In this document: positions 1 through 32,000 of the stretch, one piece after another | Layout: each line of letters starts with the position of its first letter | How positions within the stretch are numbered: the first letter of the stretch is position 1 | DNA from: Candidatus Saccharimonadota bacterium | Lineage (GTDB): Bacteria > Patescibacteriota > Saccharimonadia > Saccharimonadales > UBA4665 | NCBI GenBank assembly: GCA_963716945.1 | Contig: OY970322.1 | Location: 480,001 to 512,000 of the forward strand | DNA length: 32,000 bases | Direction of reading: 5' to 3' | Notes under the pieces: model-generated | The model's input: only the letters and a program-made list of their open reading frames with translations | Told to the model about the DNA's origin: nothing | The model's database searches: none | Position numbers and translations under genes: made by a program

Positions 1-1
1 C

Positions 2-1552
<1,551 letters not shown>

Positions 1553-2851
1553 TTGCGCCACACTGTTACGGAAGCCCGCCTTAACAACGGCGCCCGGGGG
1601 CTGCTGATCCATATTCCGCACGCTTCGGTCATGACCGTCGACATTAATTTCCGGGCCGGCGAATACCTGGTCGAGCCTGACAAGTGGGAAGTGCCGCACC
1701 TCATGGAACACGTTTTGCTGGGGGCCAACGAGCTGATTCCGCGGGCCCGCGACTTCCAGGCCGAACTCGAGAAAAACGGCGCTTACAGCAACGCCACGAC
1801 TGGTGTTTACGACATTAATTACGAGGCCGAATGCGCCGACTTCGAGTGGGACCGGGTGCTTGGCTTGCTGCTGGTGGCGATCACCAAGCCGCTGTTTCTC
1901 GAGGAAGAATTCCGGGCCGAGTTCGGCAATGTCCAGGAGGAAATGGCGGCCCGCAGCAACAACCACTTCCGCCGCTTGAGCCTGGAGATGCGCGGGGCTT
2001 TCGGCCTGATTGCCAAGACCGACACCGAGCGTTTGGAGCTGATGTCCAATGTCAACGTCGATGACGTCAGGGAACATTACGAGCGCACGCACTATGCTTC
2101 CAATATGCGCTTTGTCATCGCCGGCAACCTGTCGGCCAGCCGGCGGGCGGCGATTACCTCGCTGCTCGAAAACATTGATTTACCGGTCGGCGAGCGGCGC
2201 TTCGATTTGCCGCAGGAGCGGCCGGAACGTCTAGAGCAGCCGGTTTACGTGGCCAATGACACCGTCGAGAACCTGTACTTCTATATTGATACTTTCATGA
2301 ACCGCCGGCTGGCCGACCCCGAAGTCGACGCCCTCAGCCTGGTCAACACCATGCTGACCGAAACGCTGTACTCCAAGATACTCGGCACCGCCCGCGAGCG
2401 CGGCCTGGTTTACGGCATGAACTCCGGCCTCAGCCAAACGCGCGATGCCAGCAATTGGTGGTTCGGCGCCCAGGTATCGGACAAAAACGCCCAGCCGCTG
2501 CTGCAGATAATCGTCGACGAACTGCTCAAAGTCAGGGCGGGGGACATCACCCGCGACGAAATCCAGGCTACCAAACAGTACGCCCTCGGCCGCTTCCAGC
2601 GCAGCGCCCAGACGGTTGGCGGCACCGCGGCCGGCTACGCCGGCCGCTACTTCTTCGATGGCGTCATCGACGACTATTACCACTGGCCGGCCCGCATCCG
2701 GGCGGTCACCAAACAGCAAATCGTCGACATCTCTAATTCCATGTTCGCCCCCGGTATCTGGGGCTTCGGTACGCTCGGCAATTGCGGCCCGGAATTCGCG
2801 GCCGAACTGCAGGCCCAGATCAGCGGCCTATGGCTCCAGCGCCCTGATTAG
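1553..2851 (+). CDS. M16 (pitrilysin) family zinc peptidase
   Basis: HxxEH zinc motif (HLMEH, residues 49-53) in the expected N-terminal position. The 432-aa length fits the family. The TTG start directly abuts the secA stop (TAG-TTG), suggesting translational coupling. Confidence 0.85.
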   Translation: MRHTVTEARLNNGARGLLIHIPHASVMTVDINFRAGEYLVEPDKWEVPHLMEHVLLGANELIPRARDFQAELEKNGAYSNATTGVYDINYEAECADFEWDRVLGLLLVAITKPLFLEEEFRAEFGNVQEEMAARSNNHFRRLSLEMRGAFGLIAKTDTERLELMSNVNVDDVREHYERTHYASNMRFVIAGNLSASRRAAITSLLENIDLPVGERRFDLPQERPERLEQPVYVANDTVENLYFYIDTFMNRRLADPEVDALSLVNTMLTETLYSKILGTARERGLVYGMNSGLSQTRDASNWWFGAQVSDKNAQPLLQIIVDELLKVRAGDITRDEIQATKQYALGRFQRSAQTVGGTAAGYAGRYFFDGVIDDYYHWPARIRAVTKQQIVDISNSMFAPGIWGFGTLGNCGPEFAAELQAQISGLWLQRPD

Positions 2852-4324
2852 GGTAGGTAACTGGTCTTCCGGCTTGGCCTTTAGAATTAGCGGCGAGGTT
2901 TCCCGTTTATAAGCCAGCAGACGGCCGGTAATGGTATTGGCGCTGCCCTCGGGCGTTTGCACGTAATCCCAGAACGCTTGCAAGTGTTCATGGTAGGTTC
3001 TGATCAGCCTGTCTCGGAATTCTTTGGGATCCATACCCTTGGGCCGCACCATGGCCGAAGGCGCCAGCCGCCGGATTATCTTGGCCTGGTCCCGGTCCAA
3101 GGTGGTCATGCTAACCATATCCTCGGGCGCGTCGCTAACAGCCGAAATGCCCAGCATGCGGCCCGGCACGCCTAGGTCGTATAACGCTACCTGCAGGTCG
3201 AGGGCCTTCTGCCTGAGCCCGGTGTCTTCCAGGGCGCCGGTCGACGTCGATAATATGTGCTCGGCTATGGGCAGCTGCTCCGGGTCCATAATTTCTTCGA
3301 TGATCCTGATGCCGGTGTGGGTTTTGGTTTGGTGGGCGGGGTCATCCAGCCCGGCCTCGGCTATCATATATAAGCCGTCTATGAACTTCTTCGGCTGCTC
3401 AGCGGCAATTTTCTGCATGGTGGTCGACAGGACTTCGCGGCCGGTAGACATGACCATGACCAGTGCCCAGTCGTGGACGTCGTGCTTGGTCGATTTATCC
3501 AAGTCATCGACCGTCAAATCGGCTTCCAGCCGGTAAGCTATGTCCATCCAGCGGCTTGCCAGTTCCGGCGACAGTTCCGCCGGGGAATAGAAACTCTTGA
3601 GCACGACCTCCAAAACATCGCACATTATCCGGTTGGCATAAGCGACAGACGGGTTTTCGGGCGTCGCCTGGTGGCCGCCGCCATCGTCGATTAACCTGGC
3701 GACCATCAAGTCGTTAAGCATGATGGCGGGGTCATACATATATTGCCGGGCCCGTTTGGCGACGTTCGCCTGGTAGGTTTTATTGCCTTCGTTAGTGGCC
3801 AGGCTGCCGTCATCACCCTCGCTTATGACGAGATCTTTACTCAACAGTATAAAGCTCGAGGCGTCCAAAGGCTCGGCCGTGCCTTTGGGGACGAAGCCTT
3901 CGATGGTGGCAGCGACAGAATGCTCGAACCGGGACCGGTAGGCGGCCTGCTGCGCTTTTTGTTTGGCGAGCTCCGATTGGATGCCTGACACGGCAACCGC
4001 GGCGCCGTTTTCGGCGGCCACCCGGGCCGCGGCGCTGGCATAGGATTCGCCGGTTTCGGTCCGGGCCGCCCGGACTTCTTCTTGGCCCTTAAACCTGGCA
4101 TGGGCCCGGTTAATATTGCGGCGCAACGCCGAATCTTTGGGTCCCAGCGCCTGCCGTTTCAGCCATTGCAGGCCGGCGAAAGCCAGGCTGCCGTCAATCG
4201 GCTCTTCCAGCGCCCTGGCCTTGGCCTCGTTCGGGTGCAGGGAAAGGAAATAAGCCGACTCCAGCCCTTCGACCACGGCCCGGCTGCTGACAAAACCGTT
4301 TTCCGGCCCGACCATGGCGAACAT
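2828..4324 (-). CDS. Hypothetical protein, paralog A of a tandem pair (ORF as called from an internal Met; see 4325-4517)
   Basis: 498-aa ORF with multiple blocks of similarity to the 4615-6081 product (for example QPKKFIDGLYMIAEAGLDDP vs QPDQFIDKAYMIAQQGLDPE, and TGRLLAYKRE vs YGRLLAFNET). I recognise no domain. The 3' end overlaps the convergent M16 gene by 24 nt. Confidence 0.8.
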   Translation of the reverse strand: MFAMVGPENGFVSSRAVVEGLESAYFLSLHPNEAKARALEEPIDGSLAFAGLQWLKRQALGPKDSALRRNINRAHARFKGQEEVRAARTETGESYASAAARVAAENGAAVAVSGIQSELAKQKAQQAAYRSRFEHSVAATIEGFVPKGTAEPLDASSFILLSKDLVISEGDDGSLATNEGNKTYQANVAKRARQYMYDPAIMLNDLMVARLIDDGGGHQATPENPSVAYANRIMCDVLEVVLKSFYSPAELSPELASRWMDIAYRLEADLTVDDLDKSTKHDVHDWALVMVMSTGREVLSTTMQKIAAEQPKKFIDGLYMIAEAGLDDPAHQTKTHTGIRIIEEIMDPEQLPIAEHILSTSTGALEDTGLRQKALDLQVALYDLGVPGRMLGISAVSDAPEDMVSMTTLDRDQAKIIRRLAPSAMVRPKGMDPKEFRDRLIRTYHEHLQAFWDYVQTPEGSANTITGRLLAYKRETSPLILKAKPEDQLPTLIRALEP

Positions 4325-4517
4325 CGACGATTCGGCCGTGACGACGTAGTCTCCTTCGCCCGTGCCTTTGGTGAAGCCCGGATTGCTGGAATAGGCTACA
4401 TGTGGCGGCTTGGCCTGCGGATCGGTCCAGGCATCATAGCCGACATGGTCAAATCGGTCGCGGGGGGGGGGTCAAACCACTACTATCCCCTATGGGTTCC
4501 AGAACTTCAGCACTCAT
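4325..4517 (-). other. Displaced 5' segment of paralog A: promoter-proximal ATG (4517) and 64 codons separated from the main ORF by a 1-nt frame offset at the C10 tract
   Basis: The main frame is open upstream to 4471 with no start codon. ATG 4517 opens MSAEVLEPIGDSSGLTPPP and then terminates at 4449-4451. Deleting one C fuses the two frames into about 562 aa, with an N-terminus that parallels paralog B. Confidence 0.7.
4462..4471. repeat. G10 homopolymer (C10 on the coding strand), nt 47-56 of the reconstructed paralog A CDS
   Basis: Counted directly: c + 9 g in block 4461-4470, plus g at 4471. It is the longest homopolymer I noticed in the window. Confidence 0.95.
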
Positions 4518-4527
4518 ATAAACATCA

Positions 4528-4556
4528 ATTAAAGCATGAATAGCCTCATAATGCAA
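4528..4556 (-). promoter_or_regulatory. Promoter of paralog A: TTGCAT-17-TTTAAT, whose last two spacer bases plus C form the TGC of an extended -10 (TGCTTTAAT); 10 nt to ATG 4517
   Basis: Minus strand reads TTGCAT (plus 4551-4556) and TGCTTTAAT (plus 4528-4536). The same TGCTTTAAT module lies upstream of paralog B. Confidence 0.6.
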
Positions 4557-4614
4557 CACCTAGCCATCCGTCCGGCCCCGGATTGAAGCGCCATGGCTTT
4601 TCCCGAGCGGCAGG

Positions 4615-6081
4615 TTAGTGCCTTGTTGCCAAGCGGTGCAGGAAGCGCCTAAACGGCGCCTTTAGCGCTGCACGCATTAATTCAGCATACTGCCTTTCTT
4701 CAGTTTCGTTAAAGGCCAAAAGACGTCCATAAAGAGTGTCCTTTTTGCCGCGCGTCGTATTCACGTATTTCCAAAATGAATCTTTCGGACCGGTGAAACC
4801 GATATCGCTCCTCAGCAACTCTTCCGGTACGCCTAACTTCCCCAGTGTCAGCTTAAGGTCAAGGGTACGCATTGCGGTTCGGCCGTCGCTGCCCTCTCTT
4901 AGATAGAGGCGGGGCAGGCGGCTCTTGGCGCCCAAGCCGTATTTGAGGATGGAGACGGTTATATCCACCTTTGCGCGGTTTTCGGGGTCTAGGCCTTGCT
5001 GCGCTATCATATAGGCCTTGTCAATGAACTGGTCTGGTTGCCGTAGGGCGACGCGGTGCAAGCTTCTGGCCAGAATTTTGCGGCCGTGCAACATTGCCAA
5101 GCCGGTCGCCGAATAGCCGTTAGCAATGCCGTCCTGGCCTAGAATGTCGGCCGTTTCAGTGGGCGATATGTCGGCCGGCAAGGGCCTTGCCAGCTCCAGC
5201 CATTTAGCCACGGTTTCGGCGGTTAGCTGGTCTGCTACATATACTCTTTCCATCAACATGTTAGACAGGGCTGAGAATATCGCGTCGATGCCGGCTTTTG
5301 ACGGATCATCGCCAGCCTGTTCGCTGGCCATGCGGACCGCTTCGGCACGCAATAACGTCAGCACCTCAAAATCATTGACCAATAGCTGAGGGTCATCCAT
5401 AAAGGTTTCCGTCTGGCGGGCAAGCTCGGTCTTGAAACCTTGCTTGGCATGGACGGAAAAATCACGACCCGAACGGTCTATGACCAGCTCTTCGCTTAGG
5501 GCCGTGAAGTTACCGAAGTCCAGGTGAGGAGAGTCCTCGCGAACTTGGCCGATCATTGTCCGGAAACGCTCGCCGTAGGCGGCCTGCCGCTGGGCTGTGG
5601 TTTCGCGGTTGCGCCTGTCGGCCGCGCTAGCGGCGGCTTGCTCGATCGCCAATTCGTCTCGTTGCGCCGCTACATGCCGGTTGTAGGCCTGGGCGCGCTG
5701 GCGGGCCGGCAGCATGGACTTAGCGCCCAATACGGCGTGCCACAGGTAGGGATGGCTATCCTCTGAGACATAGTCTCTCAGCCAGCTCAAGCCGGTTTTA
5801 GCTCCGTCGAAGTCGAAATCATCCGGATGAGCGGCTTTTACGTGGCCTTCCGCTTCGGCGTTCTCGGGATGATCTTCCACATAAACGGCGTCCATGGCTG
5901 CCACCAGGCCGGGCCGGTTAAACATTGACTGTCCGGCTGATTTTATGGGGTGGTCCGTAGGGACCAGCTCTAACGGATCAGGGTGCAGGGTAACGACTAC
6001 CAGCGAGCGGGCGGCCCAATAGTCGACATAGTCTCTATGGTCTTGAAGCATCTCTTGGTAACTATCTGGACCGGCACGCAT
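4615..6081 (-). CDS. Hypothetical protein, paralog B of the tandem pair
   Basis: 488-aa ORF homologous to paralog A along most of its length. No signal peptide, TM segment or known catalytic motif recognised. Visibly AT-richer than the flanking genes. Confidence 0.85.
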   Translation of the reverse strand: MRAGPDSYQEMLQDHRDYVDYWAARSLVVVTLHPDPLELVPTDHPIKSAGQSMFNRPGLVAAMDAVYVEDHPENAEAEGHVKAAHPDDFDFDGAKTGLSWLRDYVSEDSHPYLWHAVLGAKSMLPARQRAQAYNRHVAAQRDELAIEQAAASAADRRNRETTAQRQAAYGERFRTMIGQVREDSPHLDFGNFTALSEELVIDRSGRDFSVHAKQGFKTELARQTETFMDDPQLLVNDFEVLTLLRAEAVRMASEQAGDDPSKAGIDAIFSALSNMLMERVYVADQLTAETVAKWLELARPLPADISPTETADILGQDGIANGYSATGLAMLHGRKILARSLHRVALRQPDQFIDKAYMIAQQGLDPENRAKVDITVSILKYGLGAKSRLPRLYLREGSDGRTAMRTLDLKLTLGKLGVPEELLRSDIGFTGPKDSFWKYVNTTRGKKDTLYGRLLAFNETEERQYAELMRAALKAPFRRFLHRLATRH

Positions 6082-6093
6082 AACTAAGTGTTA

Positions 6094-6122
6094 ATTAAAG
6101 CATAAAATATGTTCTAAAGCAA
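6094..6122 (-). promoter_or_regulatory. Promoter of paralog B: TTGCTT-17-TTTAAT, whose last two spacer bases plus C form the TGC of an extended -10 (TGCTTTAAT); 12 nt to ATG 6081
   Basis: Minus strand TGCTTTAAT corresponds to plus 6094-6102, and TTGCTT to plus 6117-6122. It is divergent from the prfB promoter. Confidence 0.55.
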
Positions 6123-6148
6123 GGAACAGGGCTTTATAAAGATGAGCT

Positions 6149-6157
6149 TGCTATACT
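6149..6157 (+). promoter_or_regulatory. Extended -10 promoter of prfB (TGcTATACT), 7 nt before ATG 6165
   Basis: TG at 6149-6150 and TATACT at 6152-6157. No Shine-Dalgarno sequence can fit in the remaining 7 nt. Confidence 0.6.
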
Positions 6158-6164
6158 TTGAGAT

Positions 6165-7250
6165 ATGGAAGAACAGCGTAAACAGGCCGGAGCTTTGCAG
6201 TCGCAAATCAATCAGGCTGCAAGCCGGCTCAAAATTGATAGCCTTGGGCAGCAGCTTGAAGATCTCCAGGCCGCCAGCCGCCAGCCCGGTTTCTGGGACG
6301 ATTCGGCCAAGGCCCAAGGGGTGATGAAGCAGATCGCCAAGCTCGAAGACCGGACCAAGCCCTGGCTGGCGCTGCAGAAGGCGATCGAGGAAGTTAACGA
6401 ATTGCTCAAGCTTGGCGATGCCAGCCTGGCTGAAGAATTGGCGGTCCAGCTCCGGCAGGCGCAGGAGACGTTTGACGGGCTGAAGGAAGAACTGAAGTTC
6501 AACGGCCCATATGACGGGCATGACGCCATCGTCAGCATCTATGCCGGCGCCGGCGGCACCGATGCTCAGGATTGGACACAAATGTTACTCAGAATGTACA
6601 GCCGCTATTTCGAAAAAAACAGATGGAAGGCGACTACCGTAGACGAATCGCCCGGCGACGAAGCCGGCCTGAAGAGCATCACGCTGGAGGTCGAAGGGCC
6701 GTTCGTTTACGGCAAATTGAAGGGCGAGCACGGCGTCCACCGGCTGGTGCGGCTCAGCCCGTTCAATGCCGACAACTTGCGCCAGACCAGTTTCGCCAAA
6801 GTCGAAGTCATGCCCAAGCTGGACCGGCCCGACGACCTCCAAATCGACGACAAAGACCTAAAAGTCGACGTTTACCGCAGCGGCGGCCACGGCGGCCAAT
6901 CGGTCAACACCACCGACTCGGCCGTCCGCGTGACCCATATCCCGACCGGCCTGACAGTCGCTATCCAGAACGAGCGTTCGCAGCTCCAGAATAAGGAAAC
7001 CGCCATGACCATCCTGCGCTCGCGGCTGGCCCGGCTGCAGATGGAACAGCACGCCGAAAAACTCAGCCAGCTGAAAGGCCCTAACCAATCGGCCGAATGG
7101 GGCAACCAGATTCGCAGCTACGTCCTCCACCCCTACAAACAGGTCAAAGACCTGCGCACCAAATACGAGACCTCGGACCCCGACGCCGTCCTCGACGGCG
7201 GCCTCGACCCGCTGGTTAACGCTTACCTGGAACATACCCTCGAATCGTAA
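6165..7250 (+). CDS. prfB: Peptide chain release factor 2, uninterrupted ORF
   Basis: SPF tripeptide (LSPFNADNLRQTSFA) specific to RF2, the GGQ motif (SGGHGGQSVN), and 361 aa. No internal in-frame stop or +1 frameshift site. Confidence 0.95.
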   Translation: MEEQRKQAGALQSQINQAASRLKIDSLGQQLEDLQAASRQPGFWDDSAKAQGVMKQIAKLEDRTKPWLALQKAIEEVNELLKLGDASLAEELAVQLRQAQETFDGLKEELKFNGPYDGHDAIVSIYAGAGGTDAQDWTQMLLRMYSRYFEKNRWKATTVDESPGDEAGLKSITLEVEGPFVYGKLKGEHGVHRLVRLSPFNADNLRQTSFAKVEVMPKLDRPDDLQIDDKDLKVDVYRSGGHGGQSVNTTDSAVRVTHIPTGLTVAIQNERSQLQNKETAMTILRSRLARLQMEQHAEKLSQLKGPNQSAEWGNQIRSYVLHPYKQVKDLRTKYETSDPDAVLDGGLDPLVNAYLEHTLES

Positions 7251-7266
7251 GCCCCGGCCATGATTA

Positions 7267-7275
7267 TGCTAAAAT
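7267..7275 (+). promoter_or_regulatory. Extended -10 promoter of ftsE (TGcTAAAAT), 7 nt before ATG 7283
   Basis: TG at 7267-7268 and TAAAAT at 7270-7275. Confidence 0.55.
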
Positions 7276-7282
7276 AGGGTCA

Positions 7283-7966
7283 ATGATTCTGTTAGACAGG
7301 GTGACAAAAACCTACGGTCGCGATCTGGGTTCGGCACTGGAGCGGGTGACGCTGCACGTCGAGCCGAAAGAGTTCGTAATCGTGGTCGGGCAGAGCGGGG
7401 CGGGTAAGACCACGCTGCTACGACTGCTGACCCGTGAGGAACGTCCGACCAGCGGCAAAATCATCGTCGGCGGCATCGATTACGACAAGCTGAAGGACAA
7501 AGACATCCCGATGTTGCGGCGCAAAATCGGCGTCGTTTTCCAGGACTTCAAGCTGCTGCCCAACCGCAACGTCTTCGAGAACGTCGCCTACGCCCTCGAG
7601 ATCGTCGGCGTCAGTAACCGGGAAATCCGCCACACCGTACCCAAGGTCCTGGATATCGTCAACCTCAAGGGCAAAGAGAAGCGCATGCCGCTGGAACTCA
7701 GCGGCGGCGAACGCCAGCGGGTAGCCATCGCCCGGGCCATTGTCCGCCAGCCGCGCATCCTGATCGCCGACGAACCGACCGGCAACCTCGACCCCAAACA
7801 CGCCTGGGACGTCATCAAAGTCCTTGAGAAAATCAACCGCTACGGCACCACCGTCCTACTGACCACCCACAACCAGGAAATCGTCAACAAACTCAAGCGC
7901 CGCGTCGTCACTATCAAAGACGGCAAAATCAGCAGCGACCGCGCTAACGCCGGCTACAGGGTATAG
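7283..7966 (+). CDS. ftsE: Cell-division ABC ATPase FtsE
   Basis: Walker A GQSGAGKTT, ABC signature LSGGERQR, Walker B ILIADEPTGNLD. 227 aa, immediately upstream of ftsX. Confidence 0.92.
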   Translation: MILLDRVTKTYGRDLGSALERVTLHVEPKEFVIVVGQSGAGKTTLLRLLTREERPTSGKIIVGGIDYDKLKDKDIPMLRRKIGVVFQDFKLLPNRNVFENVAYALEIVGVSNREIRHTVPKVLDIVNLKGKEKRMPLELSGGERQRVAIARAIVRQPRILIADEPTGNLDPKHAWDVIKVLEKINRYGTTVLLTTHNQEIVNKLKRRVVTIKDGKISSDRANAGYRV

Positions 7967-7974
7967 GCGGGATA

Positions 7975-8925
7975 ATGATGCAGCGACGACTCATAACTTT
8001 CTGGCGCATCATTCACACCGGCATCGTTAATTTCATCCGCAACGTCACGCTGGCCACGGCCGCCATCGCCGTCATGGTGGTGACGCTGACGATCGTCCTT
8101 TTTTCGCTCATCACCAACGCCACCTTTTCCAACACCATTGCCCAGATTACCGACAAGATCGACGTCTCGGTTTTCCTGAAAGACTCCGACACGCCGGCCC
8201 AGACCCAGCAGCTTATCAGCCAGATTAAGGCCCTGCCTAACGTCAAAGCCGTTACCTACCTCGACAAAGCTGCCGCCCTCCGCCAGTACGAAGAGCAAAA
8301 CGCCGGCAACCAGCAACTGCTGGAAGCCGTCAGCGTCACCTCCAACCCCTTGCCGGCAACCATCCTCATCAAACCGGTTGACCTGAACAAAATCCAAGAC
8401 ATCAAGAACTTCCTGACCGAGCCCAATGTGGCTGCCTTGCAATCCGACCAGCCGAGCTACAGCGGCGACAGGGAAGCCGCCATCAATAAGATCACCCATG
8501 CCACCGACGTGCTGCGCAAGATCGGCATTGTCACCGTGGCCGTCTTTGCCCTGATTTGCGCGCTGATCATTTTCAATACTATCCAGATGGCTATCTTCAA
8601 CCGGCGCGACGATATCGCCATCATGCGCCTGCTGGGTGCCAGCACCGGCTACATCCGCGGGCCGTTTATCGTCGAGAGTGCCATTTACGGCATACTGTCA
8701 GCCGTCTTTTCGGTCCTGATCGTCAACTCGGCTTTCTTGGCCTCCAGCAACGCGCTGCAGGCCAGCAGCCTAGGCCTGCTCGATATCAACTACGCCAACC
8801 AATATTTCGACGCCCATTTCTGGGGCTTCTTGGGGATCCAGCTAATGCTTGGTATAGTGTTAGGAGCGGTCTCTTCCACTATCGCGACCCGCCGCTACCT
8901 AAAATTCAAGACACCCAAAAACTAA
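7975..8925 (+). CDS. ftsX: Cell-division permease-like protein FtsX
   Basis: N-terminal TM segment, a large extracytoplasmic loop, then three C-terminal TM segments (FtsX topology). Sits 8 nt after ftsE. Confidence 0.9.
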   Translation: MMQRRLITFWRIIHTGIVNFIRNVTLATAAIAVMVVTLTIVLFSLITNATFSNTIAQITDKIDVSVFLKDSDTPAQTQQLISQIKALPNVKAVTYLDKAAALRQYEEQNAGNQQLLEAVSVTSNPLPATILIKPVDLNKIQDIKNFLTEPNVAALQSDQPSYSGDREAAINKITHATDVLRKIGIVTVAVFALICALIIFNTIQMAIFNRRDDIAIMRLLGASTGYIRGPFIVESAIYGILSAVFSVLIVNSAFLASSNALQASSLGLLDINYANQYFDAHFWGFLGIQLMLGIVLGAVSSTIATRRYLKFKTPKN

Positions 8926-8936
8926 TAGGGAGAACC

Positions 8937-8975
8937 GGTAAGCCAGGGGACCTTCCCGGACAGCTTGCCTTTTTT
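8937..8975 (+). terminator. Probable intrinsic terminator after ftsX
   Basis: GGTAAGC (8937-8943) pairs with GCTTGCC (8963-8969) with one G-U pair. The loop holds a GGGGA..TTCCC sub-stem. T6 follows at 8970-8975. Confidence 0.5.
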
Positions 8976-9022
8976 GCTCCCCGCTAAATAATAAAAGGGG
9001 GTACAGACTTGATTAACCGTAG

Positions 9023-9028
9023 TATAAT
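9023..9028 (+). promoter_or_regulatory. Candidate -10 box (TATAAT) for the CHAP hydrolase gene
   Basis: Perfect TATAAT lying inside the ORF-track N-terminal extension (TTG 9009). This argues that ATG 9057 is the real start. Confidence 0.45.
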
Positions 9029-9056
9029 AAAGAGTAGAACTAGCCAAACCAAGACC

Positions 9057-10217
9057 ATGTCAAAAACAAAATCAATTGCCGGTTACTATTTCAAGCTACG
9101 CACCCTGTTATTGCTGTTGACGTTAGGCGGTTTGATGGGTGGCGCTGCGATTGCTCACGCCGACCAGTATGATGCTCAGATCAACTCTCTGCAGAACCAG
9201 AACAACCAGACCCAAAGCATTGTAAGCGGCTTGGCGGCCCAGGCGGGTAGTTATCAGGGGGCGATCAATGTCCTGCAAGGCCAAATAAGTTCGCTGCAAG
9301 CAGCTATACAAGCCAACCAAACCAAGCAGACCGCCATGCAGCAGCAGATTACGGCTGACCAGCAGCAGATTGACCAGAAGAAACAACAACTCAGCGCTAC
9401 TATCAAATCCTTGTATATAGACGGCCAGACCTCTACCATCGAAGAACTGGCCAGCAGCAAAAACCTCAGCGACTATGTCGACAAAGAAGAGTACCGCACC
9501 GCTGTCCAAAACGAGTTAGATGCCAGCATTCAAGAGATCGGCGAGCTGCAAACGCAACTGCAGCAGCAAAAAAGCCAACTCGATGTCGTAGTCAAATCCG
9601 AACAGCAGCAGAACGACCTGCTGGCTAGCGACCAATCCCAACAACAACAGATGCTGGCTTACAACCAGGATCAGCAGGCCGCCTACAATGCCCAAATTGC
9701 ATCTAACCAGAGCAAGATAGCTTCGCTTCGTGCGGCCCAGGCTGCCGCAAACCGCCGCCTGGACGGTTCAGGCCAAATCATCACAAGTGGGTCTTGCGGC
9801 GGCAGCTACCCGGCTTCGGCATCCGGGTCTTACGGCCCATGGGGATGCAACTATGCACACACGAGCGATAACGTACCCGGCTGTTCGTATCAAGATAGCT
9901 GGGGCATGTGCAATCGAGAATGCGTTAGTTATACGGCCTGGATGGTATATAAGACGTATGGCATAAACACTACCGGTTTCGGTAACGCCAATCAATGGCC
10001 GGGCAGTGCCGCGCGGGCAGGTATTCCAACCGGAAGCACGCCTAAAGTCGGCTCAGTTGCAATCTACACGGGAGGCGCATTTGGCCATGCGATGTGGGTT
10101 GTCGGCGTAGATGGCGACCAAGTACATGTTTACTCGTATAACGACGAGTATGATGGCAATTTTTATGATCACTGGGTTAGCGCATCCGGTCTGACCTATA
10201 TCTACTTCGGCGGTTAA
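9057..10217 (+). CDS. Secreted coiled-coil + CHAP-domain peptidoglycan hydrolase (PcsB-like); ORF track start 9009
   Basis: From ATG 9057 there is a signal-like N-terminus (MSKTKSIAGYYFKLRTLLLLLTLGGLMGGAAIAHA). About 230 aa of Q-rich heptad-like sequence follows. The C-terminal CHAP signature has a Cys in NRECVSYTAWMV and a His in FGHAMWVVG. Confidence 0.8.
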   Translation: MSKTKSIAGYYFKLRTLLLLLTLGGLMGGAAIAHADQYDAQINSLQNQNNQTQSIVSGLAAQAGSYQGAINVLQGQISSLQAAIQANQTKQTAMQQQITADQQQIDQKKQQLSATIKSLYIDGQTSTIEELASSKNLSDYVDKEEYRTAVQNELDASIQEIGELQTQLQQQKSQLDVVVKSEQQQNDLLASDQSQQQQMLAYNQDQQAAYNAQIASNQSKIASLRAAQAAANRRLDGSGQIITSGSCGGSYPASASGSYGPWGCNYAHTSDNVPGCSYQDSWGMCNRECVSYTAWMVYKTYGINTTGFGNANQWPGSAARAGIPTGSTPKVGSVAIYTGGAFGHAMWVVGVDGDQVHVYSYNDEYDGNFYDHWVSASGLTYIYFGG

Positions 10218-10241
10218 TTTTAGTCCGCTCCCAACCGCGTT

Positions 10242-10250
10242 TGCTATACT
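10242..10250 (+). promoter_or_regulatory. Extended -10 promoter of the ctp gene (TGcTATACT), 8 nt before ATG 10259
   Basis: TG at 10242-10243 and TATACT at 10245-10250. Confidence 0.55.
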
Positions 10251-10258
10251 GAATACCA

Positions 10259-11467
10259 ATGGGTTTAAAACCAAAAGTCGGTAGGCGCAGTCTGCTCCGG
10301 GGAGTACTCGGTTTAGTATTGCTGGTAGCCGTCTTTTTACTCGGCCTGAATTTCGGCAACGGCCGGCTGAGTGTTACCGTGCCGTGGGGCACCAAATCGG
10401 TCGCCGGCAATTTGCCCAACAGCTTGAACTACACCACCGTCAACCAGGTCTACCAGTCGCTCAAGAGTAATTACGACGGCAAGCTGACCCAAACCCAGCT
10501 GCTCGACGGTCTCAAACACGGCCTGGCCGAAGCCGCCAACGACCCTTACACCGTTTATTTCACCCCGCAAGAAGCCAGTGATTTCAACGACGAGTTGAAT
10601 AACTCGTTCAGCGGTATTGGCGCCCAGCTGGGGCAGGACAGCAACGGCAACCTTGAAATAATCGCGCCGATCGCCGGCCTGCCGGCCGACAAAGCCGGCC
10701 TCAAACCCCAGGACGTCATCACTTCCATCAACGGCACCAGCACCAGCGGCATGTCGGTCGACGCCGCCGTTAACAAAATCCGCGGCCCCAAAGGCAGCAA
10801 GGTCACGCTGCAGATTGCGCGCGGTACCCAGACGCTTAATTTCACCATCACCCGCGACAACATAACGCTGCCCAGCGTGACCACCAAGATACTGCCGGGC
10901 AACATCGGTTATATGCAGATCAGCACCTTCGCGGACGATACCGACAGCCTGTCCCAAAAGGCCGCCGACCAGTTCAAAAAAGATAACGTCAAAGGCATTA
11001 TCCTCGACCTGCGCAACGACCCGGGCGGTCTGCTCGACGCCGCCATCCACGTCTCCAGCCTGTGGCTGCCCCAAGGCCAAAAAATCCTCGACGAAAAGCG
11101 CGGCAGCACCGTCGTCAGCACCAATTACGCTTTGGGCGGCGACGAACTGCACGGCATTCCCACGGTAGTCCTAATCAACAGCGGCAGCGCTTCGGCCAGC
11201 GAGATCACGGCCGGCGCCCTGCACGACAACCACGCCGCCTACCTGATCGGCCAGAAGAGTTACGGCAAAGGTGTCGTTCAGCAACTGATTAACTTCGGCG
11301 ACGGCTCGCAGCTCAAGGTCACGGTTGCCAGCTGGTACCGCCCCGATGGCCAGAATATCAACCACCTTGGCATCACCCCGGATAAGACGGTTAACCTGAG
11401 CGACGCCGACGCCAAAGCCGGCAACGACCCGCAGCTTCAAGCCGCCGAAGCCTACCTCGCGCCATAA
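10259..11467 (+). CDS. ctpA: Carboxy-terminal processing protease (S41 family, PDZ-containing)
   Basis: N-terminal membrane anchor, FSGIGAQLG, a PDZ segment (GLPADKAGLKPQDVITSINGTS), the catalytic-Ser region LINSGSASASEI and the Lys region GQKSYGKG. Confidence 0.9.
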   Translation: MGLKPKVGRRSLLRGVLGLVLLVAVFLLGLNFGNGRLSVTVPWGTKSVAGNLPNSLNYTTVNQVYQSLKSNYDGKLTQTQLLDGLKHGLAEAANDPYTVYFTPQEASDFNDELNNSFSGIGAQLGQDSNGNLEIIAPIAGLPADKAGLKPQDVITSINGTSTSGMSVDAAVNKIRGPKGSKVTLQIARGTQTLNFTITRDNITLPSVTTKILPGNIGYMQISTFADDTDSLSQKAADQFKKDNVKGIILDLRNDPGGLLDAAIHVSSLWLPQGQKILDEKRGSTVVSTNYALGGDELHGIPTVVLINSGSASASEITAGALHDNHAAYLIGQKSYGKGVVQQLINFGDGSQLKVTVASWYRPDGQNINHLGITPDKTVNLSDADAKAGNDPQLQAAEAYLAP

Positions 11468-11528
11468 GCCGCCCGGCTTAAGCGTTAGCCTGTAAGATTT
11501 ATAACTGCCGCCTTAAGCTCGGCCCGGC

Positions 11529-11543
11529 ATACTTAATAAGTAT
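11529..11543. promoter_or_regulatory. Perfect 7-1-7 palindrome ATACTTA-A-TAAGTAT (operator-like), 25 nt upstream of ATG 11568
   Basis: Reverse complement of ATACTTA is TAAGTAT; verified base by base. Confidence 0.4.
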
Positions 11544-11567
11544 CAAAAGCTAAAAGGGCATAAACTT

Positions 11568-11900
11568 ATGGGCATAACAGGTTTACCAAACGGCAGCACC
11601 CCCGAAACCGGTCAGCCGGCAGCACCCGAAGCCGGGGAGCCGGAAGCCGGCTTGGCGGCTGCCCCGCAAGTCAGGCCCTTGGACATGGATTTGGCTTCGG
11701 CCGTCTTAGCCGAGGCCAGGAGCCGCCGGCCCGATGTGGCATCCATGCGGCCCGCCCGCGAAACGCCGATGACGCTATCCGGGATCATCGCCAGGACCAT
11801 ACGGCAGCAGCGGACAGAGCGGGCAAGCCGGCGCCCCAGAATAAGTATCGGTGAAGATGCTCCCGAAGCGGCGTCTGACGAACCGCCGGCCGCCGCCTGA
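11568..11900 (+). CDS. Hypothetical low-complexity (P/A/E/R-rich) protein
   Basis: 110-aa ORF in a GC-rich stretch where the antisense frame is also open. There is a weak AAGGG about 11 nt upstream. I recognise no motif. Confidence 0.4.
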   Translation: MGITGLPNGSTPETGQPAAPEAGEPEAGLAAAPQVRPLDMDLASAVLAEARSRRPDVASMRPARETPMTLSGIIARTIRQQRTERASRRPRISIGEDAPEAASDEPPAAA

Positions 11901-11901
11901 G

Positions 11902-11921
11902 CCAAAGCCGCCCAAAGCCGC
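11902..11921. repeat. Perfect tandem direct repeat CCAAAGCCGC x2, abutting the -35 of the next promoter
   Basis: 11902-11911 and 11912-11921 are identical. The repeat lies between the upstream stop (11898-11900) and TTGACA (11926). Confidence 0.9.
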
Positions 11922-11925
11922 TTGT

Positions 11926-11954
11926 TTGACATTTATACCCAAGAATGGTATATT
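11926..11954 (+). promoter_or_regulatory. Near-consensus sigma70-type promoter TTGACA-17-TATATT (with TGg extension), 10 nt before ATG 11965
   Basis: TTGACA at 11926-11931, 17-nt spacer, TATATT at 11949-11954. Confidence 0.7.
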
Positions 11955-11964
11955 TTGTGCCTAC

Positions 11965-12606
11965 ATGAATAATGTTCCAGGAGCCCGCGAAGCCCTCGAT
12001 GGCGACGGCCTTATCCGGCCCGTCGTTTCGGCTTATGGTGGCCCCGCTATCCTTGAAGTTGAGCCGTCAGAAGCCGGTTCCGCCGACCCTATATGCGTCG
12101 ATTTGGTAGATCATCGGGCGGCCCTGACCATCGCCGGCCGGCCTCATATCCGCCCGTTCGGTTTCGAAGCTACGCAAGACGAAGCGTCAATGCTGGGCAT
12201 CGATAGCCGGCACCAGGTCGTCCGAATTCCGCTCCAGGAAATCGCCGGCCTGAGTCTGCGCGGCCGTCTGGCCGATGACAGCGCCGAAAGAGGCTTTCGG
12301 CCGCTGGTATCCTTGGCTTACGAGCGGGGCGGCAATGACGGCTCCGGACCGGTAGACCCGATAGTAGCACTCGAGGGTGTCGGCTTAAGCGTCTCCGGCT
12401 ACCTGGGTTGGCGTCAGACTTGGTATTTCAGAGGCGTCCGGGCCGGCGAATTTAATCCTGCGACCGGCGAGACGGCTTACCTTAGTTTTGACGAACGTGC
12501 CCGCTTAAGCCCTGAAAATTTCCTGGCGCCCCTCTTATCGCTGGTCCGGTCCGTACGGTTAGAAGATAGCCTCGCCGACCCCAGACGCCTTCAAGCTACT
12601 GTTTAA
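11965..12606 (+). CDS. Hypothetical protein (213 aa); ORF track start 11851 rejected
   Basis: The ORF extends upstream to 11851, but a consensus promoter sits inside that extension. ATG 11965 (MNNVPGAREALDG) is the first start after it. No known motif. Confidence 0.65.
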   Translation: MNNVPGAREALDGDGLIRPVVSAYGGPAILEVEPSEAGSADPICVDLVDHRAALTIAGRPHIRPFGFEATQDEASMLGIDSRHQVVRIPLQEIAGLSLRGRLADDSAERGFRPLVSLAYERGGNDGSGPVDPIVALEGVGLSVSGYLGWRQTWYFRGVRAGEFNPATGETAYLSFDERARLSPENFLAPLLSLVRSVRLEDSLADPRRLQATV

Positions 12607-12653
12607 TTTGCCAAACAGAGAGAAATAGCGTAGCATAGAGCAGTTAAGAGAGG

Positions 12654-14261
12654 TTGGCAGTCGTGGCTAAAACGACTAAATATATTTTTGTTACAGGAGG
12701 CGTACTTTCCGGATTAGGGAAGGGTATTACCGCCGCCTCGATCGGCAACCTCCTAAAAGCCCGCGGTCTCCACGTCAACCTCCAGAAATGCGACCCTTAC
12801 CTCAACGTCGACGCCGGCTTGCTCAACCCCCGCGAACACGGTGAGTGTTTCGTCACCAAAGACGGTGCCGAGACCGATCTCGACCTCGGCCATTACGAAC
12901 GGTTCGTCGACGAGGAAATGACTTCCAAGAGCAGCCTGATGAGCGGCCGGGTCCTGCTCAAGCTTATCCAAGACGAACGGGCCGGCAAATTTGACGGCGA
13001 CGACGTCCAGATTATTCCGCATTTGACCGGTGCTATCCAAGACTGGATCATCAAGGCCGGCGAAGGCTTCGACGTCCATATCGTCGAAATCGGCGGCACC
13101 GTCGGCGACTACGAATCCTTGGCCTTCGTCGAGGCCATCCGTGAACTAGGCGTCAAGGTAGGCCTTGATAACTGCGTTTACGTCCATGTCGTCTACTTGC
13201 CATACCTCGGTGCCAGCAACGAAACCAAGACCAAGCCGGCCCAGAATTCGGTCCGCGAACTCCGGGGCCTGGGCATCGCCCCGGACATCCTGGTCGGCCG
13301 CAGCGAAAAACCGGCCGGCGCCTCCGCCAAACGCAAACTCAGCCTGTTCAGCGGCGTCCCCGAAGAAGCCATCGCCTTATTGCCCAATGCCCGCAGCATC
13401 TACCAGGTGCCGTTAACGCTCGAAGACACCGGCATCGCCGACGTTATTACCAATCACCTCGGCCTCAAGACCAAGAAACCGGACCTCAAAGGCTGGCGCG
13501 CCGTGGTCGAACGGGCGACCGCCGATTACGACCGCACGCTCAAGATCGGTTTCGTCGCCAAATACATGGATAACACCGACACCTATATGTCGGTTTTCGA
13601 AGCTCTCAAATCAGCCGCTTGGCACAACCAGTGCGCCGTCGACATTACCTGGATCGACGCCTCCAAGCTCGACGAGCCGGGCGCCGACGTCGACAAGGCC
13701 CTGTCCGGCTATGACGGCATCGTCGTGCCCGGCGGTTTCGGCAAGCGCAGCCTGGAGGGCAAAATCAAGGCCGCCCAATACGCCCTCAAACAAAAGCTGC
13801 CATACCTCGGCCTTTGCCTCGGCCTCCAGATGGCCGTCATCGCCGCCGCCCGCAACGCCGGCCTGGCCGACGCCACCACCTTTGAGCTCGACGGCGACGC
13901 CAAGAACCCGGTCATAACCACCATGGCCGGCCAGAGCGACAAGCATATGACCGGCGGCACCATGCGCCTCGGCGACTACAACTGCGAACTGGAGAAGGGC
14001 AGCCTGGCCGCCAAAGTCTACGGTACTACCAAGATTGTCGAGCGCCACCGCCACCGCGGCGAATGCAACAACGCCTACCGCGACCAGTACGAATCCTGGG
14101 GTATCCGGGCAACCGGCATCAACCCCGACAACAACCTCGTCGAAGTCATCGAAGGCATCGACCACCCATTCCTGCTGGCCAGCCAGTTCCACCCCGAGTT
14201 CAAGAGCCGCCCCAACCGGCCGCATCCGATGTTCGCCGGCTTCATCAAAGCCATGCTTTAG
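12654..14261 (+). CDS. pyrG: CTP synthase
   Basis: KYIFVTGGVLSGLGKGI synthetase N-terminus. The GATase domain has LGLCLGLQ (nucleophile Cys) and HRHR..HPEF. The start is ambiguous: TTG 12654, or GTG 12663, which lies 10 nt after AAGAGAGG. Confidence 0.93.
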   Translation: MAVVAKTTKYIFVTGGVLSGLGKGITAASIGNLLKARGLHVNLQKCDPYLNVDAGLLNPREHGECFVTKDGAETDLDLGHYERFVDEEMTSKSSLMSGRVLLKLIQDERAGKFDGDDVQIIPHLTGAIQDWIIKAGEGFDVHIVEIGGTVGDYESLAFVEAIRELGVKVGLDNCVYVHVVYLPYLGASNETKTKPAQNSVRELRGLGIAPDILVGRSEKPAGASAKRKLSLFSGVPEEAIALLPNARSIYQVPLTLEDTGIADVITNHLGLKTKKPDLKGWRAVVERATADYDRTLKIGFVAKYMDNTDTYMSVFEALKSAAWHNQCAVDITWIDASKLDEPGADVDKALSGYDGIVVPGGFGKRSLEGKIKAAQYALKQKLPYLGLCLGLQMAVIAAARNAGLADATTFELDGDAKNPVITTMAGQSDKHMTGGTMRLGDYNCELEKGSLAAKVYGTTKIVERHRHRGECNNAYRDQYESWGIRATGINPDNNLVEVIEGIDHPFLLASQFHPEFKSRPNRPHPMFAGFIKAML

Positions 14262-14296
14262 CCGGCAGGTTGCCATTTCGCGGCGCCTACGCTAAC

Positions 14297-14743
14297 ATGA
14301 GCAGTATGGAAGAACCAGCCTCTAGCCCCGCCCCCCAGCCGATTGCCGAACCCGCCAAAGATACCTCCAAAAACCTCCAGCGTATCCTCCTCGTCGAAGA
14401 CGACGACGCCCTGGCCAATGTTTACGTTACCCGGCTCCAGGCCGAAGGCTTCGACGTCCGCCGAGTTAACAACGGCGAAGAGGCCCTGGCGACCGCTCTA
14501 AGCTACAAGCCCAATCTGATTGTCCTCGATGTCATGATGCCCAAAGTCAGCGGCTTCGACGTCCTCGACATCCTGCGCAATACGCCGGAGACGGCCAACC
14601 TCAAGATCATCATGCTGACCGCCCTCAGCCAGGCCAGCGACCAGGAACGCGCCAAATCCCTCGGCGCCGACGACTACCTCGTCAAATCCCAGGTCGTCAT
14701 CGCCGACGTCATCGACCGCATCCGCCACCACCTCGGCAGCTAA
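14297..14743 (+). CDS. Single-domain CheY-like response-regulator receiver (canonical residues intact); ORF track start 14063 rejected
   Basis: LLVEDDD, IVLDVMMP (phospho-Asp), IMLTA and YLVKS are all present, and there is no output domain. The longer ORF overlaps pyrG in another frame. ATG 14306 is an alternative start, 7 nt after a candidate TTGCCA-17-TAACAT promoter. Confidence 0.85.
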   Translation: MSSMEEPASSPAPQPIAEPAKDTSKNLQRILLVEDDDALANVYVTRLQAEGFDVRRVNNGEEALATALSYKPNLIVLDVMMPKVSGFDVLDILRNTPETANLKIIMLTALSQASDQERAKSLGADDYLVKSQVVIADVIDRIRHHLGS

Positions 14744-14785
14744 ATTTACCAAGCTCTGTCACCCGACTAAAACCAGACCTCATTA

Positions 14786-14814
14786 TTGACAATGTGTTCA
14801 ATATTTGCTATTAT
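14786..14814 (+). promoter_or_regulatory. Near-consensus promoter TTGACA-17-TATTAT (TGc extension) for the FHA gene; 35-nt AT-rich leader
   Basis: TTGACA at 14786-14791 and TATTAT at 14809-14814. Confidence 0.65.
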
Positions 14815-14849
14815 ATGTCTAAAGTTAATTTTAAAAATAAGAAAAAACT

Positions 14850-15509
14850 ATGACAGAACCCACAGCCCCAGCATTCCCATCAGACCACTTTGAATTCCAA
14901 GCCCCGGACGGATTAGCCTTTGAAACGCTTGATCCGGCAAGGAGAGCAGTTATCAATCCCGGCTCTCCAATGGTTGACGAGGGAAGTTATAAGGTCCTAG
15001 CGGAAATCCAGCTGGGCGGTGACGATGACTTTTTGCTGCTCGACGTGCGTGAAAGCCCTCTGGTAGGCCGCTTTGCTTTCCCGTTTGCGGGCTCGGTAGA
15101 GGGTGACAGTATGGCTCTAAGCCCGGGGGTCGACTTTCTTCTGGTCGGCAAGGGCTTTGACCCAGCTAACACCGATATTACTGACGAAACCGGCTACAAA
15201 GCGTTGAGGCAGGGCCAGCCCGTAACCCTTGGACGGACTCATTACGGTGACCGCTTTGACTATTCTGACGAAACTTCCCGCGAGCATGCCGAGGTATCAT
15301 TTGATGATTCTGGCAAGATCACTGTACGCGATCTTAATTCCACAAACGGAACCCGGGTAAAAGCTAGGTCAATCAGGCAAGTTAGCGAGGCAGACTATCT
15401 TACCGATCTTCAAACTGCCGGTTCGCTCAGTGACCATGAACGAAGCGTTCTTAGAGCCCGACTTAAAGGTATAAGAACTCAAAAAGCCCGTGACTTATTC
15501 GGCCATTAG
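14850..15509 (+). CDS. FHA-domain protein with an uncharacterised N-terminal domain
   Basis: C-terminal FHA signature: VTLGRTHYGD...SREHAEVSFDDSGKITVRDLNSTNGTRV (the G-R, S-x-x-H and N-G landmarks). The N-terminal ~120 aa contain no motif I know. Confidence 0.8.
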   Translation: MTEPTAPAFPSDHFEFQAPDGLAFETLDPARRAVINPGSPMVDEGSYKVLAEIQLGGDDDFLLLDVRESPLVGRFAFPFAGSVEGDSMALSPGVDFLLVGKGFDPANTDITDETGYKALRQGQPVTLGRTHYGDRFDYSDETSREHAEVSFDDSGKITVRDLNSTNGTRVKARSIRQVSEADYLTDLQTAGSLSDHERSVLRARLKGIRTQKARDLFGH

Positions 15510-15539
15510 GCCACCTGTTGAATCCAGTTTAGTATATTA

Positions 15540-15812
15540 TTACTCGACGGTAACTTCGGTCCGGCTGACGGAACGGCCGCTGAAGAGGCGGACTTTGCGC
15601 TGTTTGTAGGTGACGACGCCGTCGCGGGCGGCGTGGATCGTGAAATTGCGGCTGACTTTGGTGCCGACGCCGCCGCGCTTGCTCATGCCGACCTGGCGGA
15701 CGATGACTTGGCCGGTCTTGACTTTCTGGCCGCCGAACAGCTTGACGCCTAGGCGCTGGCCAGGGGAGTCGTGGATGTTTTTGGCGGTACCGCCGGCTTT
15801 GACGTGGGACAT
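15540..15812 (-). CDS. rpmA: 50S ribosomal protein L27
   Basis: MSHVKAGGTAKNIHDSPGQRLGVK... is the L27 N-terminus. 90 aa. AAGGAAG lies 4 nt upstream of the start, within the end of the preceding gene. Confidence 0.95.
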   Translation of the reverse strand: MSHVKAGGTAKNIHDSPGQRLGVKLFGGQKVKTGQVIVRQVGMSKRGGVGTKVSRNFTIHAARDGVVTYKQRKVRLFSGRSVSRTEVTVE

Positions 15813-15813
15813 G

Positions 15814-17052
15814 TTACTTCCTTGTGATTACTAGGAGCTGGCGGGCGACGATTTGATTGTCTCTATAGTAGACTAAATCGGCGTCCCGGGCATGCTCAAA
15901 ACTGACTCGATTATAGCCCAGATCGGCAATCTGGTCAATAAGGGGTAGGTGCTTAAATTGTCCGGCCCTGGTCTGCCAGGCCGGCACCGCCAGGCACAAA
16001 CGGGTACCGGGCGCGAGCTGGCCGTGGATATTAGCCAGGAACTTTTTGATTATCAAATTGCAGTCCGAGGCCGTTTGGGCCAAAACTGCGGGCGGGGGCG
16101 GGGCGGTGAATGGCCGGCCGAGGTAGGTTTCACTGGCAACCAGGTCGGGCGGCCGGGGCCATTTATACTGGGTGGCGTCAGCGGCCGCCAAGTCGTAAGC
16201 CGTGGCTTCAAGGCCGTAGACGCCTTCCAGCCAGCTGATATTATCCCTGGTGTAATCGACCATGCGGGCTTCCAGGTCGCTGCCGGCGATGCCGTAACCC
16301 ATCAGCAAGGCCTCCTGCAGGATAACGCCGGTGCCGCAGAAAGGGTCGAGCACGGTTTGGCCGAGAATGGGGCGGGGAACCGGTTGGCCGGCCGGGATGT
16401 CGCAGATCGATTCCAGCTTTTGCTCGGGGATCGGGCCGGCGGCCAGGTTGATGATAGTCTGGGCCAGTTTGGGCGGCAACATACCGACTTTGGCGTCGCG
16501 CTTGGGGCGGCCGCGGTCGCGCCGGGCGTAGGCTTCGATATCCTGGACTTTGACGGTTTGGGCAACGATGGTTTGGCCGCCGTCACGGATAAAAACCAGC
16601 TCCCAGCCGTTCGGTCCGGCGAGCTTATTGTGCAGCACCTGGGCGCTGTTGAGGTCGGCGGTCTGGTTGGGTATCAGGCGGACGGGGCGGCCGGTCTTAC
16701 GGATGGCTTTCTTCAAGCTGAGGCCGGTGGCCGTGATGCGTTGGGTACTTTCGTTGAAACCGTAGAGACTGAGGCCGAGCTGCATTTTGCCCTCGGGCAT
16801 CTGTTGGCTGTGGCCGGGGGAGACTTGCAGTAAGAACTTTTCAACCTGTCCCCAGTTCGTAGTCTCCAGCATGGTTAGGATCTTGCAAAACTTAAGGCTG
16901 CCGCCTAAGCGGTCAAAGGCCAGCAAACAGGGGTCAACGTCAACCACGGCGGCGCCCGGCCCGGCCGGTTTCAGCTTGTCCGAGCCGTATAGGCTCTCCA
17001 GCTCGGCCAGCCCCAGCGCCGGCTGCCGGCCCAAAATCAACAAACTTTGCAT
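15814..17052 (-). CDS. SAM-dependent methyltransferase, UPF0020/Trm11-like (putative RNA methyltransferase)
   Basis: MLPPKLAQTIINLA, followed by motif I VLDPFCGTGVILQEA and the acidic GSDLE. The position of the usual (D/N)PPY motif reads SETY. The stop lies 1 nt before the rpmA start. Confidence 0.65.
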   Translation of the reverse strand: MQSLLILGRQPALGLAELESLYGSDKLKPAGPGAAVVDVDPCLLAFDRLGGSLKFCKILTMLETTNWGQVEKFLLQVSPGHSQQMPEGKMQLGLSLYGFNESTQRITATGLSLKKAIRKTGRPVRLIPNQTADLNSAQVLHNKLAGPNGWELVFIRDGGQTIVAQTVKVQDIEAYARRDRGRPKRDAKVGMLPPKLAQTIINLAAGPIPEQKLESICDIPAGQPVPRPILGQTVLDPFCGTGVILQEALLMGYGIAGSDLEARMVDYTRDNISWLEGVYGLEATAYDLAAADATQYKWPRPPDLVASETYLGRPFTAPPPPAVLAQTASDCNLIIKKFLANIHGQLAPGTRLCLAVPAWQTRAGQFKHLPLIDQIADLGYNRVSFEHARDADLVYYRDNQIVARQLLVITRK

Positions 17053-17058
17053 GTTTTT

Positions 17059-17064
17059 AGTATA
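17059..17064 (-). promoter_or_regulatory. -10 box TATACT (minus strand), 6 nt before the ATG of the methyltransferase-rpmA unit
   Basis: Plus-strand AGTATA at 17059-17064. Divergent from the 17113 gene promoter within a 60-bp gap. Confidence 0.5.
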
Positions 17065-17095
17065 GCGGTTCGGCGTGCGCGTCTATAATTGTCTC

Positions 17096-17104
17096 TGTTA
17101 TACT
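17096..17104 (+). promoter_or_regulatory. Extended -10 promoter (TGtTATACT), 8 nt before ATG 17113
   Basis: TG at 17096-17097 and TATACT at 17099-17104. A second TATAAT lies at 17084-17089. Confidence 0.55.
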
Positions 17105-17112
17105 GAAGGTCT

Positions 17113-18186
17113 ATGAGCGAAAAACACTTTTTGCGGCGGCGGTGGAAGCTGATCCTGAACCTGGTCACGCTGACCGCCCTGGTAGTACTGGTCTACGCTA
17201 TCCGGCACCAGCTGGGGGCGACCTTTGACGACCTCAAGCATGTCAACGGCTGGGCGCTCTTGCTGATGGTGCCGGTTGAAGCGGTCAACTACCACGCCCA
17301 AGCCAAGCTGTACCAGCGGCTGTTCGGCATTGTCGGCAACGACCTGGATTATAAGTTTCTCTACCGGGCGTCGCTGGAGCTGAACTTCGTCAACCACGTC
17401 TTCCCGAGCGGCGGCGTGACCGGCCTGTCGTATTTCGGCGTGCGGATGCGCGACGGTCCCAAGCTGACCGGCGCCAAAGCGACCCTCGTCCACGTCATGA
17501 AACTGGGTTTGACGTTCCTGTCGTTCGAGCTGCTGATTGTCTTCGGTTTGTTCTGCCTGGCGATTATGGGCCGGGTCAGCAACCTGACGATCTTGGTGGC
17601 GGCCGTGGTGTCGACGCTGCTGGTAGTCGGCACGTTCGGCTTCGTTTATATGGTCGGCAGCAAACAGCGCATCAATAACTTCTTTACCAACGCGACACGG
17701 GTTTTGAACCGCCTGATCCAGCTGGTACGGCCGAAACACCCGGAAACGATTAACATCGGGCAAGCCAGGCAGGTATTTGATGACTTCCACAATAATTATG
17801 ATGAAATCAAGAATAGCTACAAGGAGCTGAAAGCGCCGTTCTGGTACGCCTTCCTGGCCAACGTGACAGAGGTCATGGCGATTTATGTGGTCTACATCGC
17901 GTTCGACAAATTCATTAATATCGGCGCCGTCATTTTCGCCTACGCGGTGGCTAATTTCGCCGGCCTGGTGTCGGTATTGCCCGGCGGCGTCGGTATCTAC
18001 GAAGCGCTGATGACGGCCGTGCTGGCCAGTACCGGCGTCGCGGCCGGCGTCAGCTTGCCGGTGACGATTATGTACCGGGTGGTCAACACTCTGATCCAAA
18101 TCCCACCCGGTTATTATCTCTACCAGAAGACGCTGCGGCGGGGCGAGCAGCCGCCCGGCGCGCCCGGAGCGGCCGGTGCCGCCTGA
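17113..18186 (+). CDS. Polytopic membrane protein, flippase-like / lysyl-phosphatidylglycerol-synthase TM-region family (tentative)
   Basis: 357 aa with about 8 hydrophobic helices and a basic N-terminus (RRRWKLILNLVTLTALVVLV). The family assignment is from overall resemblance only. The fully overlapping antisense ORF is a GC shadow. Confidence 0.6.
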   Translation: MSEKHFLRRRWKLILNLVTLTALVVLVYAIRHQLGATFDDLKHVNGWALLLMVPVEAVNYHAQAKLYQRLFGIVGNDLDYKFLYRASLELNFVNHVFPSGGVTGLSYFGVRMRDGPKLTGAKATLVHVMKLGLTFLSFELLIVFGLFCLAIMGRVSNLTILVAAVVSTLLVVGTFGFVYMVGSKQRINNFFTNATRVLNRLIQLVRPKHPETINIGQARQVFDDFHNNYDEIKNSYKELKAPFWYAFLANVTEVMAIYVVYIAFDKFINIGAVIFAYAVANFAGLVSVLPGGVGIYEALMTAVLASTGVAAGVSLPVTIMYRVVNTLIQIPPGYYLYQKTLRRGEQPPGAPGAAGAA

Positions 18187-19324
18187 GGCTGGCAACGATA
18201 TCGAGCTGGGCGTCAGCGACTTCGTGGCGCTGCTTAACCAGACGCTGGAATATGCCTATCCCAGCGTGGTTATTACCGGCGAGTTGGCGAACTTCCGGGT
18301 CAGCAAGAACAAGTGGGTCTATTTCGACCTCAAGGATGAGCTGGCTACTGTCAGGTTTTTCGGGACTATTTACAGTTTGCCGGGGCCGTTGGAGGACGGC
18401 ATGCTGCTGCGGGTCCGCGGCCAGCCGCGGCTGCACCAGCTGTACGGATTCAGCGTCAATGTTTTGAGTATCCAGCCCGCGGGAGAGGGCAGCATCAAAC
18501 GGGCGGCGGCACTGCTGCAGGCCAAACTGGCGGCCGAAGGCCTGTTCGACGAGGCGCGCAAGCGGCCTTTGCCGTACCCGCCGGCCCGTATCGGCCTGAT
18601 TACGTCCCGGCAATCGGCGGCTTACGCCGATTTTATCAAAATCTTGGATGCCCGCTGGCGCGGCGTCGATATCCGGCTAATCGACGTGCAGGTGCAGGGC
18701 GAAGCCGCGCCAGGCCAGATAACCGCTGCCCTGGAGCGTTTCAATAGCGAGGCCGAACCGCCGGAAGTGGTCGTTATTATCAGGGGCGGCGGCAGCGCCG
18801 AAGACCTGGCGGCTTTCAGTACCGAACAGGTTGCCCGGGCCGTCGCCGGCAGCCGCGTGCCGACGCTGGTGGCAATCGGCCACGAAATCGACCTGTCGCT
18901 GGCCGAGCTGGCCGCCGACCGCCGGGCCAGTACGCCCAGCAACGCCGCCGAGCTGTTGGTCCCCGACCGCGTCAAGGCTTTGGCCGAGCTTGGCCAGTAT
19001 AGCGGCGGGCTAGGGGAAGCGGTTCTGCGCCGGCTGCGGACCGCCAACGCCGACCTGGAGCAGCAAACCGTGGCTTTGGAACAGGGGCTCAAGCAGATCC
19101 TGGACCGGGCCGTCTTGGCCGTCAAGAACCAGGCCGGGCTGCTGGAGGCGCTTAACCCGGAGGCCGTCTTGCGCCGGGGTTACGCCATCGTCCGCCGCGA
19201 CGGCCGGCCGGTGCGGACTGTCGGCTCCCTAAGCGGCGGTGGTATAGTTGACGTACAGCTTGGCGACGGCGCTTTCACGGCTACCGTCGACAAGATCAAT
19301 AAATCATCGCCAGGGAGCCTTTAA
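18176..19324 (+). CDS. xseA: Exodeoxyribonuclease VII large subunit
   Basis: N-terminal OB-fold segment (ITGELANFRVSKNKWVYFDLKD), the IIRGGGSAEDL motif and a C-terminal helical tail. Followed directly by xseB. GTG start overlaps the upstream gene by 11 nt. Confidence 0.9.
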   Translation: MPPEAGNDIELGVSDFVALLNQTLEYAYPSVVITGELANFRVSKNKWVYFDLKDELATVRFFGTIYSLPGPLEDGMLLRVRGQPRLHQLYGFSVNVLSIQPAGEGSIKRAAALLQAKLAAEGLFDEARKRPLPYPPARIGLITSRQSAAYADFIKILDARWRGVDIRLIDVQVQGEAAPGQITAALERFNSEAEPPEVVVIIRGGGSAEDLAAFSTEQVARAVAGSRVPTLVAIGHEIDLSLAELAADRRASTPSNAAELLVPDRVKALAELGQYSGGLGEAVLRRLRTANADLEQQTVALEQGLKQILDRAVLAVKNQAGLLEALNPEAVLRRGYAIVRRDGRPVRTVGSLSGGGIVDVQLGDGAFTATVDKINKSSPGSL

Positions 19325-19531
19325 ATGCCTAAAGCAGAGCCCAAACAACCGGCCATAAACTATGAAACGCTCAAGTCCGAGCTGGATACCATCATGACCG
19401 AACTGCAGCGCGAAGACCTGGACGTCGACGCTGCTCTCAAACATTATCAGCGGGGCTTGGAATTGGTCCGCCAGCTGGAGGAGTACCTGGCCAAGGCCGA
19501 AAACCGGGTGGCCGAGCTCAAAGCCAAATGA
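19325..19531 (+). CDS. xseB: Exodeoxyribonuclease VII small subunit
   Basis: 68-aa helical protein (LKSELDTIMTELQREDLDVDAALKHYQRGLELVRQLE). The start abuts the xseA stop (TAA-ATG), with a GGGAG SD. Confidence 0.9.
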   Translation: MPKAEPKQPAINYETLKSELDTIMTELQREDLDVDAALKHYQRGLELVRQLEEYLAKAENRVAELKAK

Positions 19532-20019
19532 TCTGGCTGGCCCTGGTCCTGGGAATTCTGCTGCTCATCTGTTTTGCCGGCGTTCTGCTGGTCGGCGCGC
19601 CGTACCTGCCGACCCTTCACCGGCAAATACGCGCCGCCTTGGAATTAACCGGCCTGAGGCCGGGGGACACGCTGCTGGAGCTCGGTTGCGGCGACGGCCG
19701 GGTCTTGATAGCCGCCGCCCGGCTGGGCTTTGACGTCGTCGGCTACGAACTTAATCCCGTGCTGGCCGTTATAGCCTGGCTCCGGACGCGCCGTTATCGC
19801 CGCCAGGTCAGGGTCATATGGGGTGATTTCTGGCGTAAGCCGTGGCCGCCGGCCGAAGCCATCTTCACCTTCCTGCTGCCGAAATACATGCCCAAGCTGA
19901 ATAAAAAAGTTATGCAATATTCAAACAGACCGGTCAAACTAGTAAGCTTCGCCTTCAAGATTCCGGGCGAGAAGATAGTCGCCGAAAAAGACGGCGTTTA
20001 CCTCTATAAATACTACTGA
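19528..20019 (+). CDS. Membrane-anchored class I SAM methyltransferase, FAM173/ATPSCKMT-like
   Basis: N-terminal TM helix, then GAPYLPT and LELGCGDGRVLIAAARLGFDVVGYELNP (motif I plus an acidic residue). ATGA overlap with xseB. Confidence 0.7.
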   Translation: MIWLALVLGILLLICFAGVLLVGAPYLPTLHRQIRAALELTGLRPGDTLLELGCGDGRVLIAAARLGFDVVGYELNPVLAVIAWLRTRRYRRQVRVIWGDFWRKPWPPAEAIFTFLLPKYMPKLNKKVMQYSNRPVKLVSFAFKIPGEKIVAEKDGVYLYKYY

Positions 20020-20067
20020 GCCGGCGCCTATTTGCCAGCTGCCGCCATCTGAGGTAACATTGACAGT

Positions 20068-20742
20068 ATGTTAAAACATAACCAGGTTGGCGCAATCGGC
20101 GGCGAAGACATATCCTTGACCCTGGCGATCATACTGCTGATAGCTGCGCTGGTTTTTGGCGGCTGGGCCTATAGCAGCCGGCAGGATTATAAGAATAACG
20201 CCGATGTTAAGATCGACAATGCCGTGGCGGCCGCGAAACAGGAACAGAATAAAGTCGACCAAGGCTTTTTCGACGAACAGGCCAAACAGCCGCTAAGGGC
20301 TTATGACGGTCCCCAGGCTTATGGCAGCCTGGTGGTTAATTTCCCCAAGAACTGGAGCGCTTATGTTGACGATAGCGGCACCAGTCTTAACGGCTTGGTT
20401 GACGGCTATTTCGCGCCCGGCACGGTGCCGGCGATTACCAGTCCGACATCGGTTTTCGCGTTGCGGGTGCAGGTGATTAACAAGGCCTATAGCCAGGTTG
20501 TCCAGTCTTTTTCTAAGCAGCAGCAAGCCGGCAAGCTGACGGTTAGCGCTTACGCGCTGCCGAAATTCCCCAAGAACGTCGGCGTGGAAGTCGTCGGTCT
20601 GCTAAGCAAGCAAGCCACCCAGTCGGTGACAATGGTGGTTATACCGCTGCGCTCGGACACGCTGGAGCTATGGACCCAAGGCAGCCAGTATTTGAGCGAT
20701 TTCAACAATAATATTTTGCCCAATTTCAGTTTCTCGCCCTGA
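20068..20742 (+). CDS. N-terminally anchored hypothetical exported protein
   Basis: A single TM helix (LTLAIILLIAALVFGGWAY) followed by a ~180-aa soluble domain. No motif recognised. Confidence 0.7.
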   Translation: MLKHNQVGAIGGEDISLTLAIILLIAALVFGGWAYSSRQDYKNNADVKIDNAVAAAKQEQNKVDQGFFDEQAKQPLRAYDGPQAYGSLVVNFPKNWSAYVDDSGTSLNGLVDGYFAPGTVPAITSPTSVFALRVQVINKAYSQVVQSFSKQQQAGKLTVSAYALPKFPKNVGVEVVGLLSKQATQSVTMVVIPLRSDTLELWTQGSQYLSDFNNNILPNFSFSP

Positions 20743-20828
20743 TATGCCGGCCGGCCTGGCCGGGAACTAACCATCGATCGTTTTTTGAGCTATACTCTAG
20801 ATAGTTAAACGGGGTTCGATAACTGTTT

Positions 20829-21560
20829 ATGGGGAGCGAAGGGTTTGACGCCAAGCCGGTTTTGTCGCAGCGGCTGCTGTTGACGGTGGCCGAGGAGCTG
20901 AAACTGCCCCTGTTGCAGATCGCGCGCCGGGCCGAACAGGGCCAGCTGGACGGCGGCCGGGCCGACTTGTCGGTCATCCGGACGACGGCCGAAGCGGCCT
21001 TGCGGCTGCTCGATAATTATTCGTTAGGTATAAGGTTAGCCCTGGAGCCGCAGCCGATGGCTGTCGAGTCGGTTTCGGTGTCGTCGGTTTTGTATGACGC
21101 CGGGCAGCAGCTGGACGGTTTGGCCAAAAGTTACGGCGTCGAGCTGGAACTGAGCATTGCCGGCCGTTACGGTCCGGTACTGGCGCACCGGCAGGGGTTG
21201 CAGGCGGCATTGGTCAGCCTGGGGGCGGCCTTGATCGAAGCTTTGCCGGCCCAAGCCGACGCCGGCAATGGCGGCCAGCTCAAACTCCGTTTGGCGACCC
21301 ACCGCAGCCGCTACGGCATCGTCGCCGGCCTGTACGCCGACACCAAGCAGGTCAGCAACGAAGCCCTGCAGCACGGCCGCGAACTGCAGAGCCGCAGCCG
21401 CCAGCCGCTAATGGATTTGACCCATACCAGCGGCGCCGGCATTTTCGTAGCCGACACTATCCTGAAAGCCATGAACCTCGACCTGCGGTCTTCGCGGCAC
21501 CGCCGTCTGTACGGCCTGGGTACCGTTTTGCAACCCAATCACCAATTGCAACTGGTTTAA
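20829..21560 (+). CDS. Cytoplasmic histidine-kinase-like protein with degenerate H, N and G1 boxes (pseudo-kinase)
   Basis: LLLTVAEELKLPLLQI aligns to the H-box FLANVSHELRTPL, with Glu22 (nt 20892-20894) in place of His. VLAHRQGLQAALVSLGAALIEAL aligns to the N-box region without the Asn. SGAGIFVADTILKAM aligns to the G2 region. Confidence 0.65.
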   Translation: MGSEGFDAKPVLSQRLLLTVAEELKLPLLQIARRAEQGQLDGGRADLSVIRTTAEAALRLLDNYSLGIRLALEPQPMAVESVSVSSVLYDAGQQLDGLAKSYGVELELSIAGRYGPVLAHRQGLQAALVSLGAALIEALPAQADAGNGGQLKLRLATHRSRYGIVAGLYADTKQVSNEALQHGRELQSRSRQPLMDLTHTSGAGIFVADTILKAMNLDLRSSRHRRLYGLGTVLQPNHQLQLV

Positions 21561-21562
21561 CG

Positions 21563-21949
21563 ATGGCTAAAATTCTCCTGGTCGAACCCGATAATGTGCT
21601 AGCCGAGACTTATTCGGCGGCTCTGGCCGGCGCCGGTTATGAAGTAGCGGTCGCCGCCGGTGCCCAGGCAGCAGTCTCGGCGGCCGATGCTGTCCGGCCC
21701 GACCTGGTCATCCTGGAACTGCAGCTGGTCGAGCATTCGGGCATCGAGTTCCTGTACGAGTTCCGGTCTTATCCGGAATGGCAGGATATACCGGTCCTGG
21801 TCCATACGGCGGTGCCGCCCGGCGAGTTCGAGGGCAGCTGGCAAATCCTGGGCGGGGAGCTAGGCATCGAAGTTTATCTTTACAAGCCCCGGACATCACT
21901 GGCCGGGCTGCTCGGTAATGTCCGCGACCAGCTGTCAGTACCGGCATGA
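21563..21949 (+). CDS. Stand-alone receiver domain with Glu at the phospho-acceptor position (atypical response regulator)
   Basis: ILLVEPDN (in place of DD) and PDLVILELQL, with Glu52 (nt 21716-21718) where Asp is expected. The conserved Thr (VLVHTAV) and Lys (YLYKP) are retained. Confidence 0.8.
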   Translation: MAKILLVEPDNVLAETYSAALAGAGYEVAVAAGAQAAVSAADAVRPDLVILELQLVEHSGIEFLYEFRSYPEWQDIPVLVHTAVPPGEFEGSWQILGGELGIEVYLYKPRTSLAGLLGNVRDQLSVPA

Positions 21950-22641
21950 ACCAAATCATCACCAAAGGTATTGTCCTGAGCCGTACCGATTATGGCGAAG
22001 CCGACCGTATCCTGACGCTGTTGACGCCGGACCAGGGCAAACTCCGCCTGATGGCCCGCGGCGTGCGCCGGCCCAAAAGCAAGCTGGCCGGCGGCATTGA
22101 ATTATTCAGCACCAGCGATATAACTTTCATCCGCGGGCGGGGCGAAATCGGGACCTTGGTCTCGGCCCGCCTAGTCAAATATTACGACAGCATAGTCAAG
22201 GACATCGGCCGTGTCCAGCTGGGCTACGAACTGATCAAAATGCTCAACCGCGCGACCGAGGACCAGCCGGAAGCCGACTATTTCGAGCTGCTGCGCCGGA
22301 CTTTTGAGGCCCTGGACGACCCGGCGGCCAGCCGGGCCCTTATTCGTGTCTGGTTCGAGGCCCGGCTGCTGTACCTGGCAGGGCACTCGCCGAACCTGCA
22401 TAGCGGCATGGACAATCAGAAGCTGAGCCAGGAGGGCGCCTATGAGTTCGATTTCGACGCCATGGCTTTCCGGCCGCGGGCGGACGGCCGTTTCGGGGCT
22501 GCCCACATCAAGACTTTGCGCCTGCTGTTCAGCCACCATCCGCCGCGGACCTTAGCCCAGGTCCAGGGCTTGGAAGGCCTTTTGCCCGATTTGGCACCGC
22601 TGGTGCAGACCATGCTGGCCGCCCACATCCGGCTGCCGTAG
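21946..22641 (+). CDS. recO: DNA repair protein RecO
   Basis: GIVLSRTDYGEADRILTLLTPDQGKLRLMARGVRRPKSKL is a typical RecO OB-fold N-terminus. 231 aa. ATGA overlap with the receiver gene. Confidence 0.88.
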   Translation: MNQIITKGIVLSRTDYGEADRILTLLTPDQGKLRLMARGVRRPKSKLAGGIELFSTSDITFIRGRGEIGTLVSARLVKYYDSIVKDIGRVQLGYELIKMLNRATEDQPEADYFELLRRTFEALDDPAASRALIRVWFEARLLYLAGHSPNLHSGMDNQKLSQEGAYEFDFDAMAFRPRADGRFGAAHIKTLRLLFSHHPPRTLAQVQGLEGLLPDLAPLVQTMLAAHIRLP

Positions 22642-22655
22642 CGCCGCCCGCCCAA

Positions 22656-22684
22656 TTGACAATTTAAGCATAATAATTTAAAAT
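22656..22684 (+). promoter_or_regulatory. Promoter TTGACA-17-TAAAAT, 10 nt before ATG 22695
   Basis: TTGACA at 22656-22661 and TAAAAT at 22679-22684. The surrounding ~40 nt are almost pure A/T. Confidence 0.65.
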
Positions 22685-22694
22685 AATAAATAAT

Positions 22695-23300
22695 ATGACT
22701 GAAAGCTACAAGGGCCAGGAACCCGATAAAGACGCCCCGAAAATCGTTTGCTTGGGGACCGACCCGAGTGATTCTGGCCGGGTAAGTATCGGCCGGCTGT
22801 ATAACCGGCCGGGCCAAGTCTTCGAGCCTGACGCCGACAGGTCAATGAGCGGCGGCCTGCGTTCGTTGGACAGCCGCCACGCCGACACGTCGCTTGGCTC
22901 CGGCCGCGACCGTCCGGAGTCGGAAGGCGTCCTGCTTATCAAGACGAAAGACCAGACTTATTGGGTGGAAAGGGGCGTTCTGATCCATGTCGAAGAAACG
23001 GTTAGAGCCGGCGAAATGGTAGCCGAGGTAGTCGAAGACTCCAGGCCGCGCATTGTAATCGGCGGCGGCTCCTGGGACTATAAGCCGTCCGGCGCACAAC
23101 CGGGTCTGGCCGGCTGGAAAGATATTGGCAACGTAACCGAACTGGCAGTTGACGGCCTGGAGTTCGACAGCAGCCGAACGGCCAAGGAACACCTTGCCCG
23201 GGGCACCATGTACGAAGGCTTCGAGGACGTGGCCATGGACCTAAACTCGGTCGGCGTAAACCCGAGTGTAGATATTGAAGTCATGCTGGCCATGCCGTAG
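22695..23300 (+). CDS. Hypothetical acidic protein (201 aa)
   Basis: ORF starts 10 nt after a consensus-like promoter. No signal peptide or TM segment, and no motif recognised. Confidence 0.7.
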   Translation: MTESYKGQEPDKDAPKIVCLGTDPSDSGRVSIGRLYNRPGQVFEPDADRSMSGGLRSLDSRHADTSLGSGRDRPESEGVLLIKTKDQTYWVERGVLIHVEETVRAGEMVAEVVEDSRPRIVIGGGSWDYKPSGAQPGLAGWKDIGNVTELAVDGLEFDSSRTAKEHLARGTMYEGFEDVAMDLNSVGVNPSVDIEVMLAMP

Positions 23301-23316
23301 CGGTGACGCTTCCCGC

Positions 23317-23345
23317 GTGACACCACCCGATGCTTAGCATATAAT
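23317..23345 (+). promoter_or_regulatory. Promoter GTGACA-17-TATAAT, 8 nt before ATG 23354 (glyQS)
   Basis: GTGACA at 23317-23322 and TATAAT at 23340-23345. Confidence 0.6.
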
Positions 23346-23353
23346 TAGCGGCA

Positions 23354-24778
23354 ATGAGCCAAGAAGTTAGCCTTGAGGATATTGTCAGCCTGTGTAAGCG
23401 CCGCGGCTTTATTTACCAGGGCAGCGAGGTTTACGGCGGCCTGGCCGGCACGTGGGATTACGGGCCGCTGGGCGTCGCTCTCAAGCGCAATATCATGAAC
23501 CTGTGGTGGAAGACGTTCGTCGAAGACCGCGACGACATGCTCGGCGTCGACGCCGCCATTCTGATGAACCAGAAGGTCTGGCAGGCCAGCGGCCATGTCG
23601 ACACTTTCACCGACCCGCTGGTGGAATGTTCCAACTGCCACAGCCGTTTCCGGGCCGACAAGATCGACCTTGGCAAATGCCCGAATTGCGGCCAGGAGAA
23701 GACGTTCGGCGAACCGCGGCAATTCAACATGATGTTCAAGACGAAGGTCGGCCCGCTGGCCGACGACATCCATCTGGTCCTGGACAAGGGCTTCATCGAC
23801 ATGGTCAGCCAGGAGTTCGCCGATAAGGGCACGACTCAAAAAGCAATAACTCTCTCCGAAAAGCAGCTCGACCACGGCGGCGATTACGTTTCCTACCTGC
23901 GGCCCGAAACCGCCCAAGGCATTTTCACCAACTTCAAAAACGTCGTCGACAGCTTCTACCCGGACCTGCCGTTCGGTATCGCCCAGCAGGGCAAAGCCTT
24001 CCGCAACGAGATCAGCCCGCGCGATTTCGTCTTCCGCTCGCGCGAGTTCGAACAGATGGAAATCGAATATTTCGTCCATGAAAACGAGTGGCAGGAAGCT
24101 TTTGAAAAATGGGTCACCGACATCGAAGCTTTCCTGCGGCAACTCGGCCTGCCGGATAACAAAATCCACAAACTGGAAGTCCCGGACACCGACCGCGCCC
24201 ACTACAGCAAGCGCACCATCGACTTCGAATTCGATTTCCCGGTCGGCCGCGACGAGCTCCTGGGCCTGGCTTACCGCACCGACTTCGACCTCCGGAATAT
24301 TCAGAAAGCCTCGGGCAAGAGCATGGAATACCGGCCCAAAGACGGTGCCCCGGCCTTCGTACCGCACGTCATCGAACCGAGTTTCGGCGTCGAACGGGCC
24401 ATCATGGCCGTCCTCAGCTCGGCCTACACCGAAGACGAAATCAACGGCGAAAAACGGACCTACCTCAAGCTGCCGCCCCACATAGCGCCGGTCAAAGTCG
24501 CCGTCTCACCGCTTCTCAAGAACAAACCCGAACTCGTCGCCAAAGCCCGCGAAGTCTACACCATGCTGAAGAAGGAATTCGGCGCCGTCATGTGGGACGA
24601 CAACGGCAACATCGGCAAACGCTACCGCCGCCAGGACGAGATCGGCACGCCGTACTGCGTCACCATCGACTTTGACACTCTCGAAGACGACACCGTCACC
24701 GTCCGCTCCCGCGACACCACGGAGCAAAAGCGCTGCAAAGTAGCCGAGCTTAACCAGGTTTTGCACACTCCAGAGTAA
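23354..24778 (+). CDS. glyQS: Glycine--tRNA ligase, dimeric (alpha2) class II type
   Basis: RRGFIYQGSEVYGGLAGTWDYGPLG, the zinc-ribbon-like insertion CSNCHSRFRADK...CPNCG, YLRPETAQGIF (motif 2 region), SFGVERA (motif 3 region) and a C-terminal anticodon-binding domain. Confidence 0.95.
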   Translation: MSQEVSLEDIVSLCKRRGFIYQGSEVYGGLAGTWDYGPLGVALKRNIMNLWWKTFVEDRDDMLGVDAAILMNQKVWQASGHVDTFTDPLVECSNCHSRFRADKIDLGKCPNCGQEKTFGEPRQFNMMFKTKVGPLADDIHLVLDKGFIDMVSQEFADKGTTQKAITLSEKQLDHGGDYVSYLRPETAQGIFTNFKNVVDSFYPDLPFGIAQQGKAFRNEISPRDFVFRSREFEQMEIEYFVHENEWQEAFEKWVTDIEAFLRQLGLPDNKIHKLEVPDTDRAHYSKRTIDFEFDFPVGRDELLGLAYRTDFDLRNIQKASGKSMEYRPKDGAPAFVPHVIEPSFGVERAIMAVLSSAYTEDEINGEKRTYLKLPPHIAPVKVAVSPLLKNKPELVAKAREVYTMLKKEFGAVMWDDNGNIGKRYRRQDEIGTPYCVTIDFDTLEDDTVTVRSRDTTEQKRCKVAELNQVLHTPE

Positions 24779-24786
24779 CAGCAATT

Positions 24787-25662
24787 ATGAGCAATACCTT
24801 AATCGGAACTTGCGTAGGCTTGATAACTGCCGTGTGCTGGGGAGCTGGAGATTGGCTGACGCCGCGGAGTAAAGGCAAGCTCAGTTTTTGGCAGATAAAC
24901 TTCGCAGTTAACCTCATTGGCGGAGCTCTGTGCGCGGCTATACTACTATTATCGTCACCGCATATGGGCAGCAGCAGCCAAACCATGAAGCTGGTTGGCG
25001 CTTCGGCCCTAATCGCAGTCGGCTATTTACTTTTTGTTAAAGCCTTAACGATAGGTGCCGTCGGTACGGTTGTGCCGCTAAGCAGCATATACCCGATGCT
25101 GACATTGGGGTTATCAATCGTGTTTTTGCATCAGGTCTACCGGCACTTGCAGATCGCGGCTATGGTACTGATAGTATTCGGCGCCGTCTTGCTGGCCTAT
25201 GAGAAGAACCGGCACAAGGAGCAGGCTTTTGAGCTTTACAAAGCTTCGATTTTCACTCTGGCGGCAGTCCTGATGTGGGGCGTCGGCTTCTTCATTATCA
25301 ACCCTTTGATCCCCAAGGTTCAATGGCAGGTTATATCAGGCTTATTGTATCTTGTTTGCCTATCAATCGCCGCGTTATTGATGCTGTTCGTCTACAAAGG
25401 CTCCGTCTGGCCGGCCGTCATCCGAACCGTAACCAACCGGACCATGATGCTGACCAGCTTATTGATGGCCGCCGGGACGATAATTTTGTACATAGGCGCG
25501 GGCCGGGTAGGTAATATTATCATTCCCGTTGTTCTATCCTCGCTATCACCGCTTTTGGCAGCAGCACTGGGGGCGGTAGTCGATAATGAAAAACTAGGCT
25601 TCCTAAAACGGGCCGGCGCTATCTTGGCAGTCGGCGGCATCGTCCTGCTTAACGTGCATTAA
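24787..25662 (+). CDS. EamA/DMT-superfamily transporter
   Basis: 291 aa with about 10 TM helices in two internally similar halves. AT-richer than the upstream genes. Confidence 0.75.
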   Translation: MSNTLIGTCVGLITAVCWGAGDWLTPRSKGKLSFWQINFAVNLIGGALCAAILLLSSPHMGSSSQTMKLVGASALIAVGYLLFVKALTIGAVGTVVPLSSIYPMLTLGLSIVFLHQVYRHLQIAAMVLIVFGAVLLAYEKNRHKEQAFELYKASIFTLAAVLMWGVGFFIINPLIPKVQWQVISGLLYLVCLSIAALLMLFVYKGSVWPAVIRTVTNRTMMLTSLLMAAGTIILYIGAGRVGNIIIPVVLSSLSPLLAAALGAVVDNEKLGFLKRAGAILAVGGIVLLNVH

Positions 25663-25687
25663 GGCAGTCTGGAATCTGGCTGAAGCC

Positions 25688-25696
25688 TGCTATGAT
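25688..25696 (+). promoter_or_regulatory. Extended -10 promoter (TGcTATGAT), 8 nt before ATG 25705
   Basis: TG at 25688-25689 and TATGAT at 25691-25696. The TTG 25696 start of the ORF track lies inside the -10 box. Confidence 0.55.
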
Positions 25697-25704
25697 TGAA
25701 GCAA

Positions 25705-26211
25705 ATGAAGGACTCGAAACTAATTATCCTGCGCGGGCCGTCCGGGGCGGGGAAGAGTACGGTTGCCGCGGAAGTGTTCAAACGCGTTAAGCGGCCGGCG
25801 GCGCTCATCGGCCAGGACTATTACCGCTTTATTTTCAAGCCGGCCGGTGGCGCAGTCAATTCCAAGGCCATTCATGACATGATAAAAGCCAACGTGCTGA
25901 TTGCCCTCGAGGATAATTACGACGTGATTCTGGAAGGTATATTTAACGTCAAATCGTACAAGCCAACGTTCGATGAGATATTCGCGGCCCATCCGGCCGG
26001 CAACTATATTTTCACATTTGATATAAGTTTCGGCGAGACGCTGCGGCGGCACCGGACCAAACCGAACAAAGACCAGTGGAGCGAAACCGCCATGAAGGAC
26101 TGGTACCACCCGCAAGATTTCATGGGCTACGACTTCGAGCAAATAATCAGCGAGAACAGCAGTGTCGAGCAAACCGTAGCTAAGATACGAAAAGCAACCG
26201 GCTTATCTTAG
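25705..26211 (+). CDS. Small P-loop kinase (AAA_33 / polynucleotide-kinase / zeta-toxin-like fold); ORF track start 25696
   Basis: Walker A LRGPSGAGKST, a downstream GQDYYR (Asp-x-x-Arg acceptor-activating motif of PNK/zeta-type kinases) and a basic lid TLRRHRTKPNK. 168 aa from ATG 25705. Confidence 0.7.
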   Translation: MKDSKLIILRGPSGAGKSTVAAEVFKRVKRPAALIGQDYYRFIFKPAGGAVNSKAIHDMIKANVLIALEDNYDVILEGIFNVKSYKPTFDEIFAAHPAGNYIFTFDISFGETLRRHRTKPNKDQWSETAMKDWYHPQDFMGYDFEQIISENSSVEQTVAKIRKATGLS

Positions 26212-26237
26212 ACAAATATACTAAAAAGCAGTATAAT
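26209..26237 (+). promoter_or_regulatory. Promoter TAGACA-17-TATAAT, 10 nt before ATG 26248; twin of 27036-27063
   Basis: TAGACA at 26209-26214 (overlaps the kinase TAG stop) and TATAAT at 26232-26237. It is embedded in a TCTTAGACAAATAT block that is repeated at 27033. Confidence 0.65.
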
Positions 26238-26247
26238 ATATCAAATA

Positions 26248-27027
26248 ATGAGCGAGCCGTCAGGAGTCGAAGCTTTGGATTTGCTGCCAAACAGGTTGGC
26301 AGCGGTTGAGTTTGAGCCGGTTGAACTGGAAACGATAGTTGGCCTGCGGGAAGAAGAAAAGCCTTGGAATACCGATAACTTCAACTGGGTCGCGGCCTAT
26401 TTATGCGAAGAAGTCGGCATCACGGAACTTGATTTAGGCAAATGGTTCCGCCGGGAAGTGCCCGGTTTGGAGGGCCAAAGCCCTTTGGACGTCTGGACTT
26501 CTGATGACGGTTTCGGCCGGGTTTTCAGATATGCCCAAAAGTGCAAAGAGTATGCCGATGAAGTAGCCTCTGACGCCCGGCCGGCGGGCGAAGAAGTACC
26601 GCGATCTCACCAGATTGCCAGCCGGGCCCTGGTAGTTATAAACAGAGCTTTCGAGGTCACGGGCGCGGACCGTAGTTTTGATGCCGGCGGGCGGATCCAA
26701 GCCGGCGTTAACAACCCCGCCAAACCGAATGAATTAGGCGTAACTCTAAGAGGTGACGAAGAGTCGGAAGCCTACAAGATATTCAAGCGAAAAGGCGACA
26801 GGCTGTCCCAGTACCTTATATATATGCACCGTTTGGGAGGGGCTGACTTGAACATTCTGCAAACGGCCATATTCATAAGCGATAAGTCGTCTTCGGCGTC
26901 GCTGGAGGATGTTGATAGCAGGAGCGACCTGGACGACCGGCCGCCCAGTGCCGGCGAAATCGCGTCGTTTGTCGTGCCGCTGGCCGTCGAAATCAAAAAT
27001 CGCACCCTGGTAGCCCTAGAGCTTTAA
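26248..27027 (+). CDS. Hypothetical protein with an Xre/MbcA/ParS-antitoxin-C-terminal-like (DUF2384-like) segment
   Basis: Residues 66-96, WFRREVPGLEGQSPLDVWTSDDGFGRVFRYA, fit my recollection of the W-x3-4-P-x-L-x-G-x-x-P-L-D...G-x-x-x-V pattern of that domain. The remaining ~160 aa are unassigned. Confidence 0.6.
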   Translation: MSEPSGVEALDLLPNRLAAVEFEPVELETIVGLREEEKPWNTDNFNWVAAYLCEEVGITELDLGKWFRREVPGLEGQSPLDVWTSDDGFGRVFRYAQKCKEYADEVASDARPAGEEVPRSHQIASRALVVINRAFEVTGADRSFDAGGRIQAGVNNPAKPNELGVTLRGDEESEAYKIFKRKGDRLSQYLIYMHRLGGADLNILQTAIFISDKSSSASLEDVDSRSDLDDRPPSAGEIASFVVPLAVEIKNRTLVALEL

Positions 27028-27035
27028 CCTCGTCT

Positions 27036-27063
27036 TAGACAAATATCCCAAAAGTGATATAAT
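27036..27063 (+). promoter_or_regulatory. Promoter TAGACA-16-TATAAT (TGa extension), 9 nt before ATG 27073; twin of 26209-26237
   Basis: TAGACA at 27036-27041, TG at 27055-27056 and TATAAT at 27058-27063. Confidence 0.65.
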
Positions 27064-27072
27064 ATTAGGATT

Positions 27073-27546
27073 ATGGCCGAAACCGACAGTCCTTCAGGTT
27101 ACAATTCGGGTGATGATTTCATCCTGGGGTATGGCGATTACACGTTTGCGTTTAACGAAGTGGATTTTCTGCATCGCACAGAACGGGCCGCCCGGGTATT
27201 GGAACTCGTAAGCGCGCCGCTTAATGCGGCCGAGCTGCTGGATTTAGCCGAGTTAACGGTCGACGGTACGATTAGCCGGCCGCGTTCGCCCCTGGCCGCC
27301 CATATTAATGATAACCATGAAACGCTGATCCAAGATAACAGGGCTGACGGTAATATTACTCAATGGATGCGGCAGGTTCTGTTCACCGAAGCCGTGCTGG
27401 ACAGGCAGCTGCTTGAAGGGCGGCTGGACGTGGAGTTTGACGAAGCGACAGGCAACTTCAGATATGTCTACGCTGAATCCGGAGAAGAAGTTGAACTTAT
27501 GCCGCGGCCATCATGGGGCAGCCACGCATATCATCCGGCCTCCTAA
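27073..27546 (+). CDS. Hypothetical acidic protein (157 aa)
   Basis: ORF directly behind the twin promoter. No motif recognised. Confidence 0.65.
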   Translation: MAETDSPSGYNSGDDFILGYGDYTFAFNEVDFLHRTERAARVLELVSAPLNAAELLDLAELTVDGTISRPRSPLAAHINDNHETLIQDNRADGNITQWMRQVLFTEAVLDRQLLEGRLDVEFDEATGNFRYVYAESGEEVELMPRPSWGSHAYHPAS

Positions 27547-27551
27547 GCCCG

Positions 27552-27560
27552 TGCTATGAT
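27552..27560 (+). promoter_or_regulatory. Extended -10 promoter (TGcTATGAT), 6 nt before ATG 27567
   Basis: TG at 27552-27553 and TATGAT at 27555-27560. Confidence 0.5.
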
Positions 27561-27566
27561 TGAGAT

Positions 27567-28946
27567 ATGGGTAAACTGACTTCCATTAATCCGTCGAATA
27601 ACAGCGTGATTGGCGAGGTTGAGATGTCGGGCGCGGCTGACGTGAAAGCCGCCGTGGCGGCCGCGCGGGAGGCCCAGCCGGGCTGGGCGGCCCTGTCGGT
27701 TGCCGAACGCTGCCGGATTCTGCGGTCATTCGCCGAAATTTCCAAAGACCGGGCCGAAGAGATTTCCCAGCTGATAGCCGAAGAAACCGGGCGGCCGATC
27801 AATAACGTCCGCACCGGCAACGTCCAGGGCGGCTTGGACTACCTGGAGGCTTATTTGGACAAGGCCGGCGGCTGGCTGGCCCCGGTGGTCACGCACGAAA
27901 CGGACGCCATCATCCACGAGGTAATCCGCGAGCCTTGGGGCGTGGTGGCCTGTATTTGCCCCTGGAATTACCCCTACATGAACGTGGTTTGGCAGTGCGT
28001 ACCGCCGCTGCTGGCCGGCAACACGGTCGTTTATAAGAACTCCGAAGAGAACCCCTTGTTCGCCAAGCTGATGGCCGAGCTGTTTGCGCAGTCGGACGTG
28101 CCGGCCGGAGTTTTTAACGTCATTTACGGCGACGGGGAAGTCGGCGGCTGGCTGGCCCGGGAGCCGGTGGACATGATTTCGTTTACCGGCAGCGCCCAAG
28201 TCGGCCAGGCGCTGGCCCGGGTTGCCGCCGAAAAATTCATTCCGATTCTGGCCGAGCTGGGCGGTTCGTCGCCGGCCATCGTTTTCGACGACGTGCCGAT
28301 AGAGGAGGGGTTGGCCCGGAGTATTTTCGACAAGCGGTTCCTGCATTCCGGCCAGATCTGCGGCGCCGTCAAGCGCCTGATGGTTTATGAGGCCGGCTTT
28401 GACCGCATGGTTGAGTTGCTGGCGGCAATCAGCGGCCGGCAAAAACTCGGCGATGCCAGGGACGAAGCGACCGACCTGGGCCCGCTGGTAGCCGAACGCC
28501 AGGTAGCCCGAATCGAAGACCAGGTCAAGGATGCCATCGACAAGGGCGCCACAGTTATTTGCGGTGGAAAACGGCCCGGCGCCCTTAGCGGCGCCTACTA
28601 CGAGCCGACTATCCTGACCGGCATCACGCCGGATATGCGCGTCTGGCACGAAGAAACCTTCGGTCCGGTCTTGCCGGTCGTTAGCTACAAGACCGAAGCC
28701 GAAGCTATCAAATTGGCCAACGATACCGACTACGGCTTGGGCGCTCACGTTTTCACCGATGACGGCGAACGCTTCAGTCGGGTCGCCGGCCAACTGGAAT
28801 CGGCCATGGTCGCCCAGAATGACGTCAACTACTTCGATCCCAGCAGCCCCTTCGGCGGTTACAAAAAATCAGGTATCGGCCGCCTGCACGGCCAATACGG
28901 TTTCGACGAAGTCACCCAGCCGAAACTTATCGCCCGTATCAAATAA
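27567..28946 (+). CDS. NAD(P)+-dependent aldehyde dehydrogenase
   Basis: ICPWNYP, FTGS, ELGGSSP (catalytic Glu), HSGQICGAVKR (catalytic Cys) and EETFGPV. 459 aa. Confidence 0.92.
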   Translation: MGKLTSINPSNNSVIGEVEMSGAADVKAAVAAAREAQPGWAALSVAERCRILRSFAEISKDRAEEISQLIAEETGRPINNVRTGNVQGGLDYLEAYLDKAGGWLAPVVTHETDAIIHEVIREPWGVVACICPWNYPYMNVVWQCVPPLLAGNTVVYKNSEENPLFAKLMAELFAQSDVPAGVFNVIYGDGEVGGWLAREPVDMISFTGSAQVGQALARVAAEKFIPILAELGGSSPAIVFDDVPIEEGLARSIFDKRFLHSGQICGAVKRLMVYEAGFDRMVELLAAISGRQKLGDARDEATDLGPLVAERQVARIEDQVKDAIDKGATVICGGKRPGALSGAYYEPTILTGITPDMRVWHEETFGPVLPVVSYKTEAEAIKLANDTDYGLGAHVFTDDGERFSRVAGQLESAMVAQNDVNYFDPSSPFGGYKKSGIGRLHGQYGFDEVTQPKLIARIK

Positions 28947-28955
28947 GGGCCTTGG

Positions 28956-29462
28956 CTACAAGTTAATCTGGAGCTGCGATGACGGGTCGGGACTTAACGA
29001 GGAGGGGTAGGGTATGACACTGTCTCTATCGCCGGCCTCGAACGAACCGCTCCGGTCGGTTATAAGGCCGATTAAGTTATTCCAAGCGCGCTTGGAAAAC
29101 AGGAACGCATCATAAGTCTTGCCGCCATCTTCCGAGACTTGGAACAAAGACCTGGCGACCCGGCCCAGACTTATGAGGACTATACCCTCGACGACCTGAA
29201 GCTTTTCCGGATCCGACGCGTGGAAGGCGGTTCTGGCCGTATCGGTACCGCCATGGCCTCTCTGATAAATCTTGAAGGTACCATCATCCTCGGTAATGCC
29301 CGGGCAAACCTCCGCGCCGTCAACCGAAATAGCGAGACCGGCCTGGCCGTATGCCGCTTCGATACCGCTCAAATAGGCGTCCAGCTGGCTTTGGCCCGGT
29401 ACTTTATCAATGGTGGCGGCGCTTTCCGGGGCGCCCCGGTATAGGTCTGCGATGGTCGGCAT
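28956..29462 (-). CDS. Hypothetical protein (168 aa from ATG 29462; ORF track GTG 29465)
   Basis: ORF convergent with the aldehyde dehydrogenase gene. TGtCATAAA (plus 29471-29479) lies 8 nt upstream of ATG 29462. No motif recognised. Confidence 0.6.
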   Translation of the reverse strand: MPTIADLYRGAPESAATIDKVPGQSQLDAYLSGIEAAYGQAGLAISVDGAEVCPGITEDDGTFKIYQRGHGGTDTARTAFHASDPEKLQVVEGIVLISLGRVARSLFQVSEDGGKTYDAFLFSKRAWNNLIGLITDRSGSFEAGDRDSVIPYPSSLSPDPSSQLQINL

Positions 29463-29470
29463 CACAAAAG

Positions 29471-29479
29471 TTTATGACA
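29471..29479 (-). promoter_or_regulatory. Candidate extended -10 (TGtCATAAA on the minus strand), 8 nt before ATG 29462
   Basis: Plus strand TTTATGACA at 29471-29479. Spacing is the same as at the other leaderless starts in the window. Confidence 0.4.
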
Positions 29480-29618
29480 CGCAAATCGAAAAGTAAATTG
29501 CTAGTGGTTTAACCATGAATTATCAACGTCCGGCCGGGCGGCTGGCGGCAGCCGCAGCTTACGGATTAAACTTTCGTTAAAGACGGTAATGTTTTCGGTT
29601 TGTCCGATGCCGGCTTGG

Positions 29619-29627
29619 TGTTACAAT
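29619..29627 (+). promoter_or_regulatory. Extended -10 promoter (TGtTACAAT), 8 nt before ATG 29636
   Basis: TG at 29619-29620 and TACAAT at 29622-29627. It lies inside the ORF-track extension from TTG 29600. Confidence 0.55.
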
Positions 29628-29635
29628 CGGGGTCT

Positions 29636-31159
29636 ATGCGGCAGAAGCAGGCTTTAACTATTATGATGGGCGGTGCCAGCGTCTTTTTGACGGGTCCGCC
29701 GGGCGCGGGCAAAACTTATGTCTTGAACCAGTTCGTCAAAGGGGCTGAACGAACTGGCAAAAAGGTCGCCGTGACCGCCAGTACCGGCATCGCCGCCAGC
29801 CATATCGGCGGCACGACCATCCATTCATGGTCGGGCTTGGGCATTCTGGACGACCTTTCAGGCGATGATCTGCGCCGGCTGGGCGGTAGCGAACGGCTGG
29901 CTAAACGTTACAACGGCACCGATATTCTGATTATCGACGAAGTCTCGATGCTGCACGGCCGCCGGCTGGATATGGTCAACCGGCTGAGCAAAGTATTGCG
30001 CGGCTCGGACGCGCCGTTCGGCGGCCTGCAAGTCGTACTGGTCGGCGACCTGTTCCAGCTGCCGCCCATTAGCCGCGGCACGGATGTTTTGGATTTCGTC
30101 TACTTGTCGGAGGCTTGGGCCGAGCTCGACTTAAAAATCTGCTACTTGACCGAGCAGCACCGCCAGCAGGGCAATGACGCTTTGCTGGGACTCTTGGAAG
30201 CTATGCGCCGCGGCGAAGTTGGCGAGGACCATGGGCTGCTGCTTCAAGACCGCCTCGAGCAGACGGCGCCGGAGTCGGCCGTGACCAGGCTTTACGCCCA
30301 CAACATCGATGTTGACGCTATCAACCGGCGCCACTTGGACGTCTTGCCGGGTCCGGCCCGCCGGTTTGAAATGCGGACCAAAGGCAGCAAGGCCAAGATA
30401 GAGCAGCTGGCCAAAGGCCTGCTGGCTCCCGAAATCCTCGAACTGAAAACCGGCGCCGAAGTGATGTTCGTGGCCAATAATTTCGCGGAAGGCTTCGTTA
30501 ACGGCAGTCGCGGCACGGTAGTTGAATTTGACAATGATTCTCCGGTCGTCCGCCTTATGAACGGCCGCCGCATAACCGTCGAGCCCCATGGCTGGAGCTT
30601 GAGCGAGGACGGCCGCATCAGAGCCGAAATTACCCAGCTGCCGCTGCGCCTGGCGTGGGCCATCACTATACATAAGAGCCAGGGCATGAGCCTCGATGCT
30701 GCCGAAATCGACCTCAGCCGGGCCTTCACGCCGGGCATGGGCTACGTCGCCCTCAGCCGGGTGCGCAGCCTCGACGGCCTGTACTTGCGGGGGATTAACA
30801 ATATGGCTATGGCCATGCATCCGCAAATCCACGAACTGGACGGCAAGTTGCGCCTGGCTTCTTCCCAAATAGCCGCTATCACCGAAGATGTTGCCGACGA
30901 AGTAATCGTTGCCAAAGCCGGCCCGATAGTCGACGAAGCCCTATTCGTGAAGCTCAAAGACTGGCGCTACCAACGGGCCCAAGCCGATGGTGTTCCGCCC
31001 TTCATGGTGGCTCATAACGCGGCGCTCAGCGCGGTCGCCGCGGCCTTGCCGTCGACGCCGCAGCAACTCTTGGCACTGTCAGGTTTTGGCAGCCGCAAAG
31101 TCGAAGCCTATGGCCCGGACATCCTGGCCATAATCGCTGCCCACCGGCCCGGTTCTTAA
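29636..31159 (+). CDS. Pif1/RecD-family SF1B DNA helicase with C-terminal HRDC domain; ORF track start 29600
   Basis: Walker A LTGPPGAGKTY, Walker B ILIIDEVSM, VLVGDLFQLPPI and AITIHKSQGMSLD. The C-terminal HRDC-like segment reads LFVKLKDWRYQRAQADGVPPFMVAHNAALSAVAA..P.T.QQLLALSGFG..KVEAYG. Confidence 0.88.
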   Translation: MRQKQALTIMMGGASVFLTGPPGAGKTYVLNQFVKGAERTGKKVAVTASTGIAASHIGGTTIHSWSGLGILDDLSGDDLRRLGGSERLAKRYNGTDILIIDEVSMLHGRRLDMVNRLSKVLRGSDAPFGGLQVVLVGDLFQLPPISRGTDVLDFVYLSEAWAELDLKICYLTEQHRQQGNDALLGLLEAMRRGEVGEDHGLLLQDRLEQTAPESAVTRLYAHNIDVDAINRRHLDVLPGPARRFEMRTKGSKAKIEQLAKGLLAPEILELKTGAEVMFVANNFAEGFVNGSRGTVVEFDNDSPVVRLMNGRRITVEPHGWSLSEDGRIRAEITQLPLRLAWAITIHKSQGMSLDAAEIDLSRAFTPGMGYVALSRVRSLDGLYLRGINNMAMAMHPQIHELDGKLRLASSQIAAITEDVADEVIVAKAGPIVDEALFVKLKDWRYQRAQADGVPPFMVAHNAALSAVAAALPSTPQQLLALSGFGSRKVEAYGPDILAIIAAHRPGS

Positions 31160-31249
31160 AGATTAATTAAAAACCGCTCCAAAGATTTGACCGGTACCGG
31201 CCGCCCCTGCCATCATGCCCGCTACCTATTAATCAAGGAGGCAAAACCT

Positions 31250-31831
31250 ATGAAGAGGCTAAGGAACACTAAACATTTGGCACGGACAATAATAATGACG
31301 GCATCAATCGCTATCCTGGCCGTCGGCGTCACATTCGCCGCCCTCCAGAGCCAGCCCGACACTCTGACCGGCAACAGCGTCGAAACCGCCACGGCCGATC
31401 TGCGCCTGAGCACTGATGGTAATAATTTCTCCAATTCCCATGCCGGCTTCGATTTCAACAACCTGATACCGGGCGGCCCGGCGGTACCGGCGGCCGGCTA
31501 TTCTGTCTACCTGCAGGACTCCGGCGGCACGCCTTTGGCAGTCAAGCTGGCCGTAAGCAGCGCGCCGACCAACCCCGACAATGTCGATTTAAGCAAGGTC
31601 AGCGTCGTGCTGACGGAAGTCGGCGGCGGCACGGGCAGCCAGAACTTCAGCCTGCAGGCCCTGGTGGCCGCTTCGTCTAGCGGCGGTCTGCCTCTCAGCG
31701 GCAGCATTGACACCCACAACACCAAGCAGTATAAGCTTCAGGTTTCGATGGCCGCCGACGCCGTTAACGGTTCCGGTGCGACCCTGGGCAACATTGACTT
31801 CGTCTTCAGCGGCACGGCTCAGAGCAGCTAA
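31250..31831 (+). CDS. Secreted protein with SipW-type/TasA-camelysin-like N-terminus (tentative); ORF track start 31187
   Basis: AAGGAGG at 31235-31241, 8 nt before ATG 31250. Signal anchor MKRLRNTKHLARTIIMTASIAILAVGVTFAALQ, followed by TLTGNSVETATADLRLS, which resembles the TasA/CalY family N-terminus. Confidence 0.6.
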   Translation: MKRLRNTKHLARTIIMTASIAILAVGVTFAALQSQPDTLTGNSVETATADLRLSTDGNNFSNSHAGFDFNNLIPGGPAVPAAGYSVYLQDSGGTPLAVKLAVSSAPTNPDNVDLSKVSVVLTEVGGGTGSQNFSLQALVAASSSGGLPLSGSIDTHNTKQYKLQVSMAADAVNGSGATLGNIDFVFSGTAQSS

Positions 31832-31881
31832 AGCCCGGCCCGTGCCTATGACCGCCAACCGGGCAGTGTTAGACTGTAAAC

Positions 31882-32000
31882 ATGCCAAGCAAATCGAGCC
31901 AGCCGGATACCTATGCTTTCATCGATAGCCAGAACCTGAACCTCGGCACCCAGCGCATGGGCTGGAAGCTCGACTGGCGCAAATTCCGCCAATACTTACG
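31882..32000 (+). CDS. NYN/LabA-like domain protein, N-terminal 39 aa only (runs off window)
   Basis: My own translation gives MPSKSSQPDTYAFIDSQNLNLGTQRMGWKLDWRKFRQYL. AFIDxQNL is the NYN N-terminal acidic motif. TGtTAGACT (31867-31875) lies 6 nt upstream of the ATG. Confidence 0.5.
   Translation, partial: MPSKSSQPDTYAFIDSQNLNLGTQRMGWKLDWRKFRQYL

Follow-up and report, generated by a model that had tools for sequence, protein, structure and literature searches.

A variable slot beside prfB in Saccharibacteria carries a recombining, possibly phase-variable orphan gene family

The window, a 32,000-nucleotide stretch of a Candidatus Saccharibacteria chromosome, encodes two adjacent minus-strand members of an orphan protein family (genes A and B of family X) in a variable slot between core genes. 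We interpret the locus as recombining, probably phase-variable and encoding a non-enzymatic binding protein whose function we infer, a joint reading with a probability of about 55%. Its genomic architecture and recombination are very likely as described. Phase-variable switching of the A-type genes falls a little short of even odds, and a role of X at the interface with a host or phage is a considerably more tentative proposal.

The host is a soil or peat member of Candidatus Saccharibacteria (TM7; Saccharimonadales) with a reduced genome of about 1.1 Mb. All of the best M16 peptidase matches (80/80) are Saccharibacteria/Saccharimonadales-type MAGs, and the Bacillus-type framing of an earlier, sequence-only reading of this DNA gives way to this assignment. 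The window gene order is secA, M16, A, B, prfB, ftsE, ftsX, CHAP and ctp. The earlier secA-prfB-ftsEX-ctp context was thus correct, with the M16 gene also lying between secA and prfB, and A and B are indeed the sole minus-strand genes in the first 15 kb, no other being found before 15.8 kb. The flanking order hpf, secA, (M16), prfB, ftsE, ftsX is kept in the window and its relatives. Gene A and the M16 gene converge and share 24 nt at their 3′ ends (2828..2851), as previously noted and as the ORF coordinates bear out. Overlaps of this type also occur in most relatives (24 nt in L002, 21 nt in L001, 39 nt in L004 and 36 nt in L008).

As assembled, ORF A (2828..4324, minus strand) encodes 498 aa and ORF B (4615..6081, minus strand) encodes 488 aa. 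The proteins share 27% identity over 358 aa (BLASTP, E 7e-27), far beyond chance, which agrees with the earlier description of strongly diverged homologs; the matching blocks on which it was based fall within this alignment. That reading could place neither protein in a known family and had named a characterised-family match in advance as evidence against its view. Profile searches against Pfam, NCBIfam, PADLOC and PHROGs returned no match to A or B, nor was there one in PDB. In a set of 1.84 billion proteins, family X is represented by 50 sequences at E<=1e-3 (about 50 clusters), and all named members are annotated as "hypothetical protein". The proteins are about 450-580 aa long, acidic (pI about 5) and soluble. 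Gene B, formerly described as "much AT-richer", has 56.8% G+C against 59.3% for A, 59-62% for the neighbouring genes and 57.8% for the rest of the window, and is locally AT-rich at its 3′ end only, so that this argument for acquisition is weak.

X is known only from the Saccharibacteria lineage and only from the M16/prfB slot, where it lies antisense between the two genes in 13/13 distinct loci (the window, L001/J3T, L002, L003/L092, L004/L005, L006, L007/L025, L008, L021, L090, L091, L093 and L094). The slot is empty, with M16 directly followed by prfB, in 64 of 78 reference Saccharimonadales loci. About eight reference loci carry unrelated cargo, including a pilin-like gene and a PPDK-like gene, and only 2 of 80 carry X, which is therefore accessory. 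The tree underlying this pattern of presence and absence is a neighbour-joining tree of a single gene. Genomes that bear X have one or two copies, the second tandem pair being that of L090. Lineages with RF2 proteins only 53-61% identical share exactly the same insertion point, and the site is precisely empty in close relatives. The sequence-only reading was right that the pair is accessory, and this survey did not find the universal conservation that it had listed as the contrary outcome. The 13 loci do not fit a one-off insertion; they mark X as a cassette that resides in a variable slot.

Gene A (2828..4517, minus strand) is an A-type member with uninterrupted orthologs in L002 (9833-11521) and L003 (748-2430), both starting MSAEV, and its true start is the ATG at 4517. 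A poly-C tract spans codons 16-19 (4462..4471, minus strand; G10 on the plus strand). With nine Cs the gene reads through as 562 aa; with the assembled ten it is out of frame, and comprises a 22-codon ORF from the ATG followed by the 498-aa ORF. This frameshift relative to the orthologs had been missed in the earlier account of the pair. The tract, which is confined to the A-type subclade, is an in-frame C9 in L002, L003 and L092, and C10 in the window and in the separate assembly L089. L089 and the window genome probably share a source sample, and L089 is therefore no biological replicate; the out-of-frame length is found in one organism only. In 1.07 Mb of Saccharimonadales loci, 17-31 G/C runs of at least 8 nt are expected and three are observed, all at the gene A tract. 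Downstream of the tract there are no further stops, and omega against L002 is 0.155. Taken with the acquisition of B by recombination (below), the one-base change in the C run that would turn A off suggests a variable interaction gene. Slipped-strand mispairing in the tract would turn A-type translation on (C9) or off (C10); in the window genome A would be off and B the expressed copy.

The same data could be explained without switching, if A were a plain pseudogene, inactivated by a single mutation after B had made it redundant, or if C10 were a consensus error. The out-of-frame length in a single organism, the adjoining intact paralog and the error-prone nature of homopolymer lengths in assemblies all fit such an account, which we regard as possible, though doubtful. 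It is difficult to reconcile with a gene that has no other defect and an omega like that of intact orthologs, or with the recurrence of C10 in a separate assembly. It also leaves unexplained why four loci keep at least nine Cs in genomes that otherwise avoid such runs, and why the tract occupies codons 16-19, since early codons are the usual tract position for translational phase variation at contingency loci.

Gene B (4615..6081, minus strand) is an intact B-type member. L001 shares the MR(A/D)GP start, and this conservation supports the called start codon; B lacks the family's N-terminal AYSSNPGF motif. The nearest relative of A is in L002 (77%) and that of B in L001 (64%). Homology between the window and L002 ends at 4585 and picks up again at 6146, with an identity of 0.60-0.67 as far as 6520 and a jump to 0.93 thereafter. 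Residues 1-125 of RF2 are 63% identical versus 97-98% for the remainder. Likewise, dS against the closest relative is saturated over prfB codons 1-120 (2.16) versus 0.39 in the rest of the gene, which shows that B, together with the first ~120 codons of prfB, was evidently acquired from a divergent relative through homologous recombination. The imported segment, which ends at an abrupt break in identity and dS inside prfB, extends over about 1.95 kb (about 4586..6530); besides gene B it takes in the putative divergent promoter region and roughly the first 120 codons of prfB. The search for a donor found none; for the 5′ portion of prfB the best match is only 74%. We speculate that the very conserved sequences on either side, secA/M16 and the prfB core with ftsE, allow recombination to exchange allele cassettes. 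Cassette exchange and, in A-type genes, poly-C slippage would be the two ways in which X is kept diverse.

The different nearest relatives and the prfB dS break run against the local duplication implied by the earlier term "tandem paralogs". In such a scenario, an ancestor would have duplicated the gene in situ, the copies would have diverged, and A would then have been lost in the L001/L004 lineage and B in L002 and L003. The A and B-side clades are sisters in the family tree, L090 likewise has two copies in the slot, and A and B share a promoter-like motif. We nevertheless consider this unlikely. The linkage of B to a prfB 5′ segment with saturated dS indicates import and not co-residence since duplication, and at least three independent, precise losses would be needed in close relatives (M16 identity 89-97%). 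Moreover, the B-like copy of L090 adjoins M16 and not prfB, unlike the window order, so that this arrangement did not arise from a single duplication. The duplication may also be old and have taken place elsewhere, with import coming later.

Both genes are preceded by a promoter-like element. An extended -10-like element, TGCTTTAAT, lies 10 nt upstream of the gene A ATG (4528..4536, minus strand) and may be a promoter giving a near-leaderless mRNA. It recurs in the window as repeat D13, with the second copy upstream of gene B (6094..6102, minus strand), and is a conserved feature ahead of family members in the window, L001-L004, L006-L008, L090 and L091. The motif, TGnTTTAAT, is found ~10-14 nt upstream of A, B and most homolog start codons, and further upstream of the called start in L006 and L008. 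A TATACT -10-like element (6152..6157, plus strand), 7 nt upstream of the prfB ATG, is likewise a putative promoter, and with the B element forms a putative 83-nt divergent promoter region of 30% G+C. X-bearing relatives share the GCTATACTTTG block. That each gene has its own promoter, as previously proposed, is made plausible by the conserved motif; scanning with a plain sigma-70 consensus found no promoter.

X is under purifying selection (omega 0.12-0.20) and evolves 4-7 times faster than M16 (dN 0.13-0.25 vs 0.018-0.069 in the same genome pairs). With a mean omega well below 1 and divergence spread along the entire protein, there is no direct sign of positive selection. P, G, L, W, A and F make up most of the conserved residues; D408 is the sole invariant polar residue, and there is no His/Cys/Ser constellation among them. 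They do not look catalytic and an NTPase domain is absent, in line with the first inspection, which saw neither a catalytic signature nor a P-loop. It saw no signal peptide or TM helix either, and these are present in 0/48 members (maximum Kyte-Doolittle 19-residue score 1.66 or less). No known secretion or anchor motif was found either, and exposure to host or phage is therefore not evident. The confident AlphaFold model of gene B (pLDDT 85.8, pTM 0.73) predicts an all-alpha fold with one beta-hairpin, a helix of about 73 residues and, over the C-terminal two-thirds, helical hairpins stacked on one another; a disordered N-terminus with the AYSSNPGF motif is a further feature of the family. 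Foldseek, the follow-up that had been proposed together with structure prediction, found no structural neighbour in PDB or BFVD (best TM-score about 0.2; in PDB 0.19-0.21, best E-value 0.18). We propose that X may be a non-enzymatic binding or scaffold protein facing a changing partner, which for an epibiotic bacterium would most plausibly be a host-cell, phage or competitor component.

Alternatively, X could act as a single gene against phages or competitors, as cargo of a defence or competition hotspot that happens to occupy the inter-operon slot. X is patchily distributed, evolves fast and recombines, lies in a fixed slot between core genes that can hold other cargo, and may have a phase switch, all of them typical defence-island traits. 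This is improbable, as no PADLOC model matches more than one of 48 members (those matches being weak coiled-coil ones), X has no nuclease, NTPase, TIR, Sir2 or TM effector domain, its conserved residues do not appear catalytic, and the pilin-like and PPDK-like alternative cargo is not defence-like. Slightly less probable still is that transcriptional slippage or programmed ribosomal frameshifting on the C run bypasses the frameshift and yields some full-length A. Slippage bypass is described for homopolymer-interrupted genes of reduced-genome endosymbionts, and the 10-nt tract, the intact and constrained downstream frame and the small host genome would suit it; known slippage rescue, however, is mostly on A/T runs, and bypass is generally unneeded since the orthologs are in frame with C9. 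That X is a passenger or enzyme of a site-specific mobile element targeting the M16/prfB junction is very improbable: the shared insertion point and precisely empty sites fit, but neither a transposase, integrase or HNH-type domain nor inverted or direct terminal repeats flanking A/B were found, there is no X copy outside the slot in any locus examined, and homologous recombination in the conserved flanks accounts for the exchange more simply.

The recombining, probably phase-variable locus can be compared with several known systems. Its flanks match the Firmicutes-like hpf-secA-prfB-ftsEX neighbourhood in order, but differ in the M16 gene between secA and prfB, the CHAP-domain gene after ftsX and a prfB without programmed frameshift. 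The all-alpha stacked hairpins recall ARM/HEAT/TPR-like helical-repeat scaffolds, to which the top Foldseek matches also belong; these matches are non-significant and, at the scores given above, amount to no real structural match. The long helix (73 residues), the beta-hairpin and the disordered, AYSSNPGF-bearing N-terminus are foreign to such scaffolds.

Poly-G/C contingency (phase-variable) genes occur in Campylobacter, Neisseria, Haemophilus and Helicobacter. Like these, gene A has a G/C run of 9-10 nt within its first 20 codons, a length that differs by one base among relatives and toggles the frame, an otherwise intact coding sequence, and a genome that otherwise avoids long G/C runs. Unlike them, X has no surface, LOS/capsule or restriction-modification signature, the tract is restricted to one subclade of the family, and the organism is a CPR episymbiont, a group in which full-text literature searches did not turn up any case of SSR phase variation.

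The pneumococcal cps locus (between dexB and aliA) and O-antigen clusters are variable cassettes exchanged by homologous recombination. The X slot resembles them in its fixed position and its range of states (vacant, X of type A or of type B, two X copies, or unrelated cargo), in a recombination breakpoint inside a flanking core gene (prfB) and in the raised divergence of the adjoining flank (the RF2 N-domain). It differs in that the cargo is one or two genes and no biosynthetic cluster, splits an otherwise tight co-directional secA-M16-prfB block and brings its own putative divergent promoter region.

Two adjacent genes on the minus strand, A (ORF 2828..4324, 498 aa) and B (ORF 4615..6081, 488 aa), separate an M16 peptidase gene (1553-2851, zinc motif HLMEH) from prfB (6165-7250), which encodes RF2. 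Pfam also identifies secA (38-1552) ahead of the M16 gene and ftsE, ftsX, a CHAP-domain gene and an S41 Ctp protease gene past prfB. No other gene up to 15.8 kb lies on the minus strand, as the sequence-only reading had noted for the first 15 kb, and A overlaps the M16 gene by the 24 nt it had counted. BLASTP aligns the two proteins over 358 residues (E 7e-27, 27% identity), and the matching blocks from which that reading called them homologous fall inside this alignment; A/B identity is 27-30%. Its impression that B is much AT-richer fails, as G+C is only slightly lower in B (56.8%) than in A (59.3%) or the rest of the window (57.8%). The remaining genes are ordinary housekeeping genes (pyrG, xseA, recO, a class II aminoacyl-tRNA synthetase, an aldehyde dehydrogenase and a PIF1-type helicase), and tRNA and Rfam scans of the whole window were empty. 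The CHAP-domain gene (9009-10217), downstream of ftsEX, has the lowest GC3 of the block (0.59), diverges faster than ftsE/ftsX (57-89% vs 85-99% amino acid identity) and may encode a PcsB-like hydrolase controlled by FtsEX.

Both proteins belong to a small unannotated family, here called X. Searched exhaustively by HMMER with a profile built from A, B and the database protein P0001, 1.84 billion representatives yielded 50 proteins with E<=1e-3, 22 of them with E<=1e-30, and lengths of 440-580 aa. A word-index search with B recovered a single homolog, P0001 (64% identity), and repeating it with a 47-sequence alignment again recovered only this protein, whose database entry is called 19 codons too short. 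Profile scans with A and B found no relatives in GTDB genomes, the patterns being too specific, and none among viral contigs. A and B have no match in Pfam-A, NCBIfam, PADLOC or PHROGs, in keeping with the earlier failure to place them in a known family, and 47-48 members gave weak single-member matches only. The best hit of the family profile to PDB sequences (E-value 0.008) was a coiled-coil stretch and nothing real, and members are called 'hypothetical protein' wherever sources name them. A GTDB genome scan with an M16 peptidase alignment found more than 569 relatives, of which the best 80 are almost all from Candidatus Saccharibacteria/Saccharimonadales MAGs (64-82% identity). This places the window on a TM7 chromosome, within the Candidate Phyla Radiation (CPR, Patescibacteria). 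In the family tree, an A-type clade (window A and the genes of related loci L002 and L003) is sister to a B-side clade (window B, loci L001 and L004, and database proteins P0004 and P0005).

All X genes with readable context occupy the same place. The order prfB, X, M16, secA, with X oriented opposite to the other three, occurs in 13 of 13 distinct loci: the window, L001 with a 64-kb JGI contig, L002, L003/L092, L004/L005, L006, L007/L025, L008, L021, L090, L091, L093 and L094. The last two carry very distant members, and their RF2 is only 53-61% identical to that of the window. The M16 gene directly follows secA in all 80 reference loci and is itself directly followed by prfB in 64 of the 78 that have both genes on the contig. 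Four others have short gaps and ten have inserts of more than 0.8 kb, X being present in only two of those ten. Given this adjacency and the presence of X in 2 of the 80 reference loci, X is accessory, not core, and far from universally conserved at this position. The sequence-only reading had proposed an accessory acquisition; the accessory status stands, and X proves to be a recurrent tenant of a variable slot, not a one-off insertion.

Other cargo occupies the slot in L019 (7267-10171), L020 (7343-11428), L076 (7423-8751), L084 (7309-8799) and L088 (7342-8499). Unrelated cargo includes a pilin-like gene with a 744-aa membrane protein, a PPDK-like 1102-aa protein with a regulator, and Gly-rich or Pro-rich proteins. 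The antisense orphans of L076, L084 and L088 (385-496 aa) were considered as distant X homologs and rejected, as neither hmmsearch nor hhalign linked them to X. In the M16 tree, loci with and without X are intermixed, which is weak evidence from one gene. There is one X copy in L001, L002, L003, L004, L006-L008, L021 and L091, and there are two diverged copies in the window and in L090 (JGI 3300037258). The pair in L090 (4315-7485) is independent, its members being 31% identical to each other, and its order is opposite to that of the window, the B-like copy adjoining M16 and not prfB, which argues for repeated shuffling. A functional link between M16 and X through N-terminal processing was dropped because all relatives have M16 and few have X.

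Comparison with L002, which lacks B, locates the edges of an exchanged segment. Nucleotide homology extends from position 1 to 4585, breaks off, and picks up again at 6146. Sliding-window identity is 0.87-0.94 across secA and M16, about 0.75-0.78 in A, 0.60-0.67 in prfB from 6146 to 6520, and 0.93 from ~6540 on. For the window against L002, RF2 identity is 63% over residues 1-125 (82% for L002 against L003) and 97-98% from residue 126 to the end. The dS of prfB against L002 is 2.16 for codons 1-120 and 0.39 for codons 121-361. Judged by this dS contrast, the segment at ~4586-6530, which takes in B, a putative divergent promoter region of 83 nt and prfB codons 1 to ~120, is of different history from the rest of the chromosome, and B was therefore imported, not duplicated in place. 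The right-hand crossover coincides with the start of the conserved RF2 core, with a breakpoint near 6520-6560. No close donor was found among the loci compared, the best prfB 5' match being 74% over the 146 nt available in L001.

A less likely competitor to import is an old duplication in situ followed by differential loss. The sister relationship of the A-type and B-side clades makes an old duplication somewhere possible; the present pair is not a local duplicate. A is closest to the L002 gene (77%) and B to the L001 gene (64%), and the foreign 5' segment of prfB is linked to B, which goes against the local duplication that the earlier label of a tandem pair would suggest. We assign a probability of about 0.8 to the architecture and recombination described here.

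Across Saccharimonadales, RF2 is hypervariable in its N-terminal domain (57-66% amino acid identity between most loci; 80-98% for the rest of the protein). The window prfB is a mosaic, with a 5' part (6165-6530) of different history, and it shows that in Saccharibacteria genomes a recombination tract can stop within an essential gene and produce a mosaic release factor. As a single uninterrupted 361-codon ORF, it lacks a programmed +1 frameshift site.

A sigma-70 consensus scan found no promoter. A TGnTTTAAT motif resembling an extended -10 element precedes the start codons of A, B and the X genes of L001-L004, L007, L090 and L091 by ~10-14 nt; in L006 and L008 its distance from the called start is greater. 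The short distance implies very short leaders, and the conservation of the motif is what points to a promoter. On the opposite strand only 7 nt separate TATACT from the prfB ATG, a spacing that suggests a leaderless prfB mRNA. The cassette appears to bring a compact, putative divergent promoter region, which would also have to drive prfB because the insertion separates prfB from the secA-M16 block.

Gene A is not a clean 498-aa gene. The frame upstream of ATG 4324 is open back to a C10 run (4462-4471, read on the strand of gene A), and a second frame starting at ATG 4517 (MSAEVLEPIGDSSGLTPPP...) stops just past this run, which falls in codons 16-19 of A. With one C removed, A encodes a full protein of 562 aa. 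Its orthologs, the single-copy genes of L002 and L003, start MSAEV(L/I)(Q/E)PI... and continue uninterrupted for 560-562 aa. A DNA alignment places an in-frame C9 in the A-type genes of L002, L003 and L092 at the site of the out-of-frame C10 of the window. Long G/C runs are otherwise strongly depleted: 89 Saccharimonadales loci (1.07 Mb) have 3 of at least 8 nt, all at the orthologous A-type tract site, against ~31 expected under an i.i.d. model and 17-22 in first-order Markov simulations.

A long G/C run in the first 20 codons, retained although the genome otherwise purges such runs, a one-base length difference between relatives and an otherwise intact gene are the classic anatomy of a contingency locus. 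Two features expected of an SSR contingency gene are thus seen in A-type genes: a simple repeat in the 5' coding region, and a length difference between loci that switches the frame of a gene otherwise intact. Slippage in the tract would switch A-type genes, and in the window genome A would be off and B the working copy. We hold phase variation of A-type genes tentatively, at slightly less than even odds. Literature searches, full-text ones included, turned up nothing relevant on SSR phase variation or homopolymeric tracts for Saccharibacteria.

A could also be a plain pseudogene, or C10 a consensus error. The broken frame would fit either, but A has no other stops and an omega of 0.155 against L002. 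L089, from a separate assembly (run ERR11523672) that probably derives from the window's own sample, matches the window exactly across A and B, C10 included, so the frameshift is not an artefact of one assembler. A weaker alternative, bypass of the frameshift at the level of expression, would also accord with the intact remainder of A. The tract allows a simple read-level test of phase variation in a CPR bacterium.

The X genes evolve quickly under constraint. The M16 protein is unusually conserved, being 78-97% identical across eight loci, lineages in which the adjoining X falls to 20-30%. X and M16 identities are 77% and 97% for window A against L002, 64% and 92% for window A against L003, and 64% and 89% for window B against L001. 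In orthologous pairs, dN is 0.13-0.25 for X vs 0.018-0.069 for M16, and omega of X is 0.12-0.17, or 0.20 for L002 vs L003. The dS against L002 is 0.85 for A and 0.46-0.64 for the other flanking genes, the low-GC3 CHAP gene included. These values mark X as a genuine coding gene under constraint, one that outpaces its neighbours 4-7 times in rate of change. The divergence is spread over the entire protein, and pairwise omega values (0.12-0.20, from few orthologs) give no signal of gene-wide positive selection.

AlphaFold modelled B with a pLDDT of 85.8 and a pTM of 0.73 from a 48-sequence alignment, an earlier run with three sequences having been mediocre (pLDDT 70). The predicted protein has a disordered N-terminus (1-55), short helices, a very long helix (111-183), a beta-hairpin (199-212) and a helix bundle extending to the C-terminus. 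Foldseek found no neighbour in the PDB (best E 0.18, TM 0.19) or BFVD (best E 7e-3, TM 0.13) at thresholds of E<=1e-3 and TM ~0.5. Neither these nor the profile searches gave a confident match to a characterised family, and X adds a confidently modelled protein that lacks a structural neighbour in either database. Compared with L001 (L001:231-290), window B carries an additional stretch of ~33 residues. An N-terminal (R)AAYSSNPGF motif lies in the disordered region of most members and is lost in the B lineage.

P, G, L, W, A and F account for most of the conserved columns. D408 is the sole invariant polar residue, D90, D237, D354, T449 and R453 are frequent, and no catalytic residue set is obvious among these columns. 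We infer from these features that X may be a binding or scaffold protein and not an enzyme. The absence of a signal peptide or transmembrane segment noticed in the two window proteins extends to the family: none of 49 sequences has a signal peptide or hydrophobic segment (Kyte-Doolittle maximum 1.66; N-termini polar and acidic), non-classical export being conceivable.

Saccharibacteria are ultrasmall epibionts, and to our knowledge little has been established about what determines their host range at the molecular level. A lineage-confined, fast-evolving gene that is kept in one recombining slot, occurs as alternative alleles and carries the only long homopolymer in the sampled DNA has the usual genomic signature of an arms race or of partner recognition. 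X would accordingly be a concrete, testable candidate for such a protein in a CPR bacterium. Allele exchange across the highly conserved flanks could maintain diversity at the locus, and X could deal with a changing partner, for an epibiont most plausibly a component of the host, a phage or a competitor. We regard such an interface role as possible but doubtful. The full picture, in which X is a new-fold class of soluble interaction proteins of soil Saccharibacteria whose recombination-shuffled, poly-C-switched alleles help to decide which host cell (or phage) is engaged, is an unlikely, speculative extension of it; if true, no contingency locus would have been described in the CPR before this one.

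Less probably, X could instead be a defence gene, which would share the arms-race signature, but neither A nor B has a match in PADLOC. A site-specific mobile element is the weakest alternative: placement in a single slot would suit it, but X as an IS, transposon or integrative element was rejected for want of a recombinase or transposase domain, and no terminal inverted or direct repeats beyond chance and the promoter motif flank A/B.

The locus appears to be a known kind of genomic behaviour built around an uncharacterised protein family that resembles nothing in the libraries searched. The poly-C tract of A is like those of contingency genes controlled by homopolymers, and the slot behaves like cassette loci that are exchanged between conserved flanks.

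Follow-up and report, generated by a model that had tools for sequence, protein, structure and literature searches.

The window (the whole stretch of 32 kb of DNA that was analysed here) carries two members of one protein family on its minus strand, which we refer to as gene A and paralog B. Gene A is present in this genome as a 22-codon 5' piece followed by a body in the +1 frame, and it is a single gene if a run of cytosines near its 5' end counts nine C (C9) instead of the ten (C10) found in the window. The following features underlie the discussion.

2828..4517, minus strand: gene A at its full extent, drawn on the basis of the fused open reading frame and of ortholog coverage
4322..4324, minus strand: ATG 4324, at which the database protein P0001 begins (498 aa, ORF 2828-4324)
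4449..4451, minus strand: premature TGA that closes the frame-0 peptide in the C10 state
4462..4471, minus strand: C10 homopolymer (G10 on the plus strand), nt 47-56 of the coding sequence; all orthologs have C9 at the corresponding site
4515..4517, minus strand: start codon ATG of gene A, whose first codons (MSAEV/MSLE) align in all four lineages
4528..4536, minus strand: extended -10-like element TGCTTTAAT of gene A, 10 nt upstream of the ATG and invariant in the ortholog loci
4551..4556, minus strand: -35-like element TTGCAT of gene A, 17 nt upstream of TTTAAT and invariant in the ortholog loci
4615..6081, minus strand: paralog B (488 aa), intact and free of a homopolymer, a deeply diverged variant of the same family
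6094..6122, minus strand: promoter-like element of paralog B (TTGCTT-17 nt-TTTAAT, with a TG upstream), 12 nt before ATG 6081

The arrangement of reading frames that had been outlined in a preliminary description of this DNA is confirmed by the sequence. Frame 0 from ATG 4517 encodes MSAEVLEPIGDSSGLTPPPRPI followed by a stop (22 codons); it enters the uninterrupted C run at codons 16-19 and ends at the TGA at 4451-4449, 12 nt past the end of the tract. The large open reading frame of the gene body extends upstream in the +1 frame as far as 4471 (PPPRDRFDHVGYDAW...), and the earliest ATG, GTG or TTG in this stretch is ATG 4324, the first codon of P0001, a 498-aa call that is present in NCBI, ENA and Logan. 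Deletion of one C in silico yields an open reading frame of 1689 nt and 562 codons, and hence the fused protein of about 562 aa that had been anticipated for a tract shortened from ten to nine C. The junction peptide of this ON product, or of a +1-shifted one, reads GLTPPRDRFDHVGYDAWTDPQAK; the OFF peptide ends in ...GLTPPPRPI. Also correct were the coordinates (4536-4528) that had been given for the extended -10 element TGCTTTAAT located 10 nt upstream of ATG 4517.

Start and extent of gene A

A search with the fused protein against 5.8 billion protein clusters returned four entries, namely P0001 and the three orthologs P0002, P0003 and P0004. These orthologs have lengths of 562, 560 and 563 aa and identities of 76, 64 and 57%, respectively, and each of them covers 100% of the fused protein, on both sides of the tract and without interruption. 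Two profile searches of the 5.8-billion-protein index recovered the same four proteins and no additional orthologs, a scan of the GTDB representative genomes by protein pattern and by promoter DNA pattern gave zero matches, this lineage being unrepresented among them, and a scan of JGI metagenomes returned two already-recovered loci and nothing further. An exhaustive HMMER search widened the family to 49 representatives (50% clustering), most of which begin with MS.E... and carry the motif AYSSNPGFTxG, found in the window between the tract and Met 4324. Met 4324 itself corresponds to M65 of S64-M65-F66, three residues shared without exception by A, its orthologs and paralog B, and the N-terminal 64 codons show a dN/dS of 0.21 against the closest ortholog (L002).

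Because the orthologs span both pieces and a family motif lies upstream of Met 4324, we assign the true gene to 2828-4517. That gene A is one gene of about 562 codons is, on this comparative evidence, essentially certain, and the claim of the preliminary description that one such gene runs from ATG 4517 and is split by a single extra C, with Met 4324 not serving as its start, is borne out by the orthologs. Judged from the orthologs, the SMF residues, the AYSSNPGFTxG motif and the dN/dS of 0.21, Met 4324 is an internal residue and the 498-aa database protein a truncated call. A scenario in which the 64 upstream codons would be unconserved in orthologs had been named at the outset; it is excluded because these codons are conserved, evolve under purifying selection and carry the family motif.

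The current annotation would imply, instead, that translation starts at Met 4324 and that the 190 nt upstream form a non-coding leader with a chance C run. The public call P0001 does begin at this position, and gene callers also begin the B-type ortholog P0024 at the equivalent Met. However, the reading frame of P0024 itself extends upstream to an ATG adjoining the same type of promoter, and the conserved promoter of gene A is located at 4528-4556 and not upstream of 4324. Moreover, the Met in question is the invariant internal residue of SMF, and the codons preceding it are kept as protein in the orthologs and in the family. A start at Met 4324 was consequently rejected as refuted by ortholog conservation, and we regard it as extremely improbable.

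The element preceding ATG 4517 is a property of the family. In 32 kb, TGCTTTAAT occurs twice, upstream of A (10 nt) and upstream of B (12 nt), against an expectation of 0.17 occurrences, and the longer pattern TTGCNT-N14-TGNTNTAAT matches in the window only upstream of these two genes. The same element precedes the family members of L010 and L011, which are 25-32% identical to A; in L010, the surroundings of the family gene differ from those of gene A. The promoter of gene A went undetected in a scan for the strict sigma-70 consensus. Judged by conservation and position, gene A is probably transcribed from TTGCAT-17-TGCTTTAAT, and the short distance between this element and the ATG suggests an mRNA that is leaderless or nearly so. 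Leaderless or near-leaderless mRNAs would explain the misplacement of starts by gene callers in this family.

Such misplaced starts are seen in P0024 (too late) and in P0072 and P0073 (too early). A separate idea, that the B-type orthologs starting with 'MFN' are frameshifted, was rejected as the reading frame of L009 extends upstream to an ATG beside the promoter.

Paralog B and the chromosomal slot

The slot in which gene A resides is delimited by prfB (divergent) on one side and by the gene for an M16 peptidase (convergent, with a 24-nt overlap) on the other; in the window, prfB occupies 6165-7250 as an uninterrupted 361-codon ORF. The order FtsX-FtsE-prfB-(family gene)-M16-SecA is common to the window, L002 and L011, and the shorter L005 contig shows the M16-SecA side plus a prfB match on the other side. 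FtsE of the window belongs to a 90%-identity cluster that includes a protein named 'Candidatus Saccharimonadales bacterium', which suggests that the organism is a Saccharibacteria relative with a small genome. The loci of A-type orthologs have a single family gene in this slot and the window has two, A and B. It is the only genome seen with both an A-type and a B-type copy, since the other recovered prfB/M16-slot loci possess one family gene each.

A and B are 27% identical (BLASTP, E 7e-27). The N-terminal parallels between the two proteins that had been pointed out in the preliminary description hold at the level of motifs, as invariant columns of a MAFFT alignment (W30, S64-M65-F66, H94-P95..A98.A100 and G115-L116.W118-L119), but they do not extend to pairwise similarity, given that the significant BLASTP alignment begins only at residue 189. 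B is 64% identical to the sole family gene in the same prfB/M16 slot of another Saccharimonadales bacterium and is, by these comparisons, not a recent copy of A.

The genes flanking the slot behave differently from its occupant. M16 and SecA of the window are 96-97% identical to those of L002, yet gene A is only 76% identical; in the B-type genome, SecA is about 92% identical to that of the window, but the slot occupant shares a mere 27% identity with A. Because the flanks are far more conserved than the occupant, we view the slot as harboring a fast-diverging gene with alternative variants, and such fast divergence, a pattern typical of genes under changing selection, is at most an indirect hint that the product acts at an interface exposed to fluctuating selection. 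The family is so far known only from syntenic, Saccharimonadales-looking loci, with the slot being fixed in most of the loci examined.

As to the protein product, no significant match was found for gene A in Pfam, NCBIfam, PADLOC, PHROGs or among PDB sequences, and neither a signal peptide nor a recognisable domain was found. AlphaFold, supplied with 45 family sequences, produced a confident all-alpha model (pLDDT 81, pTM 0.67) whose first ~70 residues are of low confidence, with residues 1-46, 50-52, 57-63 and 65-71 below a pLDDT of 50. Foldseek searches with both AlphaFold models against PDB and BFVD returned generic helical-repeat noise (best E 0.036, TM at most 0.23). These searches hence provide no link between the product and the roles that contingency genes typically have at the cell surface, in host interaction or in restriction.

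Conservation of the C tract

Ortholog DNA was available from seven independent assemblies representing three species-level lineages, L002/L003/L004/L012 (mutually 99.8-100% identical), L005/L013 and L006. A comparison with the orthologous locus in related genomes had been proposed as a check on the tract, and its outcome is uniform: 7/7 ortholog assemblies have, in their consensus, exactly nine C at the homologous site and in frame, and C10 is found only in the window genome. With the window counted in, all four lineages have a C tract at the equivalent site.

Synonymous divergence between these lineages is saturated (dS 0.86-1.8), and of the 87 four-fold sites at invariant residues, only 24 have the same base in all four. 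The tract is, moreover, read in more than one codon phase; it reads ACC CCC CCC CGC/CTC in the window and L002, TTA CCC CCC CCC AGC in L005, and GCG CCC CCC CCC GTG in L006. All ten Pro codons of the tract are CCC, a minor codon that accounts for 29% (102/350) of the Pro codons in 22 window genes. None of the 19 other Pro-Pro pairs in window genes is written CCC-CCC, and among the 19 invariant proline columns of gene A, only the two tract columns have CCC in all four lineages. The N-terminal peptide around the tract is itself poorly conserved and predicted to be disordered.

The tract is also exceptional against its background. It is the sole G/C run of at least 7 nt both in the window and in each ortholog locus. 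A first-order Markov model predicts 24 G/C runs of at least 6 nt in the window, of which two are observed (the tract and one C6 at 14331-14336), a depletion of about 12-fold, and it predicts 0.15 runs of at least 10 nt per 32 kb. Because the window is so depleted of G/C runs, the tract is an outlier. The distant family members L009, L010 and L011 lack the C tract; hence, the tract dates back to the ancestor of the A clade, whose descendants have retained it. Collectively, these comparisons provide good support for conservation of the tract at the nucleotide level, as opposed to passive inheritance.

Conservation of the CCC codons could serve another purpose, for instance a translational pause at poly-proline. 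We also considered a poly-proline motif common to the whole family and rejected it, since the more distant members lack both PP at this position and the C tract at the DNA level. Likewise rejected was an RNA structure in which the C run pairs with an upstream GGGG, since the 5' 81 nt fold no better than shuffled sequences; across the four lineages, folding of the 5' mRNA gave z values of -0.1 to +1.6 relative to shuffled sequences, and no structure in common was found.

The tenth C and a candidate switch

The leading explanation for the split gene is, in our view, that C10 represents a real OFF state of a slipped-strand switch, although we hold it with slightly less than even confidence. According to this proposal, selection acting on the DNA, rather than on the protein alone, would have kept C9 in every orthologous lineage, and the C run would be especially prone to slipped-strand mispairing when the DNA is replicated. 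In the genome studied here, the run would have gained one C, so that translation ends after 22 codons and gene A is OFF; the loss of one C or the gain of two would turn it ON again, the ON state corresponding to C9 (or to 12 or 6 C). The locus would thereby act as a contingency switch, in which a simple sequence drives phase variation at the level of translation. A low rate of +1 slippage by the ribosome, with tRNA-Pro re-pairing on CCC-C, might leave the OFF state slightly leaky, as the +1-slipped product of C10 would be the same protein as that made from C9. We infer for this scheme that C10 would be the true majority allele, that tract length would switch fast and reversibly, and that the switch would be adaptive.

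The OFF state depends on the authenticity of the tenth C, which we consider somewhat more probable than its absence. The Logan contig L001 (4537 bp, run ERR11523672) is the exact reverse complement of window positions 2386-6922; it stems from an independent assembly of the same reads and matches at 4537/4537 bases, C10 included. Apart from gene A, no split gene came to notice when window ORFs were compared with Pfam, and their domain matches run over nearly the full length; the quality of the consensus is therefore high. A literature search for the accession of the run yielded no paper. No second data set of the same species was found in the collections searched.

If the organism were truly C9, gene A would be an ordinary intact gene of 562 codons and P0001 a protein truncated by an assembly error. 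Homopolymer indels are the main residual error of long-read assemblies, and the source contig, a single piece of 1,099,440 bp, suggests that this assembly is of that type. The window is the sole exception to seven ortholog assemblies with C9 in frame, gene A is otherwise intact and under purifying selection, and both assemblies with C10 go back to one run, so that a systematic bias of the platform would hit both. Set against this are the reproduction of C10 over 4537/4537 bases by an independent k-mer assembly of the raw run and the lack of split genes among the other window ORFs checked. For nanopore R10.4 in general, runs of at least 10 nt are reported to be still problematic, but the consensus is reported to be correct for the vast majority of runs below 11 nt (PMC9262707), and a C9 read as C10 would have to be an over-call. 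We thus judge a miscall to be a serious contender that nonetheless falls well short of an even chance. It would reduce the split gene to an ordinary annotation artefact in which the OFF state was never observed, and the conserved C9 would remain a curiosity.

The frameshift might also be real without being part of a switch, gene A then being a young pseudogene that was hit at its most mutable site and is tolerated because the intact paralog B covers its function. Such a situation would fit with the co-occurrence of an A-type and a B-type copy, seen in this genome only, and with the state of paralog B, which is undamaged and preceded by a family promoter of its own. In addition, dN is slightly higher on the window branch than on the L002 branch when both are measured against outgroups (0.252 vs 0.202; 0.329 vs 0.307). 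However, the 1.69 kb of gene A contain no second lesion, the rest of the gene is under purifying selection, and the promoter and the start are intact. The whole-gene dN/dS of pairs including the window copy (0.156-0.196) is no higher than that among the intact orthologs (0.206-0.264). By these measures, the frameshift, if real, is recent or reversible. A one-base change at C10 would revert easily, and this makes a young pseudogene hard to tell from an OFF phase; still, we consider decay of gene A to be unlikely.

Alternatively, C10 could normally yield the full-length protein, either through a programmed +1 frameshift on CCC-C or through slippage of RNA polymerase; rescue by slippage had been raised in the preliminary description. 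Several overlapping CCC-C sites are present at which tRNA-Pro re-pairs perfectly in the +1 frame, and a +1 shift gives exactly the C9 protein. CCC-C is a +1 slippery site at which about 1% of ribosomes shift in E. coli (PMC4519876). Leakiness at the level of percents is likely, yet it does not amount to a mode of expression. The orthologs are in frame, so that the need for a frameshift is not conserved, and slippage as the normal route to gene A expression is disfavoured for this reason. The 5' mRNA offers no structure better than that of shuffled sequences and none that is shared between the lineages. To our knowledge, bacterial transcriptional slippage uses A/T runs, which also counts against recoding here. 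The frameshift of prfB (RF2) provides a useful comparison: it is alike in that a +1 shift is needed to obtain the full product from C10 and in that the slippery run allows perfect re-pairing, but it differs from gene A, where the orthologs dispense with the shift, the frame-0 stop lies 12 nt beyond the tract instead of adjoining the shift site, and no Shine-Dalgarno-like stimulator is present immediately upstream. Conserved recoding was rejected on account of the in-frame orthologs, the distant stop and the missing conserved 5' RNA structure, and we assign only a very small probability to recoding as a whole.

Returning to the OFF state of a slipped-strand switch, gene A displays several attributes of contingency loci. 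A mutable G/C tract (about at least 7 nt) is positioned in the 5' coding sequence (C10, CDS nt 47-56); its length toggles between the full reading frame and an early stop (562 aa for C9, 22 aa for C10); and the tract is retained beyond neutral expectation (dS 0.86-1.8, shifted phase, 10/10 CCC). The contingency-locus reading of the preliminary description fares well in that C9 is kept at the nucleotide level in every ortholog, but less so in that the consensus length of the orthologs is uniform (7/7 C9). Four samples of one species (99.8-100% identical) all have C9 in their consensus, and C10 is documented in one genome only. Because a deviating consensus length is seen only in this genome, we liken the way the locus works to that of a contingency locus and do not claim membership in this class.

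The closest counterparts are the poly-G/C contingency genes of Campylobacter jejuni, Neisseria meningitidis and Haemophilus influenzae (PMC8355987, PMC5084427), which undergo translational phase variation by slipped-strand mispairing. They share with gene A a G/C run of 9-10 nt near the 5' end of the coding sequence. In both settings, a change by one nucleotide toggles between a full-length protein and a short peptide, and the tract stands out from the rest of the genome and is retained among relatives. The differences are that all relatives of gene A are C9, as known here from consensus sequences, that only a single such tract is present in 32 kb, and that no surface, glycosylation or restriction function can be recognised in the product. 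Furthermore, the poly-G/C contingency genes belong to host-adapted pathogens, whereas gene A stems from a Saccharimonadales bacterium of the candidate phyla radiation known from environmental metagenomes.

In Mycobacterium tuberculosis, the reversible homopolymer frameshifts in the 7C tract of glpK and in others (PMC10334774, bioRxiv 10.1101/717272) resemble gene A in that they affect coding C runs toggled by one C in either direction, in a GC-rich genome with rare long runs and in a cytoplasmic, non-surface protein. These variants are reported from thousands of isolates, and experiments are reported to have demonstrated their reversion; the OFF length of gene A, in contrast, was observed once. 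The poly(A) tract at the 5' end of inlA from Listeria monocytogenes resembles gene A by its extreme 5' position and by the very short peptide resulting from the frameshift (8 aa for inlA, 22 aa for gene A). It was proposed as an efficient and reversible device for gene inactivation, in line with a view of 5' homopolymer tracts as reversible off-switches (PMC2831843). The inlA tract differs by being a poly(A) of 7 that is present in some strains only and has a measured reversion frequency (PMC2831843); that of gene A is a poly(C) of 9-10, conserved across species-level lineages.

A more far-reaching proposal would combine the tract with the variable occupancy of the slot. One clade of Saccharimonadales might have retained a poly-C switch over a long evolutionary period, and this switch would toggle one of two deeply diverged variants (A or B) of a fast-evolving, lineage-specific protein at a prfB-M16 hot spot, with both variants present in the genome studied here and the switchable one being OFF. 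We consider this to be possible but rather doubtful. The literature searched contains no earlier contingency locus from the candidate phyla radiation, so that this one would, if the proposal were true, be the first.

Whatever the status of the tenth C, the annotation should give the gene as 2828-4517 and mark a frameshift, the public 498-aa protein being truncated. A real C10 would make gene A a candidate for phase variation by slipped-strand mispairing within the candidate phyla radiation. Full-text searches of the literature yielded no paper on phase variation by simple sequences in Saccharibacteria; the mechanism is of a known kind, and it is the lineage and the gene family in which, according to the literature searched, it was previously undescribed. 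Saccharibacteria have genomes of about 1 Mb, and those in culture depend on host bacteria. With such small genomes and such dependence on a host, stochastic on/off switching would be one way to generate variation with few regulators. An uncharacterised family with its own conserved promoter and a mostly fixed chromosomal slot is accordingly a candidate for a variable factor, and the more far-reaching proposal, if true, would point to this family as a variable factor in the host-dependent lifestyle that is established for cultured Saccharibacteria and only assumed for the present organism.

Occupancy of the prfB/M16 slot

prfB and the M16 peptidase gene flank a slot that, in all other loci that we recovered with it, contains a single gene of the family. 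The slot in the window is occupied by two deeply diverged family variants arranged in tandem. The family genes in the window and in the compared loci are:

Window, 2828-4517 (-), gene A
Window, 4615-6081 (-), paralog B
Locus L002 (gene A ortholog), 6001-7689, family gene
Locus L009 (B-type), 231-1601, family gene
Locus L011 (distant family member), 3001-4611, family gene

Paralog B shares 27% identity with gene A and 64% identity with the lone slot gene of another representative of the Saccharimonadales, in which SecA is about 92% identical. These sequence relationships suggest that the slot is a hot spot carrying alternative "alleles", and that duplication or recombination may have united both of them in the genome represented by the window.

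The 3' ends of gene A (-) and of the M16 peptidase gene (+) overlap convergently by 24 nt (2828-2851), and the identical overlap is present in the gene A-type loci L002-L005 and L013.

Divergence of the family gene and its surroundings

We compared the flanks (window 1553-2851 (+), 38-1552 (+) and 6165-7250 (+)) with those of L002, L005, L009 and L011. As judged from these sequences, the family gene is diverging much faster than its neighbors: between the window and L002, identity amounts to 96.5% for the M16 peptidase, 96.7% for the C-terminal part of SecA and 85.6% for RF2, but only to 76% for gene A.

In many bacteria, prfB contains an autoregulatory +1 frameshift site. We found no sign of such a site in prfB of the window (6165-7250 (+)), which, like its counterparts in the orthologous loci, is an uninterrupted ORF of 361 codons starting with MEEQRKQAG.

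G/C homopolymers are strongly depleted across the whole window relative to a first-order Markov expectation, with 18 runs of at least 5 nt (85 expected) and two of at least 6 nt (24 expected). The longest A/T run is an A7 at 6613-6619.

Start codons and a promoter-like motif

Start codons are often misassigned in public gene calls of the family, as in P0001, the call from the window. P0024 and P0065 begin at an internal "MFN" methionine; for P0024 (L009, 231-1601), the ORF reaches 19 codons further 5', to an ATG adjoining a promoter-like motif. Conversely, P0072 (L012) and P0073 (L013) were called 13 and 10 codons too far 5', respectively, into the promoter region.

This motif, TTGC(A/T/G)T-N14-TGCTTTAAT, is specific to the family and lies 10-17 nt 5' of the start codon in all four cases examined:

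Gene A, window 4528-4556 (-), 10 nt upstream of the start
Paralog B, window 6094-6122 (-), 12 nt upstream
L011, approximately 2960-2988, 13 nt upstream
L010 (distant family member), approximately 923-951, 17 nt upstream

It is kept even among family members with just 25-32% identity, and does not occur elsewhere in the 32-kb window. Its short distance to the start codon implies that the family genes would be transcribed into leaderless or near-leaderless mRNAs, and those preceded by the motif may possibly share a common regulator.

Follow-up and report, generated by a model that had tools for sequence, protein, structure and literature searches.

Genes and signals at the recO locus

Two short genes lie directly upstream of the DNA-repair gene recO in the window, which is the whole 32-kb stretch of DNA that was analysed. 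The first encodes a standalone pseudo-histidine kinase (pHK), and the second a single-domain pseudo-receiver, or aspartate-less receiver (pRR). Their coordinates, and those of the features within and around them, are collected in Table 1. The open reading frames and junctions described in the first-pass annotation are all in place: a gap of two nucleotides separates pHK from pRR (TAA-cg-ATG), and the stop codon of pRR overlaps the start of recO. The recO product contains both the RecO_N OB fold (PF11967, 5e-23) and RecO_C (PF02565, 1.7e-7), and matches TIGR00613 at 2e-27 in searches against Pfam and NCBIfam.

Table 1. Position of genes, domains, key codons and putative signals in the window
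Feature	Position	Strand	Basis
pHK, 243 aa, standalone pseudo-histidine kinase, DHp and degenerate CA	20829..21560	+	ORF, AF2 fold, Foldseek, profile matches
pRR, 128 aa, single-domain pseudo-receiver (aspartate-less receiver)	21563..21949	+	Pfam PF00072, conservation in 72 sequences
recO, start overlapping the pRR stop (ATGA)	21946..22641	+	RecO_N, RecO_C, TIGR00613
DHp-like helical hairpin of pHK, residues 8-72	20850..21044	+	AF2 helices 8-40 and 45-72; H-box alignment
Glu22 codon (GAG), phospho-acceptor His column of pHK	20892..20894	+	CpxA/EnvZ/DivL alignments; codon from sequence
Degenerate CA (HATPase_c-like) domain of pHK, residues 80-236	21066..21536	+	AF2 secondary structure; N-box, G2 and F-box alignments; column composition
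C-terminal tail of pHK, N237-H-Q239-L-Q-L-V243-COOH, past the canonical CA fold	21537..21557	+	Column conservation, n=135
Glu52 codon (GAA), phospho-acceptor Asp column of pRR	21716..21718	+	YycF/RR468 alignments
86-nt spacer 5' of pHK, with GC hairpin CCGGCC...GGCCGG and TATACT -10-like hexamer	20743..20828	+	Read from sequence
Strong sigma-70-like promoter match 3' of recO	22656..22684	+	TTGACA-17-TAAAAT, 11/12 matches

The promoter scan called no site within the 86-nt spacer; as read from its letters, an internal promoter in front of pHK is possible. The 3' end of the pHK-pRR-recO unit is probably signalled by the strong promoter match downstream of recO. A scan of the window found no terminator-like sites above chance expectation, and Rfam and tRNA scans found no RNA genes in it.

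A membrane protein (TM224, 20068-20742) is encoded upstream of the spacer, and had been proposed to supply the sensor that pHK lacks. This proposal finds no support. TM224 has a PsbP/LpqN/DcrB-like envelope fold and only about 16 cytoplasmic residues, the distance between its gene and pHK varies across species (mostly 15-241 nt, with outliers of 488 and 894 nt), and one or more lineages that keep the pHK-pRR pair (L085) lack it. Because of the envelope fold and the occasional absence, TM224 is not a plausible sensor, and topology and variable spacing also speak against it. A reading of its leader as a prepilin signal was rejected as well, as there is no conserved Phe or Met at +1 or Glu at +5.

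Further upstream, the orphan receiver encoded at 14297-14743 is canonical, as had been reported: the DD pair, D, T and K are all present, and it matches RpaA with an E-value of 1e-21. No canonical kinase is encoded within the 32-kb window.

Catalytic residues of pHK and pRR

As a single sequence pHK has no match in Pfam, NCBIfam or the PDB, and a profile built from its close relatives (72-89% identity) also finds no match in the PDB. The AF2 model (pLDDT 78.6, pTM 0.81) consists of a helical hairpin and an alpha/beta sandwich. The top 50 Foldseek matches to this model in the PDB are all DHp-CA cores of histidine kinases, with a probability of 1.00; ZraS (6.7e-9), CpxA, HK853 (TM 0.63), RetS and DivL are the leading ones. 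At the level of sequence the link is made only through a profile of 135 divergent relatives, which matches CpxA (3e-8), DivL (2.9e-7), GacS (6e-6) and HK853 (8.5e-5). Pfam HisKA recognises 25 of these 135 family members (best 6.3e-5), and HATPase_c recognises one, weakly. There are more than 1251 relatives, falling into 447 clusters at 50% identity and all about 230-250 aa long, and the cluster names of the divergent members carry no informative label. No input region (sensor, TM, HAMP or PAS) is present in pHK, where the DHp helix begins at residue 8. The kinase-core layout claimed in the first-pass annotation is thus borne out by the fold, by Foldseek and by the family profile.

The H-box of pHK reads A21-E22-E23-L24-K25-L26-P27-L28, and no helix surface in the family is more conserved than the one on which it lies. 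The family pattern laEqLklPl aligns with isHELRTPL of CpxA and vsHDLRTPL of EnvZ, which places Glu22 on the phospho-His column, at His248 of CpxA, His243 of EnvZ and the Tyr of DivL. A misalignment by a few residues had been considered a risk to this assignment, and is ruled out by the agreement of the three independent alignments. Column 22 is occupied by Glu in 114 of the 135 members, by Gln in nine, by Asp in eight and by Arg, Ala and Tyr in one each; His is found there in none (0/135).

The boxes that bind ATP are also degenerate, as had been claimed for the N-box and G1. In the N-box, LvsLGys aligns with LENIVRN of CpxA; Ala134 falls on the Asn of the CpxA sequence RNA, and throughout the family this column is Ser, Ala, Val, Thr, Gly or Glu. 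The DxGxG position of G1 appears to correspond to A170-D-T-K-Q174, which follows the strand 164-170, a placement made from strand and helix topology and manual alignment. In G2, S-G202-A-G204-I-F aligns with T-G-L-G-L-A of CpxA and EnvZ and the G-x-G is kept, with a lid (190-200) that AF2 predicts at low confidence. The F-box sequence RQPL aligns with FRPF and keeps Pro193. The G-x-G and this Pro are the only CA landmarks that survive. The phosphatase motif E/DxxT/N is mostly gone: position 26 is Leu in 69 members, Gln in 15, Val in 12 and Thr in 11 (n=135).

The receiver is recognised directly. Against Pfam Response_reg (PF00072) pRR scores 41.8 bits (cut-off 30.2; 1.3e-10), 70 PDB receivers match it at E<=1e-3, and its best relatives in NCBIfam and the PDB are receivers of the OmpR/PhoB family (PhoB, YycF, PmrA, MtrA). 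It has no output domain. Alignment with YycF and RR468 equates E8-P9 with the DD pair, E52 with the D, T82 with the T and K108 with the K, and the segment pdlvilELql is matched to pdlilLDiml of both proteins. The earlier claims of Glu at the phospho-Asp position, of E-P in place of the acidic pair and of a retained Thr and Lys are therefore correct; DD1 is still acidic (Glu8), and DD2 is Pro9, so that this is no longer an acidic pair. Ten positions are invariant in 72 pRR sequences (E8, P9, D10, E52, Q54, L55, H58, G60, Y107 and K108), while position 82 is always Ser (38) or Thr (34). The same site residues occur in lineages of 33%, 45% and 54% GC. Glu52 is also found in the complete receivers of the divergent lineages L085-L087, and an incomplete receiver (L081) keeps it too. 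A pseudo-receiver has been defined as a recognised receiver without one or more of the five active-site residues (PMC12632262), and pRR, in which D and DD2 are missing, belongs to this class.

Could the pair still carry out non-canonical phosphoryl or other chemistry, for example on another His or through an acyl-phosphate on Glu? The Thr, the Lys and one acidic metal ligand of the receiver are retained in pRR, the G2 G-x-G and the F-box Pro are retained in pHK, and eight of the 135 pHK members have a His at the H+1 position. However, the whole family has lost the G1 box and the Asn that binds ATP, a His at H+1 is seen in few members and faces a direction about 100 degrees off on the helix, the DHp of pHK contains no conserved His, and DD2 of pRR is Pro. 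Residual chemistry is thus very unlikely.

Conservation and proposed mode of action of the pair

The pHK-pRR pair is spread across Saccharibacteria with a GC content of 33-61%. The two genes always co-occur, at no fewer than 72 loci; in nearly all species they are spaced by -4 to +10 nt, and the 4-nt overlap of pRR and recO is kept in 60 of 68 species. Among nine genes compared, pHK has the highest mean identity (69%, with GlyRS at 65% and RecO at 61%). Both pHK and pRR are under strong purifying selection, and their conservation rules out gene decay. Two points that the first-pass annotation had left to a comparison of orthologues are thus answered: the substitutions are fixed across the lineage, with no His at column 22 of pHK and Glu52 present in 72/72 pRR sequences, and the linkage to recO is maintained.

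Covariation of evolutionary rates was examined for seven syntenic genes in 46 sequences (the window and 45 species). The partial correlation between pHK and pRR is 0.36 (p=0.0005 versus permutation). Other syntenic pairs covary as much or more (xseA-recO 0.52, MT-pHK 0.46), and therefore this gives no specific signal for the pair. With recO, pHK and pRR covary little (0.21-0.23). The recO-glyS neighbourhood is probably an ancestral synteny, as in the operons of Firmicutes, so the linkage of the pair to recO may be incidental. Neither work on two-component systems of Saccharibacteria nor Tn-seq data for these genes turned up in a search of the literature.

Taken together, pHK is a pseudo-histidine kinase, with a histidine kinase fold that is under selection and has lost at least one catalytic function, and with pRR it makes up a real, unannotated two-component pair that is dead on both sides and for which we infer a mechanism. 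The first-pass view of the two proteins as genuine, selected pseudo-enzymes stands, since pHK has lost its phospho-His and its ATP-binding boxes, and pRR its phospho-Asp. Given that neither partner has the residues that pass on phosphate, the likeliest mode of action is protein binding only. We consider that it is probably a minimal two-component pair that lost its phosphoryl chemistry on both sides and was kept as a protein-protein interaction module, in which pHK and pRR would bind each other and Glu would serve as a phosphomimetic. The ancestor is likely to have been of the OmpR/PhoB type, like CpxAR, WalKR or PhoRB.

In the proposed mechanism, pHK, which consists only of a DHp dimerisation hairpin and a CA-like domain and has no input domain, would no longer bind ATP-Mg. 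It would still dimerise, and would dock pRR through the classical face formed by DHp alpha1 and receiver alpha1. Conservation in both proteins is concentrated around the former phosphotransfer centre: A-E-x-L-K-x-P-L in pHK, and E-P-D, E52-L-Q-L, H-S-G, S/T82 and K108-P in pRR. A D-to-E substitution gives an active-like state in several regulators, and Glu52 with the retained Thr and Lys could hold pRR in such a state. Glu22 may occupy the position of the phosphoryl group, either in a salt bridge to Lys108 or through a metal shared with Glu8, Asp10 and Glu52, an arrangement that would amount to a permanent mimic of the phosphotransfer complex. Signal output would then pass through surfaces of the pHK-pRR complex onto some partner; candidate surfaces are alpha3 of pRR (EFLYEFRSY, which is invariant) and the Q-L-x-L-V tail of pHK. 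Some observations weigh against this reading. Glu is not a proven mimic of phospho-His, 21 of the 135 pHK members carry Gln, Asp or another residue at column 22, and the rate covariation of pHK with pRR does not exceed that of other syntenic pairs. The phosphomimetic hypothesis has also been disproved for some other pseudo-receivers (PMC12632262).

DivL and PsmA are examples of pseudo-kinases that function through binding (bioRxiv 10.1101/812529, PMC12963549). DivL of Caulobacter, which is among the top profile (2.9e-7) and fold matches of pHK, likewise has a HisKA-type DHp and CA core without the phospho-His (Tyr in its place), and acts by binding the single-domain receiver DivK. However, DivL is large and membrane-associated, has PAS domains and acts on CckA, and DivK is a true phosphorylated receiver, whereas here both partners are dead and neither has an extra domain. 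PsmA of Streptomyces is a hybrid histidine pseudokinase that has no autokinase activity and acts by binding DivIVA (PMC12963549). Similar to pHK, its ATP motifs are degenerate, E/DxxT/N is lost, and in S. venezuelae Glu replaces the H-box His. In contrast to the pair, PsmA is a fusion protein of 1300 aa that includes PAS domains, a long disordered linker and a receiver whose Asp is retained, and its His-column residue varies among orthologues while that of the pHK family is near-fixed. RetS of Pseudomonas is a non-canonical kinase that forms a heterodimer with GacS and thereby blocks it. It resembles pHK in structure and signals by DHp contacts rather than by phosphotransfer to a cognate regulator, but it acts on another kinase and is built as a hybrid sensor, with periplasmic and receiver domains.

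The likeness to these proteins raises an alternative, which we regard as unlikely: pHK and pRR may not be a closed pair, and each may modulate genuine two-component proteins encoded elsewhere. pHK would then heterodimerise with or titrate a real kinase in the style of RetS and GacS, or bind a phosphorylated real receiver in the style of DivL and DivK~P, with the canonical orphan receiver as a candidate target, and pRR would compete for a real kinase. RetS and DivL are indeed among the best structural and profile matches of pHK, the canonical receiver is single-domain and lies only 6 kb upstream, and attachment to real networks is a documented mode for pseudo-kinases and pseudo-receivers (PMC12632262, bioRxiv 10.1101/812529). 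Yet pHK and pRR invariably co-occur with almost no gap between them, which speaks for a cognate pair, conservation is highest on the H-box face in the one and on the active-site face in the other, and the window holds no real kinase.

The pattern found in pRR (D-to-E, DD2 lost, T and K kept) is the commonest one among pseudo-receivers, shared with the Glu-at-D proteins of plants (PRRs), fungi (Rim15p) and bacteria (ALRs) (PMC12632262). Characterised bacterial pseudo-receivers are nearly all orphans and usually have output domains, whereas pRR is single-domain and is encoded 2 nt downstream of a matching pseudo-kinase. A 2025 review calls the switching of bacterial pseudo-receivers 'a mystery', almost all of the studied cases being orphans (PMC12632262). 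The best sequence relatives of both halves are OmpR/PhoB-type systems (CpxA-CpxR, WalK-WalR, PhoR-PhoB), in which cognate genes are also adjacent, but at this locus the kinase-like gene comes first, and the sensor, TM and HAMP regions, the DNA-binding domain, the His, the Asp and the ATP-binding boxes are missing.

Pseudo-kinases and pseudo-receivers have been known separately; here they form a cognate-looking pair that is dead on both sides and has no input or output domains. Moreover, pHK is more conserved than a tRNA synthetase in genomes of about 1 Mb, where few dispensable genes are expected to persist. A pair that is doubly dead, stripped and highly conserved is therefore a clean natural system for the kinase-receiver interface without phosphate. 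In addition, more than 1,200 'hypothetical proteins' missed by Pfam and NCBIfam can now be given a fold and a family.

The C-terminal tail of pHK

The tail of pHK follows the pattern Q-[LM]-x-[LF]-[VIL], and 116 of the 135 proteins end exactly there. Its Gln, found in all 135, occupies the most highly conserved column of pHK. Position 2 is Leu in 123 members, Met in 11 and Ile in one; position 4 is Leu in 119, Phe in nine, Met in four and Ile in three; and position 5 is Val in 85, Ile in 28 and Leu in 13 (n=135). In a set of 81 sequences the tail is conserved at 95%. The proteins of neighbouring genes have no comparable conserved clamp-like motif.

The beta-clamp-binding motif has the form Q-phi-x-L-F or Q-phi-x-L-x-L, and its placement at the C-terminus with a free carboxylate is known (bioRxiv 10.64898/2026.05.27.728225). 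As read from its residues, the Q-L-x-L-V-COOH tail resembles this motif, and binding to DnaN may be taken as a lead only. The Gln at position 1, the aliphatic residue at position 2 and the Leu at position 4 agree with it; the tail has neither a Phe at position 5 nor a Leu at position 6.

This resemblance suggests a different role, as an adaptor in DNA metabolism: the tail would be a beta-sliding-clamp-binding motif that tethers pHK and pRR to DnaN and so links them in function to RecO, which is co-translated, and to exonuclease VII, encoded upstream. We think this improbable, although it would be compatible with the interaction module favoured above, as its output arm. The tail lies outside the CA fold, carries an unvarying Gln, forms the very end of most of the proteins, matches positions 1-4 of the published motif and has no conserved counterpart of this kind in the other syntenic proteins, and the overlap with recO is conserved. 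Against this, position 5, which is among the three most important, is Val, Ile or Leu and not Phe, with no Leu at position 6; rate covariation with recO is low, and the linkage may be incidental, ancestral synteny. The tail may also simply pack on the domain, given that the mean pLDDT of residues 231-240 is 84. A fuller version must be counted a long shot: a phosphorylation-free replication/repair adaptor, in which a pHK dimer locked to pRR by the Glu-Glu mimic would sit on the beta sliding clamp through its tail and control the loading or activity of RecO, and perhaps of exonuclease VII as well. For an uncultivated, host-dependent lineage, the clamp-motif-like tail and the conserved link with recO provide a concrete functional lead. 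The Q-L-x-L-V tail of the kinase-like protein is absent from the first-pass annotation and is newly described here.

The kinase-like protein and its catalytic motifs

The 243-aa kinase-like protein pHK and the 128-aa receiver pRR form a domain-minimal pair that is catalytically dead on both sides, is under strong purifying selection and is co-encoded with recO. The first-pass annotation had assigned pHK the layout of a histidine kinase core, and a structure model, Foldseek and a 135-member profile concur. As a single sequence, pHK has no match in Pfam, NCBIfam or PDB sequences; a profile built from 45 close relatives likewise matches nothing in the PDB. The AlphaFold model (pLDDT 78.6, pTM 0.81) begins with two helices (8-40 and 45-72) and continues as an alpha/beta sandwich. 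Its top Foldseek matches in the PDB are exclusively histidine-kinase cores, comprising the DHp hairpin and the ATP-binding-type CA domain (~235 columns, probability 1.00); they include ZraS (6.7e-9), CpxA, HK853 (TM 0.63) and GacS, as well as the pseudokinases RetS and DivL. An exhaustive profile search delimits a family of 447 clusters at 50% identity, all of about 230-250 aa; relatives that bear a name are assigned to Saccharimonadales or Saccharibacteria. A profile built from 135 clusters matches CpxA (3e-8), DivL (2.9e-7), GacS (6e-6) and HK853 (8.5e-5), while 25 of these 135 members individually match Pfam HisKA, weakly.

The family H-box, 'laEqLklPl', aligns on 'isHELRTPL' of CpxA and 'vsHDLRTPL' of EnvZ, which places Glu22 on the phospho-His column, as proposed; the Tyr of DivL occupies the same column. 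Among the 135 divergent members the residues there are E (114), Q (9), D (8), R, A and Y (one each), and never His (0/135). At the adjacent position H+1, the column of window residue 23, His is found in 8/135 members, e.g., 'VEHLKLPL' in the divergent 33%-GC lineage L085 (4001-4672). No other His lies close to the former site, and this one is unlikely to work as an acceptor.

The other motif losses read from the sequence also hold. The N-box region 'LvsLGys' lies on CpxA 'LENIVRN', with the Mg-ATP Asn represented by Ala134 in the window and by S/A/V/T/G/E elsewhere, and A-D-T-K-Q stands at the place of G1 (DxGxG) after strand 164-170, as positioned by topology and manual alignment. At G2, 'SGAGIF' lies on 'TGLGLA' with G-x-G retained, and the F-box keeps its Pro ('RQPL' on 'FRPF'). 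Most of the family has lost the HisKA phosphatase motif E/DxxT/N, H+4 being Leu. Given these losses, the sequence leads us to expect neither kinase nor phosphatase chemistry of pHK.

Conservation across the pHK family is highest at Gln239 (135/135), which the first-pass annotation overlooked. It lies within a 7-residue tail that extends beyond the CA fold, which ends at '...VLQP' (on CpxA 'WLPL'), and has the pattern S-x-Q-[LM]-x-[LF]-[VIL]; no other syntenic protein has a comparable conserved motif. The bacterial clamp-binding motif, Q-phi-x-L-F, can be placed C-terminally, and position 5 is one of its three critical positions (bioRxiv 10.64898/2026.05.27.728225). The pHK tail fits positions 1-4, the third being freely variable and polar, and lacks one defining feature, since position 5, where 116/135 proteins stop exactly, is V/I/L and not Phe. 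It is tempting to regard the tail as a putative clamp-binding motif, with recO translationally coupled and the genes for exonuclease VII close by.

The pseudo-receiver and conservation of the pair

pRR clears the Pfam Response_reg cut-off (41.8 bits vs 30.2). Its nearest relatives are OmpR/PhoB-family receivers (PhoB, YycF, PmrA, MtrA), and it has no DNA-binding domain. Alignments with YycF and RR468 agree with the residue assignments made earlier: Glu52 at the phospho-Asp position, Glu8-Pro9 as the DD pair, and Thr82 and Lys108 as the conserved T and K. Across the window and 71 other species, no variation is seen at E8, P9, D10, E52, Q54, L55, H58, G60, Y107 and K108, position 82 holds Ser or Thr throughout, and H-S-G-I-E-F-L-Y-E-F-R-S-Y, which spans the beta3-alpha3 loop and alpha3, hardly changes. 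The active site has the same pattern as the commonest pseudo-receivers, in which DD1 is acidic, DD2 is lost, D is replaced by Glu, and T and K are kept (PMC12632262).

Of 80 loci, each from a different GTDB species, nearly all show the gene order xseA-xseB-MTase-TM224-pHK-pRR-recO-(glyS). Three members that are far more distant (31-36% identity; GC of the loci 33%, 45% and 54%) keep pHK-pRR-recO-glyS and the key residues, one of them with Gln at the His column. Mean identity among the nine genes compared is highest for pHK (69%), above xseA (66%), GlyRS (65%), pRR and RecO (61% each). The gap between pHK and pRR measures -4 to +10 nt in almost every species, and a 4-nt pRR/recO overlap (GTGA or ATGA) occurs in 60/68.

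Pseudo-histidine kinases (DivL, RetS, PsmA) and pseudo-receivers bearing Glu are already known, and the His is missing from about 0.9% of HisKA domains (PMC12632262, PMC12963549, bioRxiv 10.1101/812529). PsmA, like pHK, has Glu at the His site. Only 2/20 characterised bacterial atypical regulators are non-orphans (PMC12632262). A literature search found no description of the pHK family, or of a cognate pair in which both partners are dead. Because the defining features of active HK and RR families were tested and are absent, pHK and pRR lie outside these families and belong to the pseudo-HK and pseudo-receiver categories.

Conservation peaks in the pHK H-box helix and, in pRR, in alpha1 and the loops of the active site, from which we infer that the two proteins may still dock via the classical kinase-receiver interface. 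Glu52, together with Thr and Lys, would hold the receiver in an active-like state, and Glu22 would take the phosphoryl position in trans. Output might then pass via pRR alpha3 and/or the pHK tail.

Gene block, transcription and the membrane protein TM224

Features of the window discussed in the text
Feature	Position	Strand
ORF, 498 aa	2828-4324	-
ORF, 488 aa	4615-6081	-
Cell-division/wall cluster	7283-11467	+
Canonical receiver, 148 aa	14297-14743	+
FHA-domain protein	14850-15509	+
LPG-synthase-like gene	17113-18186	+
xseA	18176-19324	+
xseB	19325-19531	+
Small membrane-anchored methyltransferase	19528-20019	+
Promoter-like match upstream of TM224	20032-20060	
TM224, 224-aa membrane protein	20068-20742	+
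pHK, kinase-like gene	20829-21560	+
pRR, receiver	21563-21949	+
recO	21946-22641	+
Promoter-like match 3' of recO	22656-22684	
Strain-specific ORF, 201 aa	22695-23300	+
glyS, glycyl-tRNA synthetase	23354-24778	+

In the window, which belongs to a Saccharibacteria (Patescibacteria) genome, a block of same-strand genes extends around the pair from the LPG-synthase-like gene to glyS. Reading the sequence confirms the reported junctions, TAA-cg-ATG for pHK/pRR and ATGA for pRR/recO. Since promoter-like matches lie upstream of TM224 (9/12), 3' of recO (11/12) and upstream of glyS (11/12), and a scan for terminator signals found none above chance, the predicted transcription unit is (TM224)-pHK-pRR-recO. 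An internal start within the 86-nt spacer before pHK is possible.

TM224 had been proposed as the missing sensor. This is rejected on account of its short N-terminus (about 16 residues before the single TM helix), a distance to pHK that varies among species, its absence in L085, where the pHK-pRR pair is present, and its fold. The model (pLDDT 82.7) has a long helix and then a domain matching cyanobacterial PsbP (7.1e-4) and also M. tuberculosis LpqN, Apa, DcrB and EagT6; the predicted fold is of an envelope-protein type and is not a known two-component sensor module. TM224 is syntenic and is the least conserved protein in the block (53%). It is a conserved, unannotated Saccharibacteria envelope protein with 769 relatives, covered by no Pfam or NCBIfam model, with an invariant N-terminal tail (M-x-K-H-N-Q-x-G), one TM/stalk helix (12-72) and a PsbP/Mog1/LpqN/DcrB-like domain.

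The class-I methyltransferase has an N-terminal hydrophobic helix and is weakly similar to protein-lysine methyltransferases, and its start shares a 4-nt overlap with the xseB stop; its rate covariation with pHK (0.46) is the second highest among all pairs. For the 201-aa ORF that separates recO from glyS, Pfam gives no match. Because none of the 80 related loci has a homologue and the recO-glyS spacer ranges between 9 and 1393 nt among species, the ORF is likely to be a strain-specific insertion that carries its own promoter, the site 3' of recO. In the 80 loci, identities of GlyRS to the window protein show a bimodal distribution (about 46-53% vs 64-80%), and its distances do not track those of neighbouring genes (r about 0.2 vs 0.6-0.75). 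The pattern suggests that the species compared have two lineages of GlyRS, or that the gene was replaced through transfer.

Other features of the window

The canonical single-domain receiver noted earlier does have DD, D, T and K (E=1e-21 to RpaA), and is a candidate for the true partner of pHK. No canonical kinase was found within the 32-kb window. An FHA-domain protein directly follows this receiver, and the two neighbours may represent a link to Ser/Thr-phospho-peptide signalling.

Two large minus-strand ORFs have no Pfam match. The cell-division/wall cluster encodes an FtsE-like ABC ATPase, an FtsX with an extracellular domain, a 402-aa CHAP-domain protein and an S41/PDZ C-terminal processing protease, an arrangement similar to that of FtsEX-hydrolase modules.
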